Shown one piece after another: positions 1 through 64,000 of a DNA stretch of 64,000 nucleotides. Made by a program: the position numbers and the translations under genes. The DNA is from Amphiscolops sp. MND2022 (lineage: Eukaryota). The stretch covers positions 56,482,001 through 56,546,000 of the forward strand of contig OZ076413.1 in assembly GCA_964187785.1 (NCBI GenBank), read 5' to 3'. A model generated the notes under the pieces. The model was not told the DNA's origin and did not search any database. It was given only the letters and a program-made list of their open reading frames with translations. The first letter of the stretch is position 1. Each line of letters begins with the position of its first letter.

Positions 1-328
1 ATTATGTAACAATTAGATGCAAGCAGAAGAAACTAACGTTGATGCATATATATTCGGCTATAACCATGTTCGGCCAAAATCACGGCTACCTATACTAGAA
101 TATAGACTGTCATAAATTGACTCTTACATATTTGTTTATTGCAATTGGAACGTCGTTTCAGTTGGCAGTGATTCGTTGGACAAAAAAACTATCGACAAAG
201 CGAGTGGTAATTCTTGTATTCCATTTCTTCCCTCATTCTTTCACTCTGATTGTCCGATCTTTACAATTATAGATGTGCAGGCTTTTAAACTGTTGAAGGT
301 CACCAAAAGGTCATCATTTTTGTTACAG

Positions 329-450
329 GACTTGACCTTGAGGGGACAGAAACCTGACGCTTCTCATTTGCCAATGGAGGAGGATAAAGAGAACGCGAGT
401 GCTGGGGTGTCAGTAGCTGACCTCATAGCCGAAGGTTGGGCCGGGTTCAG
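329..450 (+). CDS. OXR1: OXR1-like exon (DLTLRGQKP...DLIAEGWAGF)
   Basis: ttacag| acceptor at 328 and |gtcagt donor at 451. Ends in phase 2 (AG), completing AGG with the exon at 2771. Confidence 0.7.
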
Positions 451-513
451 GTCAGTGAATTACACTCTGTACTGTGCAATTGTTTCTATTACGAAAATAT
501 GTAGCACACAGTG

Positions 514-989
514 TTTTTAGTCGGCGCCTTTTCCCTTAAGGAAAAAAGCCCGACTATTACAGTGGGTAGTTTTTTTTAGTCGGCGCCTTTTCCCTTAAGG
601 AAAAAAGCCCGACTGTTACAGTGGGTAGTTTTTTAGTCGGCGCCTTTTCCCTTAAGGAAAAAAGCCCGACTCTTACAGTGAGTAGTTTTTTTTTTCAGTT
701 GACAATCTCACTCTGAGTGGTCCACTTTTCTTACAATTTTTGTTCATCTTTCGTATTTGTTCATCTTTCATCTTCGACCCAGCCGGAGAGCGTGGGTTCG
801 AATCCCGCACTAAACCATAAATTTTTTAATGAGTTTTTCGGCATTGTGCGACCTAAAAAATACTTTTTTTCGAAAAAAAATCAAAATTTTTTTTTGAAAA
901 ATTTTTTTTTCCAAATTTTTCCAATAGTTGTTCCTTGAATATTTTTGAGCCTAAGATATGGCGCCGACTTGGGACGTTCCCGTCTTGTT
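514..989 (+). mobile_element. Helentron-like non-autonomous element, family A, with a triplicated 5' hairpin unit
   Basis: T-run plus subterminal repeat AGTCGGCGCC at the 5' end; GGCGCCGACT plus a hairpin plus TTGTT at the 3' end. The ~60-bp 5' unit occurs three times (514-695). Confidence 0.7.
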
Positions 990-990
990 T

Positions 991-1670
991 TCTTTTTCAG
1001 CCTACAATCTCACTCTGAATGGTCCACTTTTTACAATTTGTTCATCTGTTCTGTTGTTCATCTTTGACTAAATTTCTGAAGCCGGAGAGCGGGGGTTCGA
1101 TTCTCGCACTAAACCATAATATTTTTATGCTTCCAAAAGTACAGCAGGTGAGACCAAAGGGTCCCCCCTTTGGGTTTTTTCGGCACTCTGCGACTTTTTT
1201 CGAAAATTTTCGAATATCATCAAAGGGTACCCCTTGCATTTTTTAAAAAGTTTTCGGTTTGTAAAAAAACGTTTAATGGGCCTAAATGACCTCTTTTTGG
1301 GTTTTTCGGCACTGTGCGACTTTAACCGAATACTTTTTAAAAAATATATATTTTTTTCAAATGCTTCCAATAGTTGTTTTCGGCTTAGTGAGACTTTTTT
1401 TCGCAAATTTTTCAAATGTCTCCAAAGGATCCCCTTCATTTTTTCCTATTTTTCCAAAGAATGGATGTTCAAAAACTCCCAAATGCCCCCTTTTACATTT
1501 GACGGCACTATGCGACTTACCGAGGACCAAAAAAATTTTCAAAAAAAAATATTTTTTTCCCTATTTTTTCCTCACGTGGGTTTTGTAGAAGAGATACCTG
1601 ACACATTGAAGTCCTTTTGCTATTTTTGAGCCTTAGATATGGCGCCGACTTGGGCCGTTCCCGGCTTGTT
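991..1670 (+). mobile_element. Helentron-like element, family A (5'-truncated tandem copy)
   Basis: Highly similar to 32660-33351; ends in GGCGCCGACTTGGGCCGTTCCCGGCTTGTT. Confidence 0.75.
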
Positions 1671-1699
1671 ATTCTTTTTGCGATGCAGGAATGATGTTG

Positions 1700-1830
1700 A
1701 AATCTGAATTTTTCAACTTTTTTCAGTCCAATTTTCGTCTGATTCCGAGTACCTACTGAAAAATTCAGATACTTTGTTCGGCTGTGAGTATAAGCGTGGG
1801 ATTTAAATTTCTCAAGCTGACGACAACAAT
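1700..1830. repeat. Interspersed repeat shared with 49755-49885
   Basis: Alignable by eye (ccgagtacct..tgaaaaattcagata..ttgttcggc.gtgagtataagcgtg). Confidence 0.7.
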
Positions 1831-2506
1831 TCGTTTCTCGTGCGATGGAACGAGCGAGTGATAATTATGCAGTCGTATGCCGAGTTATTGAGATGAAGCA
1901 AACGAGTGTTATTTATTCGTTTGTCGAGGGCTTCGCCTGCATCAAATGCGAACGCGAAACTTCATCTACGTTTAGTAGTTACATTTTCTTTAGTCCGAGA
2001 CGAATTAAAGGCGGTATAAACTGGTAGAGTGATTAATTGTGCGCTATATAAATGATTAAGATATGCTTTTATTATTGAACATGAAACCCCCAAAAGCAGA
2101 AATAATACTGTGCCCTGCAGGGGCCTATTTTCACAAATACAAGACATGTCCCAAAAACAAGTCATATATATCTCGATTAATCAACAGTTACAGGATATGA
2201 ATCAAATCCCAAGCTAATTCATGACAAATTATGTCCATTTAATTGATTGTAATAATCGGTTCTGAAAAGTTACAAAAAGTACAAGTTTTCCAGTAAAACC
2301 AAACACGTATTAGTAACATCTTTTAATTGGTTACACCTCAAAAACGTGGAATTCTTGCAGAAATGACGATATTCTACAATCTAAGCCATACCTTTTTAGT
2401 GATGGAAACTCGGTGATTAGGTCAGTCATTAATTCTCTATTACATTTTAAAAATATGGATATATAAAAGCGTAAGAATACTTTGTTGGATACCTAATAAA
2501 TTACAC

Positions 2507-2715
2507 GGCATCATGGCAATTCGTACAAACGACATTTCGTACAATAGCCAAAAACCGTCATTTTGTACACGGACAATTGGTACAAAAATGAAACCCGACA
2601 TTTCGTATAAAATTTCAATTAAAGTTAGGTAAAAACAAGGTAAAACATCATATTTTTGTACTGAATGTCGGGTTTTCGTTTTTGTGCGAAATGTGTGTAC
2701 GAATATCGTGCTCCC
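2507..2715. mobile_element. Degenerate MITE/foldback element
   Basis: Imperfect inverted repeats: gtacaaaaatgaaacccgacatt (~2580-2602) versus aatgtcgggttttcgtttttgtgc (~2664-2687), and ttcgtaca versus tgtacgaa near the ends. Confidence 0.5.
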
Positions 2716-2770
2716 ATATTACACAGTGGAGAATAATTGAGTCAGAGTTAGTGAGAGTTAATTGTTGCAG

Positions 2771-2906
2771 GAAGAAGAAACCCCCGACCCTGGAGCGGCA
2801 GGTGAGGAGACCCAGACCTCTGACCAGAGCAGAGAGCATCCAGATTAACAAACAGTGCGCGGAAAACTTCCTCAAAATCCAGGTCACACAAATACTGCCA
2901 AATAAG
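2771..2906 (+). CDS. OXR1: OXR1-like exon (RKKKPP...ENFLKIQVTQILPNK)
   Basis: ttgcag| acceptor and |gtaact donor; phase 2 in, phase 0 out. Resembles the KFLKI motif at the start of the OXR1 GRAM-like segment. Confidence 0.8.
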
Positions 2907-3357
2907 GTAACTTCTGCTGCCACCTTCGTTCGTATTCCCCTCTTTTCCTTGCAACTTGTTATCCAATCATAGTATTGTTGAGTTTATAGCATCAAATTTT
3001 TGACTTGATGGCGTAACTAGTGAAATCATTATTTTGTGAAGGTTCTCATGTTTATGAGTCGAGACACCTTAGTTGCGAATATAAGTTTTTGGATTGAACC
3101 GATTCCGATATATGTAATGTATTCTAAAGTATGTGAGTGAGCAAGTATGAACATGGGGTTACCGTGGGACCGTTATTGGGGGTCACAGTGTTTTAATACC
3201 AGCAAAACGTTGATATTGATACGGCCCTGGTTCAATATAAGCACATACATCTTTTGATAACATCACACTGACATGTAACTTCGACATGCATTGTCGTTTT
3301 TCACGAAAAATTTGTTCTCACAATGTTACCTGATTGGGTTTCGCGTGTTTACTGCAG

Positions 3358-3573
3358 GAACAAATAGAGGGAACGCTACTGATCACCCCCAACGCAGTAA
3401 TGTTCGAAACGCAGCTTGCAGAGAAGCAAAATGGGAAAACAAGCCCCTCCTCCGACCTCATCATCCCCATGCGACTCATATCTGGAGCATCCATGTTCTC
3501 AGACCTGTCCAGCTTCGCTTCTCTCTCGGAGAAGAAGGGATTCACAAGTGTGGAACTCAAGAGCTTGTCACAG
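3358..3573 (+). CDS. OXR1: OXR1-like exon (EQIEGTLLITPNAVMF...DLIIPMRLISGASMF)
   Basis: actgcag| acceptor; matches OXR1 GVLLVTPNNIMF...PMEEV. The donor (cag|gttgtc) is weaker and was inferred from phase. Confidence 0.8.
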
Positions 3574-4844
3574 GTTGTCAAATTATGAGTTATTATCATC
3601 ATTATACGTGTATATATCATACCATTGGTACAATTTGTTCTAAATTTGAAGTAAATTTTTGGTCATTTCGGTGACTATCAACATTGTCCGCTCTCAGGGT
3701 TGGCTTTCAATCGAATTAAAATATTTCAATCATTTTAATCCGATTAAAAGGATTATGATCGAGATTTCTGTAGAATTTATTGAAAATCAAAATGCAGAAA
3801 ACTGATGATTTTTCAAAAATAAATTCAAACGTTGTTTCAGAAAACAAGTTTTTGTGTTTTTTTCAACTGAATTGAGTCTAGTCTTCAAATGAACCAATCC
3901 TAAAATGACGAGAACGCATTCCGATTGTCCAGTGTACGAGAGTCAGAAACTGTTGAGTCGTACAAAAAATCATCCACGTCAAAGAAAAGTTTGCCTATTT
4001 GGCTATTTTGGCTGATATTATTAAATCAATCGTTTGATCATAATAGCCAACCCTGTCCACTCTTGAATCCACGTTGAATAATTCGTCATTAATTAACCAG
4101 AAGTGTGTCGGAATCAATTGAACATCATCGGACCGAAATGGATTTTAGTTTTGTCTTTTGTTCAACCAGTTTTCGATACCTTACCTCGTTTTCGATACTC
4201 TACGGAATGGTGGAGTTTTAGAATTATGGGCCCTCTGGATCCTGCCAAAACGGTTTTATCATCTTGAATCCAAACGTGATCATTGAATTTCGATTCACTT
4301 TCTTTACCTATGCAAAATATGCATTAAGGGTACCTATGCAAAATATGCATCAAGGGAAGGATAGTTTCTTTGAAATATTAAATTGACAAAAAAGTCAACA
4401 AATTGTTCATCTGAATCAAATTAAATATTATCTAATGTTAAAGTAAGTTTCCTCATTTGAGTTGTTTAGTAGAAAGTACTTGAATGTCTAGAAAGTAGGA
4501 AGTATATTCCCGTGGGATCCAGAACAAGGTTTTTCGACAAACTATCTGGGATCTACAACCTAATGTACTAAATCCGGTTTGTGCCTCAATAAGGTGACTG
4601 CTTGATTTCATTTACGTTTTACTTCCTTGTTCAACAATAAATTCTTCTCCGAAGAGAACTAAAAATAAATCTCGGGATCCATCTTTGTCAAAAATGCTTT
4701 ATGACGTTTTCTACCTTCGAGGAGTAACTGTTCGAGTAGATCCAAATGTAACCCGTAGTTTAGTTGGGTTAGCCTTGGATAATAGATGCCAAAAATTGTT
4801 GTGGGAATGTACCAGAATGAATGTCTTATTTACTTTGTTCTCAG

Positions 4845-5025
4845 GAGCAACTCAAAATGGGCGCTTCATCTTCTGTTGCTGCGACCTCTCCGACAGGTTC
4901 TAAACCTTCGAGCACATCACCCAAAACTGAAGCAGAAACCTGTGGGTCTCCTCGAGGCGCAGACCATACCCCCAACAGTGTCAATTCACAGTCCACTCTT
5001 GCCAAATTCTTCGGTGCTGTTGAAG
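4845..5025 (+). CDS. OXR1: OXR1-like exon, Ser/Thr-rich linker
   Basis: ttctcag| acceptor and aag|gtgagc donor; phase 0 in, phase 1 out, matching both neighbours. Confidence 0.7.
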
Positions 5026-6029
5026 GTGAGCGAGCGGTTCTTCAATCTATTGATGCCATGTTTCAAGATAGAATTTGAGATTTTCCAATCAGTTTAGCAT
5101 TATCACTTGTATTGTCTAAAAACGCGATGCGTAACGACACCACGAACCGGCATATACAATGCTGAAGTGAGTAGGTCAGAATTCATTATGGAAAAGAGTC
5201 AGGCAAATCCCCTGTGAGTGTATTAGTAGCGGTTTCATCGTGTCTCATGACTTGTTATGTTATTGTAGACTGGTTGTTAGGCAGTTACGGGCTCTTTGAG
5301 ATTGCCCCAGGCAGCTGGATGATGATACATCAATTGCCTGAGTTTCTTGGATTCACTGGAGGTATTTTCGAACAAAGTCAGAGCTGAATCCATGTTGGAA
5401 AAGACTTCGGAACACTTTTTCGCATCAAGAAAGGCATTACTTTTTGAACATATTGAACTTTTCAATTTGATTTTTGGCGCGACATTCCAGACTTCAGATT
5501 TTTTTTAAAATTAGGCCAAGCTGGTACATGGGATATTTTTTTTCTCCCGCAAATTCTCCTTGCTTGTGATATCCTCGAGCGTTGAGAAACTTCAGTGCTT
5601 TCTTTCGACGTCGTTTGCGTCAAGGAAGTTTGATTTTTTTGTAGTTGCGTCCTTTTGAAAATGTTCTATAGACCAAGAATCTTTCCCAAAATGTCCTTTT
5701 GAGCCCCAATATTTCAAAATATTGTTTCGAAACTATTCGACACTTACTGATATTTCAACTTCAAATTGAAAATAATTTTCAAGTCTTTGTACCTGAGCTG
5801 CTCTTTTTCCTATTTCTGAGTCACCTTGGAGTATTGTGTCAATATATATCTGTTGATTTTTCGAATTTCGGTTGATTTTTCAAAATTTTTACTGGGAGCA
5901 ATTAAAACAGAGTCAAGGACTTTGAAGTATGAATGTTCCGAAGTCCTTCCATAATCGCTAGTCTTTTCGGCTTGTTTTCATCAGTGAATTCACAAATCAT
6001 AAATTTCAATTCAGGAACAAAACTACCTC

Positions 6030-6326
6030 AAATGGCTGTTAATTGAAAATATTTACCGCAAAATGGCCGATATAATGAACGCAACAAAATGGACGATTTT
6101 TGAAGCGTAAAAAAGGACCTGACCAGCCACGGAGATATACCTATAGTGCCCCGGAGGTGGGAGGAAGACCGAGTAATACAGCCAAAATAAAACTTACGAC
6201 TGATATAAAATTAAAGTCTACCAAATTATCTCCATTTGCTTTTTTCTCGGTCCTTTTGTTACGTTGAAAATCGGCCATTTTGTTAAACTTCAGAAATTTT
6301 TGTAATGTTGCAAATCAGCCATTTTA
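6030..6326. repeat. Imperfect inverted-repeat (foldback) element
   Basis: aaaatggacgatttttgaagcgtaaaaaaggacc versus ggtccttttgttacgttgaaaatcggccatttt; aaatggctg versus cagccattt. Confidence 0.45.
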
Positions 6327-7998
6327 GGTGCATTCTATGGTGCCGCAGGGAAACCTATAAAGTCACTCTAGTCGGCTCATTTTTCTTGAATGCTATAAAT
6401 ATTGTCACATGTCAATCACGCGTTTTGATAGGAAAGTCTTGATTGAATAGATTATCAATTTTTTCGACTGTCAATAATCATAAATTTTTCATCGCTGTGA
6501 AAAATAATTGAACAAAGTTCAAAATCCGTCCTGAAAATTTGAGGATAAAATACAGATTTTACAGATTTGGACTTGAATTTAAAAAAATAATCTATTGCCA
6601 TAAGTGGTAATTAAAAAATTTACCTTTACGGGGCTGTAGGGCTGTAATCTCTGCAACTCTCCTGAATACCTTTTTCCATTTCTATTAAGCGTATTGCCAA
6701 GGCGCATGCTGCTTTTATCGACTAGAACTTGAAAGTATTTTGCTTCTACCAAGTTGTTTTATCTATAAAATTCATTTCAACATTCAACTTTTTAAGTTTT
6801 ATTGTGATACTTCAGAGTGGCCCCTCGAGAAAATTTCATCCAGCTAAGCAATTCCATGCCAGTTACACAAATTTCTGTCTTGCTTCTAGAAAAAAGAAAA
6901 CACCGAATTTCTTTTGAAATGCCATTAGTATATAAACAAAGCTGGAAACGACCCAAGTCGGCGCCCTGCTGAGATTTCAAAAAGAAAAGTACTTTAAATA
7001 TGCAAAGCGACACTATCGTGAAAATTTCTATCAAATTTACAGTGCCGAAAAATACCCGAAATGATACCCATAATACTCGAAAACCGCTATTTCCTATTCA
7101 AAAATATAGGTTCAAAACTTGAAAACCCTATTCAAAGTAAAGTATCACAAAAAGCCCTCTTGGTAAACTAGAATTTTTCGAGAAGTCTCACAGTAACGAA
7201 GAATAACCTTCAAATCATTTTTTAATGAAATAATATTGTCAAAATTTGAAACGGAGGACCCCTACGAACAATTTGCTATTTTGTAGGAATTTCGTAAAAA
7301 TTTTTTCATTTGTCATTAAAATGGTCACTTCGACTGGCTTAAAAAACACGACGTGAAAGTTGCACATTTTGTACAAAATTGACAAAAATTTATACAAAGT
7401 GGGATACTGTTGAAAACAAGGTTTTTCATAATTTTGCTCAACTTCGTATCACGATAAAAATTTTAAATAGTCATATCTCGCTCATTAGAATTGAGTTGTA
7501 CAGACTGTACTTTTCATTTTGGGTCGTCATTTTGTGTAATCAATGCTTTGTTGCTGCTTCGAATAAAGTGAACTTTTTTTAGCCCTTCAAAAGTTACGTT
7601 GGGAAGCTAAAGGTATTTCTTCTTTGAAAGATTAACGTCTGGAATTGGGCAATCTGTTAATCTCTAATGCTTGACATTGCGCACAGACAAAAGCGCCTAT
7701 TTTACACAGTCATAAACGCCCCAATACAAAGTGTCTCGCTAATGTTCGAGTTGAATTGTTTCGCTTCTAATTAAATTCAATTGAAGAAGTTGAAAGAAAA
7801 CAAAAATTCTTTGGTATCGCCAGATTTGACATTTTTGCATTTAACAAATTTTAATTAGAAACGACTCAAACTGTTTAGTGTGGCAATTCTGAGCAAAAAA
7901 TTAATTTATTAACGAAGCAATTTGTCAATACACTGGTTTAAAATGAAAAACTGATAATCATTTCATTGGAGTGAGGACTTGAAGTTGGTGGTAGAAAG

Positions 7999-8420
7999 TA
8001 GGGATGTACCGGAATGCGGAACTCGATTTCCAGTTCCGGCCGGAACCGGACCGGAACTTTGATTGTGCTATCCTACATTTACGTAACATGTTTTTTGCTT
8101 TGTATCGAATGTTTTATATGCGATTTCTCAGAACAAAACATCACCTCTGTCATCTGTATATTCAGAAAGGTTGTTCTCCGAATTCGGAAACATATATGAA
8201 GAAAAAAGAAGCTGACTTCTTCCAGAAACTGGCGAAAAACTTTTATTTCTTCACCATAATCCGAAATTGTTCTAGTCAATTGTATCAATTTATGAAATAA
8301 TTGAAAACAATTTGGAAACAATGCTGTTTTTAAGAGAATTTTGTTCCGGCCGGAACCAATGATGATTCCGGCCGGAACTTTTTTGAAATCCGGCCGGACC
8401 GGAATTCCGGTACATCCCTA
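7999..8420. mobile_element. hAT-type MITE
   Basis: Perfect 17-bp TIRs TAGGGATGTACCGGAAT / ATTCCGGTACATCCCTA; 8-bp TSD GTAGAAAG (7991-7998, 8421-8428); subterminal CCGG(A) repeats. Confidence 0.9.
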
Positions 8421-8678
8421 GTAGAAAGGAGTAAGCAAATCCCCTGTAGTCTTCGATTAAACCGCTTTTGATTGGGACACTTTTGACAGTGTATTTTGGG
8501 CGCTTTTGTCTGGTAACCGCTTGAAATTGGTATTTTATGGGTTTTTGAAGCTATTTATTTTTTCAAACCTGGAAATTTCTTTTAGCATCTCTCTAAAATC
8601 TGTATTGAGTTTATCTTCGTTTCCACTTTGAGGCAGCATGTTTCAGAGCTGTACTATTGACTCATTTATGCATTTCAG

Positions 8679-8865
8679 ATGGCAAAGGTTCTCTCGGTTA
8701 CGAAGCTGCAACTTGTTTTGAAGAATTGCCGCTCTATCTTCGCATTCTTCTATTTGACCCCACCACTGTGACCCTGAGACCAGAGAAGCCGGGGGCTCCC
8801 GGACGTGAACGGAAAGTGACGGGACCTCAGCAGAGTCAATATTGGTTCAAACTTCCCGCTGAATG
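8679..8865 (+). CDS. OXR1: OXR1-like exon (PLYLRILLF...QYWFKLPAEW)
   Basis: catttcag| acceptor and tg|gttagt donor. YWF.LP resembles OXR1 EYWFAVP. Phase 2 out joins G at 30059 to give Trp. Confidence 0.85.
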
Positions 8866-9469
8866 GTTAGTTGTTTTTTAAATCGTAAGTAGCTTGCTTT
8901 TGACATTGGGTCTGCTTTTTAAATTTGTTTTTCTTTTTTTTAAAAAAAAATTCTGTTTCAGCTAGATTTGAATCAATCAGTGATGTATATTTATATTCGT
9001 AATTTTATTTCAATTTAAATTTACCTTTTACTTTATAATTATAAATTGAATGATTAATTTTAAATAACGAATATAATTGTAAACTACTGATTGATACGAA
9101 GATAGCTGAAACTCAATTCAGAAGAAAAATTACAATGTCTATGTCAGAAAAACTTGAAAATGATTTTTTAAATGGAAATAATGCAAGTTGTCGTAATTTC
9201 ATATATGGAAAACAAGCCGGGAACGGCCACATTTGGCGCCCTTCTTAAAAAGAGTAGTCTCTTAAACAATCTCAGGAACAGAAACTTCCCATGAATCGCA
9301 TGGGTTCATTTAGAAACTTTCCATGAATCGCATGGTGCCAAAATGGGCAAAAAAGGACCCTTTGGGTCTGATAAATACATTTTTCTAACTGAAAATACCA
9401 CGAAAGGTACCCTGTAGTAAAATCAACAAGCCCGGAACGGCATAAGTCGGCGCTATATCTAAAGCTCAA

Positions 9470-9691
9470 TGTTGAGATTTGTTTTAGTTTGTGTAAAAAG
9501 GCTTTACAAAACTATACTTGAATTGATTGTTTGATAACCAATTGTTTTTAGAAAGCAGTTCAAGCACAGTTAACCGCCAAATTAAAGTAGTGACGAAAAG
9601 TTTGAACAAAATGTGAACAAGTCGACAAAGATAAAAAGTCACAGAAATGAACTAAATTAAATATCATATATGAATGTTTAGATTCTTTCCA
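9470..9691 (-). repeat. 3' LTR of the intact Bel/Pao element
   Basis: Direct repeat of 16369-16590; preceded on the - strand by a purine tract. Confidence 0.95.
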
Positions 9692-9725
9692 TTACTCCTC
9701 TCCTGACTTTTTTTCAGAATTGATA

Positions 9726-10581
9726 ATGTTTCTGAGAAGGACAGCCAAGTCACCGCTAGCAAGTTTGGAGGAGCTGAGAGAGGTTCTGTGCGGCTTCCCG
9801 CAAGTCAAAGCTCTGACAATTGAAGAGGTGCGACTTAGTCGTTCAGAACCAGCAATTGTGAAAGACTTTGCCATTAAAGTCGAAGGGCCCTCCAAAGATG
9901 CACTGCTGGCGGCGAAAACACTTGATGACCTGACTGATGAGTTCTTTAAGAAGAATACGAGTCCAAGACAGTCTACTCCCGATCTGCTGGTAGATGTTAT
10001 GGATGACTTCTTTATCAGTCAGGGTCAGGTGACATGCGATTGGCCCGATGCGCTGAGTCCCCTTAACTTCGGGTAATTCATTGGCACATGATTGCTTTGA
10101 ATATTGATGCTTGAAAGATTCTAGTAATATTGAACGTAATTTTTTCATTTGCAGTTATTTGCTATTCACTGGGGGAACCAGCTTTCGACCGTGGCACTTC
10201 GATCTTGAAGCATCGGAGACTGCTGGCGACATGCTCGCGACCCTTCTTTCAGGCAGGAAGATCTGGATGTTCTGCAAGATGGGTCGGTTGTCAGCATCTC
10301 TGAGGAAGGTCTGCGGGAGCCTTGAGTCGAAGACTGCCATTGCTGATACGGTCAACTTTTTGAGGGCCTTGTCAAGAACGCAACGTCAGAAGATTTTGTG
10401 GTGCGAGTTTGGGGCTGGCGAGACAGTCTACATGCCATATGGGTGCGGCCATTCTGTTGCAACTTTCTGTGAAGAAATGCCGTCCTGTATGGTGACTGTT
10501 GATGTCAGAGCAGATCTTGATCGTGCAACAGCGATCAACAACAGTGCCCACAATCTGACTGACGTAGGTCATAGACGATGA
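9726..10581 (+). CDS. JmjC-domain (cupin, 2OG/Fe(II) oxygenase) protein, 257 aa, two exons (9726-10072, 10155-10581), located inside the retrotransposon
   Basis: Removing the 82-nt GT-AG intron at 10073-10154 joins PLNFG|YLLFTGGTSFRPWHFD in frame (774 nt, ATG to TGA). Motifs: PAIVKD (N-terminal), WHFD (H-x-D), LLSGRKIW (2OG-binding Lys strand), GETVYMPYGCGHSV (distal His). AATAAA at 10609-10614. Confidence 0.88.
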
Positions 10582-11141
10582 CAAGAATAAGTGAGTAATC
10601 TATTTTTTAATAAAAATTAGCTATTGCATACTGCATTGTGGTCAAGTGTAAGGTCAGGGTAGGTACGTAAATATCAGTAGGGGCGCATCAAATTCATTTG
10701 GTAAGCGTAGCATTGAAGTTGACTTTGGGGATACACTTTATATCCAATAAGCAACAAAAATATTGAACTCGAAATGATTAACTGAGGTAAAATTTCTGTT
10801 TACGTAAATATGCTAGGATGCTAGATTAAAATGACGTGTTCAGCATATACTGAGGCATGTCAATGGGCATTGCAAGGAATGGTAACTGTCACTTGTACTG
10901 CGGGGAGACACTTTTTATTGATAAATTAAAGTGCCAGATGATAAGTAGAGGTATAATATCGATTCCATTTTCAAAGGTACACTTCACAGTGGCTATTAAA
11001 AAATATATAGCAGCTTCAGTGAACGGATCAGAACGGAGCAGCACTATAGTAGGGTTTATAGCAATAACATATGTGTCGGGGAGACACTTTTTAGCATCAA
11101 ACTATATACAAACGAAGGAAATTATGAAACATTGAATAATT

Positions 11142-14100
11142 TCAAGTGTCAGAAGAGATATTTGACTCCAGCAGGGTAGGATTTGGGACTGAATTGTCAA
11201 GTACTAGCTTTCTGAGTTTTACTACAGGGCGTATTAGGTATCCTGTGGCAGTTTTTACTTTGAAAACTCTATTAACTTCATCATTTCCGTCGTATGACTC
11301 TATGATTCTTCCAAGTTTCCAAACTAAAGGTGGTTGATTGTCTTCTGCGATAACTACCATGTCTCCAACAATCATTCTTTGGCCGTCTTTAAACCACTTT
11401 TTACGAATTTGGAGATGCACCAGGTAGTCTCTCTGCCAAGACTTCCAAAATGATCTAATTAGATTCTTAACGAGTCTGTATCTTTCTGTTAGGTTCAGTG
11501 CTTTCTCATTTTTGTATGTTGGAAGGGTCTTCAGGGGCTCTCCAATGAGAAAGTGTGCCGGCGTTAGAGGCTCTAAATCGTTTGGGCTAGTAGAAAGTGG
11601 AGTGAGCGGTCTTGAATTGAGAATTGCTTCGATTTCTGTAACATAAGTTGAGAGTTCTTCTTGCGAGAGAATTTGATTGCCAACTGTTCTCCTGAGATGA
11701 TGTTTCATTCTCTTAATGGCAGATTCCCACAGTCCACCAAAATGTGGAGTGCGAGGAGGAATCATAACCCATTCCAAACCAATGTCTTTACCAAAGTCAG
11801 TAATTGAATTTGCATGTTCGTCTTGCATATTCGTCTTCAATAGCTCTTGAATCTTCAAGATATCATTGCGAGCACCAATGAAGTTTGTGGCATTGTCTGA
11901 GTAAATGCGCCTTGGGACTCCTCTCCGTGAAACGAACCGCTTCAGGGCTGACAGACAAGCTTCTTTAGACAGAGATCCGACTATTTCTAAGTGAACTGCC
12001 TTGATTGAGAAACATACGAAAACAGCGATGTATGTCTTGTTATCTGGAATAGTGATAATTGGTCCAGCAAAGTCCAGTCCTGTATAGCTGAATGGCTTGG
12101 AAGGGGTGACCCTTTCTGTTGGAAGGTCTGCCATGACTTGATAAGGCGGTTTCAGATTGAATTTTTGACATTTTACACACAGTTTTATTACTGCATTTAC
12201 TTGATGTTTTCCCGATGTGCACCAATATTCTTGCCTCATTAAGTTGAGTGTTATCTGGCCCCCACCATGAAGGGAACCTTCATGAAAATGACGAATTACG
12301 AGGATGGTAAAATGCCCAGAGGGTGGAAGAAGAACAGGAAACTTCTTGTTTTCCGAATAATAGGATTGAGCAAGTCGGCCGCCGACTCTTATGACTTTAA
12401 ATTCTTCATCAAAGAATGGATTAAGATTCAGCAGGTTACTTTTGCAATTAATGGGACGCCTTTGGGAAAGAGCAGTGAACTCGTTGATGAAGTAAATTCT
12501 TTGCAGTTGAGAGACGATTAGAAATTTTGCTGTTTGTATTTCAGCAAATGAATAAGAACCTTTCGATATTCTTATGTCTGAATGAAGAGCTTTGAGGAAT
12601 ATTTGCTTGATGCGAAGAATGAAGCACACAGTGTTCAAAAGGCGTCGAAGTGACGAAAACCGAGAAATGTCGATTAACGGAATAGAATCTAATGACAAAT
12701 TAGTTCCAGTTAAAGAACTTACAGCCTCTGTATTCGAAACAACTTCTTTTGTGATTCGTGTTTCAGGGGGTTCTGTAGTGTCTAGGGGAAGCTTGGGCCA
12801 TTCTGAATGCTGTTTCATTAACCACGAAGGACCATACCACCACAGAGAGGATTTTTTGAGGTCGACTGGAGACATGCCTCTGGATGGCAGATCGGCTGGA
12901 TTAGAAGTGGTTGGGACATGGTTCCATTTGTCTGGAGAAATGCTGTCTTGTATGATGGCTACACGGTTTGCAACAAAAGTGGTCCACTTTCGGGGAGGCT
13001 TAGCAATCCACTGGAGTACAATAGTAGAGTCCGACCAAGCGAAAACTTCATAGTTTTGAAATTTCGTGAGATGAAGCAATTCTTCAATAATCTTGATTAA
13101 CTTGCAGCCAAGGTGGGCAGCACATAATTCCAGTCTGGGAAGCGAGATCTGCTTGATAGGGGCAATACGACTTTTTGAAGCTAGAAGGCGAGTAGTTACA
13201 ACCCCATTTTCGTCAACAAATCTAGAATAGACAGCTGCGGCATATGCTGATTCAGATGCATCAGTAAAAAGGTGAAGTTGGAAACTTTGGTTTTTTCCAG
13301 GGGACAAAAGACATCTGGGAAGAGCAAGGTCATTGAGGCTTGGTAGCTGTTCACGCAGTGTCATCCATTGATCTTGGATGTGCGGTGGAAGAAGTTCATC
13401 CCATTGAATTCCAGTCGTCCAAATTTCCTGCATTAGTACCTTGTACCTGGTAATGATTGGAGCGAGCCAACCCAGTGGATCAAAGAGCTTGGACAAGTCG
13501 GATAAAAATGTCCGCTTTGTATAGGCAGTCAATTCAAGAAGAAGGACTTCGAAGGTGAAAACATCCAGATTGGGCTTCCATTTGACACCGAGTGTTTTTA
13601 TTTGATAATCATTATCCAAAATTTTGTCTTTCTCAGCAGTTTCGCGAAGATGTGTTGGCAGATCCAAAGTGATTTCTGGATCACTTGATGTCCACTTTCG
13701 TAATTCAAACCCATGTTTCCGCAGTTCTTCGGAAACACCGAGCAGTAGAAGCTTGGCCTCAGCAGTGGAAGAAGCACCACTTAAGAAATCATCAACGTAG
13801 AAATCGTTTTGAATGGACGACACAAAAAGTGTCTCCCCACATAGCTCGGCAACTTGTTTGAGGCATCTGGTGGCGTGGAAGGCTGAGGAGGCTATTCCGT
13901 ACGTGACACGGGTCATACGAAGGTGCTGTAAAGGTTCGGTCGGATTATCTCGCCATAAGATACGATGAAAATCACGATCGTTTGTATCTAGACCAACTTG
14001 TCTATACATTTTAGCCACATCTCCACTGATGGCGACTCTGTGGAATCGGAATCGCATTAATGTTGAGAATAAATCCGGCTGTATAGTACTGCCAACCATC

Positions 14101-16328
14101 AGGGACTCATTCAATGAAATTCCACTTTGAGACTTTGCGGATCCGTCAAACACAACGCGTAGTTTCGTGGTTGTTGAATCTTCCTTAATTACGCTGTGAT
14201 GAGGCAGATAGAAGACTTGGTCACATGGTTTTTCAAGGTCAGCATTGGGAACAAGCTCCAAATGACCGAGGTCACGGAATTCTTGGATAAATTCTTTGTA
14301 TTTTGTCTTGGTATTTGGCATTGATTGCAATCGTTTTTCTAGTGAGAAAAATCGTCTTTGAGCTTGCTGAAGACTTTCGCCTAGTTTTGGAGATTCTTTC
14401 TTAAATGGCAGTTTTACAATGAATCGGCCATTGTCGTCTTGAGTAGTGGTAGCGCGGAAATGCTCTTCGCATGCGATTTCTTCTTTAGTGAGTTTTGATT
14501 GGGTCGGAATTTGTTCTAGTTCCCAAAAATTTTTCAAATTAAATTCTGAAGTGACATGATAGGATTGCGTGGGATGATTGATTCTGGACGAAGTTTGTCC
14601 TGATGCTACCCAACCAAACTCAGTTTTACGAAAGTATAGGCCATTGCTAGTTTTGATTTTTTCATCCAATACAACATCTTCGAAAATATCTGCTCCTAAG
14701 ATCAGATCAATCTCACGTGGATTTAAGTAGTCTGTGTCAGCCAAAGGACTTACTTCAGGTGGTACAACTATCCGTTCTGGATTTTGCACAGAGGGCATGG
14801 TTGAAGCTAGCCTTGGCAAGATGAATGCTCTAACATTGAAAATTTTGTTGGAATCAATAGTTGATTTGATTTGAAATTGAGTTGAGGCAGTTGGAGTTCT
14901 TTGTTTTCTATCTCCAATTCCAGTTAGATGGAGCATTTGCTTTTTCCTCTTCAAGTTGAGTAATTGAGCGCAACTTTCAGTGATAAAAGAGCTCTGAGAA
15001 CCACTATCCAAAAGGGCTCTGCATGAGATGATAGAGTTGTCCGATGAAATGACGTTGACCATAGCGGTAGGAAGAAGTGTACAAAAACTGTCTCCCCACT
15101 TCGTGGAAAGGTTACTTTGAACCTTTTCGCTTGTTTTACGAATGGAATCATCATGGAGCATGGTATGATGCTTTTTCTGACATTTCTGACAAGTATTTTT
15201 GGACTTGCAATCTTTCGTTTGGTGACCAAGACGTAAGCAATTGAAGCAAACTTTCAAAATTTTGACTTTATCTCGTTTTTCTGTGATAGATAGCTGTTTG
15301 AAATGATCACACATGAAGAGTTTGTGAGATGCCTTGCATTGAGGACAGCTTTGAATGCCACTGTGGTAATTTTGGACCGGTTTTTCTTGTGAAGTTTTGT
15401 CTTGATTTGAATTTCTTGTGGACTTACCAGTCGCTTCAAGGGCATTTGCTCGTGCCTCCAAAAATGTTTTGAATTGATTCATTGTCTGGATTTCATCTCC
15501 AGTTGAATTAAGCTCCCATTGACGTCGTGTAGGGTAGTCTAATTTCTGGGATAGAACTCTGACTAAGAAACAGCTGAGTTGATCTTCTTCCTTTACAAGT
15601 TCGTTCAAAGCCATTGTGTTTTCCACAAAACAATTGACTAAGCTACGAATGCCTTCTGCAGACTCTTGATTCAAGGGCTTGAAATTGAGAATAGCATCGA
15701 TATGAGCTCGTGAAATCAGGCGTTTGTTTTCATATCTTTCCTTCAGGAGTTTCACTGCGACTTTGTAATTTGCACTTGTGATTGGTAAATGGGATAAAAG
15801 TTTGGCTGGCTCACCTTTTAAACTTGATTTGAGATAGTGGAGTTTTTGAATCTCTGGCAATCCATCGTTCGAGTCAACTGATCCATTGAAAAGGTCAAAG
15901 AAGGGTGTCCAATTCTGATAATTGCCATCGAACTTTGGTAGATCTAGTTTGGGTAATTTCAAGTGTGATGAAACTCCAACTGAATGATTGGATTCACTCC
16001 CTTCGTTTTGTGTTTGGTTGAAGCTATCGATGATGTGTTCCAATTGCTTCTTCAATTTCCTGAATTCGAAGTCTTTTTTATCAATTAGCTCTAATTCAGC
16101 TTCAATTTCATTTTCATCGGCCTGTTGGATGATTTCATCGTTGAGAGTGTTAATGAGACTTGTTTTTTCGGTGATGCTTTCAAGTACTGCTTTAACTGTA
16201 GTGAGATGGTCAACTGTGACATCGCTTGTTGATAATTCCAAAATTGGAGTAACTTGCTTTGAACTTCTTGTGATGGATGCGAATTGATAGCCACGCTTCT
16301 TTTTAAGGTCGGCTAAATTCTGTGACAT
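11142..16328 (-). CDS. Bel/Pao Gag-Pol polyprotein (about 1728 aa from the first ATG)
   Basis: Gag LKLPKLDLPKFDG; three Cys/His knuckles (CPQCKASH, CFNCLRLGH, CQKCQKKHH); protease ALLDSGSQSSF; RT YLPHH, DVAKMYRQ, FYVDDFLSG; RNase H FTDASESAY; integrase HHCC, GLDFAGP, SDNATNF, GGLWE; C-terminal WKLGRI...RPVVKL. Confidence 0.97.
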   Translation of the reverse strand: MSQNLADLKKKRGYQFASITRSSKQVTPILELSTSDVTVDHLTTVKAVLESITEKTSLINTLNDEIIQQADENEIEAELELIDKKDFEFRKLKKQLEHIIDSFNQTQNEGSESNHSVGVSSHLKLPKLDLPKFDGNYQNWTPFFDLFNGSVDSNDGLPEIQKLHYLKSSLKGEPAKLLSHLPITSANYKVAVKLLKERYENKRLISRAHIDAILNFKPLNQESAEGIRSLVNCFVENTMALNELVKEEDQLSCFLVRVLSQKLDYPTRRQWELNSTGDEIQTMNQFKTFLEARANALEATGKSTRNSNQDKTSQEKPVQNYHSGIQSCPQCKASHKLFMCDHFKQLSITEKRDKVKILKVCFNCLRLGHQTKDCKSKNTCQKCQKKHHTMLHDDSIRKTSEKVQSNLSTKWGDSFCTLLPTAMVNVISSDNSIISCRALLDSGSQSSFITESCAQLLNLKRKKQMLHLTGIGDRKQRTPTASTQFQIKSTIDSNKIFNVRAFILPRLASTMPSVQNPERIVVPPEVSPLADTDYLNPREIDLILGADIFEDVVLDEKIKTSNGLYFRKTEFGWVASGQTSSRINHPTQSYHVTSEFNLKNFWELEQIPTQSKLTKEEIACEEHFRATTTQDDNGRFIVKLPFKKESPKLGESLQQAQRRFFSLEKRLQSMPNTKTKYKEFIQEFRDLGHLELVPNADLEKPCDQVFYLPHHSVIKEDSTTTKLRVVFDGSAKSQSGISLNESLMVGSTIQPDLFSTLMRFRFHRVAISGDVAKMYRQVGLDTNDRDFHRILWRDNPTEPLQHLRMTRVTYGIASSAFHATRCLKQVAELCGETLFVSSIQNDFYVDDFLSGASSTAEAKLLLLGVSEELRKHGFELRKWTSSDPEITLDLPTHLRETAEKDKILDNDYQIKTLGVKWKPNLDVFTFEVLLLELTAYTKRTFLSDLSKLFDPLGWLAPIITRYKVLMQEIWTTGIQWDELLPPHIQDQWMTLREQLPSLNDLALPRCLLSPGKNQSFQLHLFTDASESAYAAAVYSRFVDENGVVTTRLLASKSRIAPIKQISLPRLELCAAHLGCKLIKIIEELLHLTKFQNYEVFAWSDSTIVLQWIAKPPRKWTTFVANRVAIIQDSISPDKWNHVPTTSNPADLPSRGMSPVDLKKSSLWWYGPSWLMKQHSEWPKLPLDTTEPPETRITKEVVSNTEAVSSLTGTNLSLDSIPLIDISRFSSLRRLLNTVCFILRIKQIFLKALHSDIRISKGSYSFAEIQTAKFLIVSQLQRIYFINEFTALSQRRPINCKSNLLNLNPFFDEEFKVIRVGGRLAQSYYSENKKFPVLLPPSGHFTILVIRHFHEGSLHGGGQITLNLMRQEYWCTSGKHQVNAVIKLCVKCQKFNLKPPYQVMADLPTERVTPSKPFSYTGLDFAGPIITIPDNKTYIAVFVCFSIKAVHLEIVGSLSKEACLSALKRFVSRRGVPRRIYSDNATNFIGARNDILKIQELLKTNMQDEHANSITDFGKDIGLEWVMIPPRTPHFGGLWESAIKRMKHHLRRTVGNQILSQEELSTYVTEIEAILNSRPLTPLSTSPNDLEPLTPAHFLIGEPLKTLPTYKNEKALNLTERYRLVKNLIRSFWKSWQRDYLVHLQIRKKWFKDGQRMIVGDMVVIAEDNQPPLVWKLGRIIESYDGNDEVNRVFKVKTATGYLIRPVVKLRKLVLDNSVPNPTLLESNISSDT

Positions 16329-16345
16329 TTTTGAACTGATAGTTC

Positions 16346-16363
16346 CTGGGTCTCGCGGCACCA
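16346..16363 (-). promoter_or_regulatory. Primer-binding site (TGGTGCCGCGAGACCCAG)
   Basis: Starts with TGG 5 nt after the 5' LTR. TGGTGCCG is complementary to the 3' ends of tRNA-His/Phe-type primers; the exact tRNA was not determined. Confidence 0.7.
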
Positions 16364-16368
16364 ATAAA

Positions 16369-16590
16369 TGTTGAGATTTGTTTTAGTTTGTGTAAAAAGG
16401 CTTTACAAAACTATACTTGAATTGATTGTTTGATAACCAATTGTTTTTAGAAAGCAGTTCAAGCACAGTTAACCGCCAAATTAAAGTAGTGACGAAAAGT
16501 TTGAACAAAATGTGAACAAGTCGACAAAGATAAAAAGTCACAGAAATGAACTAAATTAAATATCATATATGAATGTTTAGATTCTTTCCA
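16369..16590 (-). repeat. 5' LTR of the intact Bel/Pao element
   Basis: Direct repeat of 9470-9691; followed on the - strand by TTTAT and the PBS. Confidence 0.95.
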
Positions 16591-17316
16591 CTCAAAAATA
16601 GCAAAAGTACTTCAAAGTGTCGAGTATTTTTTACAGTAACCGAAAAACCCAAAAGCTGGACTGAATTGGCGCGCTAAAAGGGGGACCCTGTAGGATTTTT
16701 TAACATTTCTGTTGCAAAACCGAAAAATTGAAGGGGACCTTTTTGAAGTCATTAAAAAATTTCGAAAAAAAAGTCTCACCTTGCCGAAAAAAACAAAGGG
16801 GGAGCTTTTAGTCTAGCCCGGTATTGAATGCTACGCGGGAAAAAGAAAAATCTTTTTGTTTCAGTTCTCTAGGCCAAATGGTTCAATTTAACAGCATAAA
16901 TTTTCGTAGAACTTTGTAGAACTACTTTGGTCAGTTCGTGTGGATTGAAAAGAAGTCACTATAAAAGTTGTGTTTCACTTCATGAAGCGCCGGCTAAAAA
17001 TCACTGAAAAAACTCGCGCAATTCCAAAACATCCTCATAATCTCGGCTCGTTTTTATGAATACTTCAGTACTATCAGCAAGCTTTTACAAAAAATGTCCA
17101 CTTGGAACAAGTGGTTTTGAAGCAACCCTTTGAGTGATCATCAATATGATATTGTTTTAAAGTGGCTCAAAGTGGTTTTCCTCGGCGAAAGCGTTTAGGT
17201 TCAATTCATTTATCGATATTTTATTTCACACAATGACAAAATAATGGATGAAATCTTAATTTGAGGAGAAATAATTCAATCTTTTCCCATTTTCGTTTTC
17301 TCTCTTCAGTTGGTTG

Positions 17317-17319
<3 letters not shown>

Positions 17320-17364
<45 letters not shown>
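17320..17364. repeat. (CT)n microsatellite
   Basis: About 21 CT units read directly. Confidence 0.95.
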
Positions 17365-17366
<2 letters not shown>

Positions 17367-17833
17367 GGATATTGTGTTCCTCTTTTTTCTGTTTTGTTTT
17401 CCCATTTTCTCGAATTTTCTTTTTTTGTCCAATCATGTTTGAGAATACAATTCCTTCTGAATATCTTCATCCAAAAACAATATTAGTCATGATGAATATC
17501 ACAGATATCAATACGGAAAAAATTACCTGATCAAGATATCATGAAAGATCAGTTACAAGAAATGCCATCCTAATCAATATTGGGTTAGAAAAAACGGTGT
17601 ATGCATTTTCTATCAGTGTCTGATGTAGCATTTTGTAATGACTCTCTTGGCAATCGCCTTTCGAAACATTTGAGCCACATTTAAGCTTAAAGGTTCTGAC
17701 GAAACGCTTCTAAAAATATATATTTCAACATCCCATCATGAGTACATGATATACGGTCCATAATACACATCGCATAGTATTTCACAACAAATTCGATGAC
17801 GATATTCTATCATTAATTCAACAATGACGATAC

Positions 17834-18072
17834 TTTTAGACTGCCACTATATTGTTCGTTACCTCATAGTTTCTGTTCGCTTGCTTTAAAAATTTGATTT
17901 GATTTAAAAAGTGATTTAAAATTGGATAAGACCAAAGGGACCCTCTGTTTTTTTTTGTGCTGAAAAAATTGTATTTGTCAGAATTTCTCAAACAGCTCCT
18001 GAGCATAGCATAACAATATTCTGTTTTCAATAAATCTTATGCGTGGCGCCGAATTGGACCGTTCCCGGCTTG
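17834..18072 (+). mobile_element. Degenerate family A Helentron-like copy
   Basis: 3' end GGCGCCGAATTGGACCGTTCCCGGCTTGG; internal aaagggaccctctg block. Confidence 0.5.
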
Positions 18073-19961
18073 GTATTCAAATTGCGACAGCTTTTCTAGG
18101 TTCCAAGTGAACATTTTTTTTACAATTGTCGCGCTCAGTCTCTTTGTTTTTAGTACCAGCGATTAATCATCAGTTGGCTTTCTTTATGAGAAAATATAAA
18201 TACGGCTGAAAATAGTCGGGGGCACACTATAGTATTTCATTGTTTCGAAGTCTTCGGGTTTTATCGCAGCTCTTTCTTTCCATATGGATTTGTGTTTCCC
18301 TAATACTTTTCGAAACATGTTTGAATTTTATTGTGTTCAAATAGCTAGACTTCGGAAAAGGTTCCGCGAGATTAACCGCGGAAGGTTTTTGCGTTGAAAG
18401 CGAACTTGAATAATCTCTGACGTTGTTCTAAAGCAAATGTAACATCAAAGTTGAGTTAGACATTTTCATGCTTGTGTAAGCAAGCGTATTGTCATTGGCC
18501 TATATTTTAATGTGATTTTTTCCAATTATCTGACATCCGAAAGCGTCATTAATACTTCAATTCCTCCAACAATGTAAAGATTCCTGGGGGGGGGGGGGTT
18601 GGTCATGAACTTATTCACTCGGAATAGTTTACCACATTAGAATTAGAAATATATCTATCTAGCTTGGTTGGCCTTTATACTCTTTAATGTTTCTCATTCA
18701 GCTGAGACACGTCATTTGTCATTCAAAATGCCAAATAGGCACAGATGTTTTGTAAAATTGTACTTTCAGCATATTTGGTTTGACCTCATTTTGCTTGATG
18801 ACCAGATTCAAACGGATATATAACGGTCGATCAAATTTTGACTTCTCTTCTATGAATTTCAAATTTGAGTCTTTTTTGGATGGAATTCGAATCGAGTTCA
18901 GAAAAATTAAAAAAATTTTATGGTCTCAAAAACGTATTGTGAGATCTTTCAAGGCATTAATGAACATTCGCTTGTTCTTTTCCATATATTTTTTGGTTGG
19001 ACGGATGATTAAAATCATGTCTTCTTTCATCGCAATGTAAATTCTTGAACAATCTTTAAGAGGATTGCAACTGAATGTCAGTTTGTTCTATAAATCAGCA
19101 TATATACATTTTAGACACATACAGTAGTGTGATGAACATTCTTATATTTTTGAAAATTTATTGATCGAAACTTTCTTGAACTTCAAATTTAGCTAAATTT
19201 GAGTTGTTTAGAAATTGATGCGACCAAAGATTGCGATTTGCAAACCTACATGTTTTAGGTCTCAATTTGTGCTATCAACTATGTCGATTGATTTGAAATG
19301 CAAAACCTGGTTCATCAGTTACATTTAAATATCTGCACTGAATCTTGTCAAAAGTTTTGAGCTCCATAGTGATCGTCAATTTAATTTACATTAAAATCTC
19401 GGTTAAAAAATGGATCTTTTCTGTTAATTCCCCCACCGAAGTATTCCCCCCCCCCCCAGTTAAGCGGTCAAGAGAAATATCATTGAATTAATAGTAACAA
19501 CAAATCAAATTGCAGTATTTTATAACTAACTGCGATTGAAAGATTGAAACGCATCGCTGAATGTGGTGGGAAGGCGTGTAAAATAAAACATTGGGGATCC
19601 AATATATTGCATTAAAAACATTGCAATTACTTATTTTATTTTTAACTATGACAAAACTAATATTTTTTTAATTTTCACAATTATTGCCAATACTTCGGTT
19701 TTCTTAAACATGCATACTCAAAACATGCAGTTTTCTTATAGCGTGTGCAATGTGTAACACGTGCAGCGCGTGTATAGTCGAGCATTCTAGAACCGAACGC
19801 TGCACGTGTTACACATAAGGCTCGGCTTTTGCATTAGCTAGGCCACTGATTTGGATTGGCTACGACTCAAGAAAAGGAAAAGAAAAAAGTTTATTCGATC
19901 GGAATCGTTACAAAGGATGTGATGATAATTATGTGTGATAATATATACTGTGGCTTGTAAG

Positions 19962-20410
19962 ATGAGTTTCTCTCGTGAAGGGATATGCGAACTCTACTTT
20001 TCTGTTCTTGAGGATAAAGGACAGAAAACTGTATAGATATGTAACTGTAAAACAAAACGGGAACTTGCAAAGAAATCAGGATATTCTAATCTAATGTCAC
20101 ACATAGTATCCCAACATGATTATTCAAAAGATATGTCTTTAATCAGACCAAATAAACAACAAATGTTAGATTTTGCTAGTTTTAGCATTAAAGGCATATG
20201 GATTAATTCGTGGTTAGACTGGATTATATCTGACGAACTTGAGTTTTCTTTTGTTGATCAACCACTCATTCATATACTAATTGACAAACCATGACTCGGC
20301 AGACACTTATGGAGTTCATGGACTTAGTTACAAAAGGAGTAGGGAAACCTTTTTAAAAGACCTTATCGATACTTTTGGCGTTTTTTTCGATCACTGGAGA
20401 TACAGCACAA
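19962..20410 (+). pseudogene. Frameshifted hAT-like transposase N-terminal fragment
   Basis: BED-like finger CNC...SGYSNLMSHIVSQH, then SWLDWIISDELEFSFVD, SRETFLK and FGVFFDHW (first catalytic Asp context). Truncated by the Gypsy remnant. Confidence 0.6.
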
Positions 20411-20411
20411 C

Positions 20412-23270
20412 TGCGCGCACAGCAATAAAATCGCGCACTTTGAATAACACTTCGTCCTGGTTGGAAGCATAGTCGATTTCCTCTACTGTGAAAGCAGACA
20501 AGTCACTAAAAAAGGCATTTACAACATACAAATCATAATCACTAGATGAACGACCGACAGGTAATCGTGAAAGTGCATCCGCCACAGTATTGTCTTTTCC
20601 AGGTTTGTGTACAGCACTAGAATCGTAGCGTAATAACCTGGCAGACCTACATGCAAGTCTCAGTGGACGAACACCGTCCCCATTTTCACCATATAAGGTG
20701 CAGTAGAGATTTATGGCCAGTCTTCAAGGTGAAGTGCTTACCCCACAAGAATCTTTCGAACATCTCACGAGTACAAATACAAGCTAATAATTCCAGTTCG
20801 GGAACGTCATACTTTTTTCAAATTCTTGTAACGAACGATAAAAAACTGTTTTGTATTCACCATTTTTTTGCAGATGTGAAACTTCACCAATAATTCCATT
20901 TTTGGAAGCATCGCATGTAACAATAGTTTTTACTAGAGAATAATTCATTGCCAAAGGTTTAGCACGACTTAGCATTTTTTGAAGGCGTTTAATTTCTTCT
21001 GTATGACCCTCTGTCCACTTGAAGACGTTTTTATGAGGTAATTCATACAATTCGGCAGCTTCAGAAGAATAATTACTCGGCAAAAATTTTCTATAGCGAC
21101 TAAATAAACCTGGAGCAGAAGCTAAAGATCGTTTATCTTACTTTCATTTCAGCGATGGAAGTCAAATTATTCTCAAGAATAGCAAATTCAGACCGGTTTG
21201 AGGCCAAGCCATTCAATGTTCGTATTCTCAAACTCACATTTGTCAACTTTAGCTACCAATCCATTGGATTGCAATCTATTCAATACTGCGTTCAATCTTT
21301 CATCATGTTCTTCCTTTCTAGAACAATAAACAATGATGTCGTCAAGAAAACTGAAACAACCTTTCAAGTCAGCTAGTTTTATATCCATCTTTTTTTTAAA
21401 ATTTTGGAGAAACTTCTCGTAATCCAAATGCAGCTCCGATAAATTTGTTCAGTCCACAGGTTCAAATAAAGCCAAGCAGACGTTTAGTGTTTGAATCGGC
21501 TGGAAGTTGATGACAAGCATTAGATAAATCTATTTTTGAATAAAGTTTCGCATTAGTTATCAAATTTATTATAGACTCTGTGTTAGGTAAGGGGTAAGGA
21601 TCTTTCTTTATCGCTTTGTTTTCTTCTCGCAAGTCTTAGCCGAGCCTAATCTTTCGGTTTTTTTCTTCATGAAACAACATGACATGAGGACTAGCCCAAT
21701 CGATATCAACATAGGTACCGGGTTGAAGGACACCCAGTAAACAAGGTTTTTTAACTTCCTTCTCGACATGGTTTTCATTGCAAAAGGCAGAGGACGAGCT
21801 TTCAAAATAACGGGAATAATTGTTGCATCGATTGCTGAAGACAAAACAAAGTTTTTTGCATGACCAAGAGTATCAGAACCAAACAATTTCGGAAACTTCT
21901 GTTTGAAGAAACATCCTGGGTTTGTTTCTGGTATGCAAGTATGTACACGATTCAATTGTGTATGGTTTATTGATATTGCGAAATGCAGTTTGTCTAGAAT
22001 ATCGAGGCCAATCAAAGAAATTCCATGAGCTACATAAAAATCATGTCTGAATGACAAAGAACCGCTCGTGATTTCGAAGTTAAAAATTCCATGAGCATCA
22101 ATAGCAGAACCACCACAACGAGTTTTTTTTATTGGTTTTTAGTGCACTTTTTGTTTGGAAATAATTTGCCAAACGTATCTTTAGAAAGAATTGATGCCTT
22201 GACACTACTGTCAACAACAAATACAACACTTTTGTTGTTCAACTGTAAGAAATATTTGAAGAATTCCGGAAGAATCGAATTACAAAGACTATTTACAGTA
22301 AGGGTACCGGTTTTGAAGATTTTTCTTCCAGAGAGTTTGTAACAACAACATTTGAACTCGCACTACGGCACACTTTTGCAAAATTTATGCATTTCTGCAA
22401 TTTATGCATTTCTTGTCCGTAGCAGAACAATCTTTACTGTTAGCAAAATGTAGTTTAGATCCACAACGAAAACAGGATTGGATACTTTTAGCGGTAGATT
22501 TTGACTTTTGTTTACTGAATTTCGAATTGAACCGCTGTACAGTCTGAATATTACTATGAGCAGTTTCATTGTAATTTGTATTTTTGAGTGAAGCAGATGT
22601 AGAAATTCCGCTCCAATTCATTTAGCAATTTTCAAACATTCTTCCCGAGAAGGGTTATCTTGAAGTAAGCGATCTCTTATGCGAAGCTCTCCAACTCCAT
22701 TGATTAACTGATCTCGTTAGGATGTATCCAGAATAGCACCAAAATCGAATCTTTGAGCGAGTCGTCGTAATGCAACAACAAATTCATCAGTACTTTCACC
22801 TGATTTTTGAACACGACACCCGAGTGAATAACCCTCGGAAACTTCATCAGCAAAATGATTTTCAAGGCATTGTAAAACTTGTTCATAAGTATCATTAGCT
22901 ATTTGTGTATCATTTCGTAACGAACAGTAAATGGTCTGACCTTCAAGTCCAATTAAATGGAGCAAAATAGCTTTTTTCTTTTACTAGCCAAATCTGCGTA
23001 GTTCGTAGCCGTCATGTAATTGTTGAAAAGATGAATCCAATCCTTTCATGGAATTCATGGTTTCCCGGGATCAGGTAAAAATGGCGCAGCTAGGTTGAAG
23101 GTTTCAGACATTGTTTTCGGTAGTTTTAGTTTATCTCTGTCGCCATTTCATATTCTTGACTGCGGGAAAACCTTCGGTTACTTATTCAGTCAATTACGAA
23201 TCAATGTTATGTGATAATCAATCATGTATGAATCATTCATTCAAAACATATACCACACTATGCTAATACA
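20412..23270 (-). mobile_element. Degenerate Ty3/Gypsy retrotransposon (gag, protease, RT, RNase H; integrase lost)
   Basis: PBS TGGCGAC at 23139-23145; Gag LLHLIGLEGQTIY and RVQKSGESTDEFVVALRRLA; knuckle CFRCGSKLH; DSSVKASILS; FLDDIIVY; VTCDASKNGIIG; ADALSRLP. Many stops and frameshifts. Short LTR relic at about 23146-23270. Confidence 0.88.
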
Positions 23271-23608
23271 TGTAAGGACTATATTTCAAAACTCCTTAAT
23301 GCGAATCCTAGAAACGCGGAAAAACGCCAACATACTTTCACAGAAATTTCAAGGAAATTGGACTTTACTGATTGTTTTCCTGTCTTTCGCTGGTTTTTAG
23401 TAATACCAAAAATAAATTTTGTCCACAACTTTTCTCACAAGCTTCATGAACACTGAAGTTATCCACTCAAACAAGCCATTCATTCAAAAATGTACAAGGG
23501 GCCACGTTGTATGTAATTGACGCGCAAAATCCATGCATGGCATTCATCTCGAGATCTCATTTTCCGCAAGCGCACAATTTAGCCTCTGTGGCATTCTGTT
23601 AAATAATT

Positions 23609-23680
23609 GACCCTACCCAGGTTCGAACTCACTTCTCACTGACTATAAGCCTCGTGCTCTAACCACTGCGCCAAATCGTC
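23609..23680 (-). pseudogene. tRNA-derived sequence (tRNA-Ile(TAT)-like pseudogene or SINE head)
   Basis: A box TGGCGCAGTGG, B box GAGTTCGAACC, CTTATA loop. Acceptor and anticodon stems pair poorly. Confidence 0.55.
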
Positions 23681-26118
23681 TGTTATTTCACAAAATCAAC
23701 GTTTAGAATCATTGAATGAACTGATGAAAAGCCACTATAAATGTCGGCTCTATATTCCATTCATAGCGTCGATTGAAAAAGCGCATAATCTGATGTTTAA
23801 CTTCCATATATATATATATATATAAAAGTCGCAATTACCGTTTTTCAATATACATTGTATAATTTCAAGTGACCTGGATGCACGAACATCCACCAAGAAA
23901 GGTAGATGCCATCTATGCTAGAACTGATCACGTTGAATGATTGTCAAACATTGTATGTTTGAGAAACTCGATTAAAAACTGCTGATTACCCTAAACAACC
24001 CAGTGGAACTTTAAAGTCACATACCTTTTTTTCAATTCTAATCCGTTTTGCCAGTAGCCCATATTCTCTAACACATTTTTTTCAACAATTCTTTGGTACC
24101 TAGATTGGTTTGAATGGCACAAGAATTAGGAAAAGTGAATATGTCTCCAAAACTGAGAAAAATGAGTTTTTTTGCACAAAAAAATGTTATTTTTTTCTAA
24201 AATTCAGTTTTTGGCGAAATCCAGTTTTCTCAAAAAATCTTGTCCCATAGCAAAAACCAATCCCATACACTTGCACAACAAGTTCTTACGCAACAAATCC
24301 CAATAATATTCTGTTGTTACTACAAGCCCCCGCGCAGCGGGCCGCACGAAGCGACGGTACCGGAAAAAGAAATCAAAATTCTGAAGGAGGGGGCGCGCTG
24401 CCTTTTTTCAGACATTTCAAACGCGCTATAGTTCGTTTCTCTGGTACGCGTAGTTGTGGAGATATTGATAATTTAAATTTTTTAATCCAATTTTTTGAAA
24501 AATTGCAAAAACGCCCGGATCGTTTAGGGTTAAAATAAATTAGTTGGAAGTATTACAACGTTTACCGGGCGTCTTCTTTGCAAACTTCAGCGTTACTCTC
24601 AAATGCTTTCTAAATGTTTTCAACTTCCTCAATTGGCGAGAGTGCCGAGTATTGATCTTGTATAAACTTGTACAGGGTGTGAAACCATCGAACTTCTACA
24701 GATGAAAACTGGTTTGATGTTAATTTTATTGAAAATAAATAAGCAACAATCGCTTGTAGCTTCTTTATAGCCTCTCTGTCGCTAAATTATGGTAGCAAAC
24801 ACTCCTTCTTTTGTTCCAAAGTATTGACTTTATGAGTCAACGCATTTCCATCCTTTTCATGTTTTATTCTCGTATCTTTTGTAAAGAATTTTTTTTAGAT
24901 CAAACACAAAATACAAAGAGTATAGTTTTAATGTCATCGTCAGTTTTTGTTACATAATGTTATGTAAGAGTACCAAATTGGTCGTTGAACCGTGTCGTGG
25001 CCATTGGGAAGAGACTGTTCAGTTTTGCGCATCTGTGGTCTACGATTTTCGAATACAGTAGTGGTGACGAATTACAGAAAAAAAGCTCCATGGTCGGTTT
25101 TATTCACTCCTCTCAACATCTCATTTTTATTACTTTTAACACTAGTAGCTACTAGTATTGCCAATTGTTATCTCTGCTGGAAAAACATTCATCGGTATAA
25201 TATATTCATCAAGAGAAATGCCTTTGATTAAAAATTCTTAATCTAGTCCACATTCGTGTTTCTTTTATGAAAAATATTGCGGACACGAGCTTTTAATACC
25301 TCTTTATGTATTATTTGCTTTGCAATCCAAGTTTCCGATTTTTGCGTAATTTAGAAACTAGACAAAAATCCGAAACTTCTGTTTCTATCATATTTTGTAA
25401 AATTTCCCAGTTTTTGAGAAATTACCAATTACGGGGTTCCATTCTTCTATAACTGTACTGCACTTGTCTATTTACATACGGCTCCTTTATTCCTTTATTA
25501 TTTACATAGTTTGTAGCATTGATGGTTAACACTTTGAGGTTTTTGGTTCAAATGCCCTAAAAAGAAGAAAGTTAAGAATTCAAAATATCAATAATTAGCT
25601 AATTTTAAGCTAAGTTGAGCGATGTACCTTGTGTAGCAGTGGAATGGTAAAGTGGCATTATCATGTGGATTAACATCTTTCCAAATTGCCTAAATTACTG
25701 GCAAAAATGGAATTCGAAATTCGTATTCTGAATCTATGAATTTTTTCCTTGTGCTCTCAAACCCTTTCAATGCATGAATGCGGGTGTACTTCGAAATACA
25801 TTTGAGATTTCCTGTAGTAAAAATAATTGGTCTATTTAGGAAATATTCGCTGATAGCAAATTCACACGATGGCCCTACAATTTATACTACACAATGTAAA
25901 AACTAAACCGTGTTGAAACTAGCACAAAACTTCAAAATGTGAACTTTTTAGTTTTCGACTCTCATTTTTAGACACTTCTTCAGAAGCTGCATATATCTCC
26001 ATAAATACACCTACCATGAATGTATTTTGTTTATCATCGAGTTCTGTGGAAGGCTCGATGGACTATAAGAAAGATTGTGGCAAAGTGTAAAAAAAACGTT
26101 TATGAGTGATTAATGTGA

Positions 26119-26656
26119 AACAAGCCGGGAACGGCCAAAGTCGGCGCTATATCTAAGGCTCAAAATTGTTAAAGGGGGGCCCTTTGGAATTTGTGAAACT
26201 CCAGTTGGTTGCAAAATATCAAAAAATTGAAGGGGAGACCCTTTGGAGACATTAATAAATTCGAAAAAAAAATTTAATTAGATTTTTGAACAGTGTCACA
26301 GTGCCGAAAAATGTAAAGGGGGGACCCTTTGGGATTTTTAACATCTATTGTGTTGCAAAATATTTAAAAAATTGAAGGGGAGACCCTTTGGTGGAATCCA
26401 AAAAGCTTCAAAAAAAGTCGCATAGTGCCGAAAAAAATCCGAGTGAAAAACCAAAGGGGGGATCCTATGTTATCGAGGTTCTGGACGTCGATGTTTTTGA
26501 CGAGGTTCTGGCGTTTCGAGTATGTTTTGGAGGTCCGTAGTTAAAGTTGACGATGTTGAACAAATGAACAAAAAAGTGGACCGATCGTGTTGAACTGACG
26601 AAAAAAAACTAGTCACTGTAATAGTCGGGTTTTTCTTCGAAAACGCCGACTAAAAA
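26119..26656 (-). mobile_element. Family A Helentron-like copy
   Basis: AACAAGCCGGGAACGGCCAAAGTCGGCGC at the left end and CGCCGACTAAAAAA at the right end. Confidence 0.75.
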
Positions 26657-28750
26657 AGAAAATCAGATAGCAGTCGTCAAATATGTACTATGCATTCAAA
26701 CACTTAATTGCAATGTGGAATTTGGAAACCTGCTGTGCCATCGTATTTGAAAGTAAATTTTATTCCTTTTTCAACCCGTCCAATTCTTGAGTAATTAATT
26801 GGTTCTAGCTGTACATTGAATAATTGATGGACAACGCGAAATGTGAAGTTCAAAGAATTTTTCAGATCTTGTTGACACTTGTTTATACTCTAATGGGTCA
26901 TTTTTTACTAAGCATTACGTCAGACCATTTCAGCCGAGGTCATTGACCTAATATAGATGTCTTTTTAGGAACGTTAAATTATCCATACTAGAAACTATAT
27001 CTTTTAACCGCTTCATGGTTAAGTGGAATGAGTCGTTTTACTTACTTACCCTCAAGATGAAACAATTGCGTGCAAAGTAAGCGAGGAAAGTTCGTAATTG
27101 TATACCCATTTTATTACAACAAGCAATTCCGTTTGGACGTAAACTTCAAAGCGTTACATCCTAATTGTGAATACTCAGTCAAGTCAGATAGATCATCAAA
27201 ATGGAATCTGACCTTCTGTGCTTAGTTCTTTGAATAATCCTTACGTATAATTATAAATTCTTTGGGCTTCTGAAATTTGACCCCAAATTAGACATTTGAT
27301 GGTTCCTGGTACCCGGTTTCGATCTCATTAACTCTAGCTTGTTGGAGTTACGTAACCAGGTTGTCGGGATTACATAATCAAACGAATGACGTCAGAACAG
27401 CCACCAAAAGGTAGTACTTTACAAGACTCGGACAAAGCCCAAGGCGACAACCATCACTCGGAGTCTTCGGAACCAGAAGAAGAATCATCTGAGCATGGAA
27501 CAGCTATAAAGTTCAGCCCCGAATCAACTACTTATCAAGACTTGTACATAAAAGGAGACGGAGATTACGAACTGCGTCGTAGATCTAAAGTTGCCGAGTC
27601 TTACGAATTTATATCTCACGCCGACATAACTTCTGTTCAAGAGAGCAACGGAAAGGCAAGGATCACAGTTCGATGCCACAGAGATCTGAAAATCCACACC
27701 CGGTCTAAAATTTCATGTCAGAAATTTTAAAACCAGCTTTTGGATGAATCTTAGAAAGCAATTAGAAAATCTTTGATCTTTGAAGAATTACTCTCTTAGG
27801 ACTATATTTTAAATGCAGCTTTTGATGAACAATTGATTGCACGAGTATCGTTTCACCGTTATTTGAATTCGACCAGCTTTCTTGAGCCCAAATTAAGATT
27901 CGATGTCATATAAGCAAGATTTTTTATTCAACGCAAAATTGTGTATTTAAAGACAGTCAACATGAAGCTCTGTCGAGGGCTCGTTGGGCCCAAAATACCA
28001 TCTAGTTGTCGAGAACTCATAGAATGCTTGCCGTATAAGGTGTTTAGACAGCATAGACATATAACTACCTTTGTTGGACAACGATTTGAGTTTACTCTCG
28101 ATAAATTACTATTGCCTCATAAAATATTTTGTGGAATATGCAGTCTAATTGAAAGAAGATTGCCTTGACGCTTTTTTTCAAAAAATTTTTTCCAAAAAAA
28201 TTGCGAGACTGCTTTTTTGAATCCGACGGTTTAGCCAATAGTCTTTATACTTGACATAGCTAGCATACTATTTGTTGTGAAACTGAAACTCCTCAGTTTT
28301 GCCAAAGCAAGTCAAAAAATTTAAGCAAAACTGAAACCTATGGCTGTACCTCATCTGACTGCATGGAGAAAGTGTGGCTACCTTTCCTGTTGAAACCCAT
28401 TTTTTGTTCAGACGTCTTTTTTTTGGGGGTATTTCTCCGTCCAGCGAACGTTTTGATAGCATCTATGGAACTATGGAAACCTCGAGGCTGTAACATCTAT
28501 AATGAATTTCAACGATTTTCAACCAAATTCTAAGATTTACAGATTCCAAGATTCAATCAAATTTCATCTCCCATAACTTTTTTGAATACAAACACAAGCA
28601 AGATTAAGTACTAGAATGAACAGAAATTTCTTCCTGTTCTGAAGTAACTTAACCCCTGCAAAATGTAGAATCCAACGTTTTTCTGGGCTCCTAAAAGCTT
28701 CAAGGATAAGTCCATGAAGTTCATGGACTTATCATAAGCATCGAGTGTGA

Positions 28751-28980
28751 GGTTTATTGCACATGACGAAGTCAATGTGCATTGCAGTCCAGCTAAGAAA
28801 GTTTTTTTTTCCACTATAGTCAACTTCATAATAAGCGCCTTTTAGAGAAAAGCCAAAACCCCAGAGAGATTCGAACCTGCAGCCTCCCGATTGCGCGGAT
28901 TAAAATAATATATATACGCATATTAAAATAATCGTTGTCTTCGTCATGTGTTGCGAAGCACCGCTTCGCCTCTGTGTTTA
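28751..28980 (+). mobile_element. Helentron-like family B (internally deleted copy)
   Basis: Subterminal repeats CACATGACGAAG / CTTCGTCATGTG and 3' hairpin GCGAAGC-ACC-GCTTCGC followed by CTCTGTGTT; aligns to 30886-31180. Confidence 0.7.
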
Positions 28981-30058
28981 CACTTAGTTTAAAATTAAAC
29001 ATGGTTTTCGATCCAATGTGGGCGTCAAATTGTGCGTCCTTGCGAGTAGGGTTCAGAAAGAGGTAGACGACGCAATACATTCAGTTGTGGAATTTGTTAC
29101 TTCTGTCGCCAATTATGTAGATGGTTGAATCGGTTAATAGTCCCAGAGGAAGAAGACAAAACACATGCAGCACATTCGGAGGACCAAGATTCGGACTCTG
29201 CAAAGTATGCAGCTTTAAACTGAAATACAAAATTCTTTCAAGAATTTTCATGCATACTTACACAATTGTATGCGTGCTGCTTTTTATGCTGCAAGTGTGA
29301 CTGCATATAATTTTTTTAACTTTTCATCGCCTATGCGCTGTATACCATGTCACACTGTCGAGAAACCATATGTTACTCTAAGTTGGTATTACTCTTAGAA
29401 GTGACAATGTAATTATTGCAATTTTAACTACTGTACCACATTCAATAACTACTGTACCGAATTCAATGCTTTGTATTATTACTTTTTATACCATTTGTTC
29501 TTATTTTTATCTACTTTAACTGCTGATGAGTTTATCGTCTATTTCGGAAACGTAAGTAAAACGCGTGTTTTAATGCCTGCATGGATAGTTCTATACCTCA
29601 AAATTGCAGAGAATACTACTGATGCTCTGGGGATTGCTGCGCAGAGTCGAATTATATCGGATCGAAAACGATGCAAAACTATAGGATCGAAAGATGTGCC
29701 CTAAATGCAGAAGCGAAACGGAGCGACATGCCACTACTTGACCAGCGGCAGGTTTCGACGAAGGCCGACCTGGAAGGAAGGAGGAAGGCCGAGTCATACA
29801 ACCAACTTTGGTTTCTCAATTTATATTGAAATTATCATTTTCCATCCTGAATGATTCGATCCGAAATAATTCGACTCTGGAGAGGCAACTCCTCTGTAAA
29901 ACCCAATTACTATGTTACTTGATATCATCCGAGGTTTATCTTTGTCTTTGGGGTGTTTGATAAGAAACAAGGTCTATCCAATGTTTTCCATTATGCTGGA
30001 AGTAAATTTGGATAAAAATAATTGTTAGGGAAAATGAAAAATAGCGCAAATGTTTCAG

Positions 30059-30383
30059 GGTTGACAAAGTGTATGCTTTCTTCGTGCAATGGACCCCTGA
30101 TGACGCTGCGGGGGCCTCGGAAGAAAGTGGGGCGGACGAGAGGAACGCGTTCGTCATGGTTACTTCTGACGAGGGCCTCGACTCTGGCTTGGAAAACGAA
30201 AACGAGGGTGAAGGGGAAGGGGAAGGACCGGGGACAGACGCTCAGAAACTACAGCCAATGGGAGCAGAGGACATGGAAGCCAGCATGACCTCTTCAATGA
30301 AGAGCAGGAAGACTACAGTCATGTCCACAGACTCATTTTGGGCCGACCAGTCTTTGTCCAGGAAATACACCAAAGAGTGGGAG
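30059..30383 (+). CDS. OXR1: OXR1-like exon (VDKVYAFFVQWTP...KYTKEWE)
   Basis: tgtttcag| acceptor and gag|gtacct donor; matches OXR1 DHLYAFFIQWSP and EWE. The preceding intron is about 21.2 kb. Confidence 0.85.
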
Positions 30384-30885
30384 GTACCTAGATTTATACT
30401 ATGACAATTGGTTTACCCTTATGACTAGTCTAATGTGTGTGAAATATAGAAAGGGAGAAAACAGCTATTGCCACCAACTGCTTCAGCAATGTGCAACGCC
30501 CAAATAGCGAAACTGCCAAACAGTAAACTAAGGGTTTTGTTACTTTGTTTTGCGGCTTGGTTTTTAGCGAGTTGTCAACCAGATCGCAAGTGTAAATATG
30601 TATATCAATTTTCGTAAATGTTTCTAAACCGCCTCCGCTAGGTAAAAGACGACTTCAATGTGAATCTAACAGGTTTATTGAGTCGATTCACGTTACCGTT
30701 GTTCACAAGTTTGTCTCGTTACTCATGAACTGAACGTGACGTGACTATCATATTGACTTTTCAAGAGTTTTCAACCGGCCAAAACTATTCGAAGTTTAAC
30801 TTTTCATATTGTAATGTTAGTATTCGAATTATGCTATATTGTTTTTTGACATTGTGCAACATGTTTAAAAGGGTCCTCTTGTCAT

Positions 30886-31180
30886 ATTTTTATTGCACAT
30901 GACGAAGTCAATGTGCATTGCAGTCCAGCTAAGAAAGTTTTTTTCCACAATAGTCAACTTCATAATGAGCGCCTTTTAGACAAAAGCCAAAACCCCTGAG
31001 AGATTCGAACCTGCAGCCTCCCGATTGCACGGCATAAGTGTTGACCACTGTGCCATAGGGACGTTATTGAACAAAGTTGAACTGTTGAATATATACACAT
31101 GCGATTAAAATAATATATATACGCATATTAAAATAATGTCTTCGTCATGTGTTGCGAAGCACCGCTTCGCCTCTGTGTTC
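30886..31180 (+). mobile_element. Helentron-like family B with an internal tRNA-like cassette (30993-31062, - strand)
   Basis: Same ends as 28751-28980. The cassette has A box TGGCACAGTGG and B box GGTTCGAATC. Confidence 0.7.
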
Positions 31181-32263
31181 AAATTACATTCAAATACAAT
31201 TCCCCGAAAATTTTTCATAGAAGGATTCTTTGCTTCCATTTCATTTGATGTTTTCAGTAGGAAAGAAGCCTTTTAAGCCTAAAGGGTTCTCCTTCAGAGT
31301 TTTATTTATTCACTGTGAGATTTCAAGAGTTTTAAGAACAGTTCTTTAATGATTGGAAGAAATTTATTTTTCTAAGTAGACTTTTTTGTTCCTGTGATGA
31401 AAAGATGTCTACTATTATTTTACCTATTCCCGTTTTTTCCTGCTTTCTGTTGATCATTGAGTCATGCATCCTGTGCAAGCTATGATGTGAGCACTTATGT
31501 TTTCTGGATACTTTTTTCGACTTTTGGAGAAAAGACACGTTTCGTCAAATTCGTTTCATCATTTTTTCTTTCACAGGGTATAATCGATTTCGCTCTACTT
31601 ATTGAACTCCTTGAGATTGCGGAAGGTTACATAACAGAGCTATATGTCATTCGTTCTTCAATTTCGCACAGAGTAATTTGAATACTTTTCTTTTATAAAA
31701 TGTTCTTACTTTCTAAATATTTGAACTTGCTTACACCCGTGCATCAAACTTTTCTAGTATTTCAGTACGCAGCTAGACTTGCAATTCATGAACCGTTTCC
31801 AAGATTAGGACAAGCGCGAAATTGTCGAAAATTCCGACAATTCACTAAGCATCTGATTATTTCAGTGCTACCAAAGTTTTGGTAATTCCCGATGTTAAAC
31901 TGCTTGAGCGTCAAATTGGTCTAGACACAATGGTCAGAATATTTTCAATGGTCTAATGATAGCGCAACTGGCTAAAACTTTTGAACAATGTAATACTGGG
32001 GTACTTTGTTGAAACTGTCAAATTTTCAAGTAGAATGGAATTTTTTTCATTTCCCACACGCGAAATATTTCGGAAAATTTTTGTTACAGAAAAATTTCTG
32101 AAAATTATTACAAAACTTTATGAAAGTCTAATTTAATTCTCTCGAAAATTTTTGGAACATGTATTAAATTTTGATTTTCATCATGCTTACAAGAGTTGTG
32201 AAATCAAGTGTGAACAGTCGATCAACTGCTTTGAACGTCTGCCATAGTTTAGTCTCGTTTCAG

Positions 32264-32377
32264 ATCCTGCACCATGACGAGTACAGCCGAAGACAACGAA
32301 GGTTGTTAGAACAGACATTGCCAATGCCAGAAATCCAAGGAGAATCTCTCATCATGACGGTTGCTCATGTTCGAAAG
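32264..32377 (+). CDS. OXR1: OXR1-like exon (ILHHDEYSRR...LPMPEIQGESLIMTVAHVRK)
   Basis: gtttcag| acceptor and aag|gtatgc donor; phase 0/0; lead-in to the TLDc domain. Confidence 0.85.
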
Positions 32378-32601
32378 GTATGCTCTCTCAATTGTAGAAT
32401 GCAATAGTCTCGGCAAATTTTCAAGGTTTGGCGTGAACGGCTAGTGGTCTATAAATATGGCATTTTTCCAAAATATCATCAAAATAGTTGAACAAAAAAG
32501 TAAGATTTTGCCCATCGACGTGTTCCTCAATATTCCACAGGAAGATATTCCACAATATTCCATTCTTTTTTTAAAAAAAAAACGTTTGCAGAGCATGTAT
32601 G

Positions 32602-33351
32602 TTTTTAGTCGGCGCCTTTTCCCTTAAGGAAAAAAGCCCGACGATTACAGTGGGCAGTTTTTTTCTTTTTCAGCTTACAATCTCACTCTGAATGGTCCAC
32701 TTTTTACAATTTGTTCATCTGTTCTGTTGTTCATCTTCGACTAAATTTCTGAAGCCGGAGAGCGAGGTTCGATTCTCGCACTAAACCATAATATTTTTAT
32801 GCTTCCAAAAGTACAGCAGGTGAAACCAAAGGGTCCCCCTTTGGGTTTTTTTCGGCACTCTGCGACTTTTTTCGAAAATTTTCGAATATCATCAAAGGGT
32901 ACCCCTTGCATTTTTTTGAAGTTTTCGGTTTGTAAAAAACGTTTAATGGGCCTCAATGACCTCTTTTTGGGTTTTTCGGCACTGTGCGACTTTAACCGAA
33001 TACTTTTAAAAAATATATATTTTTTTCAAATGCTTCCTATAGTTGTTTTCGGCTTAGTGAGACTTTTTTTCGCAAATTTTTCAAATGTCTCCAAAGGGTC
33101 CCCCTTCATTTTTTCCTATTTTTCCAAAGAATGGATGTTCAAAAACTCCTAAATGCCTTCTTTTACATTTGTCGGCACTATGCGACTTACCGAGGACCAA
33201 AAAAATTCAAAAAAATTTTCAAAAAAAAATAATTTTTTTTCTATTTTTTCCTCACGTGGGTTTTGTAGAAGAGAATACCTGACACATTGAAATCCTTTTG
33301 CTATTTTTGAGCCTTAGATATGGCGCCGACTTGGGCCGTTCCCGGCTTGTT
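32602..33351 (+). mobile_element. Family A Helentron-like copy (complete ends)
   Basis: TTTTTAGTCGGCGCC...GGCGCCGACTTGGGCCGTTCCCGGCTTGTT; lies in an OXR1 intron. Confidence 0.8.
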
Positions 33352-33426
33352 AACTATACTTGTTGCTACCCAGTTTGTGATCAAATCGTTTCAGTCCGTG
33401 TAATGTGTAGCATTTTTGTTTGTCAG

Positions 33427-33747
33427 ATGATGCCAAACTTGCCGTCTAGATGTATGGGCTCCGTTTGGTGCTGCATGTATAACAGCACCCTGGATGGACT
33501 GTCAATCAACACCCTGTACCGCAAGTGCAAGAGTCCCCACTTAGACAGTGGCATATGCTGCATGCTCATCATTGAACCACGCGAGAAACGTCGCAAAAAC
33601 TCGACCGCGCCGCAATCACCGTCCACCTCTACCCTCACCAGTCAAGGCACCTCTAAATCTGCCAGCGACTCCTTCGACGAACCAAGTGTCCAACACGCCA
33701 ATGCTGCACAACCTCAGAGCAATCTGCCCACAGAAGGCGTCAAAGAT
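33427..33747 (+). CDS. OXR1: OXR1-like exon, TLDc N-terminal half
   Basis: tttgtcag| acceptor; LPSR..W...Y....G.S..TLYR TLDc pattern. Donor gat|gttagc inferred from phase. Confidence 0.85.
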
Positions 33748-34120
33748 GTTAGCTTTCATTACTATAATAATGAAGTTTTTCACTCGTTTGGTCCCACCGA
33801 ATTAACAGTTCACAACCGTGGCTGTAAAAACATCAGCTTACGAACGTGTGCAAAAAGTTGCAGTGATAAGGCGATAGAATTGAAGATTTTATTGAAGTTT
33901 TATCAATCTGTAGAAATCATCAATAAATCATATCAGTTCAATCTGGCATTTTTATTGTGTATGTTCTACTAGAAGTTTCTGTGATTGCAAGGAAACAAGG
34001 CATTGAAAGTTTTCCTGGATTTTCATGGAAACTAGGTTGCTTCAATAGAATTCGTCTTTGTGTGTAAACTATGGGAATACTTGTTTGCGTATGTATTATT
34101 GGTGTTGTTTTCGGTTTCAG

Positions 34121-34385
34121 TTATTTGGTGCCGTGTTGTCGAATCCTCCCACATGCCGTGAAGGCTTCTACGGAAACGGACAAACCTTCGTGTTCAAGTT
34201 CACCAGAAGGCCCGGCAAAGCAATCCCGAGTTCCCTTCAGGTGAAGAAGATTCTGTCTGAGACGATGCACCAATCTGCAGCTGAGACTAACAAAGACTTA
34301 GATATGTGGAAACTTGAGTGTTACAACTGGGCAGGCAGTAACAACCTCTTCATCTCTTGTGGCAATGATCACATCACTGTCGGCG
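34121..34385 (+). CDS. OXR1: OXR1-like exon, TLDc middle (LFGAVLS...GFYGNGQTFVFKF...YNWAGSNNLFI...TVG)
   Basis: gtttcag| acceptor; FG...FYG.G.TF.F and W.G.N..F TLDc motifs. The g|gtgata donor is phase 1. Confidence 0.85.
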
Positions 34386-35015
34386 GTGATAACTAGTCAG
34401 TATCTTTAAAGTTGATCATGGCCACCTTATTCCTTTGAATACAAGCCGCTGGCTCTATAAATATGACACCAAACATTTTAGGTTTTGGTTTTTAAACGGA
34501 AGAATATTTTTGGCGAAGCAACCAAGTTCGAATACAATTCGCGTCTCTTTATGACGATATCCTGTTTCCAGTTGAAGTAATGAAGGATTTGAGTATTCTA
34601 GAGCGGATTCTATTAAGGGTCCTTGTTTTGGAGAATTTTTAAAAGATTAATCAACAGTGTAAATCTATTTGCTAAAATCACGGTCATCGTTAGTTTTGTC
34701 ATTTTTATGCATATTGTAGAGAATGATTCCTGTTTTGTTGCTCATCTGCTAAAACTAAAAGGGTAAGATGAAAGATCTGAGGAAGCTAAAGAAGTATTTT
34801 GGTAAGTGTTCATAAGATCCAAAATGGTTTACTTACAGTAAATTTTCATGACTTTTTCACGACGTCTATACTCCCCACATGCGCGTACAGACTTTTTGGT
34901 ACTTCCCACAATAAATTGTAGCACTTTTTTGTTCAACCCTGGCGAAGTATTTCCTCTCAAATAGGATTCTTTTTCCAATTCCAACAATACTCATCATGGT
35001 CACATTGAATTTTAG

Positions 35016-35217
35016 TAATGCGAAGCCGGCTCTGACGATAGACGCAGACTTGACCAGGGGACAGACGTTTGAGTGCCAGACATTCGACAGTCCCAAGTTG
35101 ACTGCAAACAACGAGAGTGCATTCGAGATAAGCGCAATTGAACTGTGGGCGTTCATCCCCGAAAACTGCTTTGACCAAATGAGTTTCGAAATATCGGGTA
35201 GAATCTTAGATTTATAG
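35016..35217 (+). CDS. OXR1: OXR1-like terminal exon, TLDc C-terminus
   Basis: ttttag| acceptor; ALTIDADLTRG, C.TF, FEISAIELWAF; TAG stop at 35215-35217. Confidence 0.85.
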
Positions 35218-35940
35218 TCCTTCCTAAACATTCCTACAATGCCGAAGCACTTGTTTCTTTTCCAGTTATATCAAGCCCAAGTAATCAATTGAGTTCCCAA
35301 ATAGAATACTGCCAAATACTACAGAAAATGACTCTAAAATCCTCTAAAGCTTTAGTTTTTTCTTCAATAAATGCTGCTGTTGATTTGTAAAAAAAACTTT
35401 TCGGTGGGCGCTACATGATGATTGAAAAGGAGACTTTTGCTACTTTTCCAATAAACGAAGATTTAAGAGTAGTTGCTTCGGGGTTGTAAGAAAGCATTCC
35501 ACATATTGCACACGATATACAAAACTGTATCCCATTCAGCAAAGTGGACTTCGATGTAACTTGAAGTAAATGTGTAGTATATTTTGGTTGTTTGGTGCTA
35601 TAAAGCTAATATGAATATGCGATTCAATAATTTATTAAATACTTTTACTAATTAGATTTTAATCGTCGTCCAAAAAATTTATTCAATAAGTAAGATTATT
35701 GAAAAGCAGTGATAGTTTCGCTTTCAGCTTCGTATACTTGCATTGATCAGGTCATTTTTCATCCCCTTCTTAATATACTGAAAAATAATCAAGTTATCTC
35801 TCAACCAATAGCATTTCATGAGGTAACTAGTTGCGCTGATCAATGGCGTAATTTTTTCCATACTCGCGTAGAGTGAAAGCTCGAATACATTTCAAGTTAG
35901 CACCAGCAAAATATTGACAGCTGGTTGATGAACAACCCAT

Positions 35941-36317
35941 TTTTAGTCGGCGCTTTTCTAGTGAAAAGTGCCCGACTATTACATTGGCTAGTTTTTTTTT
36001 CGTCAGACCACAGACCTCACCCTGTATGTACCATTTGGTTTTCTCACTGGACCAGCACGCTCTTTCCTGATTTTTTTTGAACCGGCGTTTTTCGGCACTA
36101 TGCGACATTTTCTGAAAGATCCGATTTTTTTCCGAATTCTGTTTCCAGTTGGGGAGAAAGTGTTTCCAAGTCTTATGGAGCATGAAAATCACCCTTTGGG
36201 TATTTCAGAACTGTTTGCGTTTTTCATGAAAACGTCCTTGGGCATATTTATAAAACTTAGCGCTTTTTGACCCTTAGATATAGCGCCGACTTTACACGTT
36301 CCCGTCATCCTAGTTTT
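35941..36317 (+). mobile_element. Diverged family A Helentron-like copy
   Basis: TTTTAGTCGGCGC at the 5' end and GCGCCGACTTTACACGTTCCCGTC at the 3' end. Confidence 0.6.
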
Positions 36318-36878
36318 GATTTATGTCCAGCTTCTTTCCACCACATCTTTAATTTCCTGCTTAAGACAGCTGACTCTTTGGCGCCGTGAGAAGCTCCAAT
36401 ACAGAAGGTCAACAAAACACAGCTCTCAGTTGTAACAGTCCTGTCATTGTTCGGGATTTGTTCTAAGTGGCAGCAGCAGCAGCGAGTTGAAGAGAGCAGA
36501 TTGAAACGATTCCCGCGACTAAAACATCCTGAAATAGACTGGCCAGACTACCTGACTGTCAAAACCGTGGATAACTTAACTGATAGCAGCTGCACCGATT
36601 TGATGGAACTTCTATCAATACACCTTGTGGCAAATGACTTCTATTAAGCACATGTGTTAGTCTACAACGTTTTAGCATTTTAAGTACAATCTAAATCTGT
36701 GATGTTGGATAACCGTAATCGCTAGCGCTCTGTCACACCTCCCACAATAAATGAAAAAGTATGAGTTTGTCTCAACTCCGTCTGTCTTATTCGAACCGGG
36801 TAGAATAAAGGCTTTTGAAAACTAATTCTCAATTCTGATCCAGGATATTTCGACAATACAAAAATGTCCGATGATCCA

Positions 36879-39800
36879 ATGAATGTGTAACACCAAAGAC
36901 GAACTATATGAAACTTGCTTTAGAAAGGCATTATCGGTAAATAGTACTTGTCAAAACATGGGAACTGCACACTGTTACGTCTTTTACGTAATGCTTACAA
37001 ACACGTTAACTAATTGGATGACAAACTTTCAGAGGACAAAGGAAAAATCACGTAACAAGACGCCCGCTATGCACCGGGATATTTTCCGCTCTCAATTGGC
37101 TAACTATAGACGTTCAATCAAAAATTTACTTCCTCCTTGGTAAAACGCAATTACATCGAATGTAACGTGAAAATTCTGATAAAGCGCAAAAATTTCGAAC
37201 CTCCGTTTACTCCTCACTAAAACTCAATTTACTTCGGACATAGCGTCAAAAGTTTGCTTATAGCATGGTGGGAGAATTGGGAGTAAGTAACTACATGCAT
37301 GCGAGTAACTACCAAGGAGTCTGAGTAAAGAGGCTGAGTAAGTGCAGCAACAATGAAATGAAGAAAAAAACATAGGCGCAACTGCCATTGCGCGACGGCT
37401 CCGAGCAAACGACCTCTTTGAAAGAGCTCAGGAGTAATGGGTTCTACGGAAGTGCGCCCAAGCACCCCCAATTGCATGGGGTACGTCAAAATACACTTTC
37501 CTCGCAAAAAAAAATAGCAAAAAAACCAATAAGTTTTGGATTTTTTCGCCCTTTTCTCAACGACCAATGGTCGTAGGATAATGAAACTTTCTCTAATGAG
37601 CTTAGAGAAGACATCCTCTTGCGTCGGTTGGTACTAATTATGAGCCGGTTCGAAATGGTTCAAGTGGTAAAAATACACGAAATCGCAAAAAACCCTGAAA
37701 ATTTTCGCAAAAATCGTGTTTTCGAAGCTAGTAAAATTGCCCAGGCGGAAAATTTTCGGAACCTTTTTACATGACCAAAAAGGGCATTCAATTGCGGATC
37801 TGTTTTTGAAAATTTGAATTGTCTCGGAGAATAAGGCTTGGAGAAAATCAGCCGAAATTTTTACAAATGCAGAGGGATGTCACGTTTTGGCGAAAAAAAC
37901 TAAACGCAAACAATAAGGCCCCTCGCTTCGCTCGTCGCCTTAAAAACGAAACACAGCTCATAATTTTTCGTCCCCTACACACAGATCATGATTTTCCTTC
38001 CCTGAACGAAAAACAGTTCACCAGAAACGAGCCCCGGTGGGGATCGAACCACTTCGGTATGGTCGCCAGGCACCGATCGAACCACAAGGCCATGGGAGAA
38101 CTAAAATGAAGCATTTGCACTGTACACAATTCGGTTCATCGCACAAGTAATGATTTTGACCAATTTCAACTGTTGACTAACTTTGGTTGTCAACATCAGC
38201 CGCCCTCGAACAAAAGATATCGAAAAGAGGGACGACCTTAACTAACGGTCTGGTATAATAGCTATGTTTTGTTCTCAAATTATCGGACTGAGCGATACTG
38301 TAAGAACCATAGTAGAATGACCAAACTTTTGTCTGTATGTAGAAGCTGCGGAAGCCGGTAGAATCATTGATCCTCACTAAGACCCCAGGTTTCAAGTGTC
38401 GCCTGGAGTCAGGTTGACTTTTCTCTGGTTGGTTTTGCAGTACCACGTATTCTTTAATCCAACGAGATCAGATGGACTTTGCATATGCTTGAGCGAAGCG
38501 TTTCCAGTGGTTAAAATCCTTGACAGCTGGTTTTTTTTGTTCAAGTCAGAACTTACAGGTGCCAAGGTTCTGGCGTTAAGTGTTTGTTCCAGACACAGAC
38601 GGTAGACAAATAGACGTCTTCGATTAACTTCCGGGTACCTGAGGTTGTGTAGACCACGCCCTTACAACTAACAAGCCGTTCCCGAGACGCACCTTTAAGT
38701 GGACCTCCAGGTGGATTGAACTTCCACGTCAGTTTGTTATGAATGTGTAACACCAAAGATGAACTATATGAAATTGTTTAGAAAGGCATTATCGGTAAAT
38801 AGTACTTGTCAAAACATGGGAACTGCACACTGTTACGTCTGTTACGTAATGCTTACAAACACGTTAACTACTTGGATGACAAACTTTCAGAGGACAAAGG
38901 AAAAATCACGTAACAAGACGCCCGCTATGCACCGGGATATTTTCCGCCCTCAATTGGCTATCTATAGACGTTCAATCAAAAATTTACTTCCTCCTTGGTA
39001 AAACGCAATTACGTCGAATGTAACGTGAAAATTCTGACATAGCGCAAAAGTTTCGAACCTCCGTTTACTCCTCACTAAAACTCAATTTACTTCGGACATA
39101 GCGTCAAAAGTTTGCTTATAGCATGGTGGGAGAATTGGGAGTAAGTAACTACATGCATGCGAGTAACTACCAAGGAGTCTGAGTAAAGAGGCTGAGTAAG
39201 TGCAGCAACAATGAAATGAAGAAAAAAACATAGGCGCAACTGCCATTGCGCGACGGCTCCGAGCAGACGACCTCTTTGAGAGAGCTCAGGAGTAATGGGT
39301 TCTGCGGAAGTGCGCCCAAGCACCCCCAATTGCATGGGGTACGTCAAAATACACTTTCCTCGCAAAAAAAATTTGCAAAAAAACCAAAAAATTTTGGATT
39401 TTTTCGCCATTTTCTCAACGACCAATGATCGTAGGGTAATGAATCTTTCTCTAATGAGCTTAGAGAAGACAACTTCTTGCGTCGGTTGGTACTAATTATG
39501 AGCCGTTTGATTTGTTCATGTAGTAAAATTAAGCAAAATCTACATTTAGAATTTTTTTCGAAAAAAACCTTAAAATTTCCGATGTTTAATCGCCATTTTC
39601 TGAACGCCCAAAAGTTGTAAAATAATTCAAGTTTCACAACCTCAAAAAGAACATTTTTTTTGCGTCAGTTGGTACCTATTTTGAGACGGTTCGAAATGGT
39701 TCAATCGGTAAAACTACCTAAAATCGGAAAAAAACCCTAAAAATTTTCGCAAAAATCATGCTTTCAAAGCTTATAAAATCGCCCAGGCAAAAAATTGTCA

Positions 39801-41135
39801 GAACCTTTTAACATGGCTAGAAAGGCATTCAGTTGCGGTTCTTTTTTTAAAAAAATTTTAGGTTCGTTTAAGTAGTAAAATTGAGCATAACCTACATTTA
39901 GAAAATTTTTGCGCAAAAAAAACCCAAAAAGTTTTGGATTTTTCTCAACGCCCAATAATTGTAAGATAATGAAACTTTCACGACCTTAATTTAAAGAAGA
40001 CATCCTGGTGCGTTAGTTGGTACCTATTTTGAGACGGTTCGATATGGTTCAAGTGGTAAAAATACACGAAATCGCAAAAAACCCTAAAAATTTTCGCAAA
40101 AATCGAGCTTTCGAAACTAGTAAAATTGCCCAGGCGGAAAATTTTTGGAACTTTTTTGCATGACCAGAAAGGGCATTCAATTGCGGATCTGTTTTTGAAA
40201 TTTTGAATTGTCTCGGAGAATTAGGCTTGGAGAAAATCAGCCGAAACTTTTACAAATGCAACGGGATGTCACGTTTTAACGAAAAAAAAACTAAACGCAA
40301 ACAATAAGGCCCCTCGTTTCGCTCGTCGCCTTTAAAACGAAACACAGATTATAATTTTTTGTCCCCTACACACAGATCATGATTTTCCTCCCCTGAACAA
40401 AAAATAGTTCACCAGAATTGAGCCCCGTTGGGGATCGAACCACTTCGGTATGGTCGCCAGGCACCGATCGAACCACAAGGCCATGGGGGATATACATTGA
40501 AGCATTTCCACTGTACACAATTCGGTTCATCGCACAAGTATTAATTTTGACCAATTTCAACTGTTGACTAACTTTAGTTGTCAACATCATCCGCCCTCGA
40601 ACAAAAGATATCGAAAAGAGGGACGACCTTAACTAACGGTCTGGTATAATAGCTATGTTTTGTTCTCAAATTAGCGGACTGAGCGAAACCGTAAGAACCA
40701 TAGTAGAATGACCAAACTTTTGGCTGTATGTAGAAGCTGCGATGGCCGGTAGAATCATTGATCCTCACTAAGACCCCAGGTTTCAAGTGTCGGCTGGAGT
40801 CAGGTTGACTTTTCTCTGGTTGGTTTTGCAGTGACACGTATTCTTTAATCCAACGATATCAGATGGCCTTTGCATATGCTTGAGCGAAGCGTTTTTAGTG
40901 GTCAAAATCCTTGACAGCTGGTTTTTTATGTTCAAGTCAGAACTTACAGGTGCCAAGGTTCTGGCGTTAAGTGTTTGTTCCAGAGGCAGACGGTAGACAA
41001 ATGAACGTCTTCGATTAACTTCCGGGTACCTGAGGTTGTGTAGAACACACCCTTAAAACTAACAAGCCGTTCCCGAGACGCACCTTGAAGTGGACCTCCA
41101 GGCGGATTGATCTTCCACGTCAGTTTATTATGAAT
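36879..41135. repeat. Tandem segmental duplication (copy 1 36879-38744; copy 2 38739-41135) with satellite-like ~350-bp units at 39480-40260
   Basis: 36879-37637 aligns to 38739-39505, and 37622-38744 aligns to 40012-41135. The junction carries the microhomology ATGAAT. Confidence 0.85.
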
Positions 41136-44100
41136 CATCGTCGAAGAAAAGTGTTGCATCTTGCATTGAATACAAGTACGAAGTTTTTTCTCTGCACCCA
41201 CGGAGAAGGTGCCGTTATCCGACCAAATCATTGACGGCGTTCCACGACGTGCGATGCATCTATTAATGCCAATCACACAAGTGCTGGTGTCCAAAAAAGA
41301 TATAATTTCCAGAGGTACAGTTCAAGAAGTCAGGCATGTAAATGAGATTGCCAATCGTTTTACAGAACGTCGAACTTTAACAAACGAAGAACTGAAGTAG
41401 TAATCGCTGGTCTTGGTGAATGGTAGAGACTTAATTGCTAACCGCCCTCAAATCAGCCATCATTGGAGTCAGTGTCTGTGCTTTGCGATCTCTACAAGCA
41501 AGACATTCGTCTTCAACGTTTTGGAACATTTGACGTAATCTCGGTACAGTGAAGCGTTGTTGCACTTGAGGCCTCAAAAAATCAAGTCCTTGATGATGAT
41601 GACATTTGTGTAGATTTTCAAGCATCAAAAGTTCGACTGGGTACAAACCATCCAAATAGTCTGTAATCTTGGTGTCGAATACAATCGCGTCGAACTGTTA
41701 AGTGCGTAATTTGCACCTAAGCAATTCTCGGGGTCCGTCGAAAGAAGAGAACGAGAAGACGTGGCTGGTATTAGCGATTGACTGCTCTTTAAAGCAACAT
41801 TTGGATTCTGCCAGAGGAGAAACACTTTTTTATTGGCGAAACTTTTTCACCTGAGTCGATGATTTTCTGGTCACGACAGCGGAACTTACGATACTTCGGT
41901 AAAAGACTCAGAATGTAAGCGGGTTTGCGGACTGTTTTCGAGTACCTGCTTTTTGTCCGTTCAACGAAAACTTGTGTTGGTTGCTGACTCGACGTGACGG
42001 ATACAAAAAGTGATGATCAACTTTTTCGGGTTCCGTTTAAATAGGAAAGTCGGTTGTTCGGAGAAACTCTGGTCCATTGAACCAACTACTTACTTTCATT
42101 GCCTCAGCAGAAAGTCCTCTGGTTCTGGCATCAGCTGGATAGTCTGATGTACCTATGCAGTTCCACTGATCCACAGTTGAGAGCAACTATTTCACTCGCG
42201 CTTTTTGCAATAAAAATTTGTTGTTTCCCCCAACGAGTTCAACCACTGTATCACTGTTGTGCTGTCAGTCCATAAGTAATTCGTTTCAAGGGATAAAATC
42301 GGTGCTTAATGCACGTCATTAGCAAGTCGGCCAGCTAATACCGCGGCTTGAAAATACCAGTTTCGGTACTGTCAGAAGTTTCATGGGAGCCACACGTGCT
42401 TTCCCAATATCGAATCCTAAATGAGTTGAATTTTCGGACAACTCTAACGAATGTCCTCGGGGAAAAGCTACTGCATCGGCAGCTTCGTATGAGCTATCTC
42501 CAGAAACATGGAGTTCAATTCTGTCAACGGTCGAGCGAAAGAAACTCCGATGACTTTTTTAGACCAAAAGGCTCTGCAGGTCGATTGTCCTTCACTGATT
42601 TTTCCAGCTATCTCTTTGGGAAGTTCGTTGTCCCACTCTTGGCCGGTTAAACGCCAGATTTTCTACAGAATGAGCCTTGCTTTCAGAGTGAACGATGCTA
42701 GTAGACCACTGGGATCACAGACTGAAGCAACCAAACTAGGAATCGATCTCTGAGTTGGCGGAGTTTGAACAGTACGATCTGTTGTTTGGCTTACAATCAG
42801 AATATCAATGGCATGGTTTCATTTCAAACCAAGAAAATGTGAGGAATTGTTTTTAAACCAAAAAATGTGTCGCGTGTTTTGATTCAGAACAATTTTATTG
42901 GCTGGGGCTTCCTGCCACAAATCTCAAAGTGACGGTTGATTGGAACGCATGACTCCCACTTGCAAAAACATCGCTTCGATATCTGCCAGTACGGCGATGA
43001 GACTCTACAGAAATGAATGAGAACATGTGAGAGATTCTGTATTATGCTTGGGCCAGTAAACAAAGCGCTGTTCTTTGACTATTGTTTTGCACAAAGCAGC
43101 TCCGTTCAAACATCTGCATGCTTTAGCGTGCTTGGGGGGATTGGCAGGGTAGAAACCCTTCACGGTTTGTACGATTTGTAGCATCATCGGCCCGTACGTC
43201 AACGACATAACAATCGGCCAGGTCATCATCTTCCTTTGTCTTGTTGGTTATTTGATTTCAGCTCCAGATCATTCTCAAGACGTTTCTTGAGAGCCTTTAA
43301 CTGAAATAAAGCAGCAAACAAAATTTTGGGAGGATGTTCCTCGGTTGACCACAACACCCCAACTTGATAGCGTTCGCCATCGTGAAATGCGCTTCCTTCT
43401 AGACTTGTTGATGTTCACTTATCAGAAAATGAACAAAAGTCCACGTGCTTATTTGCTCTGAAAAATTCTAGATCGTACCAAACACGTATTTGCTCATTGA
43501 AATTTCCGGTTCGCACATCAGCTTTGAAACAGGTTGAAAACATATAATTGGTTGAAGAAAGAAGCCCACTTGAAGCTCATCCTAACGGAAGACAAACGGG
43601 TATCGATGAATTCTTCGTATCGGTATTGAAATTATGTAAAAAGGATGGATGGCTGCTAAAGCCTCTTGACCAAGATAAATATCTTTTTGTTGAAGGGCAG
43701 TTACGTCGAAGAAGTCTTGTCCAACCTTGATTCTTTGCTTCAGGCGTTAAGTGATGAATTTCGTTGTTTTCGCCAGCTAAACGGGACAATTCTGAGTCCA
43801 CTGTTGACCGTTAACTGGCTGTTTCTTGTAAAATGATTCAGTTTACTGTAACGTTGAAAGGATGACGACGAACATTCATTTTTACGTCGAGTTTCCAGGT
43901 CACCCAGTATGACTGCAAGGGGTATCACAAAGAGCCAGAGGTATCACAAACTGGCTGATATTTCGGCTTTTGGGTGCTCCGGAACAACGTTGGTAACATT
44001 GGCACTGGATTCAAAATGCGTTGGCAGGAGTTACGCTGTTTGCTGGGAAACACGCGTTCAACACCATGTCCTAAAATGCTATACCTGCATCTGAATTTTC

Positions 44101-45650
44101 GAGATGCTGACAGTTGCAGAATCCGTATTTAGCATTCGAGCAGGAAAGCCATGGTTCTTTTCAGCATTTTTGTGCGCTTGGTTGGTGTGTTCATTCTAAA
44201 AATTGTGCAGTTCCAGAGGTCATGAGTATCTTTACAGACAACACAAAGTGTCAAGGTTTTCGTTGTTTCCGAAGAAACTCAGACCTCATCAAAAGTCCGA
44301 TGCTCAGTAGTGGAGGCAAAAACTTTCGAAGTGGTCTTTTTTGTTCTGACGAAAAAGGAAGAGACTTTTCAAGAAATGCTTTTTCGGAATACTTTGCATC
44401 CTCAGGGTTTTCCTGAAGCCATGTATCAAATTCGTGTGATGTCGGCTGGCGCAGATTTATTACCAATACCGGAGCGACCATCCTTCTTTCAATTTCGAAG
44501 GTAGTTTAGATACACCTTGATTCAAAAAAGATGCATTTCTCAGATCAGCATCGTAACAAAGATGTTGCAAAACACTCACAAGACTTGGTATGACGAAAGC
44601 GTAACTGACAAGGCTTTTTGGGCTGTGCATTTAACACCAGGATAATTGGAAAACTTATTCAAATGCGCTCCAACCACAGCCTGCGGTTGGCCGTAGTTTC
44701 GCTACAAGGCAAGGTGTACAGCGCTTGCGGCTACATGCTCCCACAGTAGGCAAAGTTCGCCATGACACTTTTAGCGTTGCCTGTTACCAATGTTTTAAAG
44801 AAAGTCAATTTCAAATCAGGACTGAGTGGAGCGGAATCAAGGCTTGATCGGAATTATTCAAACCACTCCCGCCACCGCAGATTATTCCCATTATAGGCCT
44901 CGATTTTCCACTCCGGAGGTGGATCTTTTCGACTGATGTTTAGAAGCTCTGCTAAATCCTTAACTTTTAGAAGATTATCAAAGGGTAGGTGACTGGACCC
45001 TGAGATTGCAGTAGCAACTGAGATAGATGGAAGGGCGTTCGTGCTGGGAATCCCAGAAGCGTCTCAGCGCATGTCGCATGTGCAGCTCTTTTTTGATTGA
45101 GCTGCATCACACTGTCTGTCGACTTCCTCACGTCTCATCTTAGCAAGCCCTAATTCTTTCTTGCGTTGAATGGATGTGTTGGATACAGACGAATTAGTTT
45201 TACTGGTACCATTTGATTTGGAACTAAGTTGCTTTCCAGCCCTAACGGTACTGATAGTGTCTTCTGGACTGTCTAAGTACTGTTGAGCATCTTCCAAGTA
45301 CATATGTTTATGTCTAGTGATCGCGTCCACCCAGTTTAGGAGTTCATTCGTTAACGGTTTTTTCTCTTGAGTCATTTTCGCTCATTGCAACACTTCATCG
45401 TTTTTCGCGTTTGCTGCGTCGGAGCAGCCATGACAAGTGCCAGCAGCCTTCCAACTCTAACTTTCCGATCGCCCTTCCAGAAAACTCCTTTTTCGTGTCA
45501 AGTTGGGCCTTTGTCAATTGTCCTTCTATTTTTGATCCTGCCTCAAAAAGCTTCGACATCTCGAAGAGGTCAGCTGACATCATTTAATTACTTTATTCAA
45601 CGTAGAACGTTGTTCGCACGGTAAACTGCGGGCAAAACTCAAACAAAGAA
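40570..45650 (-). mobile_element. Degenerate Bel/Pao retrotransposon internal region
   Basis: Gag PPEWKIEAYNGNNLRWREWF...LKLTFFKTLVTG; integrase HHQGLDFLR...CLAC, RRGTPSMIWSDNGT, WKINPP, RPLVKVVPLF. Numerous stops. The 3' end is duplicated at 38177-38744. Confidence 0.85.
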
Positions 45651-46981
45651 AGGAGCTCTTGTTGTGATTGGTCTATAATCCGAAAATTTTGTTGGGTCAC
45701 TGACAATCATTAGAAGCAGGAAATAGTTATTAGCTTGAATTTACTTGCAATATATTTGCAATGCCAATTTAATGAGAATTGCGAGAAGGGGAATAGTCAA
45801 GAGAAGACAAAGGACCTTAATCACAAAAAGGCGCCCGATCCATATCCCAGGTGTGAACCCAAGGTCACGAGCCAGTACAAAAGTATAGCCAGAGCTAATC
45901 TAAGGAATCAGAATAAAACTAAGCGGGAACGCGAGCTCAAAGAACCAAACTGAGTTCAACGCGTTTGTAGATCAAGTTTGTAGAGTTTGTAGAGGAAGCA
46001 AAAATGCTCAGCACCCCTCTTTTGTTAACAAGTTAATCTCAGACACAAGAAATTACCAAACAAAGTTCACTCCGATTCCGCTTTGCTCTGCGATGACGTT
46101 CATTAAAATTTTGGGAATGGCTTTTCTGAACAGGAGCAGGATGTTTTTATCTAAATTCTAAGATCGAAGTCAGGGACTTCAACTCCAGTTTTTGGAGATG
46201 ATGAAGCATTGAGTACTGTTTCGATAGCTTCCTATTGCGAGCTTCGCTTCTGAAAATCGCGTCTTTCAAAATGTGAAGTTACATTTGTTTTTTTAGGTTT
46301 TCAAAAGTATCAGGCACACCTTGTCGTTTAGTGTGAACTACAGCTTTTATTTGATCACGGACGTTAGGGAGGATGTTTTGTGATCGCTACGCAATTAAGC
46401 ATTATTATTTCTGGTGTTTTATTGAAATTGTTGACTAAACTTCGTGCTAAACAAAATGGTCACGTTGGCTTCCAAAACGGTTCCCGAGTGAATGCTGAAC
46501 TGTTTTTTCTTTTTCCTTGGGTTAGGATACCAGCGAAGTCCAGAATTTGTAGAAACTCGAGGCGCAAGACGCATCTGAGCCTTATTCGCTAAACGTAAGG
46601 CAGCGAAAAGTGAAATATCAAAAAACCCAACCGGAACAACCAAAGTTCTTTTTTGCTCGTCGTTGCTGATTTGCACGACACACAAACTATGAAAAATTTG
46701 ACCGTATTAGGCACCAAGTGAGTTAATGGGATGTTCCTTTTTCCAATGTCACTAATGAATGTTTACAAATTTACAAACTTGAAACCTTCTTGATTTCGAT
46801 TTGGACTAATCTGCAAAGAAGGGGTCACTTTCTGAGTTGAATTGAACTGCTTCATTTTCGGAAAAAGCGTGGGGGTCAAAACTCAATTACGTCAACAATG
46901 ACGTTCAGAGGATGTTTCATATTAACCAAGTGAGAAGCCAAATAGGTTGAGGAACACGGAATTCACGGTCGTGGCATTAAA

Positions 46982-47443
46982 ATGTCTCAGCTCTGTCTAG
47001 CGTATTCGAATCGGGCACATGAAAGCCTTTTTCAAACTAAATCTGAATTCCGATTCAGGGTATTTCGACAATAAAACCATGTCCAAAGACTCACTGAATG
47101 TGATATCTCACAAGATGATTTTTTGAAGCTTGTTTAGAACGGCATTATTGACTGATAGTACATGTAAAAACGAAAGAACTGCAGACTGTTTTGTATACTT
47201 TGAACACGTTAATCAATTGCATGAAGCACTTTCTGAAGACAAAGGAAAAGATCACGTAATAAACGAGATGCTAAAACGAAAAGTTACTTCACCCGAATTG
47301 AGGCCCCAGCGGGGTGCTAACCACTTCGGTATAGTTGCCAGGCGGCATGACATTGAAGCAATTGCACATGTACACACTTCGGTTCACCGCACACCTAATA
47401 TTTTTGAACGGTTTTGATTGCTGACAAACAGTGGTTGTCAACA
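46982..47443 (-). repeat. Putative LTR relic of the degenerate Bel/Pao element
   Basis: 46982-47280 aligns to 36770-37140. 47303-47443 aligns to 38030-38186 and 40420-40586. On the - strand it begins TGTTGACAAC, like the sequence following the purine tract at 40586. Confidence 0.5.
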
Positions 47444-47664
47444 AGGTCTTTTTAAATTGCAACAATTCCGTAGAAAAATGTTGTAGGATACATGAGTAAA
47501 ATGATTGTTTGGTTTTCAAGGTCTTTCTGCTTGTTCGCTGTCTGGTGGCAACTCCTGGTCTCATAATTCTCACGTCTTTTCCTGTTTTTGTTTTCCGTTG
47601 ATGGTTCTACTGTTCGTGTGATAATTTCATTACTGTTGTGTTATTGCCTTGATAATCGGTTTTG

Positions 47665-48785
47665 TTTTTGGGTCACGAGCCATGCGAGATGCCCACATGG
47701 TGACGATTTTTCGCAGATTTCGTGACATGTGCCAATTTTTCAAACCTGTGAGGCAAATTTCTCAAAACCCAGAACAGATACGGACACCATGTTTTCGCTA
47801 AAAGTTGCGCAGGATTCTAGGCTACATTTTCGCCGAAAAAAAGTTCGAAAAAAAATCGACTTCATGGGTTTTTTCAAAAGAAGTTTTGAAAAAACGTTAT
47901 TTCTGACTAATTTTTATCTTTGATCCCATATATCTCGGAACTGAGACCGAATACAGGGTCCATGGTTTCGTAAACTGTACAAGCGTTTTATAGGCTACAT
48001 TTTGGCTTAAAAATGACGTCAAAATTGTTCTTCATACTTGGTGTTTTCGGGCAAAAAAGAGGACAAAAAATTTTTCGAAATTTTTTTTCTCCTTCGTAGC
48101 TCATATTTCTCATAACTGATAAAAGATACAGAAACCGTTCTCTTTCGAGAAGAACAACATAGATATAGGCTACTTTTTGGACCAACAAAATTACCGTCAT
48201 CAAGTATGACGCCTTCGTTTTTCTGTCGAAAAAACATCAATTTTTTTCAAAAAAAATTCTTGGTTTTTTTACTTGAGCTCGTATATCTCATGACCGAGAC
48301 CAAATATGGGGTTCATGGTTTCATCAATTTTACAAAGCTAATGTAGGCTTTGTCTTAGGCTAAAAGCAATCTCGAAGTTTTTTTCTCTCTAGATTTTTTA
48401 AGCAAATAAGTTAATGAAAAAATTGTTCTGAATTTTTTCCATTTTTTTCCAACTTGTAGCTGATTTTTCTCCGAACTGAAAATTGATACGAAAACCATTC
48501 TCCCTCACAAAGTGAGGCAAGTATGTAGGCTACGTTTTGTACTATCAAAGTTTCCGTCATGAAGTATGACGCCTTCGGGTTTCTGCCAAAAATACATTTT
48601 TTCAATTTTCTCAAAAAAATTTCCTTTATCTATTTAGTTCTTTCATCAAAATATCCTCATCTGAGACTAGATTAGTTCATAAGGTTGTGGGCCCTGGAAC
48701 ACAAAGATTTTGTAACACCTTCTGCAGACCATTGAACGTTTCTGCTCGTGCCCAAGCGCGACATGCCGTCGCGCCAATGTTTTTT
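47665..48785 (+). mobile_element. Helentron-like family D with internal tandem units
   Basis: 5' TTTTTGGGTCACGAGC versus 3' GCTCGTGCCCAA, followed by hairpin GCGCGAC-ATGCC-GTCGCGC and CAATGTTTT. Confidence 0.7.
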
Positions 48786-49054
48786 CCATGATTGACCATT
48801 CTCAATGACGGAGACGTTTCAGACTTTGAAGAGGGTTCTGCTTGCGGGGGATTGTGGGGAGCTGTAAACTCGTTTTTGATTGGTTCCTTGCAGCTTTGAG
48901 CATCTAGCTTGTTTCCTTACCAGGATGGAGGCGTCTTGTCCTGATTCAAAGTCATCATCCTTGAATTGGATTATCTGTTTCTGAAATGAACCGAGATTTG
49001 TTAAATAGTTTTCGTTTTATGGTATTTTGTTTTTGTTCGATGCAAACGAGAAAC

Positions 49055-49554
49055 AACAAGCCGGGAACGACCGAAGTTGGCGCTATATCTACGGCTCAAA
49101 ATTGTAAAAGGGACCCTTTGTGCTTTGTGAATTTCCAGTTGGTTGCAAAAGATACAAAAAATGAAGGGGGAGATTTTGAAAAAAAAATCACAGTGCCAAA
49201 AAATGTAAAAGGGGGCACCCTCTGGGATTTTTAAACAACCATTAAGTAGCAAAATATCGAAACAAACGAAGCTGGGCCCTTTGGTGCAATCCAAAAAAAT
49301 TCGAAAAAGTCTCATAGTGCCGAAAAAAAGTGGGGCTATGTGGGGATTCTTAGTGTGTTTTCGAAGTTTTGGACGTCTGTTTTGTTTTTTTTTCGTTTTG
49401 GACGCGCTTCTGAGGTTGGAGTTTTTGAGGTTTGAAGTTGTTGAATTTTGACGTTGTTGAACAAATGAACAAAAAAGTGGACCTTACGCGTCTAAAAAAA
49501 ACTACCCACTGTAAGAAACGGGCACATTTTCTACTAAAATGTGCCTGCTCAAAA
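49055..49554 (-). mobile_element. Diverged family A Helentron-like copy
   Basis: AACAAGCCGGGAACGACCGAAGTTGGCGC at the left end; internal blocks shared with 26119-26656. Confidence 0.7.
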
Positions 49555-49936
49555 CGAAGCACAATCTAAATTGAGATTGCCTCAAGCGGTCAGACAGAAA
49601 CAGACATCGATAATCTTCAGCTCTGTAGATATGAAATGAAACATGTCATGGCCTTTGTTCATGTACATTGACAAAACATCAAAATACTCAAACGTTTGAA
49701 GTTGGCAATACCTGCAATTACCTCCGGCAATACCGAAAGCAAGATTAAGATAAAAATCTGAATTGTTCAACAATTTCCTGTTCAATTTTCGTTGTGACTC
49801 CGAGTACCTGTTGAAAAATTCAGATATTTTGTTCGGCAGTGAGTATAAGCGTGAGATTTAAGTTTCTCAAGCTGCCGACGACAATATGTGTTACAACTAC
49901 TACACAGGTCGTCGTTTTGAGTAGAGTTGATCCTAT

Positions 49937-50310
49937 CTATTTTTGTAGGAGTGAAGAAAATCTAGTTTCGTTTTCCGTTTCCTCCTCGGTGTTTTCTCGT
50001 ACGTTTTCCCTTTTTTCAGGTTTTAACAGTTTCAACATCTCTTTCTGAGATTCAAGAAGAAGATTCTTGATTTCAGAAGTGATTTCCTCTTTCAACGAAG
50101 CTCTCAGACTTTCCAAGAAACTACCTTCAATCCTAGGTGATTTTCGCTCCGAAGGTCCCGCAACAATTACGTCCTGATCTAAGGGACGAGATTTTTCTAC
50201 CATTATTGGTGAAACTCAACCTTCACTACCACTTTCGGTGCTCTCCTGTTGATCGTTTTTTCTCTTTTGGCTACTTGTAGTCGACATTTTGAATGAAGAA
50301 AGTTTAGTTT
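49937..50310 (-). mobile_element. Fragment of a repeat with an ORF1/Gag-like coiled-coil N-terminus (MSTTSSQK...SLKEEITSEIKNLLLESQKEMLKLL)
   Basis: Second copy at 63780-64000 in the same orientation; the family was not identified. Confidence 0.5.
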
Positions 50311-53300
50311 GGAAAATTCATTTTTATATTCCAACGATTTTCCAACAAAGTTGAATTGGGCAAATTGAGTTAAGCAGATTGCAGTACAACTGACTTACGC
50401 AACTTTAAAAAGACTGAGTCACTTAGTTACTCAAAATCATCTTAAATATACCCTCCTAGCATCATTTGATCACGAGCAAAGCCTTAGTTGTCTTCGAGCA
50501 ACTAGTCACTTCCCGTTTTTTCGGTGAAAAAATCATTACGATTCGAAATTTGCGTCGACATTTCGTCAAAATTTGAGACACGGCAACAATTTTTTGATAT
50601 TGGTCATTTACCACGAGTATATCATTTCATCCTGGCATCCTTTTGCTTTCCCCCAAGCAGAAAGTAGATATTACTTCAGTCTGTCCAACTGGAAATGATT
50701 CCCTGTTTTACTGCTTTGGTTCACGGGAAATTGAAGCCGAGAGGACGCTGACGTGAACAACTAATACCTGATTTTGAAATTAAGCTTGATCAAAAACGAT
50801 GACTAACTTCCAAATTACGATTATTTGAGCGATGCTGGGAAAATATTTTGAAAGAATTGGGACTCAATCCTTGTGTTAAAATGAAATCAAATTCACAATC
50901 CTCAATATTTAAATGCACATATTGTTAACAATTACAGCCTGACGCAGCAAAAGCGACAAGTTTCCAAATCAACTTAACAGAACGAGAAACTTCAAATATT
51001 TCTCAGAAACGGAGCGACGCAATAACGTCGTCATATAAAATGAGACTTGTACAAAATGTTAACAGATAGCAAGATTAGGCTTTACAGCGCCAATTATGTA
51101 CAAAAATACTTTATGTAATAAAATACAGTAGCTTATCCAACGGTGAGAATATAAACTGTGAGTTTCATTTCATAAAAATGCGGAAAAACCCTATTTGAAT
51201 CGCTTTTTAGTGTAATTTGTTAGATCTTATTTCTTTTAATTGAATCTGAATTGAAACAATCGTTCTCCTCAAACTAACCTCACTAAAATTCGGTGTTCAT
51301 TTACTATCCTGGATGGAATGAAACCGCCTATTTTGATGGATTTGCGGCGTAGTATTAACCTCTTTTTCCTAACTTAACTGAGCGGATTTATCTAATTCGT
51401 CTGACTCCATACACTGTCAACGTCATGTTCACGAGTTTTCTTGGCAGAACTGAGATTTTGACTAGTTTGACGCAATGCTGACGAGTTTTTTTAGGAATGA
51501 GTTTCTAGCTTGCTGCCATAGTCGTGACGTCACTTTGGCGGTAAATTGGAATGATTTCTAATAAGGCCATTATTATAGGCGAATAATCGGAATGATTTTC
51601 TGGTATGCATAGACGAGGCAGTGACGTCATTTGGTATACCTTCAAAACTTGTCTGCGTCTTACTGACGACAAATGTACATGTATTCTTTATTCTACCGCC
51701 GCCTTGTTTACTTAGCGCAGTATTGCCGTCCTAAATCACACTAATTGCTGTTCAAAGTGCAATTAAGCTGCCTCTCTTAGAAAAGGCCTAATTTCTTCGG
51801 CGTGCCATCTCAGTGTGTTTTCTGTTTTAGATTTGATTGATGTTTTCCTTGGAGATGCTTTTGAATACGTTTTCATCTAGATTAGTTTGTTATCTCCTTA
51901 TTTTAAGGCAAGTTTTAATCTAGTTTTCAGATGGCGAATGTTTCTATTTTGGAGTGACTGAAACGTCTCACCGCAAATGCGTGAAAATCATTTTAGTTCG
52001 TTTTACTTTCTGTTTTCATTCTCGTTCGAGATTTGCGCATAGCAGAAAAATATTTTGCATTCTCAGTCACAGTTTATTTTTAAAGAAGTTAGGATTAGAG
52101 TTTAGGTTAGTATCCAAAATACTTTTTCGTAAGCTTTGCCGTACAACCGTGTCAACGTCCATATCCAACTCTCCTGTATCCGCAATGCAGTCTGGGAGCG
52201 GACTGTGACAGGGCCACTGTCATGGGACGTACAACTTTGCCGGGTTGACGAAACTGGAACGACTGATACTGGGAGTGCCCATAATTGTTGCGCTTTTCAG
52301 AGTCCACAGAAATCTTTTCAATTGCCTCCAGATCATTCAGCGGGCTGATTGTCTGGGGAATTACTTTTTTTAATGGTCCAGGAGGGGAGACAAAATATGA
52401 GCTTGCATCTTCTTCTCTTACTTGATCCAGAAAATCTGCTATAACTGTACTCGTTATGGATTCTGTGCTGGGGGGTTTATGACTCTCTACTATGAAAACC
52501 CCTGAATTGTCGTCGGCATCGCGTTCATTGCGGTTTTCTAGTACGTTTGTGCTTTCTTGGCTTTCTGTCATTGCACTATGAGGAGATTCGACAGACGAGT
52601 TATGAAAATCTTCTAGGCCGAAAGATTCACGACTAGAAACTAGTTTCATCCGTTTGCAGTTAGATTCTAACGAATCAGGAGAGATGTCAAAATATTCCCC
52701 TTCATCAGCTATAGCTCCTGTGGAAGAATGGGATATTTCCAGTACAATCCTGTAGTTTTTTTGATAATTTTTTGGAACAGGGTGTTGGCGCCAGTCATCA
52801 GAAAGCAGAGAAAGTCGATTTGGAACATGCTGGTTGAGAAACAAGAACTTAACTCTTAGAAACTTAGATGAAAATTTGAAGAAAATCCTCACATTGCAAA
52901 TCTTTAAACCCCCCCCCAAATGGGTTTTCTCGAAGTCTCTCAGTCATAGAGCCACGAAACTTGGCACACATACGCAGATAGCTAACACGAACTCACCGGC
53001 TAAGTTTCAAGGTCATTCACCCATTATAACCCCCTTTACCCCTCACATGTGTGGTATTCAAGGTCATTGAACCGAAAATGTAAACATTGCTATTTACCCC
53101 TATGACCACATTAGAATGTAACGCTGTTGAAATTAATGATATTTACATAGTGTAAACATATTTTCTAACCCACCTGACCAACATGCCAAAACCACCACAT
53201 TCTTTGTTTACATAGCCAATAACTTTAATAATTCACTTAAATGTCATTTATTTATACAACATATTTCAACTGATATTTGCTTATATTTACTGTAGAATTG

Positions 53301-53832
53301 TAAACCATATGTATACCATTATTAGATAGAGATTTTCTCCACTGAATAGCAATAGTCAAGTTGGGTCTCAGGACCGCGAGACTAATTAATCTACTTCTCA
53401 ATCTTCACAACTTTTCGCTAGAGTCAGAGCGACTAAGTAGCTACTCTCATAGTTGGAGAGCCGGAGCGCGTGAAGATACAGTGAGGGAAGTGTGTGTGTG
53501 TGCAGGATCACATCGGATCCAAATCAGTGCAAAGAGGAATCGCAGGAGATTCCACGGGTCACATCGGACCCATCAAGCTAAAAGATACAGTCCTTTAAGA
53601 CACAAAAAACCAGGAATTGTTTAGTGACGGTCCACAGCACTAAGCAACGGATCAGGGCGGCGTAAAGCTTGTCAAGCCTCAGCGCAGGATAAAGGCAAGC
53701 AGCCGTTACATTTGGTCCGCCGACCCGGACAACTCGTTGGTGGACGACCCGGACTAGAAGAAGACGACTCGTTGGTGTACAACAGGGAAAATTGCCCAGA
53801 AAGAACAAGTGTCTGATTCTTGGAGTCTCTGA

Positions 53833-54008
53833 CTACTGTGTCTCTGGGAGATTGGGCTACTGTGTCTCTGGGAGATTGGGCTATTGTGTCTCTGGGAGAT
53901 TGGGCTATTGTGTCTCTGGGAGATTGGGCTATTGTGTCTCTGGGAGCTTGGGCTATTGTGTCTCTTGGATATTGGGCTATTGTGTCTCTGGGAGATTGGG
54001 CTATTGTG
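53833..54008 (+). repeat. 24-bp tandem repeat (~7 copies) in the element leader
   Basis: Unit CTA(T/C)TGTGTCTCTGGGAGATTGGG read directly. Confidence 0.95.
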
Positions 54009-54042
54009 ACTTTGGAACTAAACTCAATCGACAAGAGAAGAG

Positions 54043-57000
54043 ATGGCAGAACCAAAACGGTTCGATATCAACAAAATCGAAAACTTTCTGAAGAACTCTG
54101 CTGACAAAGCCCAAACGTTGAGTTATTGGAATGCAGCTGTCGAACACGGTAAGACTGTTAAAGAAATTGATGAGAACCTAACTAGCAATGTTGACGACAA
54201 GCAGATAGCAGATTTACTGCTAAGACGAACAGATTCCATGAACAGGAGGGATCGGCTCATTAAGGCAGTCGAAAATGCGATCAAAGTCAAGTATCAACCC
54301 CAGATACCCGAAATGTTCTCAACAGTGATCCAAGCGATGAAGAGCCGATTTGTTGAGTTGCAGCGACAAGACTCTAACACTGGAAGGGTGATAATACTGA
54401 TGTCAGCATTGCAAGATGAAAATCAGATACTAAACTATTTGGATCTAGAAGAGAAGAAACGTGCTATTGATGAAAAGATCGCCCACAACGAAAAGTTGCG
54501 AGATGAACGAATTGAAAACGGCGAGGACGCCGAAGAAGATTACGCAGCAGCATGTCAAGAATTGCTTCAAGAGAGGTCTGACCTCAAACTGAAAATTGAA
54601 GCTCTCCTGAAGTCAGGAGAAACTGGAGCCATTTTGCGAAGCCTTGAAGACGCAGAACAAAGACTAGCAGACGTTCGCGCAAGCGTAGCCGCAGACAAAT
54701 CAAGTAAAAATGGCACTTCACCACAAAAGGAGCAGCAACCAGACGATGAGCAAAAGGAACATGATGGTCACAACGCGGAAGACAGCCAAGAGCCAAGAAA
54801 TGGAGCTAGATCATTGCCAATAGAAGAATTGAGCATACATTCGCGAAGTGAAAGAGCCAAAAGCAACAAGACGTCTGTGATTTCAAAAACATCAAGCGCA
54901 AGACGAGTTCTACACTTGGAGCTAAAAGCTCTGAAGGAGCAAGAAGAACTGCAATCCCGCCTGGAGAAACTGGGAAGAGAAGCAAAACAAAAGGAAATGG
55001 AAATAGCAGACTTGCAAGGTGAGGTGGCCCGCAAGGCCAGAATTGCAGAAAAGGAAATAGAACTGGCGAAATTTTCAAGTAGTTGTGGCACCAGCTTGCG
55101 AAGTATTTCACCAGTCGAGTCACCAGACGACAATCTGACGAAAGTCTCAGATTGGATGGACAAGACCGAAGAAGCTGAAAACGTGGCATCGCCGATTAAC
55201 GTGCCATCTGTATACCAGCAAACGTCCGCCTCAGCACCAGTGATTACAGTACGATCAACTCATGAAGGACAACGCTCCGGGCTAGTGGGGGACTTGAAAC
55301 CCTCCGTGAAACCGACCATATCCACAGAAGCCGCTGTGCGAGGCATTGGAAAGGACAGAACAAAGACTGTCATAGATGTTGTCAGTCAAAGAGCAACAGC
55401 ACAACCAGAAGTGAAATTCGCCTCATCGAAGCCGTCAATGACTCTCAGTGCAGAACAGAATGGGTTACCGCCTACGTCAGGAGGCATCCCGAGTGGTGCA
55501 TTTCAAGTGCCACAGCTTGAGAACACGCAGAAGCCGTATCTGCCTCGTCAAGGGCATAACATAGTGTCAAATGCGAGAGATGACTATTTCATCAGATCCA
55601 GCTTGCCAAAATTGAAGCTGGCAGAGTTTTCAGGTGACCCATTGGAGTGGTCAGAGTGGTCACAACTGTTTCAAGCAACCGTCCACGCAGCAAACATGGA
55701 CGACAGTGTAAAGATGAATCACCTGAAAACAATGGTCACGGGCAAAGCCAAAGAGGCGATTGCTGGCCTTGGGTACACCGCGGAGATGTACAATGTGGCG
55801 TGGAACGTTCTAGTTCGAAACTTTGGACAACCTCAAATGGTTGTGAATGCTCAACTAAAGAGAATTAACTCCTTTCCACCGATGAAACCTTATGATGGAG
55901 CCGCATTGATCAAGTTTGCGAGAATAGTGTCGAGTTGCGTGAATGTTTTGACACAATTCAACTACGTGGGAGACCTAAACTCAGAAGGAGTTCTGGGCAG
56001 CGCCACAAGGAAGTTAACACTGGACACGAAAACGAAGTGGCTCACTTATGTCAAGCAAATGAACCTGTATCAACCTGGACTCGCTGTGTTCAGTGAGTGG
56101 CTCAATGATATAGCCGATGTTCAAGATGAATTGCTATTGTATTCGAATCTAAATGCTGATCGCGCAAAGACGAGCTACAAGGAAAAGGCCGAAGGTTCTA
56201 CGTTTGCAACATCAGTACCAGACACAACCAGTGACAACTCAAAATACCAGCGAGAGTGTGCGTTGAAAGATGGCAAACATACGATATGGAAATGTGAGAA
56301 GTTCAAGAAGATGAACGTCGAAGAAAGAGGACAAAAGGCGAAAGAGTTGAAATTGTGCTTCAAATGTTTGTCAGACGCACATCAGATGAGAAATTGCTCT
56401 GGTAGACTCTGTGACGTGAATGGTTGCGGAAAACCTCATCACCGATTGCCACACCGACCTTACAAGAACGAGGAACAGATGCAAAATGTTGAAAATGTCG
56501 ATGAGGTCTCAAACCTGTCCTCAATGAGAAGCAGTGGAGGGCTTCCAGTCATTCCTGTAACAATAGGGAGTGGGAGCAAAACTCTGAAAACATTCGCTTT
56601 GTGTGACTCTGGAGCAAGCCTGTCCTTCGTAGACGAGAGCCTGATGGAAACGCTAAATCTGACGGGACAGCCAGTGGATTTGAATGTTGCAGGGATTCAT
56701 GGAACGTCAGATATTAGTAGCAAACGACTTCGAGTCAGGATTGGAGATCAGGACGGAAAAGTCAAAGAAGATATCATGGCCTATAGTCATCCCGACGTAA
56801 ATGCAGGAAATCGAACGTACAACCTCAAGAAATTGAAGGAAGAATATCCACACCTGTCAGTGCTGAAAGATTCTACCATCAGTTTGAAAGATGTCAAAGT
56901 CATTTTGGGCCAAGATTGTTACCACTTGCATAGAGCAATCGACTATAGAAAGTGTGGAAACGCAAAACCCTGGGCAGTGCGAACGAAGCTCGGATGGATG

Positions 57001-58251
57001 CTCAGTGGACCCTTGCCTCAACAAGAAACTGCGAAGCTCGCCAATGAAAGTTTGGTTTTTGCAGATGTGGATCCATTGGTGGATCAGATGAAAACTCGGT
57101 CGAGCATGGAATTGTATACTTCCCACTGCAGCGTATCCGAAATGTCCAAGGAAAATGCCGAGAACTCACCAGACATATTCGTTGTAGAAAGAAACTGGCA
57201 GGAAGTCAGCACTAAAACCCTCCTCGTAGAAATCAAGCAAGTCTGGAAAGAAGAAATGCACCTAGCCGTGAGTGACCATATGAAAGTCGAACAAGACGAA
57301 AACATGGGTTTCTCAATTGTAGAAGAAAAGAACGAACATGAAAGTTTTGCAATTAAATCGAACCTCCGAACCTTGGAAGAATTTACTGTGATGCTTGATT
57401 TGGTGAAACAGAATATGGATGTCGCCTCTGTGCGACAACATGTGAAAGAAAAGCAGTCAACTCAAATGCAAGCAATAAAGCTTGCTGTCAACACTCTAAC
57501 ACATGAAGATGAAACAAAAGCCGTAAAGATGTCATTTTGGAGCAAACATGATGTTGAGTTGAAGGAAAAACTTCTGGACAAAATTATTCCAAACGACAGT
57601 GAAAATTGTAGCAACTGGTTAGGTAATGGAAACTCGGGAATGGATGCAGTGGCACAAGCTAACCCTAACGTGCACACTCAACTGAACACTGGCCAGAGCA
57701 AGCAATTCGAGAAACGAGCTTGGAAGTTTGAACCTATCTCAATTCGATTACATGGAAGGAACGAAAGCGCTCAGTTGAATACAACTGGCATCCTATATGC
57801 AAAGATTGTGATAGATGAATTTGCAGATGAAATTTCGCTAATGGAAACGCGATTGGGTTCTTCAAAAGCACAAACAACAACAAGTTCGGAAAGTGGGCCT
57901 TTCATAGGGCCGGCTGTATCACGGGAAGAAATGATGATGCAACGTGACTCTTTTGGAAAATGCATCAAAGAAGAATTTAGACAACTTGAAGTCAATGATT
58001 TGGTTTGGATAGTGGATGAGAATGTGAAAAGAGCACACTACAAGATGGGTAGAGTGTTGGAAGTCTATCATGGAAGCGATAGGCGAGTGAGATCAGCGCT
58101 GGTGAAAACGGAAGATGGAAAACTCAAAAGACCAGTAGTGAAACTGGCACCCATGTTCTACGAAAGTATTTTTCAGGAGAAAAACAGGGCCGGCAGTGTT
58201 GGCGCCAGTCATCAGAAAGCAGATCAAGTCGATTTGGAACATGCTGGTTGA
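54043..58251 (+). CDS. Gag-protease fused in frame to an unassigned segment and the Bel/Pao integrase C-terminal tail (1402 aa); no RT, RNase H or integrase core
   Basis: LPKLKLAEFSGDPLEW, CFKCLSDAH, CDVNGCGKPHH, ALCDSGASLSF, TKLGWMLSGP; then no YVDD, DAS or D,D-35-E motifs; ends DLVWIVDE...YKMGRV...RPVVKLAPMF. Confidence 0.9.
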   Translation: MAEPKRFDINKIENFLKNSADKAQTLSYWNAAVEHGKTVKEIDENLTSNVDDKQIADLLLRRTDSMNRRDRLIKAVENAIKVKYQPQIPEMFSTVIQAMKSRFVELQRQDSNTGRVIILMSALQDENQILNYLDLEEKKRAIDEKIAHNEKLRDERIENGEDAEEDYAAACQELLQERSDLKLKIEALLKSGETGAILRSLEDAEQRLADVRASVAADKSSKNGTSPQKEQQPDDEQKEHDGHNAEDSQEPRNGARSLPIEELSIHSRSERAKSNKTSVISKTSSARRVLHLELKALKEQEELQSRLEKLGREAKQKEMEIADLQGEVARKARIAEKEIELAKFSSSCGTSLRSISPVESPDDNLTKVSDWMDKTEEAENVASPINVPSVYQQTSASAPVITVRSTHEGQRSGLVGDLKPSVKPTISTEAAVRGIGKDRTKTVIDVVSQRATAQPEVKFASSKPSMTLSAEQNGLPPTSGGIPSGAFQVPQLENTQKPYLPRQGHNIVSNARDDYFIRSSLPKLKLAEFSGDPLEWSEWSQLFQATVHAANMDDSVKMNHLKTMVTGKAKEAIAGLGYTAEMYNVAWNVLVRNFGQPQMVVNAQLKRINSFPPMKPYDGAALIKFARIVSSCVNVLTQFNYVGDLNSEGVLGSATRKLTLDTKTKWLTYVKQMNLYQPGLAVFSEWLNDIADVQDELLLYSNLNADRAKTSYKEKAEGSTFATSVPDTTSDNSKYQRECALKDGKHTIWKCEKFKKMNVEERGQKAKELKLCFKCLSDAHQMRNCSGRLCDVNGCGKPHHRLPHRPYKNEEQMQNVENVDEVSNLSSMRSSGGLPVIPVTIGSGSKTLKTFALCDSGASLSFVDESLMETLNLTGQPVDLNVAGIHGTSDISSKRLRVRIGDQDGKVKEDIMAYSHPDVNAGNRTYNLKKLKEEYPHLSVLKDSTISLKDVKVILGQDCYHLHRAIDYRKCGNAKPWAVRTKLGWMLSGPLPQQETAKLANESLVFADVDPLVDQMKTRSSMELYTSHCSVSEMSKENAENSPDIFVVERNWQEVSTKTLLVEIKQVWKEEMHLAVSDHMKVEQDENMGFSIVEEKNEHESFAIKSNLRTLEEFTVMLDLVKQNMDVASVRQHVKEKQSTQMQAIKLAVNTLTHEDETKAVKMSFWSKHDVELKEKLLDKIIPNDSENCSNWLGNGNSGMDAVAQANPNVHTQLNTGQSKQFEKRAWKFEPISIRLHGRNESAQLNTTGILYAKIVIDEFADEISLMETRLGSSKAQTTTSSESGPFIGPAVSREEMMMQRDSFGKCIKEEFRQLEVNDLVWIVDENVKRAHYKMGRVLEVYHGSDRRVRSALVKTEDGKLKRPVVKLAPMFYESIFQEKNRAGSVGASHQKADQVDLEHAG

Positions 58252-59429
58252 GAAACAAGAACTTAACTCTTAGAAACTTAGATGAAAATTTGAAGAAAAT
58301 CCTCACATTGCAAATCTTTAAACCCCCCCAAATGGGTTTTCTCGAAGTCTCTCAGTCATAGAGCCATGAAACTTGGCACACATACGCAGATAGCTAACAC
58401 GAACTCACCGGCTAAGTTTCAAGGTCATTCACCTATTATAACCCCCTTTACCCCTCACATGTGTGGTATTCAAGGTCATTGAACCGAAAATGTAAACATT
58501 GCTATTTACCCCTATGACCACATTAGAATGTAACTCTGTTGAAATTAATGATATTTACATAGTGTAAACATACTTTCTAACCCACCTGACCAACATGCCA
58601 AAACCACCACATTCTTTGTTTACATAGCCAATAACTTTAATAATTCACTTAAATGTCATTTATTTATACAACATATTTCAACTGATATTTGCTTATATTT
58701 ACTGTAGAATTGTAAACCATATGTATACCATTATTAGATAGAGATTTTCTCCACTGAATAGCAATAGTCAAGTTGGGTCTCAGGACCGCGAGACTAATTA
58801 ATCTACTTCTCAATCTTCACAACTTTTCGCTAGAGTCAGAGCGACTAAGTAGCTACTCTCATAGTTGGAGAGCCGGAGCGCGTGAAGATACAGTGAGGGA
58901 AGTGTGTGTGTGCAGGATCACATCGGATCCAAATCAGTGCAAAGAGGAATCGCAGGAGATTCCACGGGTCACATCGGACCCATCAAGCTAAAAGATACAG
59001 TCCTTTAAGACACAAAAAAAAAACAGGAATTGTTTAGTGACGGTCCACAGCACTAAGCAACGGATCAGGGCGGCGTAAAGCTTGTCAAGCCTCAGCGCAG
59101 GATAAAGGCAAGCAGCCGTTACACAGGGGTAGAAGTTCTTTCCCTTTCTGTCAAGATTTCTATTTCACCTTCTTTTTCAGAGGAGATGTCCACGAGTTCA
59201 TAGACGTCTCTGATGTTGCTCTTTTTGTTGTTCAACTGTCGCTCGTAATTTGATTGTTTAACAATGATTTTTAGGATTAGCTAGGATTAAGGTGAAAATT
59301 GGGAAAAATCCCTCTATTCTGATTGGTTAATCAATCATTTTAACCTTTTTTAAATCCCAGGTGTTAGCGTTTTGCTAACGTCGCGTTTTTATTGGCTGCA
59401 AATTGAATATTTCGTTTAGTCAATTTTGT

Positions 59430-59660
59430 CATGCTGACGTCAATTTCGCTTACGTCAAGCTGACGTGATGCTGACGTCAATTTCGCAATAGTTTTTGACT
59501 AGCTTTGATTTTTGTCACTGTTATGATGATGTCATTGTAGATTAGAAGATTAATTTCTTAACCTTGATAAACTTTTTTGTCGACGTTATGTCGATGCCGA
59601 TTTCGTTGGTGATTAGCCAACATTTCAGTTTTTGTCACCGTTATGATGACGTCGGTTCTG
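59430..59660. promoter_or_regulatory. Cluster of CRE-like TGACGT(C/G)A motifs between divergent ORFs
   Basis: TGACGTCA at 59435 and 59472, TTACGTCA at 59450, TGACGTGA at 59461, TGATGTCA at 59527, TGACGTCG at 59647. Confidence 0.4.
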
Positions 59661-59911
59661 GTTGTTGTTTTCATTTTCGGGTTTTGTTTTCAGATTTCTC
59701 GTTGTAATTGATCTCGATCTAGCTTCGTGTCGAGTTGATCCTGGTGCATAGAGTGGTCACGAGACGCAATTTCTCTTTTTGGAGGGAGATGTGCGTGATA
59801 GTGACGTTGACCTCATCAACCAGCCAGCCCTTGGTAAGCAATTTATCCCCGCTTTCCATTAAATTTTTGTTAAATATACTCTCATCTGTTAGGCCTTTCC
59901 TGTAGCAGTAT

Positions 59912-62900
59912 TTGCACTATTTAGGTTTTCTTGACGCGTCGGAGTTGGGGTTTGTTTTAGTGCTTGTTCCAAGTTCTTCTTTTGTGCCAGTCGCTGCAAC
60001 TGTCGGCGTTACTTCGTCAGCCCCTCCTGTTGTCATTCCGAATGATCCTGTGTCTTCCCGTCTCCCTGCTGATCTCTCTGCCATCTCTGTTGAGCCTCTT
60101 GGAGGGCTTTCCTTGAGCACAACTGTTATGGCTGACGCCGCTTCTACTTCAGCTATCATCGTTTCTGCCGTAGCTTCTGATGGAATAACTCTTCCTGATT
60201 CTCATGAGGGGGAGTCTGGAACCCCTTTGGAGGCAGTCTCGAGGGCGCTCTCTTCCGCAGTTGTGTTCGAGTCTCATGAAGGTGAGGATCATCCCCCCCT
60301 TTCTGGAGAAAGTGAGGAGGAAGAAACCGGACAAACTACTGGGGTAGTTGGTGGTCAGACGGTGACTTCTCGGTTCAGTATTTTCTGCCTGGGTTTACGC
60401 AGGCCTTTGCCAGTCAGACGCCTTCTCCTTCAGCTAAACGAGGTGAATGAATGAGGTCGAATTTCTTTCCATTTTCTTTCCCTTGTCTTCTTTTGTTTTT
60501 TTTTTGTTTTTTTTTCTGTTGATTGGTGTTATTGTATTATATAGTACGTATGGCTTCTGCTATTGAAAGTGGGGCTTATGGACAGGCATCTCCGAGTCGA
60601 CTGCTCCCAACGACACCGGAAGGTTTGTCAAAACCTAGAGGGTTCGAGTTTCTCAGCACTCGATGTGCGTCGCAGACTGCTAGATTGAGGGACGCTTTTG
60701 GCTCAGATTTAAAAGGGACCTGGGAGCTTTTCGTAGCAAGTACGTTGCCTCTTTTTCCCAGTATTTTGTGTGACTGTCAGTAGTTGTTATTCATCCCCTT
60801 GGTTGTGATTCATAGTTGTCCTCTGCCCGTTGTCGACGTTGGCGTGTCGAGTTAGTAGTATGCTACCTTGAAGAAATGGTGAATCGAGTAGAGGTTTCTC
60901 TCGAGAGTGCTTCTCCCGGTCGAAAAAGGGGTAAAGTTCGCGAAATCGACTTCGATGTTATATGGTGGCCAACCGTCCCTTTTTCGAGCTGTTTGTGAGT
61001 GGCTCTAGCACTGGATCGGATAAAATGTTCCATTGCACGATTTGTCACCGTGACGTATCAATGGAATCACGAGGGGCTCCCGAGTTTGTTAGTCACTTCT
61101 ATGGCAAGCGCCACTGGGAATTGGACGTGACATACCGGGTGCAGAACAACTTGCCCAGTGTCAATCGCCTTATGGATCCAATGGAGTTGTCAGAGTCTCA
61201 GGTCGAGATGTATATGAGTCATCCCTCTAAAGGCAAGTCCGGGGGCTTCAGCTTCCCCGAAGACCTTTTGCCACCGTGTACCCGCTTGGATTCATCAGTG
61301 CCTTTAATGACGATGGTAAACTGTCTGATCGAACTATTGTGATGTGGCGGGAGTTATACCTTGTTGCAGAGAGTGTGGGGCTGCTTCCGCGCGACCCTGG
61401 GCCGAGAGAACCCTCTCTATAAGTTGAATTGGAGCCGCCCCGAATCCTTGGTTAGTTGTCTTTTGTTTGCTGTGTGGCGTTTGTAATGATTGTTGAGTGA
61501 TGTTGTTGCCTTTGACTGTTGGTACGTTTGGTTGTCGGCAACCTTTTGACGCATTCTGTTCTGTTTCAAACGTTGCTGTCGTGCTATATTCCCTCGCGAT
61601 CTCTGTTTGCCCGAGTTACCTCCTTGAAGGAGTATAGCATTGTTTATGAGGAGCGCAGCGAAGATTTGTACTTTTTCGTGCGGACATGGGACGACACAAC
61701 TTTGCAAGATGGCTGTGTGCGTGTGGAATCTCTGGGGCAGCAGGTCCCGAAAGCTGAATTGTCGTGTATGTCTCGCTTCATTGACAGCCTTGCTTCTTGC
61801 CAGTGGCTGCTTGCCGTACAAGGTGGCAGTCCAACTTTGCATCGCGTGTTGAGCGACAACCGTATTGATGGGCTCCGTTTTATCGTCTGCCGCAAATTCA
61901 CAGAGGAGGTCTTTCTTCAGTGTTACCGCGAGGCTCATCAGGAGATTTTTGGCAGGCTGGAGATGACGTCAATGGTCGATTTCTTCATGCTACGTTTGCG
62001 TGGTGCCCTTGAAGAGCCCTGGATAAGACGTTGTGAACCTTCGACGATGTGTCATCGCTGGACAAGCCTCTTTCACTGAAATCTGTTGTGTCGTCTCAGA
62101 TTTATTTTCTGTGTGGGAGTCTGTTCGTGAACATGTACGTTATACTGGCCCTCCTCAGCTGCAGACTCGACCTGAAAGGGCATGTACATGCGTTCTTGGT
62201 GGGGTTCTGTCATATGTTAGGTCTAGGGCATCGTCATGACGTTCTAAATTGTGACTAGTTGAAGGTTCTTTTGATTGTGTTGCATTCTTCATTGTAATTG
62301 GATCTGCATTGTGTTGTAGATGCGTGGTATCGACTGGCTCCTGTTTTCGGAGAACACTAACGAATTGCGACTGGGTCTTTTTTTTCACATTTTGGAGTGG
62401 CGTTAGTATCTGTTTGTGTGTTTCATCAGTTGTTTCGAATATGGACGTTAGATGATGTCGTTGTTTAGACTTCTATTCTTTCAAGAAACAGCAGGCAAAA
62501 CGCAGTGACTATACCTTCCACTGTTACATGGAGCTATGTCAATTCATTCACTGTTTGTTGACCCGCAGTCGGAAAGTGTCTTCTTTACCACAATTGAACT
62601 CATGGGAAAATTATAAGGACTCAGAGAAAATTTCAAGTTTCGCCAAAGTTGGAGATACCGAGTTCCTCTGCAATTATGAATTTGGTGATGCTATGCGACA
62701 CAGGAATACAAGCGAGTTCAAAGACTTCTGCATGCAATGTCGTCGCCTAATTGATAGGTTTATTGACGTTATCTTGTCGCAGTTATTGGTATCGTCTGAG
62801 TTTCTGCAGGGTGTATACTGCTTTTGTCCCGAGCTGCTTTTGGGCGGAGACGACCTTTGTGTATTCAATCTATTCAGCAAGTTGGTTCGGGAGTTTGAAA

Positions 62901-63651
62901 GGAGTGGCGTTGTATTCAGTACACAGTCAAAATCAGCAGTTGAAAAATTTGCCCTATATGTTGTACACGTGCGTGCTCGCCATTTGTCTAGTGGAGGCCA
63001 CCAATCTGAGGAAATCTCGGACGTTGTCACGTACCATCTGTCTGATTTTGGCTTCTTGGGTCGGAAGAAATTATGTCGCGTTTTCAAACTGTGTTTGCTT
63101 TTGGCTCGGAGGCCTTTGCCACAATATCCTCAGGTGGAAGTCGATTTGGATGGATGTGCCGTGCCAGCTATCGTCATAAAGTCGTGTGTCCGAGGGATCC
63201 AGAGTTACGTTTCGGCCTGCAACTACAAACCAGGGGCATTTTTTTACTAAATATACCATGGAGTGCGTTCGTTCTGCTATTTCAGAGTCGCAGGATTGCA
63301 TGGGGAATGCCAGTTTCGATCCCTGGAATAGGATATGCAGCGACGGCTATGTAGTTTTTCTGGAGCGTTTCCATGGACTTTTTCAAAACCCATCTGTCAG
63401 GACGGAAGGGAGGAGCTCATGAGCGCTTGTTTCGCGGTAATCGGACTAATCCTAAACGTAGTGTCAAGGATAGCGATAAGTCTTGCACTGTGAGTCCCAC
63501 TTCGTCTGTTGTTTCTGCACCCCCGACTGGTACTTCGAGTGGTTCTGGGTCTTTCCGGCAGAGCAAAACCCGTATTCATAGCAGTTTGGCTTCTTTACTT
63601 GGGCGGAAGAAGGAACATAAGGAAAGTAAGCCTAGTGGCTCCAAAAAGTGA
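59912..63651 (+). pseudogene. Degenerate, probably spliced hAT-transposase-related gene
   Basis: CTICHRDVSMESRGAPEFVSHFYGKRH resembles the C2H2 finger of hAT-type transposases. Later blocks (YSIVYEE, FCMQC..LIDRF, LQGVYCFCPE, LCRVFKLCLL) resemble the hAT core and C-terminus. In-frame stop at 61342 and frameshifts at about 63245 and 63375. Confidence 0.45.
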
Positions 63652-63779
63652 TCAACAAAACGCGGTCAGAAAAGTCAAGAGCCTGAAGTAGAGAACAAGT
63701 AACTTTGCTATGTTGTCATTGTATTGCGTTGGACTGTTTTCGTAATTCGATTGTAGTTAGTTTGTTATTTCTTCTTGAA

Positions 63780-64000
63780 GTCTTTCTTCTACTTTCCAAG
63801 AAACTACCTTCAACCCTAGGTGATTTTGGCTTCGAAGGTCCCGCAACAATTACGTCCTGATCTAAGGGACGAGATTTTTCTACCTTTATTGGTGAAACTA
63901 AACCCTCACTACCACTTTCGGTGCTCTCCTGCTGATCGTTTTTTCTCTTTTGGCTACTTGTAGTCGATATTTTGAATGAAGAAAGTTTAGTTGGGAGAAT
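63780..64000 (-). repeat. Second copy of the 50098-50310 repeat
   Basis: Near-identical text (ctttccaagaaactaccttcaa...tttgaatgaagaaagtttagtt); runs off the window end. Confidence 0.85.

Follow-up and report, generated by a model that had tools for sequence, protein, structure and literature searches.

A JmjC-like, intron-bearing gene carried antisense to gag-pol by Bel/Pao retrotransposons of Amphiscolops sp.

LTR retrotransposons are generally considered to encode gag and pol, in some cases also env, and nothing more, and conserved extra enzymes are, to our knowledge, rare among them. The window analysed in this work, a stretch of 64,000 nucleotides from Amphiscolops sp. MND2022 (assembly GCA_964187785.1, contig OZ076413.1, positions 56,482,001 to 56,546,000 of the forward strand), raises the question of whether an intron-bearing, JmjC-like reading frame lying within a Bel/Pao element belongs to that element, what protein it encodes and what it may bring to its carrier.

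The element, which lies on the minus strand, is a young and intact Bel/Pao LTR retrotransposon. Its parts, in window coordinates, are as follows.

9465..9469, no strand: left target-site duplication, CTCAA, letters read directly, with the pentamer repeated at 16591-16595
9470..9691, minus strand: 3' LTR, 222 bp, TG..CA, 100% identical to 16369-16590
9692..9716, minus strand: putative polypurine tract region adjoining the 3' LTR, rich in purines on the minus strand, read directly
10727..11093, plus strand: spacer between the JmjC-like gene and pol, with a 16-nt motif (GGGGAGACACTTTTTA-like) present three times, 175-176 bp apart (motif count)
11142..16364, minus strand: gag-pol open frame, 1740 codons, Bel/Pao by its Pfam matches
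16346..16363, minus strand: candidate primer-binding site, TGGTGCCGCGAGACCCAG on the minus strand, starting with TGG, 5 nt inside the 5' LTR, read directly
16369..16590, minus strand: 5' LTR, 222 bp, TG..CA, 100% identical to the 3' LTR
16591..16595, no strand: right target-site duplication, CTCAA, letters read directly

A direct-repeat search around the gene returned a single pair, 100% identical, and these identical LTRs, together with the open gag-pol frame, indicate a very recent insertion. The gag-pol product was matched by the Pfam models DUF1759 (5.7e-38), Peptidase_A17 (5e-50) and DUF5641 (1.2e-26), and it also contains a zinc knuckle, an aspartic protease, RVT_1 and Integrase_H2C2. 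The features of a Bel/Pao element were indeed all found, i.e. TG..CA LTRs, a short target-site duplication, a candidate primer-binding site and a putative polypurine tract (both recognised by sequence) and Pao-type gag-pol domains. Contigs from four DNA runs diverge into unrelated sequence exactly at 9470 and 9689-9691, in line with the ends of the element at other insertion sites, as expected for a multi-copy element. The loose ends of the LTR-containing contigs carry the same sequence as the candidate primer-binding site. In a second element family of this genome (family 2, see below), a CTCCTCTCC block matching that of the putative polypurine tract region also adjoins the LTR. The 16-nt motif of the spacer, with five matches in the window versus 0.07 expected, follows the same layout in the spacer of family 2.

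Between the pol stop and the 3' LTR lies the JmjC-like gene, on the plus strand and thus antisense to gag-pol, with its ATG (9726-9728) 34 nt from the inner edge of the 3' LTR.

9711..9717, plus strand: TTTTCAG motif, separated from the ATG by 8 nt, read directly, a candidate initiator-like site or 3' splice acceptor
9726..10072, plus strand: exon 1 of the JmjC-like gene, N-terminal half, 115 codons plus 2 nt, open frame
10073..10154, plus strand: intron, GT..AG, phase 2, 82 nt, with a T-rich tract at its 3' end, read directly
10155..10581, plus strand: exon 2 of the JmjC-like gene, double-stranded beta-helix core, ending with TGA at 10579-10581, from translation
10591..10596, plus strand: GTGAGT donor-like hexamer, 9 nt past the stop codon, read directly
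10609..10614, plus strand: AATAAA, candidate polyadenylation signal, read directly

The intron splits a Gly codon (GG/T) and exon 2 adds 141 codons, so that the predicted splice yields a coding sequence of 771 nt, i.e. 257 aa, with no internal stop; read unspliced, the exon-1 frame meets a stop at 10074-10076. Among the sequencing runs searched, those containing this sequence were four DNA runs, all from one sample, and none of RNA; their contigs run straight through the intron, with neither splicing nor joints. The sequence-only reading had placed the gene between the gag-pol stop and the 3' LTR of an element with identical LTRs and a CTCAA duplication, and this architecture held with small refinements. 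It had also given the gene its own ATG at 9726, a single GT-AG intron at 10073-10154, a stop codon, an AATAAA and, in exon 2, the motifs HFD, GRKIW (with its lysine) and GHSV, all of which were found again in the sequence.

Whether this gene travels with the element was addressed by a DNA search of the 1.07-Gb genome, in which the 1450-bp stretch running from pol to the LTR was found at about 30 places, of which 16 are 99-100% identical to it and another group 91-96%. The ATG, the GT-AG intron borders, the frame and the stop are intact in 12 of the 15 full-length copies at 99-100% identity and in only one of nine older copies; the GT and AG of the intron are themselves retained in 23 of the 24 copies that span it. 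A wider search with the family profile gave at least 666 candidate matches in the genome, and the 150 that were scored all reached E < 1e-25, many of them with open frames of 200-328 codons. The JmjC-like gene is cargo of the element and is copied with it. This was the position of the sequence-only reading, now borne out by the roughly 30 copies of the family and by the divergent Bel/Pao families described below.

The same reading had called the product a JmjC protein, a claim that fell short in a single-sequence Pfam comparison and stood in the family profile and the predicted fold. Exon 2 scored 16.1 bits against JmjC (PF02373; E 0.016), under the gathering threshold of 24; exon 1 gave no Pfam match, and neither exon product showed any Pfam domain besides this sub-threshold one. 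Eight of 21 family members match the JmjC, Cupin_8 or JmjC_2 models of Pfam, with best E-values of 2e-5 and 7.7e-6. When the family profile was compared with the PDB, it matched PHF8 (8e-6), KDM7A (1e-4), KDM7A of C. elegans (3.6e-4) and PHF2 (0.009), followed by JMJD7, JMJD6 and KDM2A at E 0.09-0.3, and its alignment to PHF8 pairs FHxD with FHID, GRKLW with GEKIF and HSV with HAV. The neighbours proposed by a protein language model are JmjC/Cupin_8 clusters. As regards the fold, the AlphaFold2 model of exon 2 reached a pLDDT of 89.6 and its 50 best Foldseek matches consisted entirely of JmjC/2OG oxygenases, with PHF8 and KDM7A first and JMJD6 and PHF2 also among the top ones. The predicted structure, namely that of the exon-2 half for the window protein and that of a 33%-identical relative for the full length, has a double-stranded beta-helix (cupin) core with a JmjC-type N-terminal extension. 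Demethylases and hydroxylases tie in the structural comparison. A Pfam score below threshold combined with a significant family profile points to a divergent member, and we consider it established that the protein belongs to the JmjC superfamily.

The residues on which catalysis would depend were located in exon 2.

10195..10203, plus strand: HFD, with the predicted Fe(II) ligands His130 (10195-10197) and Asp132 (10201-10203), from conservation and the PHF8 alignment
10258..10260, plus strand: Lys151 of GRKIW, predicted to bind 2-oxoglutarate, invariant and aligned with the Lys of PHF8 GEKIF
10450..10452, plus strand: His215 of GHSV, predicted distal Fe(II) ligand, at least 90% conserved and aligned with the His of PHF8 GWIHAV

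In PHF8, the Lys of GEKIF binds 2OG. In the 21-member alignment, the sole invariant residues are D16 and K35 (exon-2 numbering), while H14, G33, W37, P94, H99 and V101 are at least 90% conserved; the best-conserved positions thus include the HxD...H triad and the 2-oxoglutarate lysine. An Arg (SFRPWH) stands before the first His where PHF8 has a Thr (SYTDFH), and the contacts with the cofactor may differ for this reason. The protein has no PHD, CXXC or JHD and ends about 40 residues past the distal His. Since its likeness to KDM7 is one of the catalytic core only, with neither reader nor JHD, it is not filed here as a KDM7 member.

The family proved to have relatives beyond its own copies. Family 2 (L037), reached through weak DNA matches, has 261-bp LTRs, and its gene also sits just inside the 3' LTR, antisense to gag-pol; it also occurs in an ENA assembly, where tandem copies show a spacing of 6452 bp, the same as on chromosome 6 of this genome. 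Between the window's family (family 1) and family 2, the proteins are 53% identical over exon 1, 62% over exon 2 and 56% over gag-pol, while the spacer and the LTRs are essentially unalignable. The intron of family 2 interrupts the same codon in the same phase as that of the window, and its sequence is unrelated. A word-index homology search returned copies of the species itself and family 2 only. A profile built from the exon-2 sequences of the two families was then searched exhaustively against 1.84 billion representative proteins and gave 25 matches, all of 116-293 aa and nameless, among which there was no canonical JmjC protein and no host parent gene. Relatives at 20-44% identity were located beside or inside Bel/Pao elements, on metagenome scaffolds and at other places in the assembly of this species, and all nine contexts examined, marine metagenomes included, were Bel/Pao and none was Gypsy.

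L039, metagenome scaffold: gene sharing 44% identity over exon 2, in convergent orientation to a degraded Pao pol, with an intron of 60 nt, in frame
L040, NCBI assembly contig: gene with a pol C-terminus on one side and a gag N-terminus on the other
L046, Tara scaffold: complete Pao element, its LTRs 851 bp long, the gene straddling the junction between leader and 5' LTR
L049, assembly of this species: intronless, broken copy just inside the 3' LTR
L050-L055, this genome: six loci drawn from the protein search, the gene convergent with Pao pol C-termini
L056, assembly of this species: gene near a Pao gag

Its position at the junction of leader and 5' LTR means that the gene of L046 has its C-terminal half duplicated in both LTRs. 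Across nine elements, the pairwise identities of the pol C-terminus and of the JmjC domain are correlated (r 0.82). In terms of position, the gene falls in the aORF-3R class (PMC7264820), as it lies between pol and the 3' LTR, in antisense, in most copies of its family. Exon 1 of L039 is 40% identical to that of the window. When the profile of exon 1 was compared with that of the N-terminal halves of intronless relatives, the match was weak though collinear (E 0.009, probability 4%), so that the homology of exon 1 to those N-termini would rest mainly on full-length alignment and position.

These lineages also help to interpret the details of the gene. The predicted two-exon frame is not a chance product, since 12 of the 15 near-identical copies preserve it, as do two other lineages (62 and 44% exon-2 identity). 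TTTTCAG stands 6-8 nt upstream of the ATG in four lineages (the window, L037, L039 and L049) whose proteins are only 26-62% identical, and a DNA alignment upstream of the ATG in three lineages showed nothing informative except this motif, which would fit an initiator (TCAGAT/TCAGTT) and a 3' splice acceptor alike. Downstream, a GTGAGT is also present in family 2, 2 nt past the stop, and in L039 a donor-like GTAAAA shortly precedes the stop codon. No counterpart of the AATAAA at 10609..10614 is kept in family 2.

Selection was then evaluated at the level of codons. Between families 1 and 2, pN/pS stood at 0.40 in both exons and at 0.37 in gag-pol, in a comparison where synonymous differences are saturated (pS 0.70-0.84); between the young and the older subfamily, it was 0.21-0.32, and among the dead older copies about 1. 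Near-equal ratios, found where spacer and LTRs can no longer be aligned, indicate a cargo as constrained as the replication genes, and the substitution pattern shows that purifying selection has acted on the JmjC-like gene as strongly as on gag-pol since at least the split of the two families. Such ratios correspond to the usual pattern of transposons, in which selection acts on the replicating lineage and neutral decay follows insertion. The gene is not decaying neutrally, as the sequence-only reading requires, with pN/pS at 0.2-0.4 on active lineages, equal to that of gag-pol, and at about 1 in dead copies.

Taken together, the explanation that we favour, and that we hold to be probable, is that of an accessory gene of a recently active Bel/Pao element, encoding an active Fe(II)/2OG oxygenase that aids the element. 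From a mechanistic point of view, the antisense gene would have a transcript of its own, starting at the inner edge of the 3' LTR or in the sequence next to it and running away from the LTR, and the intron would be removed only from this antisense mRNA. The genomic sense RNA contains the intron as CT..AC, which makes it unspliceable there, so that it would be inherited through reverse transcription. This is the logic of antisense-intron retrotransposition reporters. The survival of an antisense intron through retrotransposition, as argued from the sequence alone, appears sound, and it fits the conservation of the intron site within the clade formed by families 1, 2 and L039, where site and phase are common to three lineages and lengths are 82 nt (window), 71 nt (L037) and 60 nt (L039); the P0016/P0018 clade has no intron. 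The predicted enzyme is most likely active, and it would strip repressive histone lysine methylation, leading to a weaker heterochromatin silencing of the element. Histone demethylation of the PHF8/KDM7 type, taken alone as the mechanism, has in our opinion somewhat less than an even chance of being correct. The fuller picture, that of a diversified animal Bel/Pao clade whose antisense gene, interrupted by an intron and adjacent to the LTR, supplies a histone lysine demethylase that erases the repressive methyl marks (e.g., H3K9me2/1 or H4K20me1) of small-RNA-guided silencing, is put forward more tentatively still.

Several observations speak against this favoured explanation, i.e. the score of the window protein under the Pfam JmjC threshold (16.1 versus 24 bits), the Arg/Thr difference from PHF8 before the first His, and the antisense overlap, which could feed double-stranded RNA silencing and thereby harm the element. 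Demethylation in particular meets the difficulty that, with no PHD, CXXC, other chromatin reader or JHD, histone targeting is unexplained. The element may instead encode a functional JmjC oxygenase that hydroxylates proteins or RNA in the manner of FIH, JMJD5, JMJD6 or TYW5, acting on Gag or integrase of the element itself, on a factor of the host or on an RNA. A hydroxylase is nearly as likely as a demethylase as far as activity is concerned; the significant PDB profile matches are, however, restricted to PHF8, KDM7 and PHF2, with JMJD7, JMJD6 and KDM2A at E 0.09-0.3, and we regard this account as possible though rather unlikely. A third type of function would be mainly regulatory, through an antisense transcript or a non-catalytic protein acting, for instance, in self-restraint of copy number or in interference with sense transcription, as for the retroviral antisense gene HBZ and the antisense aORFs of plants. 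Antisense ORFs between pol and the 3' LTR, as well as antisense promoters in 3' LTRs, are indeed known, with roles that are unknown or regulatory (PMC7264820). Selection at the amino-acid level (pN/pS 0.2-0.4) is nevertheless strongest on the metal and cofactor ligands, which a role purely at the RNA level or as a scaffold does not predict, and a regulatory main function is accordingly given a low probability.

The two remaining explanations deny the gene any use to the element, or any tie to it. A captured fragment of a host gene, hitch-hiking and decaying as a useless passenger, would agree with the breakage of most old copies, as well as with the lack of a host parent gene among the 1.84 billion representatives. 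Breakage is, however, the normal fate of dead insertions (pN/pS about 1), and the gene has been retained across families with 56% gag-pol identity and among relatives at 20-44%, always with Bel/Pao, at a pN/pS equal to that of gag-pol and with non-coding parts that cannot be aligned; a passenger is therefore very improbable. For a single copy taken in isolation, a host gene into or beside which the element inserted would be a bare possibility and nothing more. The present gene, with the pol stop on one side and the 3' LTR on the other, lies within the bounds set by the LTRs and the target-site duplication, and it recurs with the element at about 30 unrelated places of the genome, so that the chance insertion of an element at a host gene was ruled out and its probability can be considered negligible.

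The comparison with known systems delimits what is new. No description of a JmjC gene in any LTR retrotransposon was found in the full-text literature searched, many subscription journals lying outside its coverage, which agrees with the claim of novelty made from the sequence alone. The nearest sequence relatives, the KDM7/PHF8/PHF2 and KDM2 demethylases, are only 10-19% identical to the element protein, which lacks their PHD finger, CXXC, F-box and JHD and is encoded by a retrotransposon, in contrast to a host locus. FIH, JMJD5, JMJD6, JMJD7 and TYW5 are likewise products of host genes, with known protein or tRNA substrates, and their profile matches to the element family are at E 0.09 or worse. 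JmjC-fold proteins do occur in other parasitic genomes (Gaeavirus, mimivirus L613 and cyanophage P-TIM40), but these are weak structural matches (TM 0.3-0.4) from large DNA viruses or phages, and not from a retroelement. As for factors of mobile elements acting on the epigenetic marks of the host, examples are VANC of the Arabidopsis VANDAL elements and the TET/JBP genes associated with fungal KDZ transposons. The carriers are in those cases DNA transposons, and the protein families and targets are different.

Closer in terms of cargo, Ty3/Gypsy elements of Phalaenopsis have a fixed extra ORF for AlkB, a 2OG oxygenase, proposed to counter host surveillance (PMC9289625). Both cases concern an LTR retrotransposon lineage with a fixed extra Fe/2OG oxygenase gene; the orchid gene, however, belongs to a plant Gypsy lineage, encodes an m6A RNA demethylase and was gained recently in one plant lineage, whereas the present one is found in animal Bel/Pao elements, is of the JmjC type, lies in antisense with an intron and reflects an old and diversified association. 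Closer in terms of layout, antisense ORFs between pol and the 3' LTR have been described in maize Grande (gene23), rice RIRE2 and Silene Retand, and an antisense gene of HTLV-1 is driven from the 3' LTR (PMC7264820). The plant ORFs share with the present gene its position, its orientation and its presence in most copies, and an antisense transcription of their own has been proposed; they show no similarity to known proteins (PMC7264820), whereas the present ORF has an identifiable enzyme fold with conserved catalytic residues. Accessory antisense ORFs and oxygenase cargo in retroelements were thus already known, and the novelty would be that of a JmjC gene in an LTR retrotransposon.

An antisense ORF with an enzyme fold offers, for animals, a candidate element-encoded modifier of chromatin or of proteins that can be tested directly, and it illustrates in nature how antisense orientation can preserve an intron through reverse transcription. 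It should also be noted that genome annotations may list, in some invertebrates, hundreds of "JmjC genes" that are transposon cargo. If the enzyme is a demethylase, it would constitute a transposon-encoded enzymatic counter to the heterochromatin silencing of the host and, if this is true, a counter-defence that has grown to hundreds of copies of the gene within a single genome.

Among the sequence elements associated with the JmjC gene, a 16-nt motif was overrepresented in the window, where GGGGAGACACTTTTTA-like sequences gave 5 matches for 0.07 expected. The same layout was found in family 2, the second Bel/Pao family of this genome to carry the antisense JmjC gene, with gag-pol sequences 56% identical between the two families.

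Window 10727-10742, 10902-10917 and 11078-11093, plus strand: GGGGAGACACTTTTTA-like motif, between the JmjC gene and pol, spaced 175-176 bp
Window 13823-13838 and 15082-15097, minus strand: GGGGAGACACTTTTTA-like motif, inverted, within gag-pol
Family-2 locus L037, 10595 and 10770, plus strand, 13531 and 14799, minus strand: variant GGGGTGCACTTTTTAT

Because family 2 retains this arrangement with a variant of its own, the motif is a conserved cis element. The copy at window 11073-11093 also folds into a short hairpin, and a T run comes after it.

Motifs that may be splice signals lie near the ends of the JmjC gene, located as follows, including in the metagenome scaffold L039 and, for TTTTCAG, in L049, a broken, intronless copy from this species' assembly.

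Window 9711-9717, L037 9574-9580, L039 153-159, L049 9831-9837: TTTTCAG, a few nt 5' of the JmjC ATG
Window 10591-10596, L037 10453-10458, L039 about 1000-1005: consensus-like 5' splice donor

TTTTCAG was common to four lineages whose proteins share only 26-62% identity, and could be either an initiator-like start site or the 3' splice acceptor of a putative upstream exon. The donor-like site reads GTGAGT shortly 3' of the stop codon in the window and L037, and its L039 counterpart is GTAAAA, shortly 5' of the stop codon; such sites suggest a possible 3' UTR intron or alternative C-terminal exon.

The phase-2 intron site used by families 1 (the window's element) and 2 and by L039 is unoccupied in the clade of P0016, P0018 and P0010 (L049 9844-10780; P0018; P0010), which indicates that the intron was gained or lost during the history of the cargo. 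A few members of the family alignment lack the first His of HxD: P0022 reads FQQD and P0016 reads FRVD. Such members, of which at least one is a broken copy, are possibly pseudo-enzymes or decayed copies.

In the distant relative L046, a Tara metagenome scaffold, the JmjC-like gene spans the junction of leader and 5' LTR.

L046 1111-1961 and 8273-9123: LTR-related intervals, LTR length 851 bp

The C-terminal half of the gene and a 64-codon ORF therefore belong to the LTR. Where this half-gene recurs in the 3' LTR, its reading frame continues into an unrelated flank with a GDSxxxG-like motif.

Just beyond the 3' LTR of the window's element, at positions 9230-9460, the short blocks GCCCGGAACGGC and CCATGAATCGCATGG each occur twice, and contig depth from DNA runs is extremely high beside this LTR (bin 9400-9520), which suggests that another very abundant repeat adjoins the insertion site.

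Genome-wide (1.07 Gb), the JmjC-like profile gave at least 666 candidate matches, with several open-frame size classes (about 203, 210, 274, 309 and 327 codons). Some copies are arranged in tandem: family-2 elements stand head to tail with a period of 6452 bp, as element-LTR-element (C6:1782866/1789318; L035, L036), two family-1 copies are 6.8 kb apart (C12:15656708/15663541), and three JmjC-like frames recur at one per 1048 bp (C4:20543674/20544722/20545770). Automated annotation would report the profile matches as a large "JmjC gene family".
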